DNA from: Glycera tridactyla
Lineage: Eukaryota
Assembly: GCA_965644265.1 (NCBI GenBank)
Contig: OZ286462.1
Coordinates: 38,378,001-38,442,000, forward strand
Length of the DNA: 64,000 nucleotides
Direction of reading: 5' to 3'
Below the pieces are notes generated by a model. That model did not search any database. It had not been told where the DNA came from and saw only the letters and a program-made list of their open reading frames with translations. Shown here piece by piece: positions 1-64,000 of this stretch; the stretch's first letter is position 1, and each line of letters starts with the position of its first letter. A program made the translations under genes and the position numbers.

Positions 1-513
1 AGATTGGATGACCTCAACAAAGGGTTGTAATTGATAAGGTTTCCCTGTATGGCCCATCAAAAGGTTTGTTATTCATTGGGTTTTACTGCAAACACAAGTA
101 CCTGATCATTCTCTCTGTTTCTGGCAGACAAAGTGTCTGGATCCACTTGAGGACTTCTTACATGTGTAGCCTACATTCCTTACACAGGATAAACTGTGTA
201 CAAAGGAGATTTAGCTCTTTTGATTTGTGCTGACTTACTGGCTATACATTCCCCCACCTGAGCTTTTAATTGAGCCCATTCTAAGTTAATCAAAAACAGT
301 TAATTGCCACTTGCCCTCTCAAGATGGCTGAAGGGGAAACTCCACAAGAATGACCCTTTCATTTTGCAATCTGAGAAATAATCCGAGAAATTACCCAATT
401 TTGAGTTTGAGATACTTTTATCTGATATCATTGGTATGATCAGAGTAACAGATGATAAGCATGTCTATAATTTCAACAGGACAAAGTAGCTTAGTTCATG
501 AATCATATCTATA

Positions 514-676
514 CAGTCAAACCTCCCCTGAAGACCACTTCTCTATAAAAGCCACCCTGAGCTGCAACCGTGGTAGTATTTTCAACCGTAAATGACCTCT
601 CTATAAAGACCACCTCCATATGAAGGTCATTTTTTTTTATGCAACTGAAGGCAATCTCTACAGAGAGGTTTGACTG
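514..676. mobile_element. TA-flanked MITE (Tc1/mariner, pogo/Tigger-like), subfamily 1
   Basis: Perfect 12-bp TIR CAGTCAAACCTC...GAGGTTTGACTG with TA on both sides (512-513, 677-678). Core is shared with the copies at 55610 and 56400. Confidence 0.85.
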
Positions 677-1089
677 TACTTCTTGAACCGATATCATATT
701 TGTCACTATTCAGTCATTTCTGGTCACATGATAGCAGTCAAGACATGTAGCCGAAAATATTTTGCAGAAGTCACAATGTACTAATTATTAGGAAATATCT
801 CAATGCCAATAAATTTGCAGCTTCTACTCTCCCAGTGATAAGATTCTATAATTTGAAATACAGTCACAATCCTAATTTGAAGTTGGTGATCTAGCCATGA
901 GTTAAAAACAGACTCTAGAATGGCGAGTGGCGGAAAATCATGGCAGAATTCCACAGATTGGAAAACAACTCATTGTGGTCTCTCTACAAGGTCAGGATAT
1001 CCTTGAAATAACAATGAAGGATACAGGTTCCACAAAATTTCACATTTTGCAACAGCTATCCTCTCTTCCTTTCTGAGAAGAATGGACTA

Positions 1090-1300
1090 CAGTCAGACCT
1101 GTCTATAAATAGTGACCCTGAAAAGTGTTTTTGTTGTAGAAAAATGAACTTCTCAAACATGATTGTTTACTGTAGAAAATTTGATCACACTCACCACTCA
1201 GGTTACCCTTGGTCTCTCAAACAGGTAAAACCTGTGGAGAGAGACTCTGATGAGAAACTATCTATATCAGACCAACATCTCCAGGCAGCTTTTCTATCTG
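1090..1300. mobile_element. Degenerate, possibly nested copies of the same CAGT-TIR MITE family
   Basis: TA|CAGTCAGACCTGTCTATA at 1088-1107 and a second TIR-like AAAACCTGTGGAGAGAGAC near 1227; right ends are decayed. Confidence 0.45.
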
Positions 1301-1765
1301 TCCGAGCCACATATACATGTACATCCACTGAGAAACCATGTCTTTGAGAAGCACACAAATTGGTAAATATGAGAGAAGTCAAGAACACTTTCATGATCAT
1401 TTCATTCTCAGGAAACATCAAATTTTCCTTTAGAAAAAATGTGAAAACATTTCATATTTTGTCAAACTTACAAATTGTCCTATTTATATGAAACACACCA
1501 TTTCACCAATTTTCTCAAAGATTCAGGTGAAATTTGAGACATTACGGAAAGGTATTGATTCTACAAGTTTGGAAGCCAAGCTAGTACAAGAGATAATATC
1601 TAACACTCCTCCAAACTTTGATGAGCTCAGACAATACACAAAAACTGCTGCATATAAGATGCCAATATCTTGAGAGAGAATAATGGCAATTAGACACGAA
1701 GGCAAAAAGAGCAAAGAAATCCATTTTTCCACAGGAAAAATAGAAGATTGATTGATGTTTGACAG

Positions 1766-2048
1766 CATGTATCAACCCAGAGGATTATGCCCCAGCGTGT
1801 GGTCCTGGTCAATGAGAGCTTGATGTTCTTTCTCCTGCAGATATCACTCTCAGAAACCCTTAACAGAAGATGATGAAGAACCCAAAAGGTTGTCAAGTGA
1901 AAGTAGCTAACAGTTCAGACACATGTTTACCTACTACTCAACATGAACATGATCAACCCTTATATGGCATATCAATGTAACTGGCTGATACTAACACTTG
2001 AGTCTGTGCTTCATTTTGAGGAAAGTCCAGTGCTTGAAATAAGGAAGA
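1766..2048. repeat. Diverged ~290-bp dispersed repeat, copy A1
   Basis: Aligns by eye with 2590-2883 (e.g. CATGTATC..CAGAGGATTATG..GGTCAATGA.AGCT.GATGTTCT..CCTGCAG..AAGATGATG..AAGGTTGTCAAGT..AAGTAGCT.ACAGTTCA.ACAC) and with 60405-61060. Confidence 0.75.
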
Positions 2049-2589
2049 GTATTAGGTTCGGAGGTTAGTCAGGGAAGAGTTGAAGAGTTAAAACCCATCA
2101 GATGCTTGTGAGCCCGCCGATCCTTGCTTCTAATTAAGTTACTCACAATAGACTCAGACAAACTGAGCAAGGCTCCGAACCTGCCTTTGTTCTGTCTATC
2201 AATAGAGGTAGAGACAAAATCAATCATTGAATGAATCAATCAATTGATTAGACAAACAATGCTCTGTGTGCGCTGCATGTTACAATCTTGTGAGCTCCCT
2301 AAAGTCAATCATCATGCAATCAGAGTTAGGGAAGGTGTGAGCATTTGTACCTATGAGCTAAAGTGGTTAGGATACAAGACCAAACACACCCATCCTCTCT
2401 CAAAACTAGGAAATACCTCATCTTGATTCCAATAACATACAAACATGACATTCTAAAAAGATGTAGATGTAAGAGAATATGGGACTCCAGTGGAAACTTG
2501 AGAGAAATTACATATGAAATGTGCTGACTCACACACATACACACATACATGTACTCACACACCTGCATGCACTCACACATACACAATGA

Positions 2590-2883
2590 CATGTATCAGC
2601 TCAGAGGATTATGTCTGCCATAGGTTTCTGGTCAATGAAAGCTAGATGTTCTGTCCCCTGCAGGCACCACTTACGCAAACCCTAACCACAAGATGATGGA
2701 GAACCTGGAAGGTTGTCAAGTAGAAGTAGCTGACAGTTCAAACACACCTCTACATAAACAACATAAAATTGAATTGAGCCTACCAATATCATATCCAACT
2801 ATATAAATGGCTGGAAGCTGACACTCATGCCTGATAGCAATGTTTTCTTTGAGCGAAACACAGCACTTGAAACAAGGAAAAGC
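2590..2883. repeat. Diverged ~290-bp dispersed repeat, copy A2
   Basis: See copy A1. Shares GTCCCCTGC and GTAGCTGA..GTTCA.ACA with copies B1 and B2. Confidence 0.75.
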
Positions 2884-3512
2884 CTCAGTTTGGAGAATCA
2901 AATTTTTTTTTAACCATCTCTGAAACAATATTTCGTCATGGAGACAGTGCCAGTCTATGACAATATCAAGACAGTGGGGATTTTTGAACATTGGGGTTAT
3001 TTGGAAAATTGCCTATAAAGGATAAGGAGAGTGTTCCAACATGAACCATCTTGGGAATTGGAGCAGCTTATTTTCAACAAGGCAGTGACAGTGTATGAGC
3101 AAGGCATGACATTTGTCCAAGGGATATCAGGTGCTTTGAAGTTGAAGCAGTAGCAAGGCGTGAACAAACAATGTAGGCTGAAGGCACTGAGCAAGTGTCT
3201 ATAGAATCCTGCCAATCAATTAGAGCTGGTAATCACTTGAGTAAATTGACTTGTCTTTCTTGTATACTGCCACTGTACACATGTCACCTACAACATCAAC
3301 CCCCCCCCCCCATGCAACAACAACAATAGCCTGACCCATGACCCTTTCAAGCTCATATTCAATTATGTCCAGCACTGACTCATCTACAATCAAACTTGTC
3401 CTAAGCATGAAGTGGAGGGGTGGAATGAAATAGTGCTTAGAGCAAGTTCATTGTCATACTAGGTCCAGAAATGTGAAAAATACTCTGATTGGATACTGAA
3501 AGATGTTGGTAA

Positions 3513-4140
3513 AGCCACCCTTACATATGGCCTGCGACTGACGAAGATGGTGAAATTGTCATGGATCGCCGACGATCGTGAAGGATTGCCATCAAATCGT
3601 GTGTGGTCACCATCAATCTCTGAGCTTGGCGGGAGTTTTGAAATGTTCAAAATTTCCGCCATCGATCGCCGTCTGTAGGGACAATCGTCGCTGGAGGTGA
3701 GTGGTTGTGAACAGTGATAGTGCTCCCGCCATTGATTGTACCCAGTCGCCAACAGAGGTGGCCATGGTGATCGGGGACCGCAGGCAACCACAGGTGACCA
3801 CAAACGACTGCAGGTGACCACAGGCGATGATTGTCTACATTTCACGGCGATTTGATAAGTTCATAGGTGATCAACGACAGTTATAATACACTCATCAGGT
3901 TTTCGCTGCGATCCATCACGGTTCACTACACTCATTGATTGTAGCCAGTCGCCAACAGAGGTGGCCGTCAGAAGCGCGCGATCATCGGGGACCGCAGGCG
4001 AACACATGCGACCACAGGCGACCTCAGTTCTATCGCAGCGAATGCAAAAAAATTGATTTTTTCGGCGACCACCCACAATTTCACGTAAAAAGTTGATCGC
4101 AGGCGGTCGCCGACAGGTGCGGCTCTATGTAAGTGAGGCT
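3513..4140. mobile_element. CpG-rich non-autonomous DNA element, PIF/Harbinger-like
   Basis: Imperfect TIRs AGCCACCCTTACATATGGCC and (reverse complement) AGCCTCACTTACATAGAGCC, flanked by TAA and TAG (imperfect 3-bp TSD). Internal ~90-bp direct repeat CATTGATTGTA.CCAGTCGCCAACAGAGGTGGCC...ATCGGGGACCGCAGGC at ~3730 and ~3933. Confidence 0.55.
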
Positions 4141-5300
4141 TAGAGAAGAGTTGTTGCTTAAAACACGTTTTGTACGGGATAGGTTGTATTGTGCACTTCT
4201 TTCATGCTGCACTTTCATGATTTCTATCAATTAAGTCAATGCGCTATATCACTTACACAAATGTACTTCCCAATATTTCAATCAGTGTGTTACCCAGCAC
4301 CAATCCATATGTGCTTATTTCTCATTGTGTTTACATAATCAAATAAATTCAAAACCAGCCCATTCTCATCCAAAACCATACCATATACACATCCACTCTC
4401 ATTATGAGAGTTATGGCTGATGGCAATTAGCCCTACATACTACTATCATCATCATTCAAAATATGAGGGGAGACCCATTTCAGAACCTTAAATTCTCTTT
4501 ATCACACACACTATCTCTCACACCTTCCCTCATGGATGTTTTGCCCTGAAACAAACTGAGGCCAACGAGCATAGCTTTTTTTCCAATATTTGAGGCCTAC
4601 ATGCCTGGTTTTCAATGGTTTTGTTCTTATCCAGATAGACCTGTGTCATTCATGGTACTCAGTAAGAGACATGATGAGTACATAATGGCTGGTAGATATA
4701 ATGGCATCTGACACCTAGTGACAGAGAGTTACATCACAGGTGATTAAACCTCATCACAATGCAACCATATAGGCACATGCAGTAGTGATCAGCCAATCCC
4801 TGCAAAGATAAATTTGATCATTGTTTCTGGGTGCCGATTCAATTAATTGGTGCTCATTTTTGGGATTGATCAAAAATCGCTCAAATGAGCAGATAAGCCC
4901 CTTTTTTCCCATAACAGAAGGAATTATGAAATTACGATGATTATATGCTGAACGGAGATTGGCTTCTGTATAAATCTGGAACATTCATCGAATATTCACC
5001 AAAAATGTGTGAAATGAGCAGCTGCATTATCATAACACCACATTGCAATCTTGGTTCAAGACACTTCTGTTGCCCAGTTTGTGTGGGAATTTTTAACATA
5101 CGGGGATCACACGCCAATAGGACTGATCTGAGATCGATCATCACTCGCTCACCATGCCGATTGGTCAATCCTGCTTATCGGCTCCGAGTCCATACACCAA
5201 CATGCAAGCAGAAAGATGCCAACATGTTAACTTGAATTTCTACCTGTTGTACAATGCAGACATTTGAGATTGAAAACTTCTGTGATATTTCTATGATTGA

Positions 5301-8300
5301 TTTTTTTTTTTTTGATTTATAACTTTATTTTGGATCGTCACATACATTTAAACATTTCATACATGCTCTTCTTCAGTCAGACGATTATGGCACATAAATG
5401 AAAATACAACATTGATAGATGAGATGAAAATGATGATGTAATGAAATACATGATGGAGTAATACAACAATAGTAGATTTGGATGAGATTTTGAAGTGAAA
5501 TGAGATGAGAGGCCGCTGTCATTCTACTTATTCTATCGGTGAGATCACAAATTGTCCCAGTATGAGAATATTTTGATCAAAGATTGGTTTTTGTTAAATG
5601 AGGTATATGTGATACTCATAATGAAAATATACTTCTATGCAACTAGTTGCTGCCAAGACTAATTTCTCGATAACTCTACCATAATCTGAGCTCTTTCATA
5701 AATCTCTTGAAGGCAGGAGTCAGCATTATGTCAAAACCATCTTGCTGCTCTATTTGCTGATTCCAGTTTCGGGCTGCCCTGAATCTAAAATTTCTCTCAC
5801 TTATTTTATGGCGGCAGACATCAGTACACAATAGGGGTTTCTCCCGTGATCTGGTAGCATGCTTGTGAGCGGGATTTCTAAGAGAGCAAAGTGGTTCACA
5901 GGTGAAATTCCCATTCAGAATATCATTCACATGTATGAGCTCGTGCTCACTTCTACGGGACAACAGAGGTTGGAGATGAAGTTCCTTATGTAAACTGTCT
6001 ATACTAGCTCATTTTGATGATCTTGTAATAATTCTCATGGCTGTATTTTGCAGCTTTTGGAGAATGTAAGCATCCCGTTGTGCTAGGCTGTTGAATACAA
6101 CATCCCCATAATCAAATATAGGGAGGATCAGAGTATGATATAGCATCAACGATGTTGGCTCACTTAATATAGGGCGTAATCTACCCAGGACCCTAATCTT
6201 ACTCGAGGTTTTGGTCTTGACATACATTACATGTGGTCTAAAAGTCAGATTGGGATCGAGGATAATACCAAGGTACTTCATCTCCTTAACCTGCTCAAGT
6301 GCATGACCTCTGGTGGTGATATTCAAGTTCTATAATCAGGTGTCTTTGTAGAAAGTCCAGAAATCATGCACTTGGACTTTATTAGGTTCAATGATAATTT
6401 GTTACATGCCATCTGTCTGAATTCCATGAGTACACTCATTTGGTTTTCCAAGATATTTCTGTCATTTCCATATATACTAATAGCCATGTCATCAGCATAT
6501 AATTGACATTTAATTTCGGAGGTCAACGGGCTATGTGTGGATTTGGTAAATATTGGATCCGATGTGGTGTGCCTCAGGAAATCTGGTACATCATTTATAT
6601 ATAGACTAAAGAGTAGTGGTCCTAGGATAGATCCCCGGGGCATGCCACATCCAATAGGACATAGAGCAGAGATTGACTCGCCAATACCTGTCTGGCATGC
6701 ACGACTTGTTAGATAAGTATCCAACCATGATAAAGAGATTTTATCCAGGCCATATAATCCGAGTTTCTTCATCAAGAGCGCATGGTCCACCATGTCAAAA
6801 GCCTTCTTTAGATCCAGGAAGATAGTCCCAGCGACACTCCCGTGCCCGATACCAGCATAAATATTATACAGGTAATCGAGCAGGCAAGTGCCAGTGGAAC
6901 GCCCCCTCCTGTAGACTCATGTGCTCTACATGATCATAGAGTTTTTGGCGGATCAATCTTACTAGGATCTTACTAGATGGGGATAGAAGACTGATTGGAT
7001 GATAATTGTTAGGTAGACTATGATCACCATCTTTGTAGAGTGGGACGATAGTTGCAGATTTCCAGAATTGTGGGAAAATGCCATTTCGTATACTATAATT
7101 AAATATGAGTTTGTACATGGGGATCAGGACATCTTTGCATTCATGAATGATTCTATTAGGTAGACCATCATCCCGTCCAGCTTTTGAGACTACCAGTGCA
7201 CCTATTACTTCAGCTATATCATTTTCATTCACAGATTTCAAACAAAAAGTATTTGATAGATTGGATGGAAAATTGTCTAATGGGTCATCGGGTGCAGCAG
7301 GTATTAAGTTTAAGAGTTCTTGACCCACATTTGAAAAATGATTATTAAAGGAATTGGCCATCTCCATTTCATTTGTGATATCATAGATCTTATTTATCGT
7401 AACTTTGCCCTTTCCATCCTTCCAAAAATTTTGAATACACCCCCATAATTTCTTATTACTATCTTTGTGTAACTGTAGCTGGTCTTCCAAGTAGTTTTTC
7501 TGGAGATTTGTTTTCATCTTTTTACCCTCTTTAAGAAGTCAGGTTTTAGTGGCTAGGTTTGCTTCAGAGGGATTAACTTTGAAATCATGGCTTGCCTTAT
7601 CTCTGTCTCATATTAAATCCAGAAATTCACCTATCACCCAGTCTGGACAACCTTCACAAACTATGTATCTTGTCAATGGTATGCATTCACCTACAATATC
7701 ACTTATTTTGTTAAATATGATGGACACACATGCATCAAAAGTTTCAGTTGTCGCTTCCCAGAGGGGACCCAAGTTTATGTTGTCCTGAAATTTCCTCGAT
7801 ATAGCCTCATAATTTGCCTTTTTGAAATTCCTGAGATGTATATATGATGTTTTCTTAGACTTCTGTGCTTTCTTTCTTGTCGTGAAAATTAATCCATGAT
7901 CTGATGAGTACCCAAATTTGAATCATCTTTGATTTATACTATGGTAGAAGCCAGGAATGACAGAGAAACTCATACATGGCAAATGAAAACAATCAGTGTA
8001 TGTATCTTTTATTTTTTTCTCTTTCCAAAGTGCAATCTCCTACAGCAAGGCCTGCCTTTTGGAACATTCTTTGGTGATGAAGTGGTCATCTCCTAAGAGA
8101 GATGGTTTCATCAGAGGTATATCTCACCTCATTAAAGTTATCTTGCACTTATATGAGAGGGAATGTCTTTTCTCAGATTCTATTCGTTGATGAAAACTCC
8201 ATGGCTTCACTTACTTCTTACACATGGACAATTCCGTGTTCACAATTTCGTCAAATATAATTCTGAATGACTAGTATGGGTCACGCGAGGGTGTAAATTA

Positions 8301-8500
8301 GATAAAGTTGAGGCAAGGTCACTATCAGTGCTGACTTGTTGGCAATCACATTTAGGAGAAAATGAGCCGATGATTGCCAAGAGAGGATGAAAGCAGAATG
8401 CCACAATCCCGTCTAGTGCTCGAAAATTGGGCATTATGATTCACTGACAAATCCTTCACACCGAGTTGTCGCCAAGAAAATCCGCACGATCGATTTGAGG
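5301..8500 (-). mobile_element. Degenerate CR1-group LINE (ORF2 broken by frameshifts and stops) with 3' UTR and poly(A) tail
   Basis: ORF fragments 6864-7517 (KSATIVPLYKDG..NYHPISLL), 6323-6793 (GMPRGSILGPLLFSLYIND..LYADD), 6009-6326 (KYLGIILD..LILPIFDYGDVV) and 5676-5963 (FRAARNWN). FLDLKKAFD motif near 6790-6820. Decayed endonuclease traces up to ~8250. AATAAA at 5324-5329 (minus) followed by A13 at 5301-5313. The 5' limit is uncertain. Confidence 0.93.
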
Positions 8501-11189
8501 CTATTTATAAAGCCGTGCTCGTGCAATCACCTTATTGTGAAAGTGATTTCCATCGCAAACAAAAACCAACGTATTATATATAGTTTGGCTAGAAGATATT
8601 GACAGACCACACACGGAATGCATGCTGGTGGTGTACGCCAGCAAATACCCTGACTTTACGTTCGTATCATACCAAAGACACCACACTGACCAACCAAACA
8701 TTGACAACATGGCCCCTCGGGGAATTCTTGCCGATGCAGACACCGCTACCGAGGAGGTCGTTGGTTCATTTCCATCTTCTACCACTATTCATGTGACCCA
8801 GTATGTGCCAGATTTTGTATCCCTCTTTACAGCCAGATCAATACACCCATGTTTGTCATTTTCTCACATTAAGTTGTCAGTGTGGTATATCCCATGCAAA
8901 AGCCACCAGGGCCAATTCCCCCTTGCACATATAAAAGGCATATATAGCAGATCTGCCTGTCACTTTCCTTAGGCAGACTATATAGAATACACAGCTCACA
9001 TCTCAACTAGAACTTTCTGATGGTAGAGATGTCATAAAGAAGTGAAAGCAATCCAACATGGATGCAACTATATTAGAAACATTCACTCACTTGGAAAGCG
9101 ATACAGTGGACCCGAGGAGAGCCCACTGCTGCTGGGACCACTTCTCTCTTACATATAGCTCAATATATATCTGAGAAGAGACTGCATCTCATGAAAACCA
9201 CATTTTGGAGAATTTTGCTACTGGTTGCAAAACTCACCGAAGCAAAAGCAGTCACAATGCTGATATGGATGAAAATCCAGGGAAACATTTGGCAATGATT
9301 TGAAATTCATCACAACCTATACCCAAGAACATGTAGTTCTCGTGATTAAGGTAGAGGGTGAAATAACTTTGTCAGGAAGTGTATGTATTCAGTGTATATT
9401 TGTCACTGTCTCGGCTTATTCCACCTCCTGACATCAGCAGGGTTAGAATGAGACCCAGAGCTCTTCTTACATTTACATTGAGCATGCTGGTGCTTTCCAA
9501 GAATGAAGATCTACGGCTGATGAACAACTAGAATTGAAAGAGACATTCATGTTGACCTGATCATGGACTTTTATGTGTTTGAGCAGCTTTTCACCACAGG
9601 AGATAATCTTGTGAGAGACTGTCCTGCTCAGTGGTCACTCAATCTGGGTCATCTTTCGGAAGCTTCTTTCCTTTATGACATAGTCAAAGACACCAGCTAT
9701 CTTGTGAGACTTTCCTTGTGACACTGTACCAGCACCTATTAGAATAAAAAGCGCATTATATTTCCATTATATGCTGATCAATTTGACACATTTTTCATCG
9801 GACATTGGCGTCTGGTTGCTCGATGAATCAATTTATAGAACTTCTCCATCATCATCTCGTCTGAGCTCTGAATAATCCCGAGTCCACTATGAGATTCATT
9901 CATCATCAGAATGATATTTTTTAAATTGTAAAATTGATATCAGGGAAACGTGACTCTAGAATGTGACTGCACATTAGAGAAGTAGTTACAAAGATAGTCC
10001 ACTTCAGAATGGGACGAGATAGTGGGGCGATGTTTACCCCTCGGGTAGATCAATCATACAATATCCATCTAGAAAAATGCCCGAGTTCCCATAAATGACC
10101 AAACTGGCAGGATGGGTGTAATCCACCACAAGCACAAAAGAGTGAATCCACATTTGTCCATAGTGTTGGAAATGAAATGATGGAATAGCAAGCAGCATGG
10201 TTGAGTCAATATAAGCAAGACGAGCTTTACGCCGGGCGCCGCAGCCGAGGACGAAATACGAAAACGCAGGTAGATCAAACAACTTATGGGACTTGTGTAT
10301 ATTTACCACGTGAGAACAATCATGAGGATGGATAGGAAATGCCCACACAGCTAGATGCAGCTCTCTCCCACACTTTATTTATTGAGCAACAATGGCTTAT
10401 ATCCAAATATCATTCACGTTAACCCTTCGCTGTATACTGCATCATAAATCGCCCACCTGAAATTAGGCAAGCTCCAATTTGACTGGTACAATCTTAACTC
10501 ACGCACTCATAACTCATGAAGAACCAGCTGGAAACTGATTCATTAGATTTGGTGACATCTCCAAAAGAAATATGAATGCAATCCAATCTACTTTCAGGTT
10601 TGATCTGAATTTGTCACTTTGTCACTTTCACACAGGTTTTAATGAGGGTAGTCTTACACATAGATATTCATGCATATTCCAGAACCAGTAATGTCAGCAG
10701 ATTTGTTGAAAAAAAGAAGCAATGAACAGGGAGAAAGAATGGTCAGCGTGACTCGATATAGCCTGTGTCTTGGTCACTAAATCCCAAGAAACTGACCGGC
10801 AAGTGATGAAGTCTGCTGCTTCTGAATCAGAGAACAGGCATGTGATTGTCCCACAGATCTGGAATGCAGCATACGACAGAAAATAAGATATCATTCTGAT
10901 TATTCAAAAAAGGATTTCATGCTGAAAAACCAGACCAACACTAGCAGAGATAAAGCACAGTTTGTATCAAGTCGTATTAGTTGGCAGTAGTTTGTGTTTG
11001 TTGGTGCACAATCTTGCCTAAAACTGTCCCAGGTCAGGTTTTCAGGGTTCTCTGTTGTCAGCTGATCACATCCGTAATCAAAGCAAATAACGCAAAGTTT
11101 CGGCACTTTCACATAAATCATCAGAGAAGGAAAACAGGATATGACACCCACCCAGCACAATAACACCAACATCAGGAACAGAGATAGGA

Positions 11190-11400
11190 AATGCAGGCAT
11201 CAGTGAAATATCAGGTAGAAGGATACAAAACACTTGAAATTTCAACCCATGAAAGAATTGTACAAATCAATCCAAGTTATCGAATGAAAAGTGACTCAAT
11301 GGACAGCCAAACAAACGAGCAGATGGACAGACAGATGGACCAGCAGATGCCAGAGATAAATACCTCACTTTGGGAAAGAAGAGGCAGGGTTAAAGAAATC
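11190..11400 (+). mobile_element. HINE/DINE-like non-autonomous Helentron remnant
   Basis: (GACA/GATG)n core followed by ATAAATACCTC and a purine-rich 3' end; same layout as the 30956-31232 element. Confidence 0.35.
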
Positions 11401-11949
11401 TTAATTCTTGTTTAAATCCATCGCCAGCCTCTTGAAGATGACTATTAGACCCAAAAACAACAATATGGCCTCTCTAAGAGTAAGTATGAAATATGAGATG
11501 CCTTTTGATGGAATCCATACATCTGAAGTTCCTGCTGGCTTTCGTGATGTTCAGGCTTGCTGTCAAGTGAGGCATACATAGAAAAGGCCCTCTAACATCA
11601 TCAAATGTGCGGACATGCAAACACACACACACACACACATCAACAAACACATCAATAAATATGATACTATCCTTCCTATATTAAAATGTGGCAGTATGTT
11701 TGCACGCTCCTTCTGATGATCTGCTGACGTTCGACTAAGATTGTTCCATTCTGACTAGAATGTCTAAGAAAAATGGCATGATTTCTGCATGGTGTTGATG
11801 AGAATCTACCTGCCTCTCATTTATCCTTGGCCTCCAATTATGCTTGCTGCTAAAGGGTGGATTGCCTGGAAGTATGCCCGAAACATTCATTAATATTATC
11901 TTAATCATAGTAATTTGAACTACAAATTTTGTTTTATATTTTTAGGATG

Positions 11950-12290
11950 GTATATTGTGGAGAATTTGGCCCAAAATATTCATCATTGTTGCCTTCAACA
12001 TGGTGATTTGAATTCAGCCAGTGGAAATAGCTGCGCCAAGTATTACCGGCCTTTCAGAGCAGGATGCTTTGCTGGCTGGAAATATTGATTTCAAACTTCC
12101 TAAATACAGATGATGGAATGCTAGGCAATGCATCTAGTTGGATATTTAGGTTACCAGAGAAACAGAAAGATCCATCATATTCATCATAAAAGTCATATAA
12201 GGCCAAGAATTTATAAATAGGTGATCATTTTCACATGCCTGGAGGTTGATGGTTTTAGAGTGACAAGATAAGCTGATTAACCTGATTTCC
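11950..12290 (-). pseudogene. Decayed LINE APE-endonuclease fragment
   Basis: Minus-strand translation across stops gives HQPPG (YRPP-like), FCFSGNLNIQLD (GDLNIHLD-like) and KAGNT (xAGNTLDL-like) in canonical APE order. Confidence 0.6.
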
Positions 12291-13220
12291 TCAATTACTT
12301 TATATGTTCAACTGACAAATATAGTTATCAAATAAGCATTATGTGACAGTCACTTTCCATGGCTTCAATCAGATGAAGTTGGTCTATGAGCCATGTGTGT
12401 ATGAGGAGAATGGGGATGCATGGCATAGGTGTCAAATTATGTGAGTCACCTGTCCCCAGTGATTATCACACTGACGTACACCATATTGCTGTACACACCT
12501 TGACCCATTTCAACACATAGATATGATGAAATCCTTGAAAGTCCCAGGGTTGGGCAGAATTTTAATCTTCACTACTTGCATTGTTTCTACCCGTTTTAAC
12601 CCATCTTCACTGCAGTATGTGGTGTATGTTTTTTCACTTCCTGTTCCGCAGTGAAATGAAGACTTTGAGTAACATTGCATTATTTTTATTCACATGAATC
12701 TAGATTTCATCCATGGCAATTTCAAAGTCTGCATTGAATTGAAAGCGTTTAGAAGGATCTCAGTTTCCACCCTAAGCCTTTCACCAGGCTGAAGAGATAG
12801 TCATAAGTATGGAGTGTGAAGGGTGCAAACAAGTTTCCGCCTATGATCTGCTCTGACCTGCGGCACATTGCTGATTTCACAGTCAGCTGATCTCGGAGGA
12901 TGACTATTGTATCATCACGTCCACATCATGTGAGATCAGAGTGACTATCACCCTGGAAACACTGCGAAGCCATCGGTCAGTCATCACGAGATCAGAGGAA
13001 ACACGCCTGGGACAATTACATGACTATGGCTTACATAATTACATCAACTCCATTATCATATCACACGACAGAATCATCTACACATTCTGACCCACACCCA
13101 TCATCATTGGATAACATATGACATGCAAGTTCATTTCTATATTGATCAAAGACATCAATACAATGCTTTTATGATGATGTTGATGTTTTGAGCCAAAAGA
13201 ATATGAAAGCACATTGATGG

Positions 13221-13576
13221 CTCTGGGCAGTGATAGAGATTGAGAGCTAAGCTGACCAGCTAAATACATCTCATGGGTCAGTTGAGGAAGAGGACTCATG
13301 TAACCTTGGACCATCCAATCACGCTGTGAGGGCCGACACTGTGAAACCCCTCTCTGCTTCTGCAAATCATGGATCTATGTATCACTCTAAACAGCATGCT
13401 CCTCAGACTCTGGGCAGTGATAGAGATTCAGAGCTAAGCTAATCAGATAAATACATCTCATGGGTCAACGGAGAGTTAGAGAGCAACAGGATGCTTGTTG
13501 AAGCCCACATCCCAAGTGAGTTTACACCCCTCTCTGCTTCTGAAAATCATAGACGTACGAGACTGCATACTCCTCA
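13221..13576. repeat. Diverged tandem duplication, period ~187 bp
   Basis: CTCTGGGCAGTGATAGAGATT.AGAGCTAAGCT..CAG.TAAATACATCTCATGGGTCA at 13221 and 13408; both copies end CCCCTCTCTGCTTCTG.AAATCAT...CTCCTCAG. Confidence 0.85.
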
Positions 13577-14691
13577 GAAAGTTGCATATAACTTAATGAT
13601 GAACAGATCTGACAAAAAGATCAGAGCAACCAGACTAAACCCTGGCAATTGATCAAGTGAGCAAAAAGAGTTTCAGCGATGAATGAGTTTGGAATATATC
13701 TACCTATCATGTGCATGAGGCATGATGTTCGGCCGTGATACCGCTGTGACAAATCCATGGTTACACAGGATTGTGTCCGATCAGACCTGACGTGGGGACG
13801 TTATGCCGCATACCAGAGCCCACAACCAATATTTACCTCTGTTGTGCATGACACAGGCGCGGTTTGGCTGAGCAAGTTTGTGTTTGATTTGTAGACATCT
13901 TGGCTCAACCCCATGAAATATTCACGATGAACGATATTGATATAACACCCTAATGAGGCCTGACGTGTGACACGCCTACATGGCATTAAGCATCCTGTCA
14001 AAGACAATTTCTTCCCAGTCAACCTCACAAATCTGATTGGGTGTGCTGTCATTTTATCCTGTCATCATCAGTGTCTGTAATAGCTGCTCCAGCAGTTAAT
14101 GCAGTTTGAGTCTATTTCAAAGCCTTTTGAACTCGCTTGTGTAAAATAAGAATTTTCAGGATTAGAGCATGGAATATCGAGTGATGAATGGGATGGATGG
14201 AAAACATGGATGTTTATCTTAAAATGGTTGACTGGTCATATTTCCCATGACTATGGTTGCTATGCTAACCATGGCAACATGGATGTTCTTATGAAAATCT
14301 GTCATTTGGTTCTGGCGCCAGATATCAGTTGGATTATTTGCAATCCTTGAAGTAGACATACATGGACTTTACTCATGTATGAGGGGTGCTTTGATTTCTG
14401 TTCCACGTGCAATGTTGAAATTATTGAAAATTTGCTCAAATTTCCATTTTTGAAGTGACATGTACTCAAAATTATGAGTGATACCTAAATCGCCTCATAA
14501 TGGATTACTCAGACAAAGTAATTGAACATTTCTATATCAAATATTTGCATCCATATGCCATGAATAGGTCATGCCAGAGACAAATAAATCATTCTAGGTA
14601 CAAATATGATGTTTCCATGATTACCATGGCAGCCATGAATGAGGTAACTAAGCCATGAGAATGGCCAAAATGAAGATGTGCTAATTGACTA

Positions 14692-14868
14692 CAGTGAAAC
14701 CTGTGATGAGAGATCACCCTAAATGACACCAAGAAGCAGTCTCTGAAAAGAGGTGGTCTCGCGTCGGAGGTATAATTGAATATGTCAAATAGAAATGCTG
14801 CCCTGGAAATGTGGTCTCTCATCAGGGGTGGTGTCTCGTCAGGGGGTCTCTCCTCCCAGGTTTCACTG
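14692..14868. mobile_element. TA-flanked CAGT-TIR MITE, subfamily 2
   Basis: TA|CAGTGAAACCTG...CAGGTTTCACTG|TA; core shared with 16346 and 36507. Confidence 0.88.
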
Positions 14869-15359
14869 TATATAATATAGCAGGCAGGTGGTCTTTGTAA
14901 CAGGTTCAACTGTACTCAGTAAAACATCGTGGAATATTTCACAGTACTTGTCATGAGTGTGATAATCTCCTTCCCACTAAAAGATTCCTATGACAGTACA
15001 AACTTTCACAGTATTCAAATATGCATGAGATTTTCGAATGGCTGCTCTGGATTTGATAAGCAAAGCACCAGGATGGCAGCAGTTAATGAAGCATGGATGA
15101 AGATCATGTTTATCAACATGTAAACAAGCTCTCTCATACAGAGAATAAATCACTCAACTTTGAGATATTACATGTCAAGTACACTATCAGCTGAAGAAGG
15201 TCCTGTAAACATCTGTACTTGTGTCTGCGATTGACTTGCTTATACCCATGACATCTGCTATAAAAACACACCCCAGGCATACCATAATCTGGTCAACTCT
15301 CTTTCATCCATCGGAATGTATATCATTGGCAGAAGTGTACATTTGGTGATGGGAGAGAG

Positions 15360-15900
<541 letters not shown>

Positions 15901-16345
15901 TAGGCATCATTACTATCATGAGCTAACATATATGGCACAATTGAACAAAGACGTTCTTCAGTGAGCCATTGTATACACCTCCAAAACAAAGGAAAATACA
16001 AGGTGGTTGACATTCTGATGTCATTTGGTCGTCTCATGATGAGGGTTAAATAGGTAATAAGTGCAGGTATTCGGTGGTGCCTCTGGCGAACTGACATGTG
16101 CGAGGAACATGCTCTGGATCTCTGCCATAAATAACTGACCCTGTCATGTGGCCTGCCTCCGGGCTTCCCAACTCCTCCCCCAACTACCTCACCCATTTAC
16201 ACCCATTTCTCTTTTCAGTAAATTAATCAATCATCACTCAATCAATCAATTATATGATGGGTTGACAGACTATGTGAGCAAGTTCAATGAGTGCAATCTG
16301 TCAAAATATAGGACATCATTTGGTAACTTAATTTTCCTGCCAGTA

Positions 16346-16523
16346 CAGTAAAACCTGTCTTGGAAGGCTGCCCAAAATGCCAATGAAAAGTGGTCTCTCA
16401 AGACAGGTGGTCTCTCATTGGAGGTATATTTGACTATGTCGAATAGAGAAGAGCTGATAAAGAGTGGTCTCCCATTAGAGGGTGGTCTCCCAAAAGAGGG
16501 GTCTCCCAAGACAGGTTTCACAG
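16346..16523. mobile_element. TA-flanked CAGT-TIR MITE, subfamily 2
   Basis: TA|CAGTAAAACCTGTCTTGG...CCAAGACAGGTTTCACAG|TA; repeated GGTGGTCTC subterminal motifs. Confidence 0.85.
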
Positions 16524-17049
16524 TACTATGAATGTATTCCATACTGCCCTATCTTGTGTATGACTGAATTTATATCCCTAATTCAATGGCAGTCCTTTTC
16601 ATATCATTCCTTCCAGAATATTAGAAGTGTGAGAACACATGGATTGCTCATTTCCTAGAGTCATACCTGACCTAAGTAGCGGATGTACCAATCCATGAAT
16701 TGACTTAAATGTCATTTCCCAACAGAGATTTTCTCACTCTCTCTCTCAGGGTGAGAAGATATTCAGTAGCCTCCAACCTACTGGGTGGATTTTCAGGGTG
16801 GATAGCTAAAATTCTTATTTACCTGCCTCAGGCACTGGTGGAAAATGTGGATAAATGCACAAAACATATAATGTTGGCAGGCTGAATTTCAAAGGGGCAG
16901 GTAGATTCTAGTTCTACCTGCAAAATGGAAAGGTAGATTATCACATGGATGTGACATTTTCAGTGAAGTATCAGGTGTTGAGTATTGCGTTTGATACTTC
17001 CCAGCTAGGCGAGAACTACCTCCTGATAATTACTCCCCTGATCCATGTG

Positions 17050-17209
17050 ATATAAGCAAGAATATATGGTCGTGAGGTAAAAACACAATACCAAACTCGT
17101 TTGAATTTTGTTGGATGTCACTCGGCCTCCTGCCTCGAGACATCTGGCAAAATTCACACCGCATTTGTTAGTGCGTTTTTACTTCACAGCCATATTATTC
17201 TTGCAATAT
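17050..17209. repeat. ~160-bp imperfect foldback (palindromic) element
   Basis: Left arm ATATAAGCAAGAATATATGGTCGTGAGGTAAAAACAC..TGAATTTTGTTGGATGTC pairs with right arm GACATCTGGCAAAATTCA..GCGTTTTTACTTCACAGCCATATTATTCTTGCAATAT around the apex CTCGGCCTCCTGCCTCGAG. Confidence 0.8.
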
Positions 17210-17789
17210 TTTTTCGTAGCTCCTTGACACTTTCATCACAATTTTAACCTACTTTGTCGGATAAAAAGATCTGCCTTGAGAACGCGGAGGAGTCTCTCAC
17301 AAGGGATCTCCCATCATCCCAGGTTCCACTGCACATATTCACCCACCCTCAGCATCCACCTGTCTTGAGCAGCCACTTTCTGACCTTCTGAAGCATAGCC
17401 GCTCAAGAAAAATCAACCTAAGTGAATCATCATATCCTAGTTCAGTAAATTTTTGATGAGGTCAGTGATTTTCTGTTGCCGATCATGCATGAGGGCTGTC
17501 TAATGGAGAGGGCCCTCCCCTGAAGTGGTGAGTGATATTCCCTCTGAGGTTTCACAATACACTTCGCATCTTTGATAACATGAATGGATGTGATGACCTC
17601 TTCCAAAGTAAATGATTCACTGCCAATTTGCATGATTCGCACATCATCTACAATCACCTCAGCAGTGACAAGAATGATAGAAAGGTAAGCTAAATCCATA
17701 ATCCTTTGCGGGAGAATGAGAATCTAGAAGAGAGGCAATGGAAAATCCTCAGCAAATTCATTCACACTGGTGTAGGTGATGGTCGTCTT

Positions 17790-18369
17790 TTAAATATTTT
17801 TGTTGCAACTCATCCACTTCAAAATTGTGACGGAACTCTCAATACAGAAAGCAACTTCAGGTCCTATATAGACCTGCAAAGGCAGAGCATGCGTGGGCGA
17901 GTACATATTTTTCTACATTTTTATCTCATCTATTACATACTTCTCAGGAGTGAATCATGGTGGATCTTACTTATTAGTTTACTCAGACTGCGGGCACACA
18001 ATCACACGGAGGAAATCCAATACGAGCTGATTTACCTACCTGACAGAAGGCTGCCAATAAATCCTTATGAGCAATGACTGTGAAGGAGGTGTTTATTCCA
18101 TGGAGGTGTGCCGAGAGTAATGTCCTTTGATTTATAATATCCCCGTGAATCAGTCTGCAACAGAAGAAAATCAGGCCATAATGTATCGGCTTCGATGTTA
18201 CGTGAGTGGGTTACAGCGTCATATTTTTGCTTCGATGTTACGTGAGTGGGATACATGGTCATATTCTTCGGGACCTAGAGAAATCCTCATAATTGCCTGT
18301 AGAAAATATATCATAGTGAACCTGCAATGAGAAACTGCCCTAACTTACATTGAGAACAGAAGGTCTCCC
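17790..18369 (-). CDS. Candidate spliced 3' coding end of an unidentified gene (exons 18369-18349, 18154-18040, 17873-17790)
   Basis: Acceptors TTTTTTTTTCAATTCACAG, TTTTCTTCTGTTGCAG and CTCTGCCTTTGCAG; donors AAT|GTAAGT and CAG|GTAGGT. Phases are compatible and give GDLLFSILIHGDIINQRTLLSAHLHGINTSFTVIAHKDLLAAFCQVYIGPEVAFCIESSVTILKWMSCNKNI*. No family recognised; could be chance. Confidence 0.25.
18189..18268. repeat. 40-bp tandem duplication
   Basis: GCTTCGATGTTACGTGAGTGGG.TACA..GTCATATT occurs twice. Confidence 0.85.
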
Positions 18370-19891
18370 CTGTGAATTGAAAAAAAAAAGCAAAGCTTCC
18401 AGTGGTATTTTAGAGAAGGTGGTTTCTAGATGAGGTATCTCACCACAGATCCTGCTGAAGTATGCAATAGAAAGCGGGATATAGCATGTTGGCAAACCTT
18501 GAAATTCGGATCAGAATGTGATATGCTTTGTTATCGGAAAATGAGTGATTTCACGAGATGCACTTGACTCTAATAGAGTTAATTCTAATTCATATACCGA
18601 TGACGATGTCAATTTGTAACTTGATATCCATAAAACTGCACCTTTACAGCTCATAGGAGTGAACATGTTTGATGTTGCTCACAAACTTTCGCACTCGGTC
18701 ATAAAAGTGATTGTAATGCATTTTACTGCTGGCACATTTAAAACCCTGTTGGAAAATGTACCAGGCTCTGAGGAGTACACAATGTAGCCTTTCGTGAGGA
18801 GTAACACATACATTCTCACATTTCTGAATCAAAATTATAATCAAATTATAAACAGTTAACCCCCAGTCCACAGATAGTGAGAAGTACTGAGATTACCTCT
18901 GTATACACATGGCTCTAGTTGCCAGAGTTTCATCAGGTTGAGCTCAAATGATGGACATAAGGACAAAGAAAGCCATCAAAAGTGGCATGCATTAGCTAAG
19001 AGGTTTCACACCATAAAGACATAGTTGATTGACCTGGTCAATTTCAGGTATCTGAAAGTATTCCAAACTCACAAACTCAATATCCTCAATTTCCCCCAAA
19101 ACTTCAAAGGTATAGATAGACAGATGACTAGACAAAACAGAAGAAACAGACCAATTGTGTCATCACAGACTGGCATTTGATCCACCCGCAAGCAGACAAT
19201 AGGATGGTAAACTCACTAACTCTATCTAAAAGTCAACAACTTTGAAGATGCCTGCTGGTGAAAGGTGAAAAGTAAAGTCATGCAATACACTTATAAAACC
19301 ACTGAGAGTCAAAAGTCTGAGCGGGATCTATGAGAACATATTTTGTTGAAAGTAAAAACTGGATCACGTCCAACTTTTTCTTCGAAAACATGTGTACAAT
19401 GACCAGTCACGACAATTATCCCAGTTATTTTGTCAACTTTTTGTATGATCTAATGTGTTTAATTGGATGATTGTACCCTGCTTTCAATGAACTGATTGCG
19501 AAGGTGTTCTGAATGAAGAGGACCAAGTCACGAGTATAAGAGTGGCAGTCATACTAATATAAGAGAGTGGGAGTCACGAGCATAACAAGAGTGGAAGACA
19601 GCAATAGCTGAATGATGTAGACCCCTACTTCCCGATGTCATTTCCTGACATAATTCTATCACGAATTGGGGCGAGTCATGAAAATCCACCAGTCACCTGA
19701 TCAACATACTGATTAGTCAGTCATGCAGTCAGATGATTAATCTAGATTTAGCTAGAATGATGGCATCCTGATTCTGATCAGACATTCACTCAAGAATGTT
19801 GAAAAACCAATAAACATACCAATCAATCAATCAATCCATCATATGAATCAATCATTCAGTCAATCTTCACGCTAGGTGGAGAGATATCTTA

Positions 19892-20063
19892 NNNNNNNNN
19901 NNNNNNNNNNNNNNNNNNNNNNNNNNNNNNNNNNNNNNNNNNNNNNNNNNNNNNNNNNNNNNNNNNNNNNNNNNNNNNNNNNNNNNNNNNNNNNNNNNNN
20001 NNNNNNNNNNNNNNNNNNNNNNNNNNNNNNNNNNNNNNNNNNNNNNNNNNNNNNNNNNNNNNN
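19892..20063. other. Assembly gap (others at 29338-29474, 38044-38176, 43383-43519, 43554-43707, 63490-63842)
   Basis: Runs of N. Confidence 0.99.
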
Positions 20064-20173
20064 AAGGATGGATGAAAAGAAAGGATTCAATCAATCCACA
20101 TCATGGCTGAAAACACATTTCATCTCCACTAGAAATATGAATCAATCAACAAATGAACAACTGGATGTATAGA

Positions 20174-20238
20174 TGAATGAATGAATGAATGAATGAATGA
20201 ATGAATGAATGAATGAATAAATCTCATTATGAATGAAT
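20174..20238. repeat. (TGAA)n microsatellite
   Basis: Directly visible, close to an assembly gap. Confidence 0.95.
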
Positions 20239-22749
20239 GGAAAAATCAATCAGACAGTCAATCATCCCAGATAGAAACATATTGCGCTGTCTACTTTCAC
20301 TAAATTTAGACATCTCGGGAAACATGTCCTTAGAATGAACCCAGCAGAGCCCTACTCCAAGGACATATTCTGCAGTGATCAGCATTCTATCCATGCAAGC
20401 AGTGTGTCACAATAGTAACATCGCAGGCCTCTATCATGTCATAGAAAGGATTAAGGAGTAGCGCAAGCCGTGCATGCAGCGTGAGATGACCCGATGAATG
20501 GGTGTCAGTGGCAAATCCGGGGCATCATCCGACCTGGAACATTGTTCTACATGCTGGATGTGATAGCTTTATTTAGGAACAATTCCATCACACTTCACAC
20601 CCAGTCTTTTCATCATAGCTTGAACCAAATCTTATCAGAATCAACCCATAAAAGACCCAGATATAAAGAAATATAAAACTGAGTGGCATCCTCTCCGCAG
20701 GAACCCCTCTGAAGCAAGATTATTTACAACAAATATTGTTATTTTCCTCAAATTATCAACCTGACCCCAAAATGATTCACTGTGTTCAGTCCCTCAGATC
20801 TGAGAGTAACGATATCTTGGAAAAAAAATTGCTGGCAAAATGGTATTGTGTGATACATGTGAATGTTTTCAGGTGATCACAAATTGATGCATACTCGTGA
20901 CAGGGAGCTGTGATTTTTTTCCGATTCAAATTGCAATGACACTGTGATTATATACCTCATGATCAAGCATAAAAACATAATTGCGAATTTCCTGCTTGTA
21001 CAAGAGGGAGCATGAGTGACAAACTAATTGTAGGGAGCATGCATGTCTGAAGCTACTAAGTTGGCGAAAAAAATGGAATATAACGAATGGACTCCCGGGA
21101 CAAACCTGAGCCACCTGCATTCAAGCAAAGTGAATCTGTTAAGGACTGACATGAACAGTCATGCATATTTCACTCTCATCAGCAACCAGCAGTGACTTGA
21201 AATGATGAAACTCAAAGATCTGCCCTGCCGATGACTCTGGCAACTATAAAATCATCACAAATGATAGCAATGGTTCCGTATTTTCAACCACTACTTGCCA
21301 GCCATGTGACTTGCATGCAATATTCACCGTCAGTACGGTGGCAGTCATCTTGTTTATTGGCAGTTATCACGGAAGCAACATCTAGCATGGTGACAAACTA
21401 TTATGGCTTACACTGTGCAGATTTTCATTCCGATAGATCTGATGATTTGAGTGCAATTTCCTTTATATGTCAATGAAAAATGACAGCAGGATGGATTAAC
21501 GCTGAAATGTCTCCTTAACAAAAAGGTGAGCAAAGGTTCTCCAGTCAATAGGAACTTGATCTGAGAGAAACTTGAAATGGCTGGACAGCAAATGGGATGA
21601 ACCCTTTTTGTATGAAATGTCTATAGAAGCCATGTACATTCTAATACATGTGAAACAAAACTAGGTTAGGTGATTGCTTCTCAAGAAAAACAACTGCAAC
21701 TTCCATCCCATCATTTAATTGAAGAGAAAGCTGCATAAACTGCATAGCAAACAGGATGTACCTCAATGTCTTAATTGACTATAGAAGCCCTGCAAATCCT
21801 TTTTACAATGCAAATTGAGGTAAAAGGTTCGGTGATCATCTGAATGACTTTTGACAAAAAAAAAGAACAGCAAAGTCCATCCCATTGAAATGAACCTTAC
21901 CCGAGAGAAACTTCCAAAGGCTGTACAGCATATCAGATGTGTGGAATTACCATAGCGAAAAATGGCACTATGTATGAGGCGAAAGAAAGTGATAAAATCG
22001 TGTAGTTGGAGCCTGTTCAGATCAATCATAGGGCAAAGAACCATGGCAGGATGTGCAAAAAGTTGGTTCCCAGTACAAGTCATGCGTAAGACGAATATGA
22101 CTATACTGCTGTGACAAGAAAGCATATATTTCTGGGTGTATATAACAAGCAAAATGACCTTGAGGCATATGCCACAATTGTAGCAGCTCGCCTTTCTCTG
22201 ATTATGCAGATTTACAAGCTATAAAGTCGTAGTTTCTGGCAAGCAGTGAGGCACTCCAAGTGAGGTAGTCGAGTCACTGATCTCGAGATCAATAAACATG
22301 CAGTTCCATGTCCTACTCTACCAATTAGACTCTGATTCACAAGCAATAAAGAAGCAGTTGTTGGCCATGTAACCATGGCATCAAGAATACTTTGTGTCGT
22401 CAGCTGAGCTCAAGGCATTTCTTGGTTCCCATGAACTCTGACCTCATTCCATACTAGCAACATCTTAAATCGAATCTGAATTGATGCTGAAGAATTCACC
22501 TGACTTGCTCAGTTACACAATTGCTGAGATGTGCCAGCCAAGGAAGATGTATGTTCACGCCATATTTTTGGGAGTATAGATATCTCTAAGAAGTATCTGC
22601 TACTTGGGTAGGTAAGCATGGCATTGCCCCAAATCATATTTTACTTACTAAAGGCAAATGCATGACACTTAATGTCAAGCCTAGCATTGGAATGGTGGTA
22701 GTATTACAGCGAAACGTTTGAGCGAATGGAGTCCGCAAGGAGAATATGA

Positions 22750-23075
22750 GATATTGAGACAGACGGACAGATAAACTGTCAGACAATCAAACAGACTGTC
22801 AGAGAGATGACTTGACAGACAGATGGATGGATGAATGGATGGATGGAGGGACAAACAGACAGAAAGATGGGGAGACAGACAGACAGATAGACAGAAAACA
22901 CAAACCAACAGACATAGACATGTGAGATGATACCAGCATCCAGTGAGACACAAAGGTCAATGGCGGTACAGAGAGTGGTATCAGTGCATGGGAGTGGATT
23001 TAACTCACAAATACTTCTGACTTACTAAGACTACAATAAGCCCATGGCTTAACCACTCTGTAATTAACCTAGCTG
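22750..23075 (-). mobile_element. Degenerate tRNA-derived SINE with microsatellite tail
   Basis: On the minus strand, A-box-like AGAGTGGTTAAG (23059-23048) and B-box-like GTGAGTTAAATCC (23008-22996), then a unique body, then a (TCTG/TCCA)n tail at ~22920-22750. Confidence 0.5.
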
Positions 23076-23569
23076 TATGTCCACTATAGAGTCCATTCCT
23101 GAGCTGGTAACAATCTCACCTGAGGACAATCCTGAGCTGATTGTATCTTTCCCATGACTACTTTTACTATATATGTCAGCTGATGGGAAGAAAATGTGCC
23201 ATTGTACATTTAATTCACATATCTCCTGAGAAATCAGTCAGCTTTGAATAGCCTATCATCTTGAACTCACAGCAGCTGAAGCCCTATTAATAGTGGTAAA
23301 GGTGTGAAGACTCATTTAATAATAATAGTCTTTTATTTTGCTTCGAGTGTACATAATACAACACATTATAAGAGGAACAATGTGAGAAAAGTACTTGGGA
23401 CATCTCGAGGATGCAATCACCCAATTCGAAGGTTCTCACTCTGTCGCTATTGTCAATTCAATCTTTCCCGCAAGGGTTTGTCCCTGGTTCAACACCAATT
23501 CAAAAAGCAAGTAGGTCTGTGATTAATTCAGGAATGCTCGGTAATTGATGCCATTAGCAAATGTTTCTC

Positions 23570-26560
23570 TCAGGATCTCACCCAATCGAACAGTGCAAAT
23601 TTAAAAGAATTTAGGTCATCCATTTCTTTCAGATTTTGTGGTAATCTGTTCCAGGTAAAAGGACCTCGTGCGGAGAAAGATTGCATTCCAGCGTTAGTTC
23701 TGCTTCTTGGTACAACAACATTTCCCTGAGCAACACCTCTGGTTCTACGTCCATGTTGAAGATACAATGGAGTTATAATTTCTTGCAAATAAATTGGTGA
23801 TAGGTTTTTCACACATTTGAAGACAAATATACAATCATGAAATAATCTTCTTTCTGCAAGACTCAAGAGGCCCAGCTTTTTATGCATTGAGGCTGTGTTT
23901 GTTAGCCTATCAGCCAGCAAAACAATTCGGCAGGCCGAGTTTTGGATCCTTTGAACTTTCATTAATGAATTTTGATTTGCAATTCCGTATAAAATATCGC
24001 CATAGTCTATCACTGGTAAGATTAATGACTTGTATAATTTCAAGGCAGTTTCTTGTTTCATGTATTTCCGTACTCGCCCCAATGCATATAGCTTGCCTTT
24101 TGATTTGTTACATAATTTTTCAATATGATTGTCAAAACTTAGCAGTTTATCGAGGTATAAACCCAGATATTTCATATGTTCAACCTGTTCCAATTGCGTA
24201 TTGCCTATATGAAGATCAAGCTGGCCTTGGTAAAAAAGCCGCATTCTAGTAAAAAGCATGGTAGTTGTTTTCTGAGCATTTAACGATAAACGATTGACAA
24301 CAAGCCAGTTTTCCATCAATTCCAGGTCTTCTTGCAATTTTAGATTTATATCTTCAGTGGTAGTGCTTTCGTAGTAGATTGCAGTATCATCCGCATACAT
24401 TGCGATTTTGGAATTCAATAGTACCTTCGGCAGGTCATTAAGGTAGATCACAAATAACAGAGGTCCCAAAATGGAACCTTGTGGGACTCCACAGTTTATT
24501 AACATTCTATCTGAGAGTTTGTCTCTGAATGTCGTTCTTTGATGTCGATTGGTCAGATAGCTATTTATCCAGCCTGTGACACTGTCGTCCATGCCATACT
24601 CCGCAAGCTTCTTACAGAGCAGGGCATGGTCGACAGTGTCAAAAGCCTTCTTCAGGTCGAGAAATACAGCACCAACACTAGAACCTCTATCCATTGCACT
24701 TAAAATGTCATTCGTTACAGATATTGCACAGGTAGTAGTGGAATGATTCTTTCTGAACCCACTTTGGGATGGATGGAAGAGATTATGATCAGTCATAAAA
24801 GCATATATCTGGTCATGCACGAATCTTTCTAAAATTTTACCTAAGATGGGTAAGACTGAAATCGGACGATAATTAGAAGGAGAATTTCTGTCACCATCCT
24901 TAAACAAGGGGGTGACTTTTGCTTCCTTCCATTCCTCAGGAAACACACTTGTACCAATAGACAGATTCATGATATAGGCAATTGCATTAGACACAAACTC
25001 ACTGCTATCTCTAAGTAGTTGGGCGTGCAAATTGTCAAGGCCTGTTGCTTTTGAGCAGGAAAGTGTAGATAATGCTTTCAGTACAGAACTGGTTTCTATC
25101 TGGTGCAATTCAAATGACAGATCTAGATTGTCTATTTCAGGGATCAGTCTTCTGTCACCAGTTGGCAGCATATCTGCTAATCTTGGACCTATACTTACAA
25201 AGTGCTGGTTTAGTGCGTTCGCAATGTCAGTATTGTCAGACTTGTCACAAATTATTGTCTTGGGCATATCAGTTGATTTATTATTAGGTAAAATATTCCG
25301 TATAACTCTCCATAAATTCTTGCTGTCAGTTCTAAATCGATCTATTTGATTTTGGACATATTCCTTCTTAAGATTTCGATTCAGCATGTTTGCGTAATTT
25401 CTTGCCCTTTTTGCTCTAATTTCGTCGTCTCTGCTCTTAGTCTGCTTAAAAATTCTATACAAGTAGTCCCGTTGGTCACTTGCAGAGAAGTACTCATGAG
25501 TCAGCCAAGGGGGTAGGTTACCCTTAATCTTGATCTTTTTGTATGGGGCATGTTTGTCACAAATGGGTAAAAACATATCCTTAAAAATAGACCAAGCTTC
25601 ATTTGGATCAGACTGCTCTAGTATGGTATTCCAGTTTGTGTTCCGAAGATCTTCACAGAAACTGGTTTTATCATATTTGTTAAAACTCCGGGCGTGAATG
25701 AATTTAGTCTCGCCCTTGGGTTTGGTCAGCTTCCGGCTGTAAAAAATCAAATCATGGTCACTAATTCCGTGACGAAAATGGCCTGTTTGATTCATCACTT
25801 CGGGTCTATTTGAAAAAATTAGGTCTATACATGTAGAGGTATCTGCACTTATCCTGGTCGGGTTATTTAAGAAAGATTGCTGACCGCTTAGACCTGCCCA
25901 TCTCAGTAGAGATATTGTATCCCTTGCCTTTTTCTGAGTCAGATCAATGTTGAAATCCCCGATAAACTCTACTTCAGCATCTGGTTCATTCAGTGTGAAT
26001 TCTGTAAACTCTCCCATGTTGTCAAGGAAATTTCCCATATTCCCATTGGGTGGTCTATAGATACCTGTTATGAGTATTTTCCTGGTATGTGGCAGTACCA
26101 GCTGTATTCCCAGACTTTCGATATCACTATTGCTTTTGCTTAGTTCTGAAACTCTAGAGAAATTGTATTTTTCCTTAATAAACAGGCATACCCCACCACC
26201 TCTCTTGTCTATTCGATCATTTCTGAGTATGTTATAGTTTGATATTTTCAATTCTGCATCTGTGATATTTCCTGTTAACCAGCTTTCTGTGATAAACATC
26301 AAGTCAATGTCACTGTTGAGTAGTACGTGTCTTAAGTGGTCCAGCTTATTGAAAATACTACAAATGTTTAAATGGGCTATGGTGATTCCCTTCGCTCTAC
26401 TGATCTCTCTAAGATTTGTGACAGTTTTTTCGTTAGGTCCTGGATTCTTTTCGATGTCACCGCATAGATATAGAAGTTTCTGCAAAGTCAAATTGTCTGG
26501 AAAACAGATTTGGAGATACCCAACTAGGGTCATTTTAAACAGAAACGATGTCCTGTGCAT
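23570..26560 (-). CDS. LINE ORF2: 2A-like peptide, APE endonuclease, reverse transcriptase (996 aa from first ATG; frame open from GTG at 26611)
   Basis: APE motifs HLNICS, ITESWL, RNDRIDKRGGGV, YRPP, GDFNID, CIDLIFSN, SDHDLI. RT motifs YRPISVLPILGKILE, QSGFR, FLDLKKAFDTVDH, GVPQGSILGPLLF, YADD, YLGL. C-terminus FSARGPFTWNRLP is typical of CR1/L2-group elements. Confidence 0.97.
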   Translation of the reverse strand: MHRTSFLFKMTLVGYLQICFPDNLTLQKLLYLCGDIEKNPGPNEKTVTNLREISRAKGITIAHLNICSIFNKLDHLRHVLLNSDIDLMFITESWLTGNITDAELKISNYNILRNDRIDKRGGGVCLFIKEKYNFSRVSELSKSNSDIESLGIQLVLPHTRKILITGIYRPPNGNMGNFLDNMGEFTEFTLNEPDAEVEFIGDFNIDLTQKKARDTISLLRWAGLSGQQSFLNNPTRISADTSTCIDLIFSNRPEVMNQTGHFRHGISDHDLIFYSRKLTKPKGETKFIHARSFNKYDKTSFCEDLRNTNWNTILEQSDPNEAWSIFKDMFLPICDKHAPYKKIKIKGNLPPWLTHEYFSASDQRDYLYRIFKQTKSRDDEIRAKRARNYANMLNRNLKKEYVQNQIDRFRTDSKNLWRVIRNILPNNKSTDMPKTIICDKSDNTDIANALNQHFVSIGPRLADMLPTGDRRLIPEIDNLDLSFELHQIETSSVLKALSTLSCSKATGLDNLHAQLLRDSSEFVSNAIAYIMNLSIGTSVFPEEWKEAKVTPLFKDGDRNSPSNYRPISVLPILGKILERFVHDQIYAFMTDHNLFHPSQSGFRKNHSTTTCAISVTNDILSAMDRGSSVGAVFLDLKKAFDTVDHALLCKKLAEYGMDDSVTGWINSYLTNRHQRTTFRDKLSDRMLINCGVPQGSILGPLLFVIYLNDLPKVLLNSKIAMYADDTAIYYESTTTEDINLKLQEDLELMENWLVVNRLSLNAQKTTTMLFTRMRLFYQGQLDLHIGNTQLEQVEHMKYLGLYLDKLLSFDNHIEKLCNKSKGKLYALGRVRKYMKQETALKLYKSLILPVIDYGDILYGIANQNSLMKVQRIQNSACRIVLLADRLTNTASMHKKLGLLSLAERRLFHDCIFVFKCVKNLSPIYLQEIITPLYLQHGRRTRGVAQGNVVVPRSRTNAGMQSFSARGPFTWNRLPQNLKEMDDLNSFKFALFDWVRS
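26435..26500 (-). other. 2A-like (StopGo ribosome-skipping) motif at the ORF2 N-terminus
   Basis: LTLQKLLYLCGDIEKNPG|P matches D(V/I)ExNPGP (DIEKNPGP at 26458-26435) with the usual leucine-rich upstream helix. Confidence 0.85.
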
Positions 26561-27569
26561 TGTGATAGCTGCTATTGGGCGAGGGGTGATATAGAATTCA
26601 CATTCACACACATTTACTCCTAGGATGAGGTCTGGAGAGTTTCCGTGTATAACCAGTAAAATAGTATTAAATGAATACTACTAAAAGTATGGGGGGGGGG
26701 TGGTGGATCAGTAAGTAATTCAATCCCTTTTGGTCCGTATTTAGTCCCCTTTTCTAACCGCCATCCATCAGTACACGTACAGCGTATAGCAATCATGTTC
26801 AGAGAAGTCATCAGATTGATGCGAGCAATAACAAGTTGTTCAGTAATACAGCTACAATTCTTTCTATATGGATGAGGTGCCCATGAGGGTTAAACGCCAT
26901 CCCTGTCTAAAAATTATTGTGATTCAGCTAGTGGATGAGGTGTCCATATGGATTAAACGCCATCCTTTAGGTTGTTGTATGCCTAAGGCAGTATTGAATG
27001 CTGGAAGGCAAAAACATTTCAAATGTGAGCTTCAGACCATCATAGGTTAATCATAGGTCTAGAGATCGATTGTCTTTGCAGTTCAAAAATGCAAGATTTC
27101 TGGTAAAATAGTTCATATGTCCATATGTAAGGTAAGTATTCTGTGTGCTGAACATACTGCAAAAAATAGCAAGAAATAGCAGGAAATAGCCTGATCATCA
27201 GTCCATATATCAGCCCTGACCATGGTATGGGCCCAAAAATTTAGATGATCCGGCCATTTGAGAACGTTAGAGTAACTATACATGCAGTTAAGACAACATG
27301 GTGCTGGGTATCGTTGATGGACCGAGACGAACCGACGAGCAATACCACGTACACCCATTAAAACTGCGGTCTTGCTATTATGCCAAGACATTAATAGAGA
27401 GATAAATCGTCTAGCAAAGCTAATTATTGTACATACTGAGATCGTTTGGTGGTACTAGTCGGTCCGTTGTTTACCGGGCTGGTGGAGTTGCTATGATTCG
27501 TGTACTATAAGGCATTATGAAGACACTAATTCGTTCTGAGGGTGCCAGGCGATTGTTATGACTCTAGAC

Positions 27570-27735
27570 CCGGTCGCCATTTTGTACCACATGCCTTGGC
27601 CTTTGAGGAAGGAGCATGCTGATTGGCTGAACGTCGAGACTCGCAGGGCATCATGGGAGAAATCGACCGATAATTGCTAAAAAATTTCGCTAAGGATCAT
27701 GGGAGCGGTTAGTCATATTACCGCCATTTTACTGT
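27570..27735 (-). promoter_or_regulatory. CpG-rich promoter-like block inside the inter-ORF spacer
   Basis: YY1-type AAAATGGCGG (27730-27721) and CAAAATGGCG (27584-27575), and NF-Y consensus CAGCCAATCAG (27629-27619), all on the element's sense strand. Confidence 0.5.
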
Positions 27736-27865
27736 ATCATAATCGGGATGTACCGAAAAAGTAGTCCATTATTTAAATCCAAATTACTATTAAAGACTAG
27801 CACACACCATTCATACAATAGATGATTATATGCCAAAATAAGGATTGTTCGTTGAAAAAAACGAA

Positions 27866-28813
27866 TTATCCCTGATTCTGGTCAATGTTTTCATCAGCGT
27901 TTGTGATGCGCGGCAGGTCGTCTTCACTCGCGATGGAGGTGGCTTCTTCACCCTCGTTTCTCACAATAAACACAGTGCCATTTGTCGTCCAAGTACGAAA
28001 TATCATCCGTTTTCGCACCCTCAGTCTTGCTGCATAGGCTAGCCTGGCTTGTTCACGTGTGAGATCTTCTTGTATAAATACAAATGGAAGTTTCGGTCTA
28101 AGCACAATCCGTTCGTTGTAGATGGAATCTCGCAGATTTTTGTTGGCCAGTTTCACAAGTAAAGGCCTGCAGTTTTCGGGATTGTTCCTTCCCATTCTCG
28201 ATGTTGAAACGATCTGTGATGGGGCCATTGGTACATCCAGTTCTTCATTGACTAATCGTGTAATGACTCGTATGTCATTTAGCCCTTCAGCGATACCACG
28301 GAAAACCAAATTGTTTTCTTTATTGTCAGTTTGTTCAGGTATCGCCATGCTTTGCGGTGGATCAGCTGATCGCATTTGTTCCGGGGGTTTCAATTCGCGA
28401 ATAATGGCATCTTGATCAGCCACTTTCTCCTCCAGCGCTTGAATACGGCTTTCGTAGTGGGCTACTGTGGATTTGATGAGACCATTAAGCACAGTAGCTA
28501 CATTGTCGTCTTGTAGGGCGATCATCAGGTTCTGTTTGAATTCCTCGTCTTTCGCAAGAAAGTTCCCATTCAACCTTGGTTCAGACTGATTACAAGATTC
28601 CAATGAGGATTCAGCGTCTTTGATTGTACTTTCATCTAATGCGATAGAACCAATGGAAGGTTCCAGAGTTACTTTATTAGGCGTGCTTTGCGATGGCAAG
28701 CCAAATAGATTGAATTCAAGGCTGGTTGTAACAGTGCGCCCACGTTTTTCTCCGGGATCGTCCATTTTGGTGGTTGGTGACAACTCACGCTTTGAAGAAG
28801 TCGGCGTTGTCAT
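27866..28813 (-). CDS. LINE ORF1 (Transposase_22/L1TD1-like: coiled coil, RRM, CTD; 315 aa from ATG, frame open from GTG at 28837)
   Basis: Coiled coil YESRIQALEEKVADQDAIIRELK; RRM start NNLVFRGIAE; RMGR..RPLLVKL; FIQEDLT; TWTTNGTVF; positioned upstream of ORF2. Confidence 0.9.
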   Translation of the reverse strand: MTTPTSSKRELSPTTKMDDPGEKRGRTVTTSLEFNLFGLPSQSTPNKVTLEPSIGSIALDESTIKDAESSLESCNQSEPRLNGNFLAKDEEFKQNLMIALQDDNVATVLNGLIKSTVAHYESRIQALEEKVADQDAIIRELKPPEQMRSADPPQSMAIPEQTDNKENNLVFRGIAEGLNDIRVITRLVNEELDVPMAPSQIVSTSRMGRNNPENCRPLLVKLANKNLRDSIYNERIVLRPKLPFVFIQEDLTREQARLAYAARLRVRKRMIFRTWTTNGTVFIVRNEGEEATSIASEDDLPRITNADENIDQNQG

Positions 28814-30955
28814 GGCGTCGCAGTATTCGTATCCCACTGCGTGTGCAAAGTTCGAGTTTCTTGTAGATTCGCTGGATTATTCTTCTCCAAATCGATATGT
28901 TGGTGGTCTTGGAATATTCGTACTTCAACTCGTCGGTTCGTATCAGTCCATCAATCCCCGTATCCCCCCAAAATGGTAGACTTTGATCAGCTGTTTACAT
29001 GTTTTGTTGTTGTATCGTCGGCGGAGGGATATGATGGATAATTTTGGTTGTAAGAGATGAAGTCACACTCACACAGGTTTTATGGAGTTCTGACTTAAAA
29101 GTTTTATGGAGTTCTAACTTTCATTAACCGAAATATGAGTTCAGTGAGGGTAATTCCAATATATGACTGATAGAATTATAAACTGAGTGGTGGACTGAAA
29201 ATGTGAATTGGTACCATGCACATTATACTCAGTTTCATGATGCACAATACACCCAAAGAACAGAAATTATCTCAAGGCGAATTGAGTTAATACTTCTGTC
29301 AACATATCTGATTCTCAGTTCCCACAGCCTACAGAACNNNNNNNNNNNNNNNNNNNNNNNNNNNNNNNNNNNNNNNNNNNNNNNNNNNNNNNNNNNNNNN
29401 NNNNNNNNNNNNNNNNNNNNNNNNNNNNNNNNNNNNNNNNNNNNNNNNNNNNNNNNNNNNNNNNNNNNNNNNNNCGTCACAGTACATTTTGTTAAGAAAC
29501 ACACATATCACCAGTTGATGAAGAAAGTGGATGATTTTGACAATTATCTGGAGGGCAAAAGTGGACGTCACATGGAAACCTAGATAAGTGAAAGGTGTTT
29601 GAGGTATAGTGATTGTTCGGAAAGGCAGGTCATTCAACCCACCCATATATCCCTTCACATTGGTTTTTTTCAAGTGACAGTGGCAGCTAGATATTTTTCA
29701 GACAGGCATCACTAGCAATGTGACAATAATGTTATGAGGAAATATGTCGAGAAATGAGGCTAATAACATATTCAATTACCTCAGTTCATTGTCAGCATGG
29801 GGATGTGATATGGTTTTTTTCCATTAGCATGTCAAAAAGAATTTAATGCAATTTACAAAGCCATGACAACTTAAGAGATCTCCACATGCAGACAGAACAT
29901 GGGGAATCCCCACTTGTACAAGTATCCATATACCTCCCAGTACTCTTAGCAGGAGAAAGGAGAATACAGTTTACAAAACCTGTGACACCTGCCTTGGAGA
30001 AACTGAGTAACAATGCCGAGTTTTTTGTGGTGGTTTGTACCTTGCTATACCCACCTGTTGCCTGGGGTTAAATCCTCTCTGGAATTCAGGACAGATGCAG
30101 AACCAGACTGAAATCCTTACAATATTAACCCACCTCTATGTTCAAAATATGGTGATGTCAACCAATTCTAAAAGTGACATGACAATTTCACCATATGGCT
30201 ATCACTATACATGATTTGCTTATGAATTACACTTCACACATGGATCCTAGAGACCGGCAGTGATTACCAACGTGATCTGAGATTGTCTACAAATTTGTGG
30301 AGAAGATTAGCTATGTTTTCATTGCATTCATACTTTGAATCTGCCACATTTATTGACAATTGTTTGTGTATAAAATAATAAGGATGTGGCTGCCACCACT
30401 GATGGAGATAATATGTGAAAATGACATATTCTGCAAACTGAAGTATAATATATAAGTGAACTTCCTTGTGATCTGTAGTTGCTGGAGATGTCTTGTTGGG
30501 AATTCTTGCATTTACTTTGTAGATCCTGCTACAGATTTTGTAAGAAGAACTCCAGTGTCTCTATATAGAATAAATTGCCTGAAAACTTCCACTCTTAAGG
30601 GAAGAAATTTTCTCACAAGGTTCCACGGTAAGCCACTACAAACCAAATGAAATGCAACTGCAGTGGATCACAGTCTGCTACCTGAACAAATTCAACCAAC
30701 TTCATAATTATATGCCTTGCCCTTCCTCACTTCCCGTGGTGGTAAATGAGCACAAAAACAGAATCGACTGCATGGGCTAAGAATCTACAATTGTCTACAA
30801 TGGTCAAGTACTCATTCATACCAGGGTGAAATGGAGTGGTGGAACTGGGTTGTTCTACTTGTTTACCTCTGCACTGAGATGTAGCCATGTGTAATGGCTG
30901 GTATTCAATGGTCATTTCTGTCCATTTTCATCCCCTATCTGTGTATAAGTTCTGG

Positions 30956-31232
30956 ACAAGATGCTGTCATGAAGAGTGCATCCCCCATAGGTGATTTTTC
31001 ACTAAGAGCAACGACTCGTTCAAAAATCATTCAATCACAAAACCCTAACAATATGCACCGCATCACTTGATGGTAATCATTCTGTGAAAGTTTGATGACA
31101 ATCACATATGAAATGAATGAGGAGTTGCGCAGCCAAGAATATGCGAGTGACAGACAGATGGACGGACCAAAAGACGGGCTGACGGACGCTTACCATTTCT
31201 ATATCTCTACAACTTTCGTTGGGGGATAAAAA
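30956..31232 (+). mobile_element. HINE/DINE-like non-autonomous Helentron
   Basis: 5' ACAAGATG..., subterminal inverted repeat ATCCCCC (30980-30986) / GGGGGAT (31221-31227), (GACA/GACG)n core, 3' stem-loop CAAC-TTTC-GTTG, ending ATAAAAAT. Confidence 0.65.
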
Positions 31233-32657
31233 TGGCCATTGTCTGTACTAGCGACCACTAATGTTGGACAAGTCTGTCTAAATAGGAGCTAGACTAATAC
31301 CAAAAAGAGAGATAGCAGGGGCGTGTGCTAAATGTACAATAATAGCCCCGATGGCCAAGATTTGTGGGTAGCTAAGCTGACTGTCCAGTGTGAGGATAAC
31401 ATGGCCAGTGATGGTCAGATAAACCCCCAGACATCCCTTAAGCTGCTAGACCTCAACACCAGTGCCAATAACGAACACAAACGCCAACTAAGAGCCATAC
31501 ATAGCTATTGCTTATGAATGCTGCAATCTTGCACATTCTTCCCCATTATTGAGTGAACATATGAAAGGAATCCAATTTCCAATCCAACTTTTTCACAATT
31601 ATTCCATAACAATACATTTTCGTGTGAGAATTCATGAGTTCATATAACCATGCAGCTTGCTATGAGGCAAAGAGTGTGAAAGCTGGATATTCTGTGGGCA
31701 GCAAAAATCTATTTGTAAAAATTCATCCAGCATCATTGTTTTGTGTGACCATGGCATTTATATAGTTGTACTCTCAGCAGTTGAAAATGCCTTCACAAAA
31801 GAACTTTTTAGCCACTTTCTCATCTAGGGAGCAGATCGGAAGAATCACTCTCCCCAAAACAAAATCACTCTTTCAAAATGGTGCAAGGTCAAAAGACAGA
31901 ACAAATGAAGCTAGGCTATTTTGAGGGCAAGTTATTTGTGTGAATAAATGCCCGATCAAGATGTGGACTCCAATCTATGTAAAACCATCTCATATAATAG
32001 GGAATAGGGTTTGTTATTGGTTGAGTCGAAATTGTGGTTGTCTGTCTTCACAGTAAATTCATCACCCTCACATCCTCTGAAGAATGTACACTCTTTCATC
32101 CGGAGAGTTAGTTTGGTTTTTTTCACTATCTCGAAATCTGATTCCATCCCCACAGGATTAGGGAGACTGGCTAATTTCAGACTGTAAATCCAAGATTGTC
32201 TGTTCAAAATGACCAATTGGTATGAGTATCCCCCTTTCATTCCCCTTTAGAGGGGGTGGAAGACAAATTTACTTTGAGAGGCCTACGATATGACAGCACA
32301 TTTTTACAGTTGGACAATAAATGACGGACTTGCGCAGTCCACTCCCTCTCACCACTTAGAGAAGAAAATGAAGAATGACAGTACATGCAGTAAATCATTC
32401 ATGAATGCTTTACTCATGAAGATGAATTGTTGCAGGGCACTGTACATGTGAACTGACTGAGTGCCAGTCAGCCATTGATGACAAGAAACAAAGATGCTGT
32501 ATCGATTACACAAAATGTTTGCTGTCATTGTAGGCCATCGTTGATACAAGAGAAAAGCGGTATTCGTGACACTGAAATCTTTGCTGACATCTAGGGCATC
32601 ACAGATACAAACTAGGCCTGTAGGCCTGAAATGGTAAGCGGCAAGCGGATGAACATG

Positions 32658-33020
32658 GTGGTTGGTTGGTTGGCAGGTAATTGGTTGGTTGGGTGGTTAG
32701 TTGGTTGGTTAGTTGGTTGGTTCTTTGGTCGGTTGGGTGGTTGGTCAGTTGGGTGGTTCATCGGTTGGTTGGGTGGTTGGATGGGTGGGTGGTTGACTGG
32801 TTGGTTGGTTGGGTGGTTGGTTGGATGGGTGGTTGGGTGGTCGTTTGGTTGTTTGGTTGGTTGGTTGATTGGTTGGTTGGTTGGTTGGTTGGTTGAGTGG
32901 TTCGTTGGGTGGATGGGTGGGTGGTTGGTTTGTTGGGTGATTGATTGGTTGGTTGGTTGGTTGATGGTTGGCCGGGTGGTTGATTGGTTGGTTGGGTGGT
33001 TGGTTGGTTGGGTGGGTGGG
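32658..33020. repeat. (TGGT/TGGG)n microsatellite
   Basis: Directly visible; explains the WLVG and TNQP ORFs. Confidence 0.97.
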
Positions 33021-33032
33021 TGTGTGGTCTCC

Positions 33033-33170
33033 TCGTCATCGTAATCGTCCTCCTTGTCGTCGTCGCCGTCTTCGTCGTCGTCGTCATCATCCTCGTCCTC
33101 CCCCTCGATGTCGTCCTTGTCGTCGTCGTCCTTGCTCTCGTCTCCGTCCTCGTCGTCCTCGTTGTCGTTG
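33033..33170. repeat. (CGT/CCT)n trinucleotide repeat
   Basis: Directly visible; explains the poly-R, poly-V and poly-T ORFs. Confidence 0.95.
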
Positions 33171-34192
33171 TTCAGAAATCACTTTGGCGTGGTGGCTCGA
33201 TGAAGATGTGGACGTACGAGAACCCCACTGGGCATTCCAACTCAAGGAAGGCTCTGACTGAAATGAACACTCACTCCGACACACTAGTTGACCATACACA
33301 AAGAAACTATTGCTGGCTAACATACACTGGCTATTCACAGCGCTATCGAGGTAGTAAACGGAGGCAATGAGTGCTAATGCTAGCCTTGAATCCCATTTTG
33401 CAATCGCTTATTTTTTCTTTATTATTATTCCAAATGAAAATGCAATGCCAGCAACTGTTTTTATGAACAGTGAACAATCAACATGAGCTCCATCTCACGA
33501 TTTGGTAGCTTGCCTCAACTGAATGAATGAATGGTGTCAGGAGGTCGAGAGTTTCAAGCACTCTCCCTCTCCCATATCAGATTATGAGAGCCCACGAAAG
33601 TCAAAAATTTCTATACCATTTTTTTGTATCATTGCATAGTGGAGAAATAACATCCAATTTCATTAACACGAATCAACCGATATATTTTGTATCCATGAAA
33701 GCATGTCATACATGGGGTTCAAAATGCTAACATTTTCCTTAACTCGACAGACTCTTTCTATTCCAGAAAAAAAAACACGGCCGTTTTGCGATCCCAGCCC
33801 CACTACGCTCTGAATTTGGAGCCGGCAGGCGCCGCCTACCATATAAAGACACCGTATCCACGCTCCCGAAATCGTGGCTGCCCCAGTAGGTCATTGGTAA
33901 TTTGAGAGGAGACACTGTATTCATGATGCCAAAGTATTTGCCCCCATTGTAGCCCAATTGCTGACATGATGAACCATTGCTGATACACAAATCCTCGCTG
34001 GTATGGTGGACCATCACTGACATGAAGAAAAAAAGAAGAATCCATCTTGACAAAATCCTTGATGCCAATGTAGGCCATTGCTGATGCAAAACGCAATGCT
34101 GTATCCATAACACAAAAATCTGTGCTGTAACATCAAACACATTGTGACTACCTATGATGCTTGCAGTAAAGTCGTAGTTCTAGTCCTTATTA

Positions 34193-34299
34193 CAGTATAA
34201 CCTGTTTTGTAGTCAAATATTCCTCCTATGAGAGACTATCTGTCTTGAGAGACAATTTGTGGACAGCATTTGGGGCGGTCTCCCAAAAAGGTTTTACTG
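34193..34299. mobile_element. Short internally deleted CAGT-TIR MITE
   Basis: TA|CAGTATAACCT...AGGTTTTACTG|TA. Confidence 0.75.
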
Positions 34300-36506
34300 T
34301 ACTTTAATATGCAAACTGAGACAAGTAAGCAACTATGATCAATGTACATTTTCTCCGAGAACACCTTTCAATCATTAACTTGCAATTTACCTGCTACCCA
34401 AAAGCACCTGTCATGAGATACCAACATTTCTAGGAGATCACTAGGCATTCCCTTGTCACCAGTCCCACTGTGAGACCTACTTGCAGTTTTTCCTCTTGTT
34501 TTGAGTTTTATATAATTTAGCACCAATCAAGGAAGAATAGATTAATGATCAATCGATTAATCATTCAATCTCTTCATATTGTTATTTTAATCTTTGCAAG
34601 TGGCGACCTGTATATTCTTCAGTTTGCAAATTCAATGTGAGACCATCAGTAACTGGAAACCATCAGTGCTTTATGAGGTGACTTCTCATGAAGCTGAAAA
34701 AACAAGCAGCTACAAAGAAATCTTCATTTCTCATAACTTCTCCAAATTGATGGAAATTCTGAGCACTCCTGAGATTCAATTAAATATTTTTAAATAGGAG
34801 TAAATATTAAAATGACCTGTAGACATGATTCAAGTAGATAATTTCAATGCTGCTTGTGCAAATATGAATCATCACCGAATGATTCGGTGAGATAACTCAC
34901 AAAAGTGTGTGCTTCAAAAATGCTTAATTGAGGTCACTTGTAAAGGTCATGAACTAGGATGACTTCCACAGAAGCGCAAGAGTTATCTCTAAAACACCAA
35001 CTGCTCTGGGGGAAATTATTCTGCTATTCATTTCTAAGAAGAAATTACGAATTTAATTAGGGAGCCATATCATGGTGGAAATAATTATGGCCCCGCATAA
35101 ATATTATCCCTCAAAGGGGATAGCTTTATTTTTATGAGAACAATGGAAAAAAATTATTTAAACCCTTTTACGTCAAAGTTTGACAACAGTGAAAGATATC
35201 ACAAGTCATTTCAATGATGTACTTCTCAAGATTTCATTGATGATTTTGTAATAAATCCATGTACATATACACCCCATCATGAAGTTGCAAACGGTTCAGC
35301 AATGAACATGACCTCCCCAACTAAATACAAAAGGGATGAAATGTTTGCATTCAATGTTGCAAAAGACAGAATCTTCAAAGTTAGTCATTAATGGTTGTAA
35401 AAATATGAAAACTATTTTTTTCTATGATATTCTTCAAATTTCTGTCCATGGTCAATTCAAATTCAAAAAGTTCTCTCTCTTATTTGGAGTCAATATCATG
35501 TAACAGATCCCAAATTTGACGACAAATTGTTGAAGGTGATTTTGATGTGACTGATATGGAACAGATGGTTTAAATGAATGATGAAACAATTCAAATCATA
35601 ATGAATGACAGGCCTGTCAGCTCAAATATGCTGATACACTCTTTCTGCATCATCTCCCCATCTCAAATAAATGGAAAGCAAATATCTTGACAAATGGTCA
35701 TTAAAAACACATCGTGAATTTCGGTTCCTAGCAAACATTTAATAGCTAGCAACAATTGGCCTGAAGTGGGGTGACCTCGACCTAGATCTGCCTCATTTCC
35801 AAATCCATAACAGTCTCTCTACTCTCAGATTGCCGACTACCACTGACAGCTACAGATGACATTTTATAAGACATATTCATGACATTAATGCATTTCTATG
35901 TTGAATGAGACCTTTCATATATATTTAGGTTTGTGTTCACTATATGACATAATATCTGTGGAATGAAACAATTATTCACTAAAGTCGGGAAATCCCAACA
36001 ACCATATTGAATGAGCCGCCTCTCCACCTACAAAGTATGTATTCTAGAGGGTGACAGCATGTGCATTATTGCAGATATGAGACTCTCTTCTTTCTCACTC
36101 CACATTCCACAGCACAGCTATTGATCAATCGATGTGCTTACCAGGTTCTGTGGTACAGACGAACCTGCTCACAAGATCACCTCTATACAAAGACCACCCA
36201 CCTTCAAAGCTTAAAATCAAAAATACCACCTCTCTGCAAAGTCCAGCCTAGGTCACATTGGAAATGCATGCATTCTACAATGAATAAACTCTATATAAAT
36301 CTCACCTGTTACAGTGACCAGTTTTCATGTGATCAAGACCAAGATTGGTCTTTGCAGATATATATGTAGGTTCGAGTGAGTTATGATTTTCACAATACAA
36401 ACCTTAGTTTAAATTGAGTGCTATCTCATATGACAGACCGGGCCCTGTATGAATCAGAATGATCCAGCAACGGCACATGCTCTCTAGGCTGACAGCTCAC
36501 ATAGTA

Positions 36507-36682
36507 CAGTGAAACCTGTGACTACAGACCACCCTAAATGTCACCAAAAAGTGGTCTCTCAAAAGAGGTGGTTGATTGTCGAAGGTGTATTTGAATATGT
36601 CAAATAGAAAAGCTGCCCTGAAAGAGCAGTTGCTGGCTGGAGATGGTCTCCCGTCAGGGGTTTCTTGTTGCAGGTTTCACTG
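36507..36682. mobile_element. CAGT-TIR MITE, subfamily 2 (a more decayed relative lies at ~36148-36380)
   Basis: TA|CAGTGAAACCTG...CAGGTTTCACTG|CA; core aligns with 14692-14868. Confidence 0.85.
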
Positions 36683-38419
36683 CATGTCCAGATCAGACCT
36701 GGGGCGGGGATACTCTCTAATCTCTTACATGTACCAAACTGTCTATATATTACTCGATGGGTACTCAAACGTAACCTATTAGATACCACCCTCACTAATG
36801 CGCAACATGGAAGGTATCAAACTCTGCCCTGCATTCTGAATACTTAGCTGAGATGGCAAATACTCATGTGAATGAGTCACTAAGGGATGACATCATACTT
36901 GGCTTACTTTGATCATGTCACTCGGGCAATGACTATATGGACAGATGTTAATAGATACTGCAAATATGGTTGCACATACACACATTTCCACCATGTTTGA
37001 CCCACTCGCCATTCTCTCTCCCCTATGTATATTATTACATACATACAAGTCCATACTTGAAGCCACTGATGGATCCTGTGGGAAATTCATCAAGGATGAA
37101 TTCCTCCCTGATGGGCATTTTGGACCATAATAGGATGCATGTTCATATTCCGTACCACCAATAAAGTGGTATCTCCCGGGAAAACATGTTTTCTGACAGC
37201 TGCAGTAGCTGGTCATCCTGGATATTCAAAACAGCCCTATTTTCCTCTCATCCCCATTGCTAGAAGCAACCTCCTCACAGACTGAAGGATCAACAGAAAT
37301 GTACCAAGTTTGTGGAAAATGTCACAATTCAAATAAGAAGAATATCACTATTCAATACAGTGTAATATTTCCTTTGTCCCAAAATGCTGGGTATGATATT
37401 GGTGTAGACAGGAGGTTTATCAGGTTCACTAAAAACTTACACTATTAAAAAAAAAGAGGAAAAATCAATATTCAGCAGTCTCATTTCCTTTTCATCCAAA
37501 ATGCTCTGCTTGATGTTGGTATTGACTGGTGGTTCATAAATTACCCAGATTTATTGGAGTTTTAACAAATCGCTATTCAAAAGTACCACTCAAAGCAGTA
37601 AGTTATTATACACAATAATCCATTCCTATTGTTATGGTGTCATTATGCACTTAAAGATCGATAAGAGAGAAGCTCATTGTCTGTGGAATAGCAACAAACA
37701 ATGGAGTAATTAGAATGCTGATGTTTCATTGAGATGGAGACATTTTACTGATAAAACATCATGCGAAGTCTCTCCAGCATGAAGACATCAACAGGTCGGT
37801 TTCCTGAATCACACAGCAGATCATGGATAAGAACCAATGTAGTTGACGGTACTGTTTCTCCACCAAATTCCATCTATGATGAACTTAAAATAGAACTGTA
37901 ATCCAGAGGATGACTAATGCCCCCCCCCCCCCCCCACTCCAGCCAATGTGAACTTATGAACACCACAAATTAACATTCAAGATGACAGCCTCAGGTTTGG
38001 GTACTGTAGCCATAGTGTATCCACAGGTAGCAATGTAGAGTGCNNNNNNNNNNNNNNNNNNNNNNNNNNNNNNNNNNNNNNNNNNNNNNNNNNNNNNNNN
38101 NNNNNNNNNNNNNNNNNNNNNNNNNNNNNNNNNNNNNNNNNNNNNNNNNNNNNNNNNNNNNNNNNNNNNNNNNNNNCAGCGGATTATTGAAGTAGAAGTG
38201 AGCTATTGCTCCATGATGAAATCGACCAGGTGTTACATAATACAGGGAAGAACAACAGAACACCTCGTCACTCACTGAGACTCATACATAGGAATGAGGT
38301 CAAAGCCAGGAGAACTGTACGTTCTTTTCAGTCAAACACATAGACAGTGGAAGAGAGCAACTGAGCCAGGTAGAGTTTGGCTGTCTCAAAATATGTCAAA
38401 AATTGCATGTAAACCATCA

Positions 38420-38590
38420 AATGACAGAAAATCAAAAGTCACAGGGTCAAACAAATATGCCTATGCACACCTACCCTTCATGGGTAGCCCACATACCAAA
38501 CATGGGCAGTGTAGCATCAAAACAGTGGACACGTGTTCCACAAAAAATCGTTTACGGACAGACGGATGGAGGGCATAATTAACCTACTTT
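38420..38590 (+). mobile_element. HINE-like fragment
   Basis: TGCACACCTAC..CATACCAAAC..ACGGACAGACGG layout resembling 30956-31232; ends decayed. Confidence 0.35.
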
Positions 38591-41500
38591 GGAACCATTC
38601 ACATCTTTTTGTTCACGCCTCTAGCAGTCTTGTTCCCATGATGACTGTTGGAAGAATGGTCGAAAAATTGTGAATTGTCTCAACAAATTGTTCTAAAGTA
38701 GGTTAATTAACGTTCATCAAGGATCATCTTGGAACCAAGAACAACATATTTGCAACAAATTCCATCTACTTGAAATACATAGCCTTCATTTAGGTTTGGT
38801 AATGAAACATTGAAAGTAATTGATGCAGGTTGAATTTGAATACACCATTGAAAAGTGCAGGAAAAACTTAGCTCATTACCTGAATGGATTCATTATTGAA
38901 GAAATGGTGAAGCTGGTAATAACCAGTATGTCGACTATATTTTAGTCAAATGTGCATTTCTCTCATTGGGCATCAATTGATTGAATTTGTCTGAAAATCA
39001 GATTCATACATCACAGACAAATGAATTTGTAAATTCAGGGGGCCTCTGCTCCCTGAAACCCTTGGCTTTGGGTTCAATTCGTTTTTTGCAACTCAAAAAA
39101 TAAGCACCATCATCCGAACCAGATAAGGTCAAAATAAGCAATAGTGCAACTGGTACCTCACATTTAAGCCATCATAACACTGACAGACAATTCTAGCCAA
39201 TATTTTCTGATTCAAAGCTATGCACCACTCCTGAGATGGTGCTTTTCTGAAAAGGAATATATGATAGTTTCAGAGGTCAAAGCAGTCCTGTGATTCCTTG
39301 GGGCATTGCAGTGAAAGGAAATAGAAATCAATAAGCTCTGTATATATTTGGGGTCATTATTTCAAATCAGATGTTTCTATTATACATGCCAGACAATGCA
39401 GGAGATAGGAAGTCTGATGGCCTGTGGGGAAGAGGAAGCCAGTGTTTATCTACGTGTGTTTGCACGACTGCATGATGTGGTCACGGGTTCATGGAGAGCA
39501 TCACTGTGTTTCCTGCATGTTCCTATGCCATTGTTCATTTAAATAATAGAACCGCACTGCAAAACACACACATGCACATGCACATGCATGTACACATATG
39601 GACAGTCTGTAGTATCAACCCTTGACTGCCATTTGAAGAGATCCCCAATCATGGATTTTACTGTGACTTGAAGTGGACTGACTGCAGGAGAAAGTCGGGG
39701 CCAAATGAATGCAGGTCTGTCATTTGCATCTAGTAGGCATCACACGCCACGACGGAGCAGTGAATACAAAACAAGAATTTAGCCTCCTTAATTCATTTAT
39801 CAAGGCAATATCACTTCTACGCAGGCCAATTTCCGTATAAAAACAGTGTTTGCAATGCAGTGCAGGACACCCGAGTTTCATTAAATCCAGCATGATAGAT
39901 ATAATGACGTTACTGTTGGATAAAAAAGTTTTGACGCCACACAGCAATTTGCACATTGCGAAGAAAATTTTTGGAATGGAAGCAGCAGAAAATGACCAAT
40001 TTGCAAAGGGCCTCCATTCCCCTCCCTGAGATTAATCCCTGAGGAATATGAGTGAGAGAGCTCTTCTTCCAAAAGGCACCTATATCAAATTTACAAATAT
40101 AGCATGTCAAAGCGTCATGATAGACTCTTCTATATTCTGATCTCTCTCTTCCCACTCCTCAGCCCCATTCCCACTCTCTCATGCACACTCACACTCACTC
40201 TGCCGATCTCTTAGAGCTGGTCTGTACCTGACAGCTCCCACCTCCACAAAGAGCCAATTTAGTTCAAAGCAGACAATTGGAATATGCAAGTAAAAGTCAC
40301 CAAATCATCCGATTTTGCTGACAACCAAGCCAATATAGCCAGACTTTCAAACACGATGCAATATTGGATCATCAGTTATCTTTTCTTTGCTTTTTTAATC
40401 CCTCTGAACTCTTCCTAAATTCCTGAGAAAAAATTCCCTGGAGTAGGTCATCGATGCTTAGACTGTATAGTAGCAATATTTTCACTATACTAGGTTTACA
40501 AGAGAGTGTGATTGCACTGCACACATTGATTTTGAAACTTTTATTTTTGATTGTCAAATCACAATTGGACACCCCTCCTCATTTTCAGGGATCATGCAAC
40601 AGCACCACAAATAGGGAAAACATACCGAGTGGCTAATATCCGAAGATAATGTGAAGTACCAGAGTGGCCCCTCATCATAAAATAGCACAATTGTTCAACA
40701 ATTTTTTTTCTCAGTCGAAGGTATTCTCAAAAATACTGGACTGATATATGAAAGTGAGTATTTTACAAGACAGAAGCTCAGGTAACATGCATGTGAAATG
40801 GTGTGAATATTTCAGTAGCGCTCGTAGCAGCTGGAAAAAAATTCTTCAGAAGAATGACATAAAGACTATGTTAATCCCATACTCATTCATCACTGCTCAA
40901 AACAATGTATGTTCTGCTTTGATCTGATGAATTCCATACATTCGGAATCATTAACAATTGTTCCCATTTATTCCATTCATCTAACTACTTAATGGGACAA
41001 ATTCATGCATTTTATTCCAAAGCGATCCATCTTCATTTGGGCTTACACAAAATGCAAGATGCTGATACACGATTGTTATTCCCAGCCTGATCTTATTAGG
41101 CATAATCTACTCACTCCTGCTCACATCTATATACAATACGTACACGGAAATTTCTAAAAAAGAGTTTGTGTAGAGATTTTATCCACATGATCCCTTGACG
41201 AAATAGAAACGAACCAATCATTTCAAGATGCCACTATATATATTCTTTCGGATGAAACTAAGAACAACTTCAGTTTCTCACTTAATATTGAGAGTATAAA
41301 GATCACGCCTAATGACGGAAAAATGATTGGCTGAAGATTTATGAGCTTTGACTGTCTACCGATATGTCACAGTAAAATTTAATCTGTGTACACTCATCAT
41401 TAATCAAGATTCATAAAAAGCAGTAGATTCAATTTTCATGGTGATCACACCACTTAGAATTTGTTGTGATTCCTCACTATATGTATCTGAAGCAATAATT

Positions 41501-44500
41501 GTAGAGCTGTTTCTTGAATTCCCTGCAATGGTTCATTGATTCATTTTCTTGAGAAGTTGATATATATCTCCATAAATATGACCTTTTATACTGCAGTGAC
41601 CTTGCATAATGATTCGAAGATACCATCTGAGATGAATGCCTCCTTGTAGTATTCTAAAATTTGGTGGGATGACATCTGCTGAGAAATTACTTTTTTGACG
41701 TCTAGCCATGTACATATTCAAACGGTATTTGATGTTTGGAAAAATCAATATACTATGGAGTTTGTGAGCCATTATTGATCAAACTTTCACTGAGTTCTGG
41801 TTGGATGATGACAGAGGTTGCACCAGCCTAAACCTAACACTTATGTTTCCATGCTGAATTGTTGACATCCATGAGTTAAAATAAAATTTTACATCCAGCA
41901 TCATTCATCTTGTTCTCAAGTCAGGCATACACATGTCTCAGGCAATGGAGCTGGTATCGCTGACAGGGATCCCAGCAGCAAATGCAGGCAAATGCAGGAT
42001 TCTCAGGAGGTAATGAGTTGACAGGCTCGTTAATGGCCCTAATTTTCAGGTGATTACGCGGCTGTTAGTTTTGTAGGATTTACGAGGCGTGAGCGAGCAG
42101 AGCTAGGATATTAATCAAGGAATCCTCATAAACACCCGGCTCACATTTGCTCACACCCTGCTCATTTCCTTACTCCCTTGGCTCCCTACCTTCCACCAAA
42201 TACCAGCAACATGACACCAGCTGAGTATGGGGTCACTTCACTAAAATGTAAGACACTCAAAACCGATTGAAAGCTCATAATCCTTCATGAGCATATACAT
42301 AACCAAGGCGATTTAGTGCAGTATTGATTTGGTGAAAACTGCCAGAGTTCAGGCGATGAATTTGTTAACACCTCCTCAATTCGTTAGTCTTTGAAATATA
42401 AGTTCATTAGCCTCTTGTACACAACCTCATGAACTGTATTCCCAACACATGTGAAGATTGAATGCCTCAATTTTGGATCTCTTCGGTATGCACTATTAGG
42501 GGCATATGAAGCCAACATCAAATGTAACAGGAGAATATGGCCAAAACAGATATGTGCCTCTCAGCAGAGGAAGCTACAATGAGAAATCCATCAAATACTC
42601 GCATATCAGGATATTCCATGGAACATTAAGTCTTTCCCCCAATTTCCATACTGAGGAGAAGCCTCAAGAGATTTGATTACCATCATCATGAATTCAAGTT
42701 TGTTAGAGAAAGCCATGTGCTCAATATGGTCTGCCTGATCAAAACGGCTGGATTTGTCTTCACCTGGCTGAGGCTTGCTACATTGCAGGGATTAATCAGG
42801 GTGAAGGACTCAATCCTTGCATATCATGTTCTACAAATTTCACTTGTGAATGATCAAGGAAGCACAATGATACTGGAAGGCTAGTACAAATAGTATGCAC
42901 ACTGAAATATTAATCATTACAAGCTGACACTTGTCCACAAAGGATCGATCGTAAACTGAAATTCAATGAAAAATACGGTGATGAAGAGCTTCGAATGCTG
43001 CCACACACTCGATGCAAGAGTTGTATGGATGATCTGGGTCTCTGGTGGTACTGGTTGCAGAGGGCCATGGAGACAAAGTTTACCTTGTCGACCATCCATC
43101 ATCTCCCAGTCAAGATAACAGCATCACTCATGGGGATCTCACACCATATCTCATTCATGATTCACTCCACTGCTACTATACCAGCACTTTGGACATTACT
43201 CCAGCTCTGGCCCATTTCACCACCAGATACAAGAGACAAGCAACAGTGAACCTCGGAACAAGAACCAACGCTAATCTCGCCAAAAAGTATTCTGTTTAAA
43301 GGAGGAGGTATCTCATCGGAGGTGCATTTGATAATGTCGTTTGATAGGTCTTTCAGTCGAATAGGCAGAAGGGCAGACCAGANNNNNNNNNNNNNNNNNN
43401 NNNNNNNNNNNNNNNNNNNNNNNNNNNNNNNNNNNNNNNNNNNNNNNNNNNNNNNNNNNNNNNNNNNNNNNNNNNNNNNNNNNNNNNNNNNNNNNNNNNN
43501 NNNNNNNNNNNNNNNNNNNTCTTCTATGTGTATGAGTGGGAGGGATGAAATACNNNNNNNNNNNNNNNNNNNNNNNNNNNNNNNNNNNNNNNNNNNNNNN
43601 NNNNNNNNNNNNNNNNNNNNNNNNNNNNNNNNNNNNNNNNNNNNNNNNNNNNNNNNNNNNNNNNNNNNNNNNNNNNNNNNNNNNNNNNNNNNNNNNNNNN
43701 NNNNNNNAGAAACAGGGCATGGTGTCTATGCACAAATGATGAGTGGGCAACAGCTGTATTTCCGGGCACATCTATCATGCTGGTGGTCTGCCTGGCTGCT
43801 GAGAAAGAATGCATGGACAAATATGATGACTACACGCTATTTGTCCAATCTATATGTATACAACATCTTCTCGTCACTCGAATACACGAGACGTAGCATT
43901 GATCATATTCTTACTCTCATTGCCTCTTTCTAGAAGACTATTTTCGAAAACACACATGATTCATCCATTTGGTGAATCAACTGAATTAAGTACCGATTTC
44001 ACCAATGGATGCTATCTCATTGAATTTCATTCTATTCACATTTCACCTTAAAAGAAAAACAACTCTCCCGCAACTCTCTCTCCCTCCTTTTCTGGCTGAA
44101 CTTCTATCATAAGTGATTAATTGATCAAAAAAGTACCAATCAATAGATCCCAAAAGTAGCTATGCATTCTAAGGTCAAGTATATAGAATGAACTCCATCC
44201 TTCATTTCTGAAGTGCCACCAAACAATACAATCGAATGATCAACAATGAAGGCAAAGTATGTAGCCCTTTTGAGATCTCAAGAAATTATGTGCAAATAAG
44301 ACACAGAAAACCAATTTCCACACTGGCCGTAAAGCAAATAGAATGTGGGTGGATAAGAGGATGAATACATAAGATGTTGAGGGAATGATTCAATATTCCC
44401 TACAGCCCATGATTTCCTTACAAAACGTCATATTGTTGAACACTCATATGGTGAAATGAGGAGACAATTCATGCAAACTGGTAATTCATGTCATGGTGAC

Positions 44501-46858
44501 AAGTTACCTTATTTCGTAATAACGAAAAATCCACAATCACAGCAGTTATGTCACTCCACCAAAATGTACTTTTCCCCTTTTTTGATGAAATGTCTCCAAT
44601 ATTATGTGAGAACTTTCATGATAAACTAATGATCAACAGTACTTCAGGTGTAATATTGCAGAACGAGTATGATGAGCTCTTCTTTTGCAGTAAACGACAT
44701 CACATGCACACAGTTGCTCTATCCTCTTGCTCACTTTGCTGGCTAGGAAAAGGAAACACTACAAAAGGCTCATATCTAAGTGTTGGAATATTGTGGACAA
44801 TTGCTTGCTTGGGTCATTTATTGTACAGAATCTAAGCAACAGGGTTCCCTTCCCTATGGTGATTGTTTGAGAGGCAGGAGTTCTGGGATTTTTCCATCAT
44901 GGGAGAGAATGCAATATTCACAGGGATGATGATGAGATGAACACGAGATGCTTAAAAACTCCCGGAACGAATGTAATATACATGTAGATACTTTTCTTGG
45001 AATCTTTGACTGCTAGTTGAAAAGGGGCTTTTCTGTGGCATCTTTTATTTGAAAAAAAAAAGACAATCTAGATGATAAAAACTCTGAAAATTTTCCGAAA
45101 GTGAATGCATATGACAACTTGGTAATTTAAAAACCAATCTGAGCTGTCACAAACCAATTAGGAGCTGAAAAGGCCAACTTGCTCATCACTGAGATGAACT
45201 AAATACAGTTTCATGGATGACTACTCACACATGCATGAATGACTACCAGCTGGTGAGTCCCAACTATTCACACATCAGTCTCATCCGTCATAACAGCTTT
45301 GTGAGCACTGATATGTGAAATGTGCTCATTATATTTCCTTGTAGGCGACCAGTCAACCCTCACAGCTCTTGTCTGCATTGATTGATTGGTTGTTCACATC
45401 TGGTGCACAGCATCCGGGATATACTGAGATGCCCATGCAATGAGCATGGATGAGATCATTCAAGACTCTGCTTTCTGTGTCCCCAACAGGAGGTGAAAGC
45501 TTATGAAATTCCCTGACACTCAACCATTTGGAAACTGTGGTGTCAGGGAGGGCTACAATGCAATTCTATGACACATCAAAGAATATCTCCATTTGGGATA
45601 TAGCAAATGCCAAAAAACAATAAAAATGCATAATCCTAGCAACATGGGACAACCAAGCCTGTGGCCTTCTAATTCTAACTATTGAATATTTTCCCCATGC
45701 AGATTACTTTCCTATCATTCCAAAGCAACTTTTTGAACAACCAGCAGGTGCCTTCCATATTGCCTTCCATATTGATAATAAATATTTGAAAGAAATTCAA
45801 GCATATACATACACCTCTGATTATCTATTCAATTAGTCCAGCAGTGTAAATATAGATACAAGATAGAGTTGGTGACATTCATATGATCGTGCAGTTCTAA
45901 GTTGACGAATATAGTGGCATGTCAGCTGTTTTCTGTTGATCAGTTGAGGCCTATAGGCCTACTTTCCACTCATAATGCATGCTTTCAGTGCTCTGGTTTG
46001 TGTATAGTAGTCTTCAGATGGAGCTGCTCTGAGAAATTGGACAAACAGCCTTCCATATCTAGATCTGCTGATCGAATCACTGGTCGATTTATGCGGACAA
46101 CCTGATAATTCTGATAGCATCCAAAAGATGGCAGGCACTCACACAAACTAGATGGCAGCACTGATTCAATCAATCAGTGTTGGCTGACAACTTTCAGCAA
46201 GACACTGGTGAGTTTTGGCACATTGCCAAATAATCAACCAATCAGGCAGCTCATTGCAAGCAACCTAGTTGTTACGCTACAGGAAATGTTCCAATCTAGG
46301 GATGATGTGATTGGCTAGTCATGACCCTAATGACATATTGCCATGATAGACACTAATATCCTGCAAATATTTTTCTGCATTGAAGGTGGTTTCCAATCTC
46401 TATGTCAGCAGACAAATGACACACAAACTAAAATTTCAAAATCATGAATCAAAAGAACAACACCATTCAGGAACAATTTCATGAAAGATATCAGATTATC
46501 TTGAATCATCAAATTGTTGGGACAATCACAAGAGCCTAATCATGCAATGGCTTCTTTTCTACACACTTCCCCAACCAACCATGAATGATTTTTATCTTTC
46601 GGAAGAGAAGCACAATAAACAAGCTTCTGGCATATTCAATGGTAATCACTATTTACAACATATCCCAGAGCCATGAAGATCCAGAGTGGCCAAAATAGTT
46701 GTCCTTTCATGGTTTATTTATTCTGCAGAAATTGTGATTAAGACCGACTTTGTGATGAGAGGCCAACCTGTGATGAGCATTACCAGTGATAACCTGCTAG
46801 CCGCATGTGGATAATGCTGGCCTATCATCCTTGTGTAAATACAACAATGATCAGAAAG

Positions 46859-47068
46859 TACTGGTGACTCATGACCAGTACTTCTAAGAAATCTACTGGT
46901 GACTCATGAGCAGTACTTCTAAGGAATCTACTGGTGACTCATGAGCAGTACTTCTAAGGAATCTACTGGTGACTCATGACCAGTACTTCTAAGGAATCTA
47001 CTGGTGACTCATGACCAGTACTTCTAAGGAATCTACTGGTGACTCATGACCAGTACTTCTAAGGAATC
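46859..47068. repeat. 35-bp minisatellite, 6 copies
   Basis: Unit TACTGGTGACTCATGA(C/G)CAGTACTTCTAAG(G/A)AATC starting at 46859, 46894, 46929, 46964, 46999 and 47034, with no spacers. Confidence 0.97.
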
Positions 47069-47245
47069 TGAGGTGCCTGCTCATACAGCTTCCCCTGTTC
47101 CTCTAAAATAGAATCTCTGGAAGATAAAAGAACATCATCAAACTTATAGGAGAGAGAGGGAGGGGAGGGAGAGGGAGAAAGAGGGAGAGAGAGAAAGAGA
47201 GAGAGGCCCACGCCAGTGAACACTTAGGCTCAGTGAGTAGTGGAC

Positions 47246-47725
47246 TTATATAGAATGCCCCGAGTGCCGTGTACGATGAGAGCGTACGCGTCAAGTAGCG
47301 GGGCCACGGGGACGCACGAGTGGCCGGAGGCCACGAGTGCGTCTCCAGGCTCCACTACGAGACGCATATGCTCTCATCGTACACGGCACGAGTGTTATTC
47401 TGTATTTATCATTCGATAAATCAATAGAATGATGTATTACCTTCAATTTGGTCTTTAGATTGTGAAAATCGGACCAGGGGTTGTTGAGTTACAGCGATTT
47501 TCTTGAGGCATCTTTCCCAAGGTTTGCCTGACGCTATACAAATCGAACTCGCGAGGCTGCCAGTTGACCTTTGACCGCGATTGTTCTATGGCCAATCAGC
47601 GGTGGCGTGCAAGCGTCGGAATAGTTATACCACGAGGAGTATACTATTCGAGGTTATACGATCCCTTCGTACGTACACGGTGAACGTCGATTATATACAC
47701 GATACCCCCTCAATCGGATGATAAA
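47246..47725 (-). mobile_element. CpG-rich element with a ~160-nt terminal hairpin and 13-bp subterminal inverted repeats (Helentron-like or foldback)
   Basis: Perfect 20-bp stem 47264-47283 / 47370-47389, nested stems to the apex GTGGCC-GGA-GGCCAC (47320-47334). SubTIR TTTATCATTCGAT (47405-47417) versus ATCGGATGATAAA (47713-47725), 12/13 match. Confidence 0.6.
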
Positions 47726-48362
47726 ATGTGAGTTGTGAATGATGATCCATGCAGATGCACTGGCATCACCAAATATGAAAACAAATCATGAGAAATAAAA
47801 AGATGACTACATACTCATCCAGCACAGCAGAACCATGGACAACTACAGCAGAGTTGGGCAGGTCATCAGTGAAATACCGGGTCAGGGTTTCAGGCACTTT
47901 AGATCCATGCAGATACACAACCCCTTTGAAAATAAGTATGAGCCCTATATGAGAGAAAGACAGGCCCATACTAAAGAGCTTTTGGGCCCAGTGAGTAATG
48001 GACAATGTGAGGTTGTGAATGAGGATTCATAGAGAAAGTCATGGAGATATGCAAATTAAAATGCAGCAGTGAAAATGTCCATCGGTGAGAAGTGTGCCAT
48101 TTCACAATCATGCATCTATGTATAATTGATGCAGGAAGGTGATACATCATGACCAACACGGTTTCTCACTCACAATTAATCTACGGCCCCAAGAGTGTTT
48201 TCACAACTCCATGAGGACTAGGCAACAAATGTGCGAGGAATCCCACTTCTGCTCATCCCCTTGCCTCAGTACAGAGCCACTTAATTGTACCTTCGCATGC
48301 AGGCATGGCTTCTGATGTCTGGTAACCCCATTAAACCAAGAGCACTATGAGACTTGCATTGG

Positions 48363-48487
48363 CAAACATTTGAATGAATAACACCTCTTTAGAGAGTGCA
48401 TTACAAACATTTGAATGAATAACACCTCTTAAATAGAGTGCATTACCAACATTTGAATGAATAACACCTCTTCAGAGCATGCATTAC
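48363..48487. repeat. ~41-bp tandem repeat, 3 copies
   Basis: CAAACATTTGAATGAATAACACCTCTT..AGAG..TGCATTA repeated three times. Confidence 0.92.
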
Positions 48488-51400
48488 AACCAAAGCTCAC
48501 AAGATTTGTCAGAATAACTGTGAATCTACATGCACTGAGGTTGCTGTTCGTACATGAGAATTGCTCCATTAAATGTTTGAATATTTCAAACCACTACCTT
48601 CAAATTTCTCATATGATTTAACCTGGTGCAAGTAAATGAAAACTCATATATTAGAAAACATTTGGATTGCAATTTCTCACATCTCTAATATTTCTGTCTA
48701 CTTTTCCATATTTTGCTGTCAATCATTTCTTCAGATGATCACTAAATAAGCTATGTGAAAGAAAAAGAAACTTCATCTCTCACTTTGAGTTGAGAAACAG
48801 GAATTAAATTTGTATTAGGACAGAAATAATTCCCAAGCAAAGCAAACATGAAATGAGTACCAATGAAAGGATTTGTTCTTTTGAGAACAGCAACTGATGT
48901 CCATTCTCCTTCAGGGAGCAGCTGATATTCTGACCAAGTTACCAAATGGAACAAGTGATCCTGATTTCTCAAGTGATATCATACCTTCATGAATGTGTCC
49001 TGTTTGTTTACACAGCATGGATATGCATTCAGTGAGTATCTACTTGTTTGCATATGACTTCCAAGAACAACTGCATTGTTTACACTGTAAGCAATAAGCC
49101 AGGTGTGCAAGAAATGCTGCCTTTCATTCATACTGACTCCAGTCATCGGCAAACTTGACTCCAGTCATCGGCAAACTTGACTTTGTGGTGTGTTGAAAAC
49201 TGAAAAGATAGGGAACATTCCCTCTGAATTGTCTGCTTAGTAGTGAGCATTTATAATGGCACAGAAATATGAATCCATATTTGTGACCAGTTTACTGTTG
49301 ATATGAACACATTGCTAGGAATTGCAAACAATGAAAATCCAAAACTGTATAAGCCATCACCATAGGAGTAATTCTTTTTCTCTTCCATCCCTATATTACG
49401 ATGTACAGCACATCTTATAGCACAGCATAGCACAGCACAGCACATAAAATCCAAAGAAATCAGATGGATAAATATGAAACAAGAACAATAATGGTTCACT
49501 CATCACGGGTATTCATATCCCTGATGCATGCAGTTGTTTTTATGGGTTGAATCAACACATGATTCTATAACAGGAAGTGAGCCCTATCACTCAAATATAA
49601 GAAAACACAACATACCCTGTCCAGCTCTGGTGCGGTTGTGGTTCTGCTGATGTGGTCATTGTACTGGCTGAGTCTGTTGTCATCTTTTCTTCTCAAGATT
49701 TGGAACACAACATAATCTGATCTCATGATCTCTAAGTTATTTCAACTATTCAATCCTACATTGATCGGAAGAAATACTTTTGAGAATGTAAACCAAACAT
49801 CTCTAGTTCAAGTACTTTCAGAGTGGTTTAAGTGACCCATCATCACACCATCTAAAGAGATATTGAGCACTTCAGCCTCCATACTCGGGAGCTTATACCG
49901 AATGTTTAAGTACCCTACCTGTCCTGCATCTCCAGTTCTGAGTTGACCTATCCTATCTTCTTAATTTTTTCTTTCTATCGGAAGACTCTTGGATTCTCAT
50001 TGTGACTCCTTACTACTTCCAGTCGCTTTCAATGAATTGCATGCAAGGCTCACAATGCTACAATAATTAAATGTATCATGATCCTTAATGTAGAAATTGC
50101 ACGGTACTCCTAGTAGAAGCTCTCAGGGAAGCCATCCGGCCCCTTTCCTCACCTGTTGCCTAGCTCAGATATGAGAATTTCATCCAATGGTGTGAAAAAT
50201 TCCCAGAATCTCGATCCCACAAAATCTGCAAAGATTTAATTGCTATTTAGATGACAACTCCAAGAAATATGTGAGCGTCTTCATTTCTTGCAATCATAGA
50301 ATATTGATCACTGTTCACCGGAATTCCTCTCAAGAGGTCTATCAGGAAGTTATATGGCAAAGTACTTTGAGTCAATGAGCATCCTATTATAGCTTGTTCC
50401 ACCATCTGAATTGTGTGATTTGGTTTGTTTTGGTTGAGGTTTGATTGTATTTATCAACTCAGAGGACTATCTATGTCCCATCTTCCTGGTCATTGCTTAC
50501 ACAAACCATAAACACAAGATACTACACCTAGGCCCTATCACCCTTGGTGGCAACACATCAAAGTGAATATCCAACCAGTTTCTGTAAAGTGTGAAAGTCA
50601 TCCTCCACTCACACAGGAAGTCAAAAATCACATTTTGTTTTCTCCTTGAATATTGAAAAAAAAATCAAGTAAAAATCACTAATACGCATGGCAATGTACA
50701 GATTGAAAGCTTATGATGGACCTACAGTCAAATTGATGGTGGAAAACTTTGTGAGTGACAAAAACATTGAGACTAATGTAACAATGGTGTGTTTTGTGCT
50801 AGTTGGATATTGACTGGATGATTGAGGCGGACATTACCTGATGATCTATACAGTTGGAGGCTAATGTCGGCCAGGTTCTGTTCGTTTCATGTCACCGTTT
50901 GCAGTTTACATGCATATTTTATGGCCTGAAAGATAGCATCCAACCAATGTCATGATACTGATGAGAAATAGGACACTCTGTACCCACACATGTAATTTCT
51001 CGAGAGGTCTTTTGGGAATACAGGTCGAAGCTCACTACACACAAACCAATTCATGTATCCACAATTCCATGAAAATGATGGGGACTTGGAATAGAGAGCG
51101 AGAATGAGGAATATTCCACACAATATTGATTTTGCTGCCCTCAATCTGGTTTATGAAATAAAAATGTCTACTTATGAATAAAACAAAGGAGAGAATTCAT
51201 AACACAACTCTTGAGTGAAAATTGCAATTGTGGTTCATGAAGAGGGGGCCTGTGAAATTCCTCAGCCAAATTTTATCTAGGAAAACATTCTATGCTCTTT
51301 TAGGTTATTTGTGCCATGGTAGACAGACAAATTCTAATCTTAAAAGGTAGGAAAAGGATTTCCTGTTCATGAATAGATCTTCGATTATCTCAGCACGTTT

Positions 51401-51699
51401 GTACCTGAGTTCACGAAATGCATGTGCATAAGCTGATGACAACTGATATGTCTTCCATGTCAACAAAATGCGAGAAGCCTAGACCAAAGAAACTGCGAAC
51501 TACTAAACAGCTGAATAGCGAACCAAATGCATCACTATTGTTTGAATCCTCAAGATGCTCATGGAGATCAATTATTATTTAGAATATTGTTTGAAAATTG
51601 ATGGTTGTTGGAAATATTAGATAAAGCTCGGCAGCCTAATCTGGAATGGATTGAGTGTTATTGTTGTCATAAATTCACCGCAACACATATGTTACTCCC

Positions 51700-51990
51700 G
51701 CTGGCTATACCGGCCATAACTTTTCCATCAACGAACGTGGACAGCTGATGATGAGATTTACCCAAGTTGCTAGCTTATGCATATGCCCGCGGTGCATGTG
51801 GGTGTGTGCCACGGGTAGATGTGGGTGCGCGCCAAGCGTCGGCCAATCACGTGTTGATGGCAAGATAGTCTCATACTCATGTGCAGATCGCGTGAGTTAC
51901 TACTCAATTACGAGACCCCGGAAAGTGACCTTCTCCGTGGCAATAATTGATGGCGGGGCTGCCACAGTGGGCAGCCTGAATCAGAAAGAC
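51700..51990. promoter_or_regulatory. CpG-rich segment with clustered promoter motifs
   Basis: CCAAT (51843-51847) abutting E-box CACGTG (51848-51853), ETS-like CCGGAAAGTG (51918-51927) and GC box GGCGGGGC (51952-51959). May instead be a repeat. Confidence 0.35.
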
Positions 51991-54900
51991 AAAACATGAT
52001 GGTATCACTGACCTTTGCCACGACCTTGTCCACTGACCTCACTTGAGGTGAATATGCAAACACCTTAATGGTATACTGATGGACTCTCGTGATCATTTTC
52101 TGATAGAGTGTCCTTAAAGGTCGCTAAACAGTTGCTCCTACCTGTTACATCCATTCAACATCAATGTCACGTTGAAAGAATGGCACACTCAAGCTGAGCA
52201 TGAGCAGATCAACAAACCAAAAGCTCAAGACAGGAGACAAGAAGCAAATATATGGGTATCCATTCAGTCTGATCTCTCTGAATAGCTCCATCAGGTCAAA
52301 AATGATCTCAATAGATAACTAAATTCATTCACATCAATAGTTTCGAATGCATTGCCTGCAAAAATATTCAATGCCACTCAGCAGTCCTTGGATCTGAATA
52401 TGATTGTGGTCAGGTGAGTGAGAAAGTACAGAGTGAGAGCGGGGACATGTATTCATGGGACCTGACTAACCTCTATGCACGGGGAAACCAATCGACAGGA
52501 GCCATCACATTCAGCTATGATATCATTCCAAACAGCTGTAATGTGGTGATTTAGATGGCAAACATGGACCCACATAATCCCATCTTTGGAGAGGTCCAAT
52601 GATTCAATATTTGTTACGATTAGAGGAGTATGACATTAGAGGCAGATGAATCACAGCCAGAAATCTTGATTTGGAGTCTAAAGAAATCTTCGAATGTGAG
52701 TTTGTTCATTAGATGTGCACAAATTGAACCTCCCTTGGTGTTATTTTTTTCTCTGCAAATTGGATGAGCTGTGTGAGAAAACAGAGATAACAGCAAAAAA
52801 TGATATCGCAGAAAGGATATCAAATGTCTATATGCCATGAAGACAATGGACGAAGATGATAAATAAATGTTAGTCTACCACTGATAAAAATACCTTCTAT
52901 TGGTGGTCGACCCCACTCCATTCAGAACATGAAAATACACATACAAGTATAAGAATATAGGGTTCGAAATTCAGGAATTTATGACCAACCATGATCAAAT
53001 CTCCAATCCAAAACAGCAATAACAGCAGTACAAGGGCCATAAGAGTCTCCTTAAAGCTCCTATCACAATCACACCAAATATATGTCATTGAAAGATGCTA
53101 ACCTGTCCCATCAGGCATCAATGCTTTAGGTTGAGACATTCTACAGACTATACCAATGATCAGTTATTGATTGTACCTCAGATTCCGATAAAATGAACTT
53201 GCGAAAATATGAAATATCCTGAGGCATGATCCATGTGTTTACCAAACCTATCATTTACTACGGCAGTTCAACTGTCACCAAGATATGGTATTGAAGTGGT
53301 CTTTCTGGAGAGATGGTCCCTCATAGAAGGAATATGTCCCTCTACCAACTGGAGCTATTTTGACAAAAAGATTTTGCATTGAAGATTTCATCTTTTGTCG
53401 GCATGACTTTTGTAATACTGATGCACTTTCAATTTTGCATTCGAAAGAACTCCGTGAATAGGACACATCAAAAGAGTGATAGTCAGTTAAGAGCACATTA
53501 GAAACGAGAGCAAAAATATATTCAGTGTAATGCAATATATTTTGTGGTGAACTCTCTATAACCAGACAGAGAAACTGATTCTGGATTTAATGAGCTTACG
53601 TGGGATTAAACCGGCTTTGATGACATGACAGTTTCCGTCGCCTAATGATCTAAAGACTTTGCTACCGAAAAAAAAAAATCGAGCTCGCTTGTAGCTGACA
53701 ACAGCCCTTTGCTGACAATGCCGCTGTGTAAGCGCGATAGGAGAAGTGACGACAACGGGGAAGTGGCCGCGGTTTAGATGAGGCTCAGAGATTACATAGC
53801 AGAGTGTCTCCATGCAATCAACGAACTAACCAAATGCTGATGAAGCCAACTAGAGTCTGCTTCTAATCAAATGACCATTGGCCAGTTGCAACATGCCACA
53901 ACCACTCAGCTGATCGAAACACTCAACATTGTCCGAATACCACTTAAATTGCGAGAATCCCACAAACACTGCCCCCCCCCCCCCTCGTGACATTCAGAAG
54001 TATTCATCATTTCCTCCACAGAAATTTTACCGATTTTGATCAAACATACAGGTGTAGATTCCAAACCAAAAGTCAATGATATTGGATTGAAAGAAGCCAC
54101 ATATGTCTCTAATGGTTTGCTTACCGAGTAGTGATACTACAATTTTCACGATATAAATGAAATTCAAAACACAAAGTCTTATAGTTTTATACGTCTGAGT
54201 GAACTGATTGACTGTATCATATGAGAGATTGCCAAGAATGTTTTATATATGTTTTTGAGCTCAAGCAAGAATCATATAGTCATTTAACTTTCTTGAGCAA
54301 GATTGAATAAAGTTTTCAAATTCAAATCAAAGCTTTGTATGGTGTGAATTTCTTGATTTCACACTCAAGCTGAACATGTATGGGGAAATCTGAGGGAACT
54401 CAAAGTGATGAAGTATTTTTTGGTAAAAATATTTCCCCCCAAATCCCCAAAACATGATGCTCATGAACCAATGATGACTAAACATCCTGAAGAACACCAT
54501 ACATAAAATCTTCCAAAATATGTGGAAACACACCGCAACATATCACCAAGGTGGCTTCCCGAAATTCGACTTTCTGAACAGGTGACCCCTTGTCAGGATA
54601 ATGATTGATTGATTGAAAGTTTGATGGCAGGTATCAACCAAAAAGGTTTACGTATGCTGTGTGTTCCCGGTTCATGTACAAACCCTCAACACAAGATGAT
54701 GGCAAATCACTCTACTTGATTGTGAAACAGTTGAACGCTATCCATTCACACCTGGGTAAAGTGGATTGGTGGAGTTTTGTGTGGATCCTGAATATCATAA
54801 AAGATCTGGGTGCTGGCAAAGTTCATGATCAATCATGATCAATCTTATCTGAGTAAGAGTCCTATGGCTGCTGCATAATAATACATCATTGAGAAAATGA

Positions 54901-55609
54901 GAGATTGCAACACCTGAACCCAGTGCATGCTGACTGGGATATCAGACTGGTTGTGTGTATGGGAGTATATTCCGGTATACAAATAAGCGAACAAATAATG
55001 CCCTTTGCAAAGAGTTGAGCATTACTCGACCCCAACCCCGTGCCTCTTTTCTCCAGCATTTTCAGTCAGATATGACATGAACAGATTGGAAGAAAGTTAA
55101 ACCCAGACAGACTGCACTATCTGACACATTCACCATGGTAAATATCATAACACAAATTTGGAATTTTCACTCAGATGTCAGTGGACAAAATCCTGTGGCA
55201 GATGCAAATGGGGTGATATCAATATCCTCAAACCAGACAATTCAGCATCACACAGTTATCCGCACCTTCTCTCCAGCAATCTCTGGCCGATTCTGTTGAT
55301 GGTGAATGTTTATTGTGTTACCATAGAGATGATGAATTCGGGGAAGGCACTCAATTGTTAGATGAAGGGAGTGCACCGGAGAGATGTCTATCGTTGGCTT
55401 ATAGCCTATCATCACATCCGATCTCAACAAAAGCCTCCTGAAGACATCGGTCTTCTCTCAGCATGGTAAACATCTACCCAAAGAACTTGGAATTCCCAGT
55501 GTTGATTCAACCTTTTGGATGGTGTAACCCCTTCTGATCAGTTAGCATTTGAGAAGACCATATTTTGAATGTATGAACACCTCAACCCATTAGTTGTTAA
55601 ACACATATC

Positions 55610-55770
55610 CAGTTGAACCTCCTCTAAAGACCACCTCTCTATAAAGGCCATCCTGAGCAGGGACCGTGGTGATATTTTCAACAGTAAATGACCTCTCTGT
55701 AAAGACCACCTACCTATAAAGGCCACTCTCTGATGTGACCAAAGGTGGTCTTTATAGAGAGGTTCTACTG
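55610..55770. mobile_element. CAGT-TIR MITE, subfamily 1
   Basis: CAGTTGAACCTC...GAGGTTCTACTG|TA; core aligns with 514-676. Confidence 0.85.
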
Positions 55771-56399
55771 TATTTGGCATGTGAGTGCCATAGAAAAGGA
55801 ACTAACCGTTACTTGCCCTGTAACACACATGTCTTATAAATATATAGTACATGTACTGCTAAATGAGAGATGACATCATTGTGGTTCTACAGGGAAACTT
55901 TCATCATCGAAGTTTTAACTCTAGAAAGATCAGCATGCATGCATGCACCCATGCATGCGTGTGTGAGAGAGTTGAAAATTCATCATCTGACTGCTTGACT
56001 ATCACAGTGGGACACTTGATGAAAATCCCTGTGATGAGACCATTTGTATCAAAAGACCATTTCACAAACTATTTAGGATGGTCTCTTATCACAGGTTCCA
56101 ATCTACTCAATGATTTTAGCATGTTGTTATTCTATGATGTTATTCTATGATGTTATTCTATGATGTTTTGAAATTTGTCAGCTTGGGTTTGTTAACATCC
56201 CTGTATACGTCAGTACCTCTATGCTGGTGAAGAATGGGTGGGGACCATCACAAATACAGCTGAACTGCAGGTCATCACCAAGGTGATTGTCCTAGTCTCA
56301 TTTATGACATCACAATACTCAGTGTCATGGCCAACCTTATGGTGTCCCATTGTGCAATCTGTTTCATGAATGATGGGGGTTTTTACCTAGGAGGTATGA

Positions 56400-56542
56400 A
56401 GACCACCTGCCTATAAAGACCGCCCTAAGCTGCGACCGTGATAGTATTTTCAACTGTAAATGACCTCTCTATAAAGACCACCTGCCCATGAAGACCCCTT
56501 TTTGATGCGACCGAAGGCGGTCTTTATAGACAGGTTTGACTG
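56400..56542. mobile_element. 5'-truncated CAGT-TIR MITE, subfamily 1
   Basis: Core CTAAGCTGCGACCGTGATAGTATTTTCAACTGTAAATGACCTCTCTATAAAGACCACC and right TIR CAGGTTTGACTG|TA. Confidence 0.8.
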
Positions 56543-57988
56543 TAGTATTCATGACGTCATCATGCTCAGTGCCACTGCCAACCTTCACAAAGAAGTTTTT
56601 CGATGTACTCCCTCTGATCCTGGATATTCGGCCCAAAGTGTTGAAAAATCTTAATTTTATCTGAAGATGAAGAATTTCCCATTTCCTCAATATTGTGCTG
56701 AGAACCAAGTTGAAACCAGGTTCCACTGAGACCAGGCACTGCTTTTTTTTGCCCTATTTATTTTGACAGTGTAATAATCATTATTAAATTATAGAGTGTA
56801 CACTATTATGAGCCTTCTCTGAAAGTGAATGAACCATTCAAATGAAGTATTTGTTTGCTCATCAAACACACACATCAAAGCCAGATGATTCCGATGAATA
56901 TTTCAGAATATCACAAAGTTTAAAATGCATCTCTCTATTATGCTACTTCTTGGAATAGATAAATATTGTCGTTCTCTCTTGCAGCACATATAATGACATT
57001 TACAAATTTCATTATCATCATGCAAATAAAAAGCACTTTCATCAAGACAGGATATAAAATCATCACACATCTCCATAAGAACAACACATAACAAATACAT
57101 GAGACTTACCCTACATTATATTCACTCATTTCCATGGGAACCTACTCAAATATATGTGATAGCATCTCATTTATTATTTGCACTCATCAGGCAATAATAC
57201 CGCCAGAAGGTAAGATTATCATGTGATAAAAATTGTGTCTGGAGCGCTTCTGTGACTTTTCTCATGGTAATTCGCCATCTTGTGCCATCTCATAATGAAC
57301 ATTCTTGGCACTAAATTGTAGTTGCCTTACTCGGCTTCGAGCATTATGAGGATGCCAGTGCTTTTTCCATGACACATCATCAGCAACCCATCAGATGGGT
57401 TTTTGTTTGTAGCTAAGATAAATGAGCTTTACAAAGAACAGGAATTCCAAAGTTATGAGTAGAATGATTGATTAATTGGTTGGTGCTTAACAGCGCATAA
57501 CAATCCAGAGGTTCATGAATACTATATGTTTCTGGTTTATGAAATCTGCAGGCAACACTCTCACAAACCCCCAACACATGATCAGGAAATAATGCATATG
57601 TTGAAAATAATTCCTGGACATTCTTTGAAAGCATGATCACCATTTGAGACATGGCTGGATATCAATCAATTGCAAAAAAGAAAAACAGTATGTCTTGAAA
57701 AACAATCAGCAGCCATCCAACTCGTTTGTTGTGTTTTGTTGCAGAGGCACTTCCTCAAGATGGATATGTAGGATTATCCTATCTTCAGACTAATATTTTT
57801 CTATCTTTCTCATCCAAATAATGTGTGTCTTCTCAGCAATGAAGGTTCAAAAGACTTTATCCTAAGATGAGCATCTCGACTGGTTAAATCGATCGTACTG
57901 GCATATGCTGGTTCCTGTCATGTGATTTACGGAGGCCAATAACCTTTCAACATGATGGAATGAGCTTATGACTTTCACCATTGCCGGA

Positions 57989-58090
57989 ACAAAGATGATA
58001 AATGACTCGTGTTTACAAATTCAGTTGGTGTTACATCGTCACAAAGATGATAAATGACTCGTGTTTACAAATTCAGTTGGTGTTACATCG
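57989..58090. repeat. 52-bp perfect tandem duplication
   Basis: ACAAAGATGATAAATGACTCGTGTTTACAAATTCAGTTGGTGTTACATCG occurs twice. Confidence 0.95.
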
Positions 58091-58379
58091 GCGCTATCCT
58101 GAGATGAATGATCAGGCACTGAGCAGATGCTTGAGTGAACAACCTGGAAGCATCAAGCAGGAAGTAGCTATCAGCCGAGCACTCCACTCAACCTTGAAGA
58201 TAAGACTCTCCTCCTCGGTGTTGGCGAGCACTTTCACAACTCATCGGTTGCTCACTCAAATCAAGACCAACATGCCATTAGAGACCAACAGGTGCCCACA
58301 GGAAATGACCATTATGGCCAGATAAGTGGGTAGCGGAGCTCGACAACGAGCAAAATGCCATCGTCTGCCACTTTGAAGG

Positions 58380-59285
58380 TCATAAGACACAACCAAGGGC
58401 AGCATTTCAATAAACCCGCATCTATAGGCTGACCGGGAATCGAGCCATTACTTGTAGTAGCCATTAGATGTAGCACAAATCGAAGACATTTGATTTTGCA
58501 GGTTATTGCTCGACATATTTCAGATGGCCTTGCCTATGTCAGAAGTCCTTGATGACCTCACAAATCTCCAAGGATGACTTTCGCCTTGTATGTACACCAG
58601 ATCTGGTAGATGAGCATACTCAGAACTAATGGATTTTTCTCTCATTTTGAAATCTTCCCTCCAAGCGATATGTAATACCATTCCCACCTCATATATGAAG
58701 TACACATGGCCTCTGTATCACAGCTCATATGTGATAATTCTCAGTCATGTCAAAAACCATCAGACCACTCTCTAAATTCACCGCAATTTGTCTGAGCATA
58801 TTACCCCACTTCATGAGATGGGTTTGCGGAGCATCTAGATCAACACCAGTCTGGGGTCCAGACTGAACTACTGTACTAGTCTTTAAATCTTGGGGCTGGC
58901 AAGCCAATTATGTGAACAGAGTAGTGGCCCACCCAGATAATTGGGCATATGGGCTCAGAGGACCGCTATGAGATGCATCAAAATGGCTGAGCATCCCTGG
59001 AATCTGACACTTCTTGAACCCTCACTGCTTCTTCAAAGCACCTTTATATCAACCCTATCAAATAATACAGTTTGAACTAGAGCTATCTGTAGGGGCAAAT
59101 GAATACCCCCACCCTGCTTGTGCACTAATATTGTTAGAGATGAACTGGATAATTTGATTGGTGGAAAGAACATCATGGTATTGGTTTCGGCAATTCCAAT
59201 CTTTGTTTGACTCACAATTTGAAGCACAGCAGCCCTGAAGTCTGTACTCGGAATTCCACGAAGGGATCTTCCTCTATTTATGGAA
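58380..59285 (-). pseudogene. Highly decayed LINE APE-endonuclease region
   Basis: Minus-strand motifs in APE order: TKIGIAET and KQGGGIHL (ORF 59033-59293), LGG-DFK (~58660, needs a frameshift), KYVEQ..KSNVFDLCY (~58500) and IPGQ (~58440). Confidence 0.5.
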
Positions 59286-59490
59286 GTACTCATGTGATTG
59301 GCTACTCTTCATGGGAGTACTCATGTGATTGGCTACTCTTCATGGGAGTACTCATGTGATTGGCTACTCTTCATGGGAGTACTCATGTGATTGGCTACTC
59401 TTCATGGGAGTACTCATGTGATTGGCTACTCTTCATGGGAGTACTCATGTGATCGGCTACTCTTCATGGGAGTACTCATGTGATTGGCTA
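59285..59490. repeat. 31-bp minisatellite, ~6.6 copies
   Basis: Unit AGTACTCATGTGATTGGCTACTCTTCATGGG starting at 59285, 59316, 59347, 59378, 59409, 59440 and 59471 (partial). Confidence 0.97.
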
Positions 59491-60404
59491 TCATCTAGTA
59501 TGATGAATTGTTAAGAGTGTTATATCTAGGTCAGCATAAGGGGACCTATACTAAGGCTTGAAGTTGCTCCGATCCAGAAATTGCCCCAATCAGTGTGAAA
59601 CGGATGCAGTACATTTGAGGCCAGTAGTATTTAGGCCAGAGTCATCCCAAATATTGGTGATCAAAGTCACTCTCCCTTGAGAAAAGTCGTGAAAATCATT
59701 TCAACGATCATTCCAAAGTGAGCAAATTTCATGTTCATTAGGGTGACAGTTTTTGCATTGAGCAGGCATATTGGTGTCAGCCTTGATTATGTAGATTCCG
59801 GCTTCAACCATTTTTGGCATGCAGGAAACACAACTTGAAATTATCCTCAATGACTCAGTAGACAGTAATCATCCCGTGAATATTTTAGTTTCAACAGAGA
59901 GCAGATGCAAGAACATCTACAGTTTGTTTTTCAGGAAGTCCCCCTATCTACACAACTTCACTAGCAACTCAGGTCTATTCAAAGTGAACCAACTATAGTT
60001 TCTGCTAAAGCAACATACTTCGAATATAAAAGTCCATGACATGAGCATGTACTAATTAATTTCTAGCAGAGATAAGACATGCAATCCTCTTCTCTTCACT
60101 GGAAACATGCTAAACCATCTTCAGAACTTTCAACACTCAACACTCATTTGATTCCATCATGCGAGAAATAACAATTACCTTGATTTGATGGTAGTCCTTC
60201 GTTGCAGCTCAGATCAACTTGATGGGCAGCATCTTATTTGCTTTGCCAGGTTCAAAAGCCTAATATCCAAACTTCTTTCAACACACTAGATTCTCAAATC
60301 TATCCATCACTGGCAACATCTCCTGTTAAAGGATAGTACACACACATATCCACTAATGACGCCGTTCCATTGATTGATTGATTGATTTGTGGTCTCTCTC
60401 ACAG

Positions 60405-61060
60405 CATAGATCAACTGGTGGAATTATGCATGCTGTCATTCCTGATCAATGAAACCTGGATGCCCCGTCCCCTGCCAGCATCACTCTCACAAACCCCATA
60501 GTGACATGATAGGGAATCAGAAAGCTACTCACCTGGAGGTAGCTGACCATTCAGACACACCTTCACACATATAACAAACAACTAAGTAACTAGTTGATGG
60601 ATCTCTAATAAGGGTACTAGCTATATGCTGACTCTCTAGCTTGAGAAACTGCTTTCACTTTGAAGCAAGTGGAGTACTCAGAATAAGACACTGCGTTAGG
60701 TTCAAGAAATACTCAGGGAACGTCTTTAATTATGCATTGTCAGCACTGTCTGACACATCAAAGTCTCCATGGCAATAAGTGAGCACTGTCCCCTGCCAGC
60801 ATCACTCTCACTATCCCCATAGACAAGATGGTGGGGAGTCAGAAAAGTCGTCAACTGGAGGTAGCTGAAAGTTCAGACATATCTTCCCATGCATAGCAAA
60901 TAACTGATGAACCTTTTGATGGCATACCTAACAAAGTAACTGACACTCCAACTTGAGAACAAAGCACAGGACTGTACTCAAAATAAAAAGCTGCTTTGAG
61001 TTTAGAGATTACTCAAGGAATGTTGTCAGTTATGCAGTGTCCACACTGTTTGACACATTG
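60405..61060. repeat. Tandem pair (B1 ~60405-60765, B2 ~60786-61060) of the same diverged repeat as A1/A2
   Basis: GTCCCCTGCCAGCATCACTCTCAC at 60467 and 60788, and CTGGAGGTAGCTGA..TTCAGACA in both; homologous to 1766-2048 and 2590-2883. Confidence 0.75.
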
Positions 61061-61736
61061 CAGTGAGTGAGTGTACTATTTCTGACAGCTTCATTCCATT
61101 GATTAGCTGTGATCCACATCTCAATGGATATACCACCATGGGTGGCATGCGAGCAAACAGAAGGGCAGTCTCACTATGTTGACCTCATCCCAGAACAACC
61201 CTACTTCCAGGATCAGCTCCACATATATATCTGCTACTCAAGGCATATATTTCTCCGTTTTCATGTGAATTGTGGGCCACTCTCTCAGATACGAATAAAA
61301 GCATTCAAACCACTGTGGATACAGAGGCAAGTTGTGATTTTCATGTCATATATGCTCCAAACTCCAGCATAATAGTGATTTATGAATTTGACACATACAC
61401 TGACTTCAGTTCATCCATGGTTGGTTGGTTGGTTGGTTGGTCTTGTGTCCTTATGCAGCCACTTTGTGACCTAATATCAATTGTATGGAAAAGTTGACAT
61501 TGTAGAGAAGTGGCATTTTGTGGATCGGTGGTCGTAGGGATAGATTTGACTCTATACTACAACCACGAATCCATCATGTTCCACAAAATATCTGGGCATC
61601 TGGACTCATGATCATTCATCCTGGAAGAGCTTGAAGAGAACCGACTTCTCTGTTGGAAATAGTGCTAGAAATATTGAAAGCTTAGGCAATCTTTGCCTAC
61701 CATCATTTCATTGACATTTGAATGCATTCACAAATA

Positions 61737-61912
61737 CAGTAAAACCTGCTATAGGGTAATCCTGTCCACAGTGAAATCCTGTCTACAGTGAAAAGAAAAA
61801 TCTGGCCCGAACGTTTTTTTAAAACTATAATTGACTCATATATAGTGAAATCTTGTCTACAGTGAAAAGAAAAATCTGGTCCGTGACTTTTCACTATAGA
61901 CAGGTTTTACTG
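61737..61912. mobile_element. TA-flanked CAGT-TIR MITE, subfamily 3
   Basis: TA|CAGTAAAACCTG...CAGGTTTTACTG|TA with an internal duplicated AGTGAAATC.TGTCTACAGTGAAAAGAAAAATCTGG. Confidence 0.9.
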
Positions 61913-63374
61913 TACTTGATAGGGAATGTACATAGGTATAAGAAGACTCCACTTACGAGCAATGTCTCTCAAAATATTGCTTGTGAACTGTTCCTGTGGG
62001 TTTCCTAAAATTCATGTTATTCGCAAGCTTTCATCATCGAGTGTCTAGGGATGATTCAGGAAGGTTGACATAACCGTTCTGAGAAGTAAAGATATGAGAG
62101 CTCATAAAATAGATCTAATCCATCTGTCACCATCCATTTTACGAACTTGACATTTTCCTTTAAGCCAGCGCTGGCTATCAATGTTTATATGCTGGGCAGC
62201 AATCTATACCACATGGAATAGATCATCCCTGTGACAGAAATGAGAAATTCATCAACAATATGGCTCATCTTGTTTTGGAGGTGTTTTGTATGTGGAAGAT
62301 AGAACAGAAAGGAAAACAACAGCTCATCCTACTATATCTGTTTACAATTGAATTTTGTCAGGTTAATGTCTTTATAATCTTCCAATAGCAAATAATATTA
62401 TCAAGTCTGTCTTGGACACTTTGGTTCCCATCTATCAAATGACAAATATCATGGATAACATCCTCAATATTTCCACCATTATTCACATAACCTGGCCATT
62501 ACGATGACATATCCAGCCACAGATGGACTGACATTTTTTGCGACAGAATGTGGCAACAGGGCTTACTTTATTGAATCACTTTGATGGATTGCTAGGACAT
62601 CTCTCTGCCCACGTCTTCCTAATCGTATCTGTGTGGTCAGTCAAGAGAGAGGGAAAAAAAATATTGCGACCGCACTGCAGGGTCGTGAAGGCTGCACAAC
62701 TATTAGAAGTGTACCAGAGAAGTACATTAAAACTTCGCCTTCTTTCGATGTCCTCGGCCACTGAGGTGTATAATAGAATCACCTCTTGACACTTGAATAT
62801 CATCTCATGGAGATTAGTTCATCATAAGCATGATGGTGAAAGTCCTAGCAAACATCGGCAATACCATTGGTACTGAGAAATTGCAGGCCAATAGTGGTAA
62901 AATGCTAAGTCACAAAACAATACACAATCATTATTCCTGACACCTTCATTGGATATATGGAACACAAACTGAAATCCAAATGTAAGGAATCACACTGGAA
63001 GTGAGTCATCAATTGAGGCTGAAAATAAGGTGAGTTTGGAAGCCTTGATCAATAACACAGTTCAGGCTCATAACCGCAAAAATTTATTACACCACGGAAT
63101 AATACCTATTGATTCATTGCCGGATATGAATTGAATCATATTTGCTTAACACACTCACTATCACGCATGATTCTACTGGTATTTCCTTGGGGGGTGTCAC
63201 AATGATTTTTCATTCAAATTAAACTGAATGATTTACAACTAGTGTGAATGATTATATTCATGACATTTGATAACTGCTCTGCTATGTAGTGACTAGTACA
63301 TCAGACTCACTTTCATATTGTGTCATATGACGTGGATGTCCATTTGATAATGCAGAGTGAGTGGGTGAAAGTGG

Positions 63375-64000
63375 ATAGACATCAGGAGAAAGACATACAG
63401 AAACAGAGATGGACAGTGAAACAGAGAAACACACAGAAGGAGCAAAAGACAAACAAAGATAGACAGACTAACAGGCAAGAGAAAGGGAGNNNNNNNNNNN
63501 NNNNNNNNNNNNNNNNNNNNNNNNNNNNNNNNNNNNNNNNNNNNNNNNNNNNNNNNNNNNNNNNNNNNNNNNNNNNNNNNNNNNNNNNNNNNNNNNNNNN
63601 NNNNNNNNNNNNNNNNNNNNNNNNNNNNNNNNNNNNNNNNNNNNNNNNNNNNNNNNNNNNNNNNNNNNNNNNNNNNNNNNNNNNNNNNNNNNNNNNNNNN
63701 NNNNNNNNNNNNNNNNNNNNNNNNNNNNNNNNNNNNNNNNNNNNNNNNNNNNNNNNNNNNNNNNNNNNNNNNNNNNNNNNNNNNNNNNNNNNNNNNNNNN
63801 NNNNNNNNNNNNNNNNNNNNNNNNNNNNNNNNNNNNNNNNNNAATTCACTAGCAACACAGATAGACAGACAAACACACAGAGGGAGCAAAAGACAGACAA
63901 AGACAGAGACAAACAGGCAGAAGAGAGAGTAGGAGAGAGACAGGATACAAAGAGAGAGGGAGAAAGTCAGATAGACAGACACACACACAAGGACAGATGC
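63375..64000. repeat. Degenerate (GA/CAGA)n low-complexity tract spanning an N gap
   Basis: Directly visible. Confidence 0.9.

Follow-up and report, generated by a model that had tools for sequence, protein, structure and literature searches.

A 26-nt inverted repeat around the upstream open reading frame of an APE-type LINE in Glycera tridactyla

The LINE and its inverted repeat

The window, a 64-kb stretch of Glycera tridactyla DNA, contains a single copy of an element that, judged from its sequence, belongs to the APE-type LINEs (non-LTR retrotransposons): its ORF2 encodes an APE endonuclease and a reverse transcriptase (RT), and a LINE-type ORF1 lies upstream of it. Both frames are intact and share the minus strand. 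The parts of the element are given below in the direction of transcription.

28814..29011, minus strand: 5' UTR, minimum extent; a family contig ends at 29011
28929..28954, minus strand: inverted repeat, 5' arm; located in the LINE 5' UTR; the sense RNA reads from 28954 to 28929; spanned by X1 contig 28611-29011
27866..28813, minus strand: ORF1, 315 aa from its ATG; the frame opens at GTG 28837; enclosed by the 1.6-kb loop between the arms
26612..27865, minus strand: ORF1-ORF2 spacer, 1254 nt, non-coding, with 39 AUGs; unusually long
27455..27467, minus strand: partial third copy in sense orientation, an 11/13 match to the 3' half of the 5' arm
27314..27339, minus strand: inverted repeat, 3' arm; in the middle of the ORF1-ORF2 spacer; spanned by X1 contig 27214-27700
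23570..26611, minus strand: ORF2, 1013 aa, intact, APE endonuclease and reverse transcriptase; first ATG at 26560

Pfam matches of ORF2 comprise RVT_1 (E 1e-41) and Exo_endo_phos (E 7e-7). ORF1 consists of a coiled coil followed by an RRM-like C-terminal half; it had no match in Pfam above the cut-off and none among PDB sequences. In the scheme followed by PMC4120745, an ORF1 of coiled-coil/RRM type is a type II ORF1p. In combining an ORF2 that carries APE and RT with an upstream same-strand coiled-coil/RRM ORF1, the element resembles, in its domain make-up, CR1/L2-type LINEs of the Jockey superfamily, but it differs from them in having ORF1 and ORF2 separated by a 1.25-kb non-coding spacer and in the 26-nt inverted repeat that brackets ORF1. 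A full-text literature search found no description of such an architecture in LINEs, in agreement with the earlier note on this DNA, which knew of no such description. Within the spacer (26612..27865) a coding remnant was looked for, esterase included, and none was found. No Rfam families or ribozymes were detected in 23.0-29.3 kb except for a weak, sub-threshold miRNA-like match in ORF2, a tRNA search found none, and no convincing target-site duplication or 3' tail was found for the element as a whole. A masked run of N occupies 29338-29474.

The 26-nt inverted repeat is real and far beyond chance. A repeat search recovered 27314-27339 and 28929-28954 as the top-ranked inverted pair in 26.5-34.5 kb, the arms being 26 nt long, 92% complementary (24/26) and 1589 nt apart, and this bears out the original description of two 24/26 reverse-complementary segments about 1.6 kb from each other. 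Allowing up to three mismatches, the arm pattern occurs at two sites only in the 64-kb window and at none in 100 dinucleotide shuffles. The best 26-nt inverted window reached 24 matches vs. 18-22 in 30 shuffles of 26.5-29.3 kb, and analytically, about 1e-5 such pairs are expected in this 2.8-kb region and about 3e-3 in the entire window. Alignment of the arm flanks revealed no similarity beyond the 26 nt; the ends are sharp at both arms, as the abrupt loss of similarity reported earlier had implied. The two differences between the arms fall at positions 28942 and 28945, and one of the two is a CpG to TpG change. The window also holds five other non-chance short inverted pairs, compared with none in shuffles.

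The 5' arm is situated 115 nt upstream of the ORF1 ATG (28813) and at least 57 nt from the 5' end of the element, and it contains a 2-codon uORF (AUG at 28951). The spacer arm begins 526 nt past the ORF1 stop and lies 702 nt ahead of the start of the ORF2 frame; between it and the first ORF2 ATG (26560) there are 753 nt and 23 AUGs. The placement claimed for the repeat, with one arm in the 5' UTR and the other in the ORF1-ORF2 spacer, is correct, but the spacer arm does not lie close to the ORF2 leader. The partial third copy, located 115 nt upstream of the spacer arm, was recognized post hoc, and about 1.4 such matches are expected window-wide.

Family copies and distant relatives

Evidence on other copies derives from three low-depth contig runs of uncertain type, obtained from other samples. 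At about 96-99% identity, the X1 contigs 27214-27700 and 28611-29011 each cross one arm together with its flanks. The depth of the arm-spanning contigs is about 3.3-3.6, similar to that of the remaining 5' half of the element; contig depth, which is a poor measure, is about 18 at the 3' end of the element and declines to about 3.5 at its 5' end. Coverage is interrupted at 27701-27901, a gap that spans the join of ORF1 and spacer, and no strand-changing joints were seen in the contigs from other samples. Because these contigs cross each arm and its flanks, the arms are probably a feature of the family, and the segment is probably not a private insertion. This assignment of the inverted repeat to the family and not to one copy is read from contig coverage and overall identity.

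Searches with the two ORFs recovered remote relatives. With ORF2, 72 LINE-like relatives were obtained, and a word search yielded none above 37% identity. The upstream ORFs of the closest ORF2 relatives are quite different, encoding an esterase, NADAR or an unknown product; esterase-type ORF1s are typical of CR1/L2 groups (PMC3905857). ORF1 has 1396 relatives at E<=1e-3, some of which lie upstream of APE/RT ORFs (e.g., in L009), and it shares homology with the upstream ORF in the sister LINE L001 (E 2e-12). Word searches with ORF1, at full length and with its C-terminal half, gave no match, ORF1 was not found in metagenome contigs, and the arm pattern was found in neither viral nor metagenome contigs. 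Searching the whole library returned only distant ORF1 relatives, the closest two of which are on contigs measuring 567 and 1251 bp, both of which stop short of the spacer. Long spacers recur in the relatives L004, L006 and L009.

Retention of the arms in related elements had been set as a test of the proposal. We compared nine relatives, the closest obtainable (ORF2 <=37% identical, ORF1 <=41%), of which seven could be scored. A comparable inverted repeat bracketing the upstream ORF was above chance in none of the seven scorable LINE loci, where bracket scores ranged from 9 to 12 vs. shuffle maxima of 11-14; the window scores 20. In L008, the closest ORF1 relative (41% aa), the TTTTGGGGGG motif, a 5' UTR neighbour of the arm that lies outside it, is kept along with its spacing to the ATG, but the arm sequence is not. 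The outcome of the test is thus negative at every locus scored, among relatives that, at no more than 37-41% protein identity, are too distant to decide the question.

Pairing of the arms in RNA

Since both copies sit in one transcript, the sense RNA can close a helix, predicted by folding to comprise 24-25 bp around a 1.6-kb (1589-nt) loop that holds ORF1. RNAduplex returned 24 pairs for the arms, with -43.3 kcal/mol in sense and -39.3 in antisense, and in a 1.8-kb fold 24 of the 26 arm pairs were present in the MFE structure with pair probabilities of about 1. Local folds around each arm were no more stable than shuffles. In sense RNA the two differences become U-G and U-C, so that 25 of 26 positions can pair, as had been stated. 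The third copy at 27455-27467 could form a competing local hairpin with 12/13 pairs, one of them G-U.

A long-range duplex had been proposed that would loop out ORF1 and bring the 5' end close to the ORF2 leader. Its first part is supported on thermodynamic grounds, as the predicted duplex is very stable and lies within one transcript; delivery to the ORF2 leader is not supported, given the 23 AUGs in between. Ribosome shunting to ORF2 is likewise at odds with the position of the spacer arm, from which about 750 nt with 23 AUGs would have to be crossed to reach the ORF2 ATG; a shunt followed by scanning is therefore unlikely. In the ribosomal shunt of cauliflower mosaic virus 35S RNA, a uORF ends a few nucleotides before a stable leader stem, and no AUG intervenes between the landing site and the main AUG. 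The LINE is similar in that a stable leader stem could let ribosomes bypass the enclosed sequence, but here the sequence looped out is a functional ORF of 1.6 kb, about 41 nt lie between the end of the nearest upstream uORF (AUG-UAA at 29000) and the stem, and 753 nt with 23 AUGs separate the landing side from the ORF2 ATG. Despite the stable stem, we rejected a shunt of this type on the distance of the uORF end and the AUGs after the landing side. The alternative suggestion of a splicing aid found no support either, since inspection by eye showed no convincing donor or acceptor beside the arms.

Known selected long-range RNA contacts are mostly 6-14 nt long. Among them, the CYC5/CYC3 sequences of Ty1 and the cyclisation sequences of flaviviruses are conserved with covariation and join 5' and 3' regions. 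The LINE arms resemble these in being complementary segments kilobases apart in a replicating RNA, but they measure 26 nt, are found in one family only, and would join the 5' UTR to an internal spacer.

Origin and significance of the repeat

The explanation we favour, and to which we give about an even chance, is that the arms arose by inverted micro-duplication of a single 26-nt piece in a young, intact, multi-copy LINE and are tolerated rather than selected. A single copying accident in the master lineage of the family, e.g., a template switch in reverse transcription or repair synthesis, would have left one copy in the 5' UTR and an inverted copy in the middle of the spacer, and every daughter copy would have inherited both. 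The 24/26 identity, the sharp ends and the lack of flanking similarity are the pattern of a recent short duplication, and the CpG to TpG difference fits ordinary decay of one arm. If formed in vivo, the helix (-43 kcal/mol) would stand in the way of cap-dependent scanning 115 nt before the ORF1 ATG, and would lower or gate ORF1 translation rather than deliver ribosomes to ORF2. Several points speak against an accident. A duplex of 26 bp should invite Dicer or ADAR, and its persistence beside intact ORFs could mean usefulness; the arms are placed neatly in both non-coding segments flanking ORF1; and the third partial copy at 27455-27467 could make a two-state switch.

Selection may instead have shaped a long-range helix that regulates the bicistronic LINE RNA, through gating of ORF1, switching between local and long-range pairing, or tethering in trans, a possibility that we entertain tentatively. 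It would agree with the high stability of the helix, which dominates the 1.8-kb fold, with the location of the arms exactly in the 5' UTR and the spacer, and with the stronger pairing in sense than in antisense (-43.3 vs. -39.3 kcal/mol), where one mismatch becomes a G-U wobble. The 1.25-kb spacer with its 39 AUGs further suggests that ORF2 needs some non-standard route of expression, and long spacers are shared by L004, L006 and L009. On the other hand, the repeat is absent from the seven scorable related loci and the arm is not kept in L008, 26 bp far exceeds known functional long-range contacts, and the spacer arm is remote from the ORF2 ATG (753 nt, 23 AUGs). More specific versions, taken jointly, appear rather unlikely to us: a selected two-state RNA switch in a LINE that expresses ORF2 apart from ORF1, or a variant with tethering in trans. 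In the switch, for which the partial third copy could provide the local competitor, the spacer arm would pair either with 27467-27455 in a local hairpin, leaving ORF1 open to scanning, or with the 5' UTR arm in the long-range helix, closing ORF1. In the trans variant, a separate, spacer-born ORF2 transcript would be tied to the full-length RNA, and ORF2p, which acts in cis, would thereby copy the complete element.

The remaining explanations assign the arms a role in DNA or none at all. Two inverted copies of an orientation-independent protein-binding site, belonging to a 5' UTR promoter and a putative internal spacer promoter, would account for one ORF downstream of each arm, for the promoter-like boxes noted by eye between the ORF1 stop and the spacer arm, and for the two ACCGA motifs, 10 nt apart, in the 26-mer. 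Factor sites, however, are usually 6-12 bp long, the 24/26 identity points to common descent, no known motif matches, and the element holds no further copies or half-sites beyond one weak 13-mer; we regard this explanation as unlikely. Still less probable, in our judgement, is that a 1.64-kb cassette (part of the 5' UTR, ORF1 and 526 nt) was inserted or swapped into an ORF2 element, with the arms as its terminal inverted repeats or its recombination borders. The sharp repeat ends and the quite different upstream ORFs of the closest ORF2 relatives (esterase, NADAR, unknown) would suit such a cassette, as would the exchange of ORF1 modules among CR1/L2-type LINE lineages (PMC4120745). Against it, the cargo is a LINE ORF1 rather than a transposase, the depth of family contigs is even across both borders, and in L008 the ORF1 on the inner side of the arm and the 5' UTR motif on its outer side are both retained, indicating that the two travel together. 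Neither target-site duplications beside the arms nor strand-changing joints were seen, which counts against the cassette and equally against the DNA-level recombination sites proposed earlier; to our knowledge, LINEs encode no recombinase. The flanks, ...GGGTATCG on the left and TCCCCGTA... on the right, contain no direct repeat beside the arms. We also rejected a TIR DNA transposon or MITE, as no target-site duplication flanks the arms and at both borders family contigs continue into the same flanks, and a twin-priming 5' inversion, as ORF1 and ORF2 are intact on the same strand. A repeat private to this copy, or an assembly artefact, would be compatible with the single element copy in the window but not readily with contigs from independent runs that span both arm sites and flanks at 96-99% identity, and we consider it very unlikely.

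At present, the finding amounts to a genuine repeat seen in one family, in our preferred reading a tolerated micro-duplication, and its main value is as a marker for aligning family copies and close sisters. A long-range helix proven to gate ORF1 or to link two transcripts would give non-LTR retrotransposons a control principle new to them, with a bearing on ORF2 translation in LINEs with very long ORF1-ORF2 spacers.

The inverted repeat within its host LINE

Two 26-nt arms are reverse-complementary at 24/26 positions across 1589 intervening nucleotides, confirming the earlier note's observation of an inverted repeat bracketing ORF1. Both lie within a single minus-strand LINE, whose sense RNA comprises, in order, a leader of at least 57 nt, the 5' arm, 115 nt, ORF1, 526 nt, the 3' (spacer) arm, 702 nt and the ORF2 frame.

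Features of the LINE, in sense order
28929-28954: 5' arm, in the 5' UTR
27866-28813, minus strand, counted from the ATG: ORF1, 315 aa, intact; coiled coil and RRM-like C-terminal half
26612-27865, minus strand: ORF1-ORF2 spacer, 1254 nt, 39 AUGs
27314-27339: 3' arm, in the spacer
23570-26611, minus strand: ORF2, 1013 aa, intact; endonuclease and reverse transcriptase domains

The inverted repeat is real and not a product of chance. With up to three mismatches allowed, the 26-mer occurs at only two sites in the 64 kb and at none in 100 dinucleotide shuffles, and local 2.8-kb shuffles reach at most 22/26. When the test was limited to one arm upstream of ORF1 and one between ORF1 and ORF2, the score was 20, and shuffles scored no higher than 14. 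Aligning the arms together with 200 nt of flank, gaps allowed, revealed no similarity outside the 26 nt. Five further short inverted pairs in the window had no equivalent in any shuffle, all of them more closely spaced or part of dispersed repeats. The window's strongest hairpin-like repeat, at 47264-47389, where inverted 42-nt copies enclose a loop of 42 nt, has no relation to the LINE.

ORF1 matched no Pfam family above cut-off. It is homologous (E 2e-12) to the upstream ORF of L001, the nearest ORF2 relative, and a whole-library search yielded 1396 ORF1 relatives, some located upstream of APE/RT ORFs (e.g., in the ORF1-based locus L009). No coding remnant was found in the 1254-nt spacer. 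It contains two AAAATGGCG boxes and one CCAAT box, a direct repeat at 27641/27687 (46-nt spacing), three GGATGGCG modules at 26750-26970, a (GCAAGAAATA)3 array at 27159-27190 and, on the plus strand and thus antisense to the LINE, a consensus-like 5' splice site AAGGTAAGT at 27128-27136 that may be due to chance. The RT part of ORF2 holds a 65-nt imperfect palindrome (24574-24644) with a weak mir-4504 Rfam match far under the gathering score; at this site contigs accumulate and many have loose ends, some of the contigs coming from a second organism. A 5'-truncated ORF2 piece of a second, divergent LINE lies at 5730-7922 on the minus strand (28-40% aa identity to the studied ORF2).

Other copies and related LINEs

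The window contains no second copy of the LINE, and the family was not found in the protein and contig collections searched; other copies are known from low-depth contigs of three runs only. Contigs of one of these, X1 (401-667 nt, ~96-99% identity), tile the 5' half of the LINE except 27701-27901. One contig (27214-27700) spans the site of the spacer arm and another (28611-29011) that of the 5' UTR arm, at depths of 3.3-3.6 like those of neighbouring contigs. Because both arm sites are spanned, a private insertion or assembly artefact is unlikely, and the inverted repeat is probably family-wide.

Nine more distant loci were compared, based on ORF2 (L001-L006, 31-37% identity) or ORF1 (L007-L011, up to 41-44% over fragments); seven were testable, having both an upstream ORF and sufficient sequence. 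The earlier note regarded absence of the arms from related elements as refuting a functional duplex. No bracket around the upstream ORF exceeded shuffle level (0/7), although all of these relatives are too distant for covariation to be judged fairly. Among ORF1 relatives with a 5' UTR, the closest, L008, retains the ORF1 start and, at about the same distance from its ATG (~145 nt), the TTTTGGGGGG motif (window 28963-28972, minus strand; L008:191-203). The sequence around this motif is not alignable, and the L008 stretch opposite the 5' arm is unrelated. Since the motif spacing is kept, the 5' arm does not represent 26 additional nucleotides relative to L008; its sequence is unconserved at such distance. 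Long spacers (0.8-1.4 kb) recur in L001, L004, L006 and L009. The ORF1 position of two LINEs from the same ENA assembly (L004:2910-4889 and L006:2260-4566) is occupied by a NADAR-domain ORF of 659 aa or by an ORF of 768 aa with no known domain, and a spacer of 1.1-1.4 kb then leads to ORF2.

Predicted pairing and possible roles

Pairing of the arms is predicted at -43.3 kcal/mol in the sense and -39.3 kcal/mol in the antisense RNA, and a 1.8-kb sense fold includes 24/26 pairs in its MFE structure with probabilities near 1. Such pairing follows from the complementarity of the arms and is no evidence of a helix in vivo. Local folds around either arm were unremarkable. Part of the 5' arm, its 3' half, recurs imperfectly in sense orientation at 27467-27455 (minus strand, 11/13), 115 nt 5' of the spacer arm; this post hoc match, of which ~1.4 are expected window-wide, could form with the spacer arm a local hairpin competing with the long-range helix.

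The roles suggested in the earlier note fared less well. The duplex was proposed to bring the 5' end close to the ORF2 leader; with 702 nt to the ORF2 frame and 753 nt to the first ORF2 ATG, the spacer arm lies mid-spacer. The stem is stable, but the nearest upstream uORF (AUG-UAA at 29000) stops ~41 nt short of it, and a ribosome landing beyond the stem would meet 23 AUGs on the way to the ORF2 ATG, making shunting and scanning to ORF2 unlikely. As to a splicing aid, inspection by eye revealed no good splice donor or acceptor adjoining the arms. As to DNA-level sites, neither a target-site duplication nor further copies or half-sites are present. Twin priming is excluded because ORF1 and ORF2 share one strand.

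That the arms mark the borders of an ORF1 cassette is barely alive, retained because ORF1 modules are exchanged in CR1/L2 lineages (PMC4120745). Both borders of the bracketed segment run into the same flanks in the X1 copies, and no strand-changing joints were reported among the contigs, which are weak evidence for absence. The main alternative, held with less confidence than our best reading below, is a selected RNA switch. We found no description of an inverted-repeat bracket in LINEs in the literature searched. Our best reading, held with about even confidence, is that the inverted repeat is a young inverted micro-duplication tolerated by the LINE lineage; the helix, if formed, would act mainly as an obstacle to scanning into ORF1.
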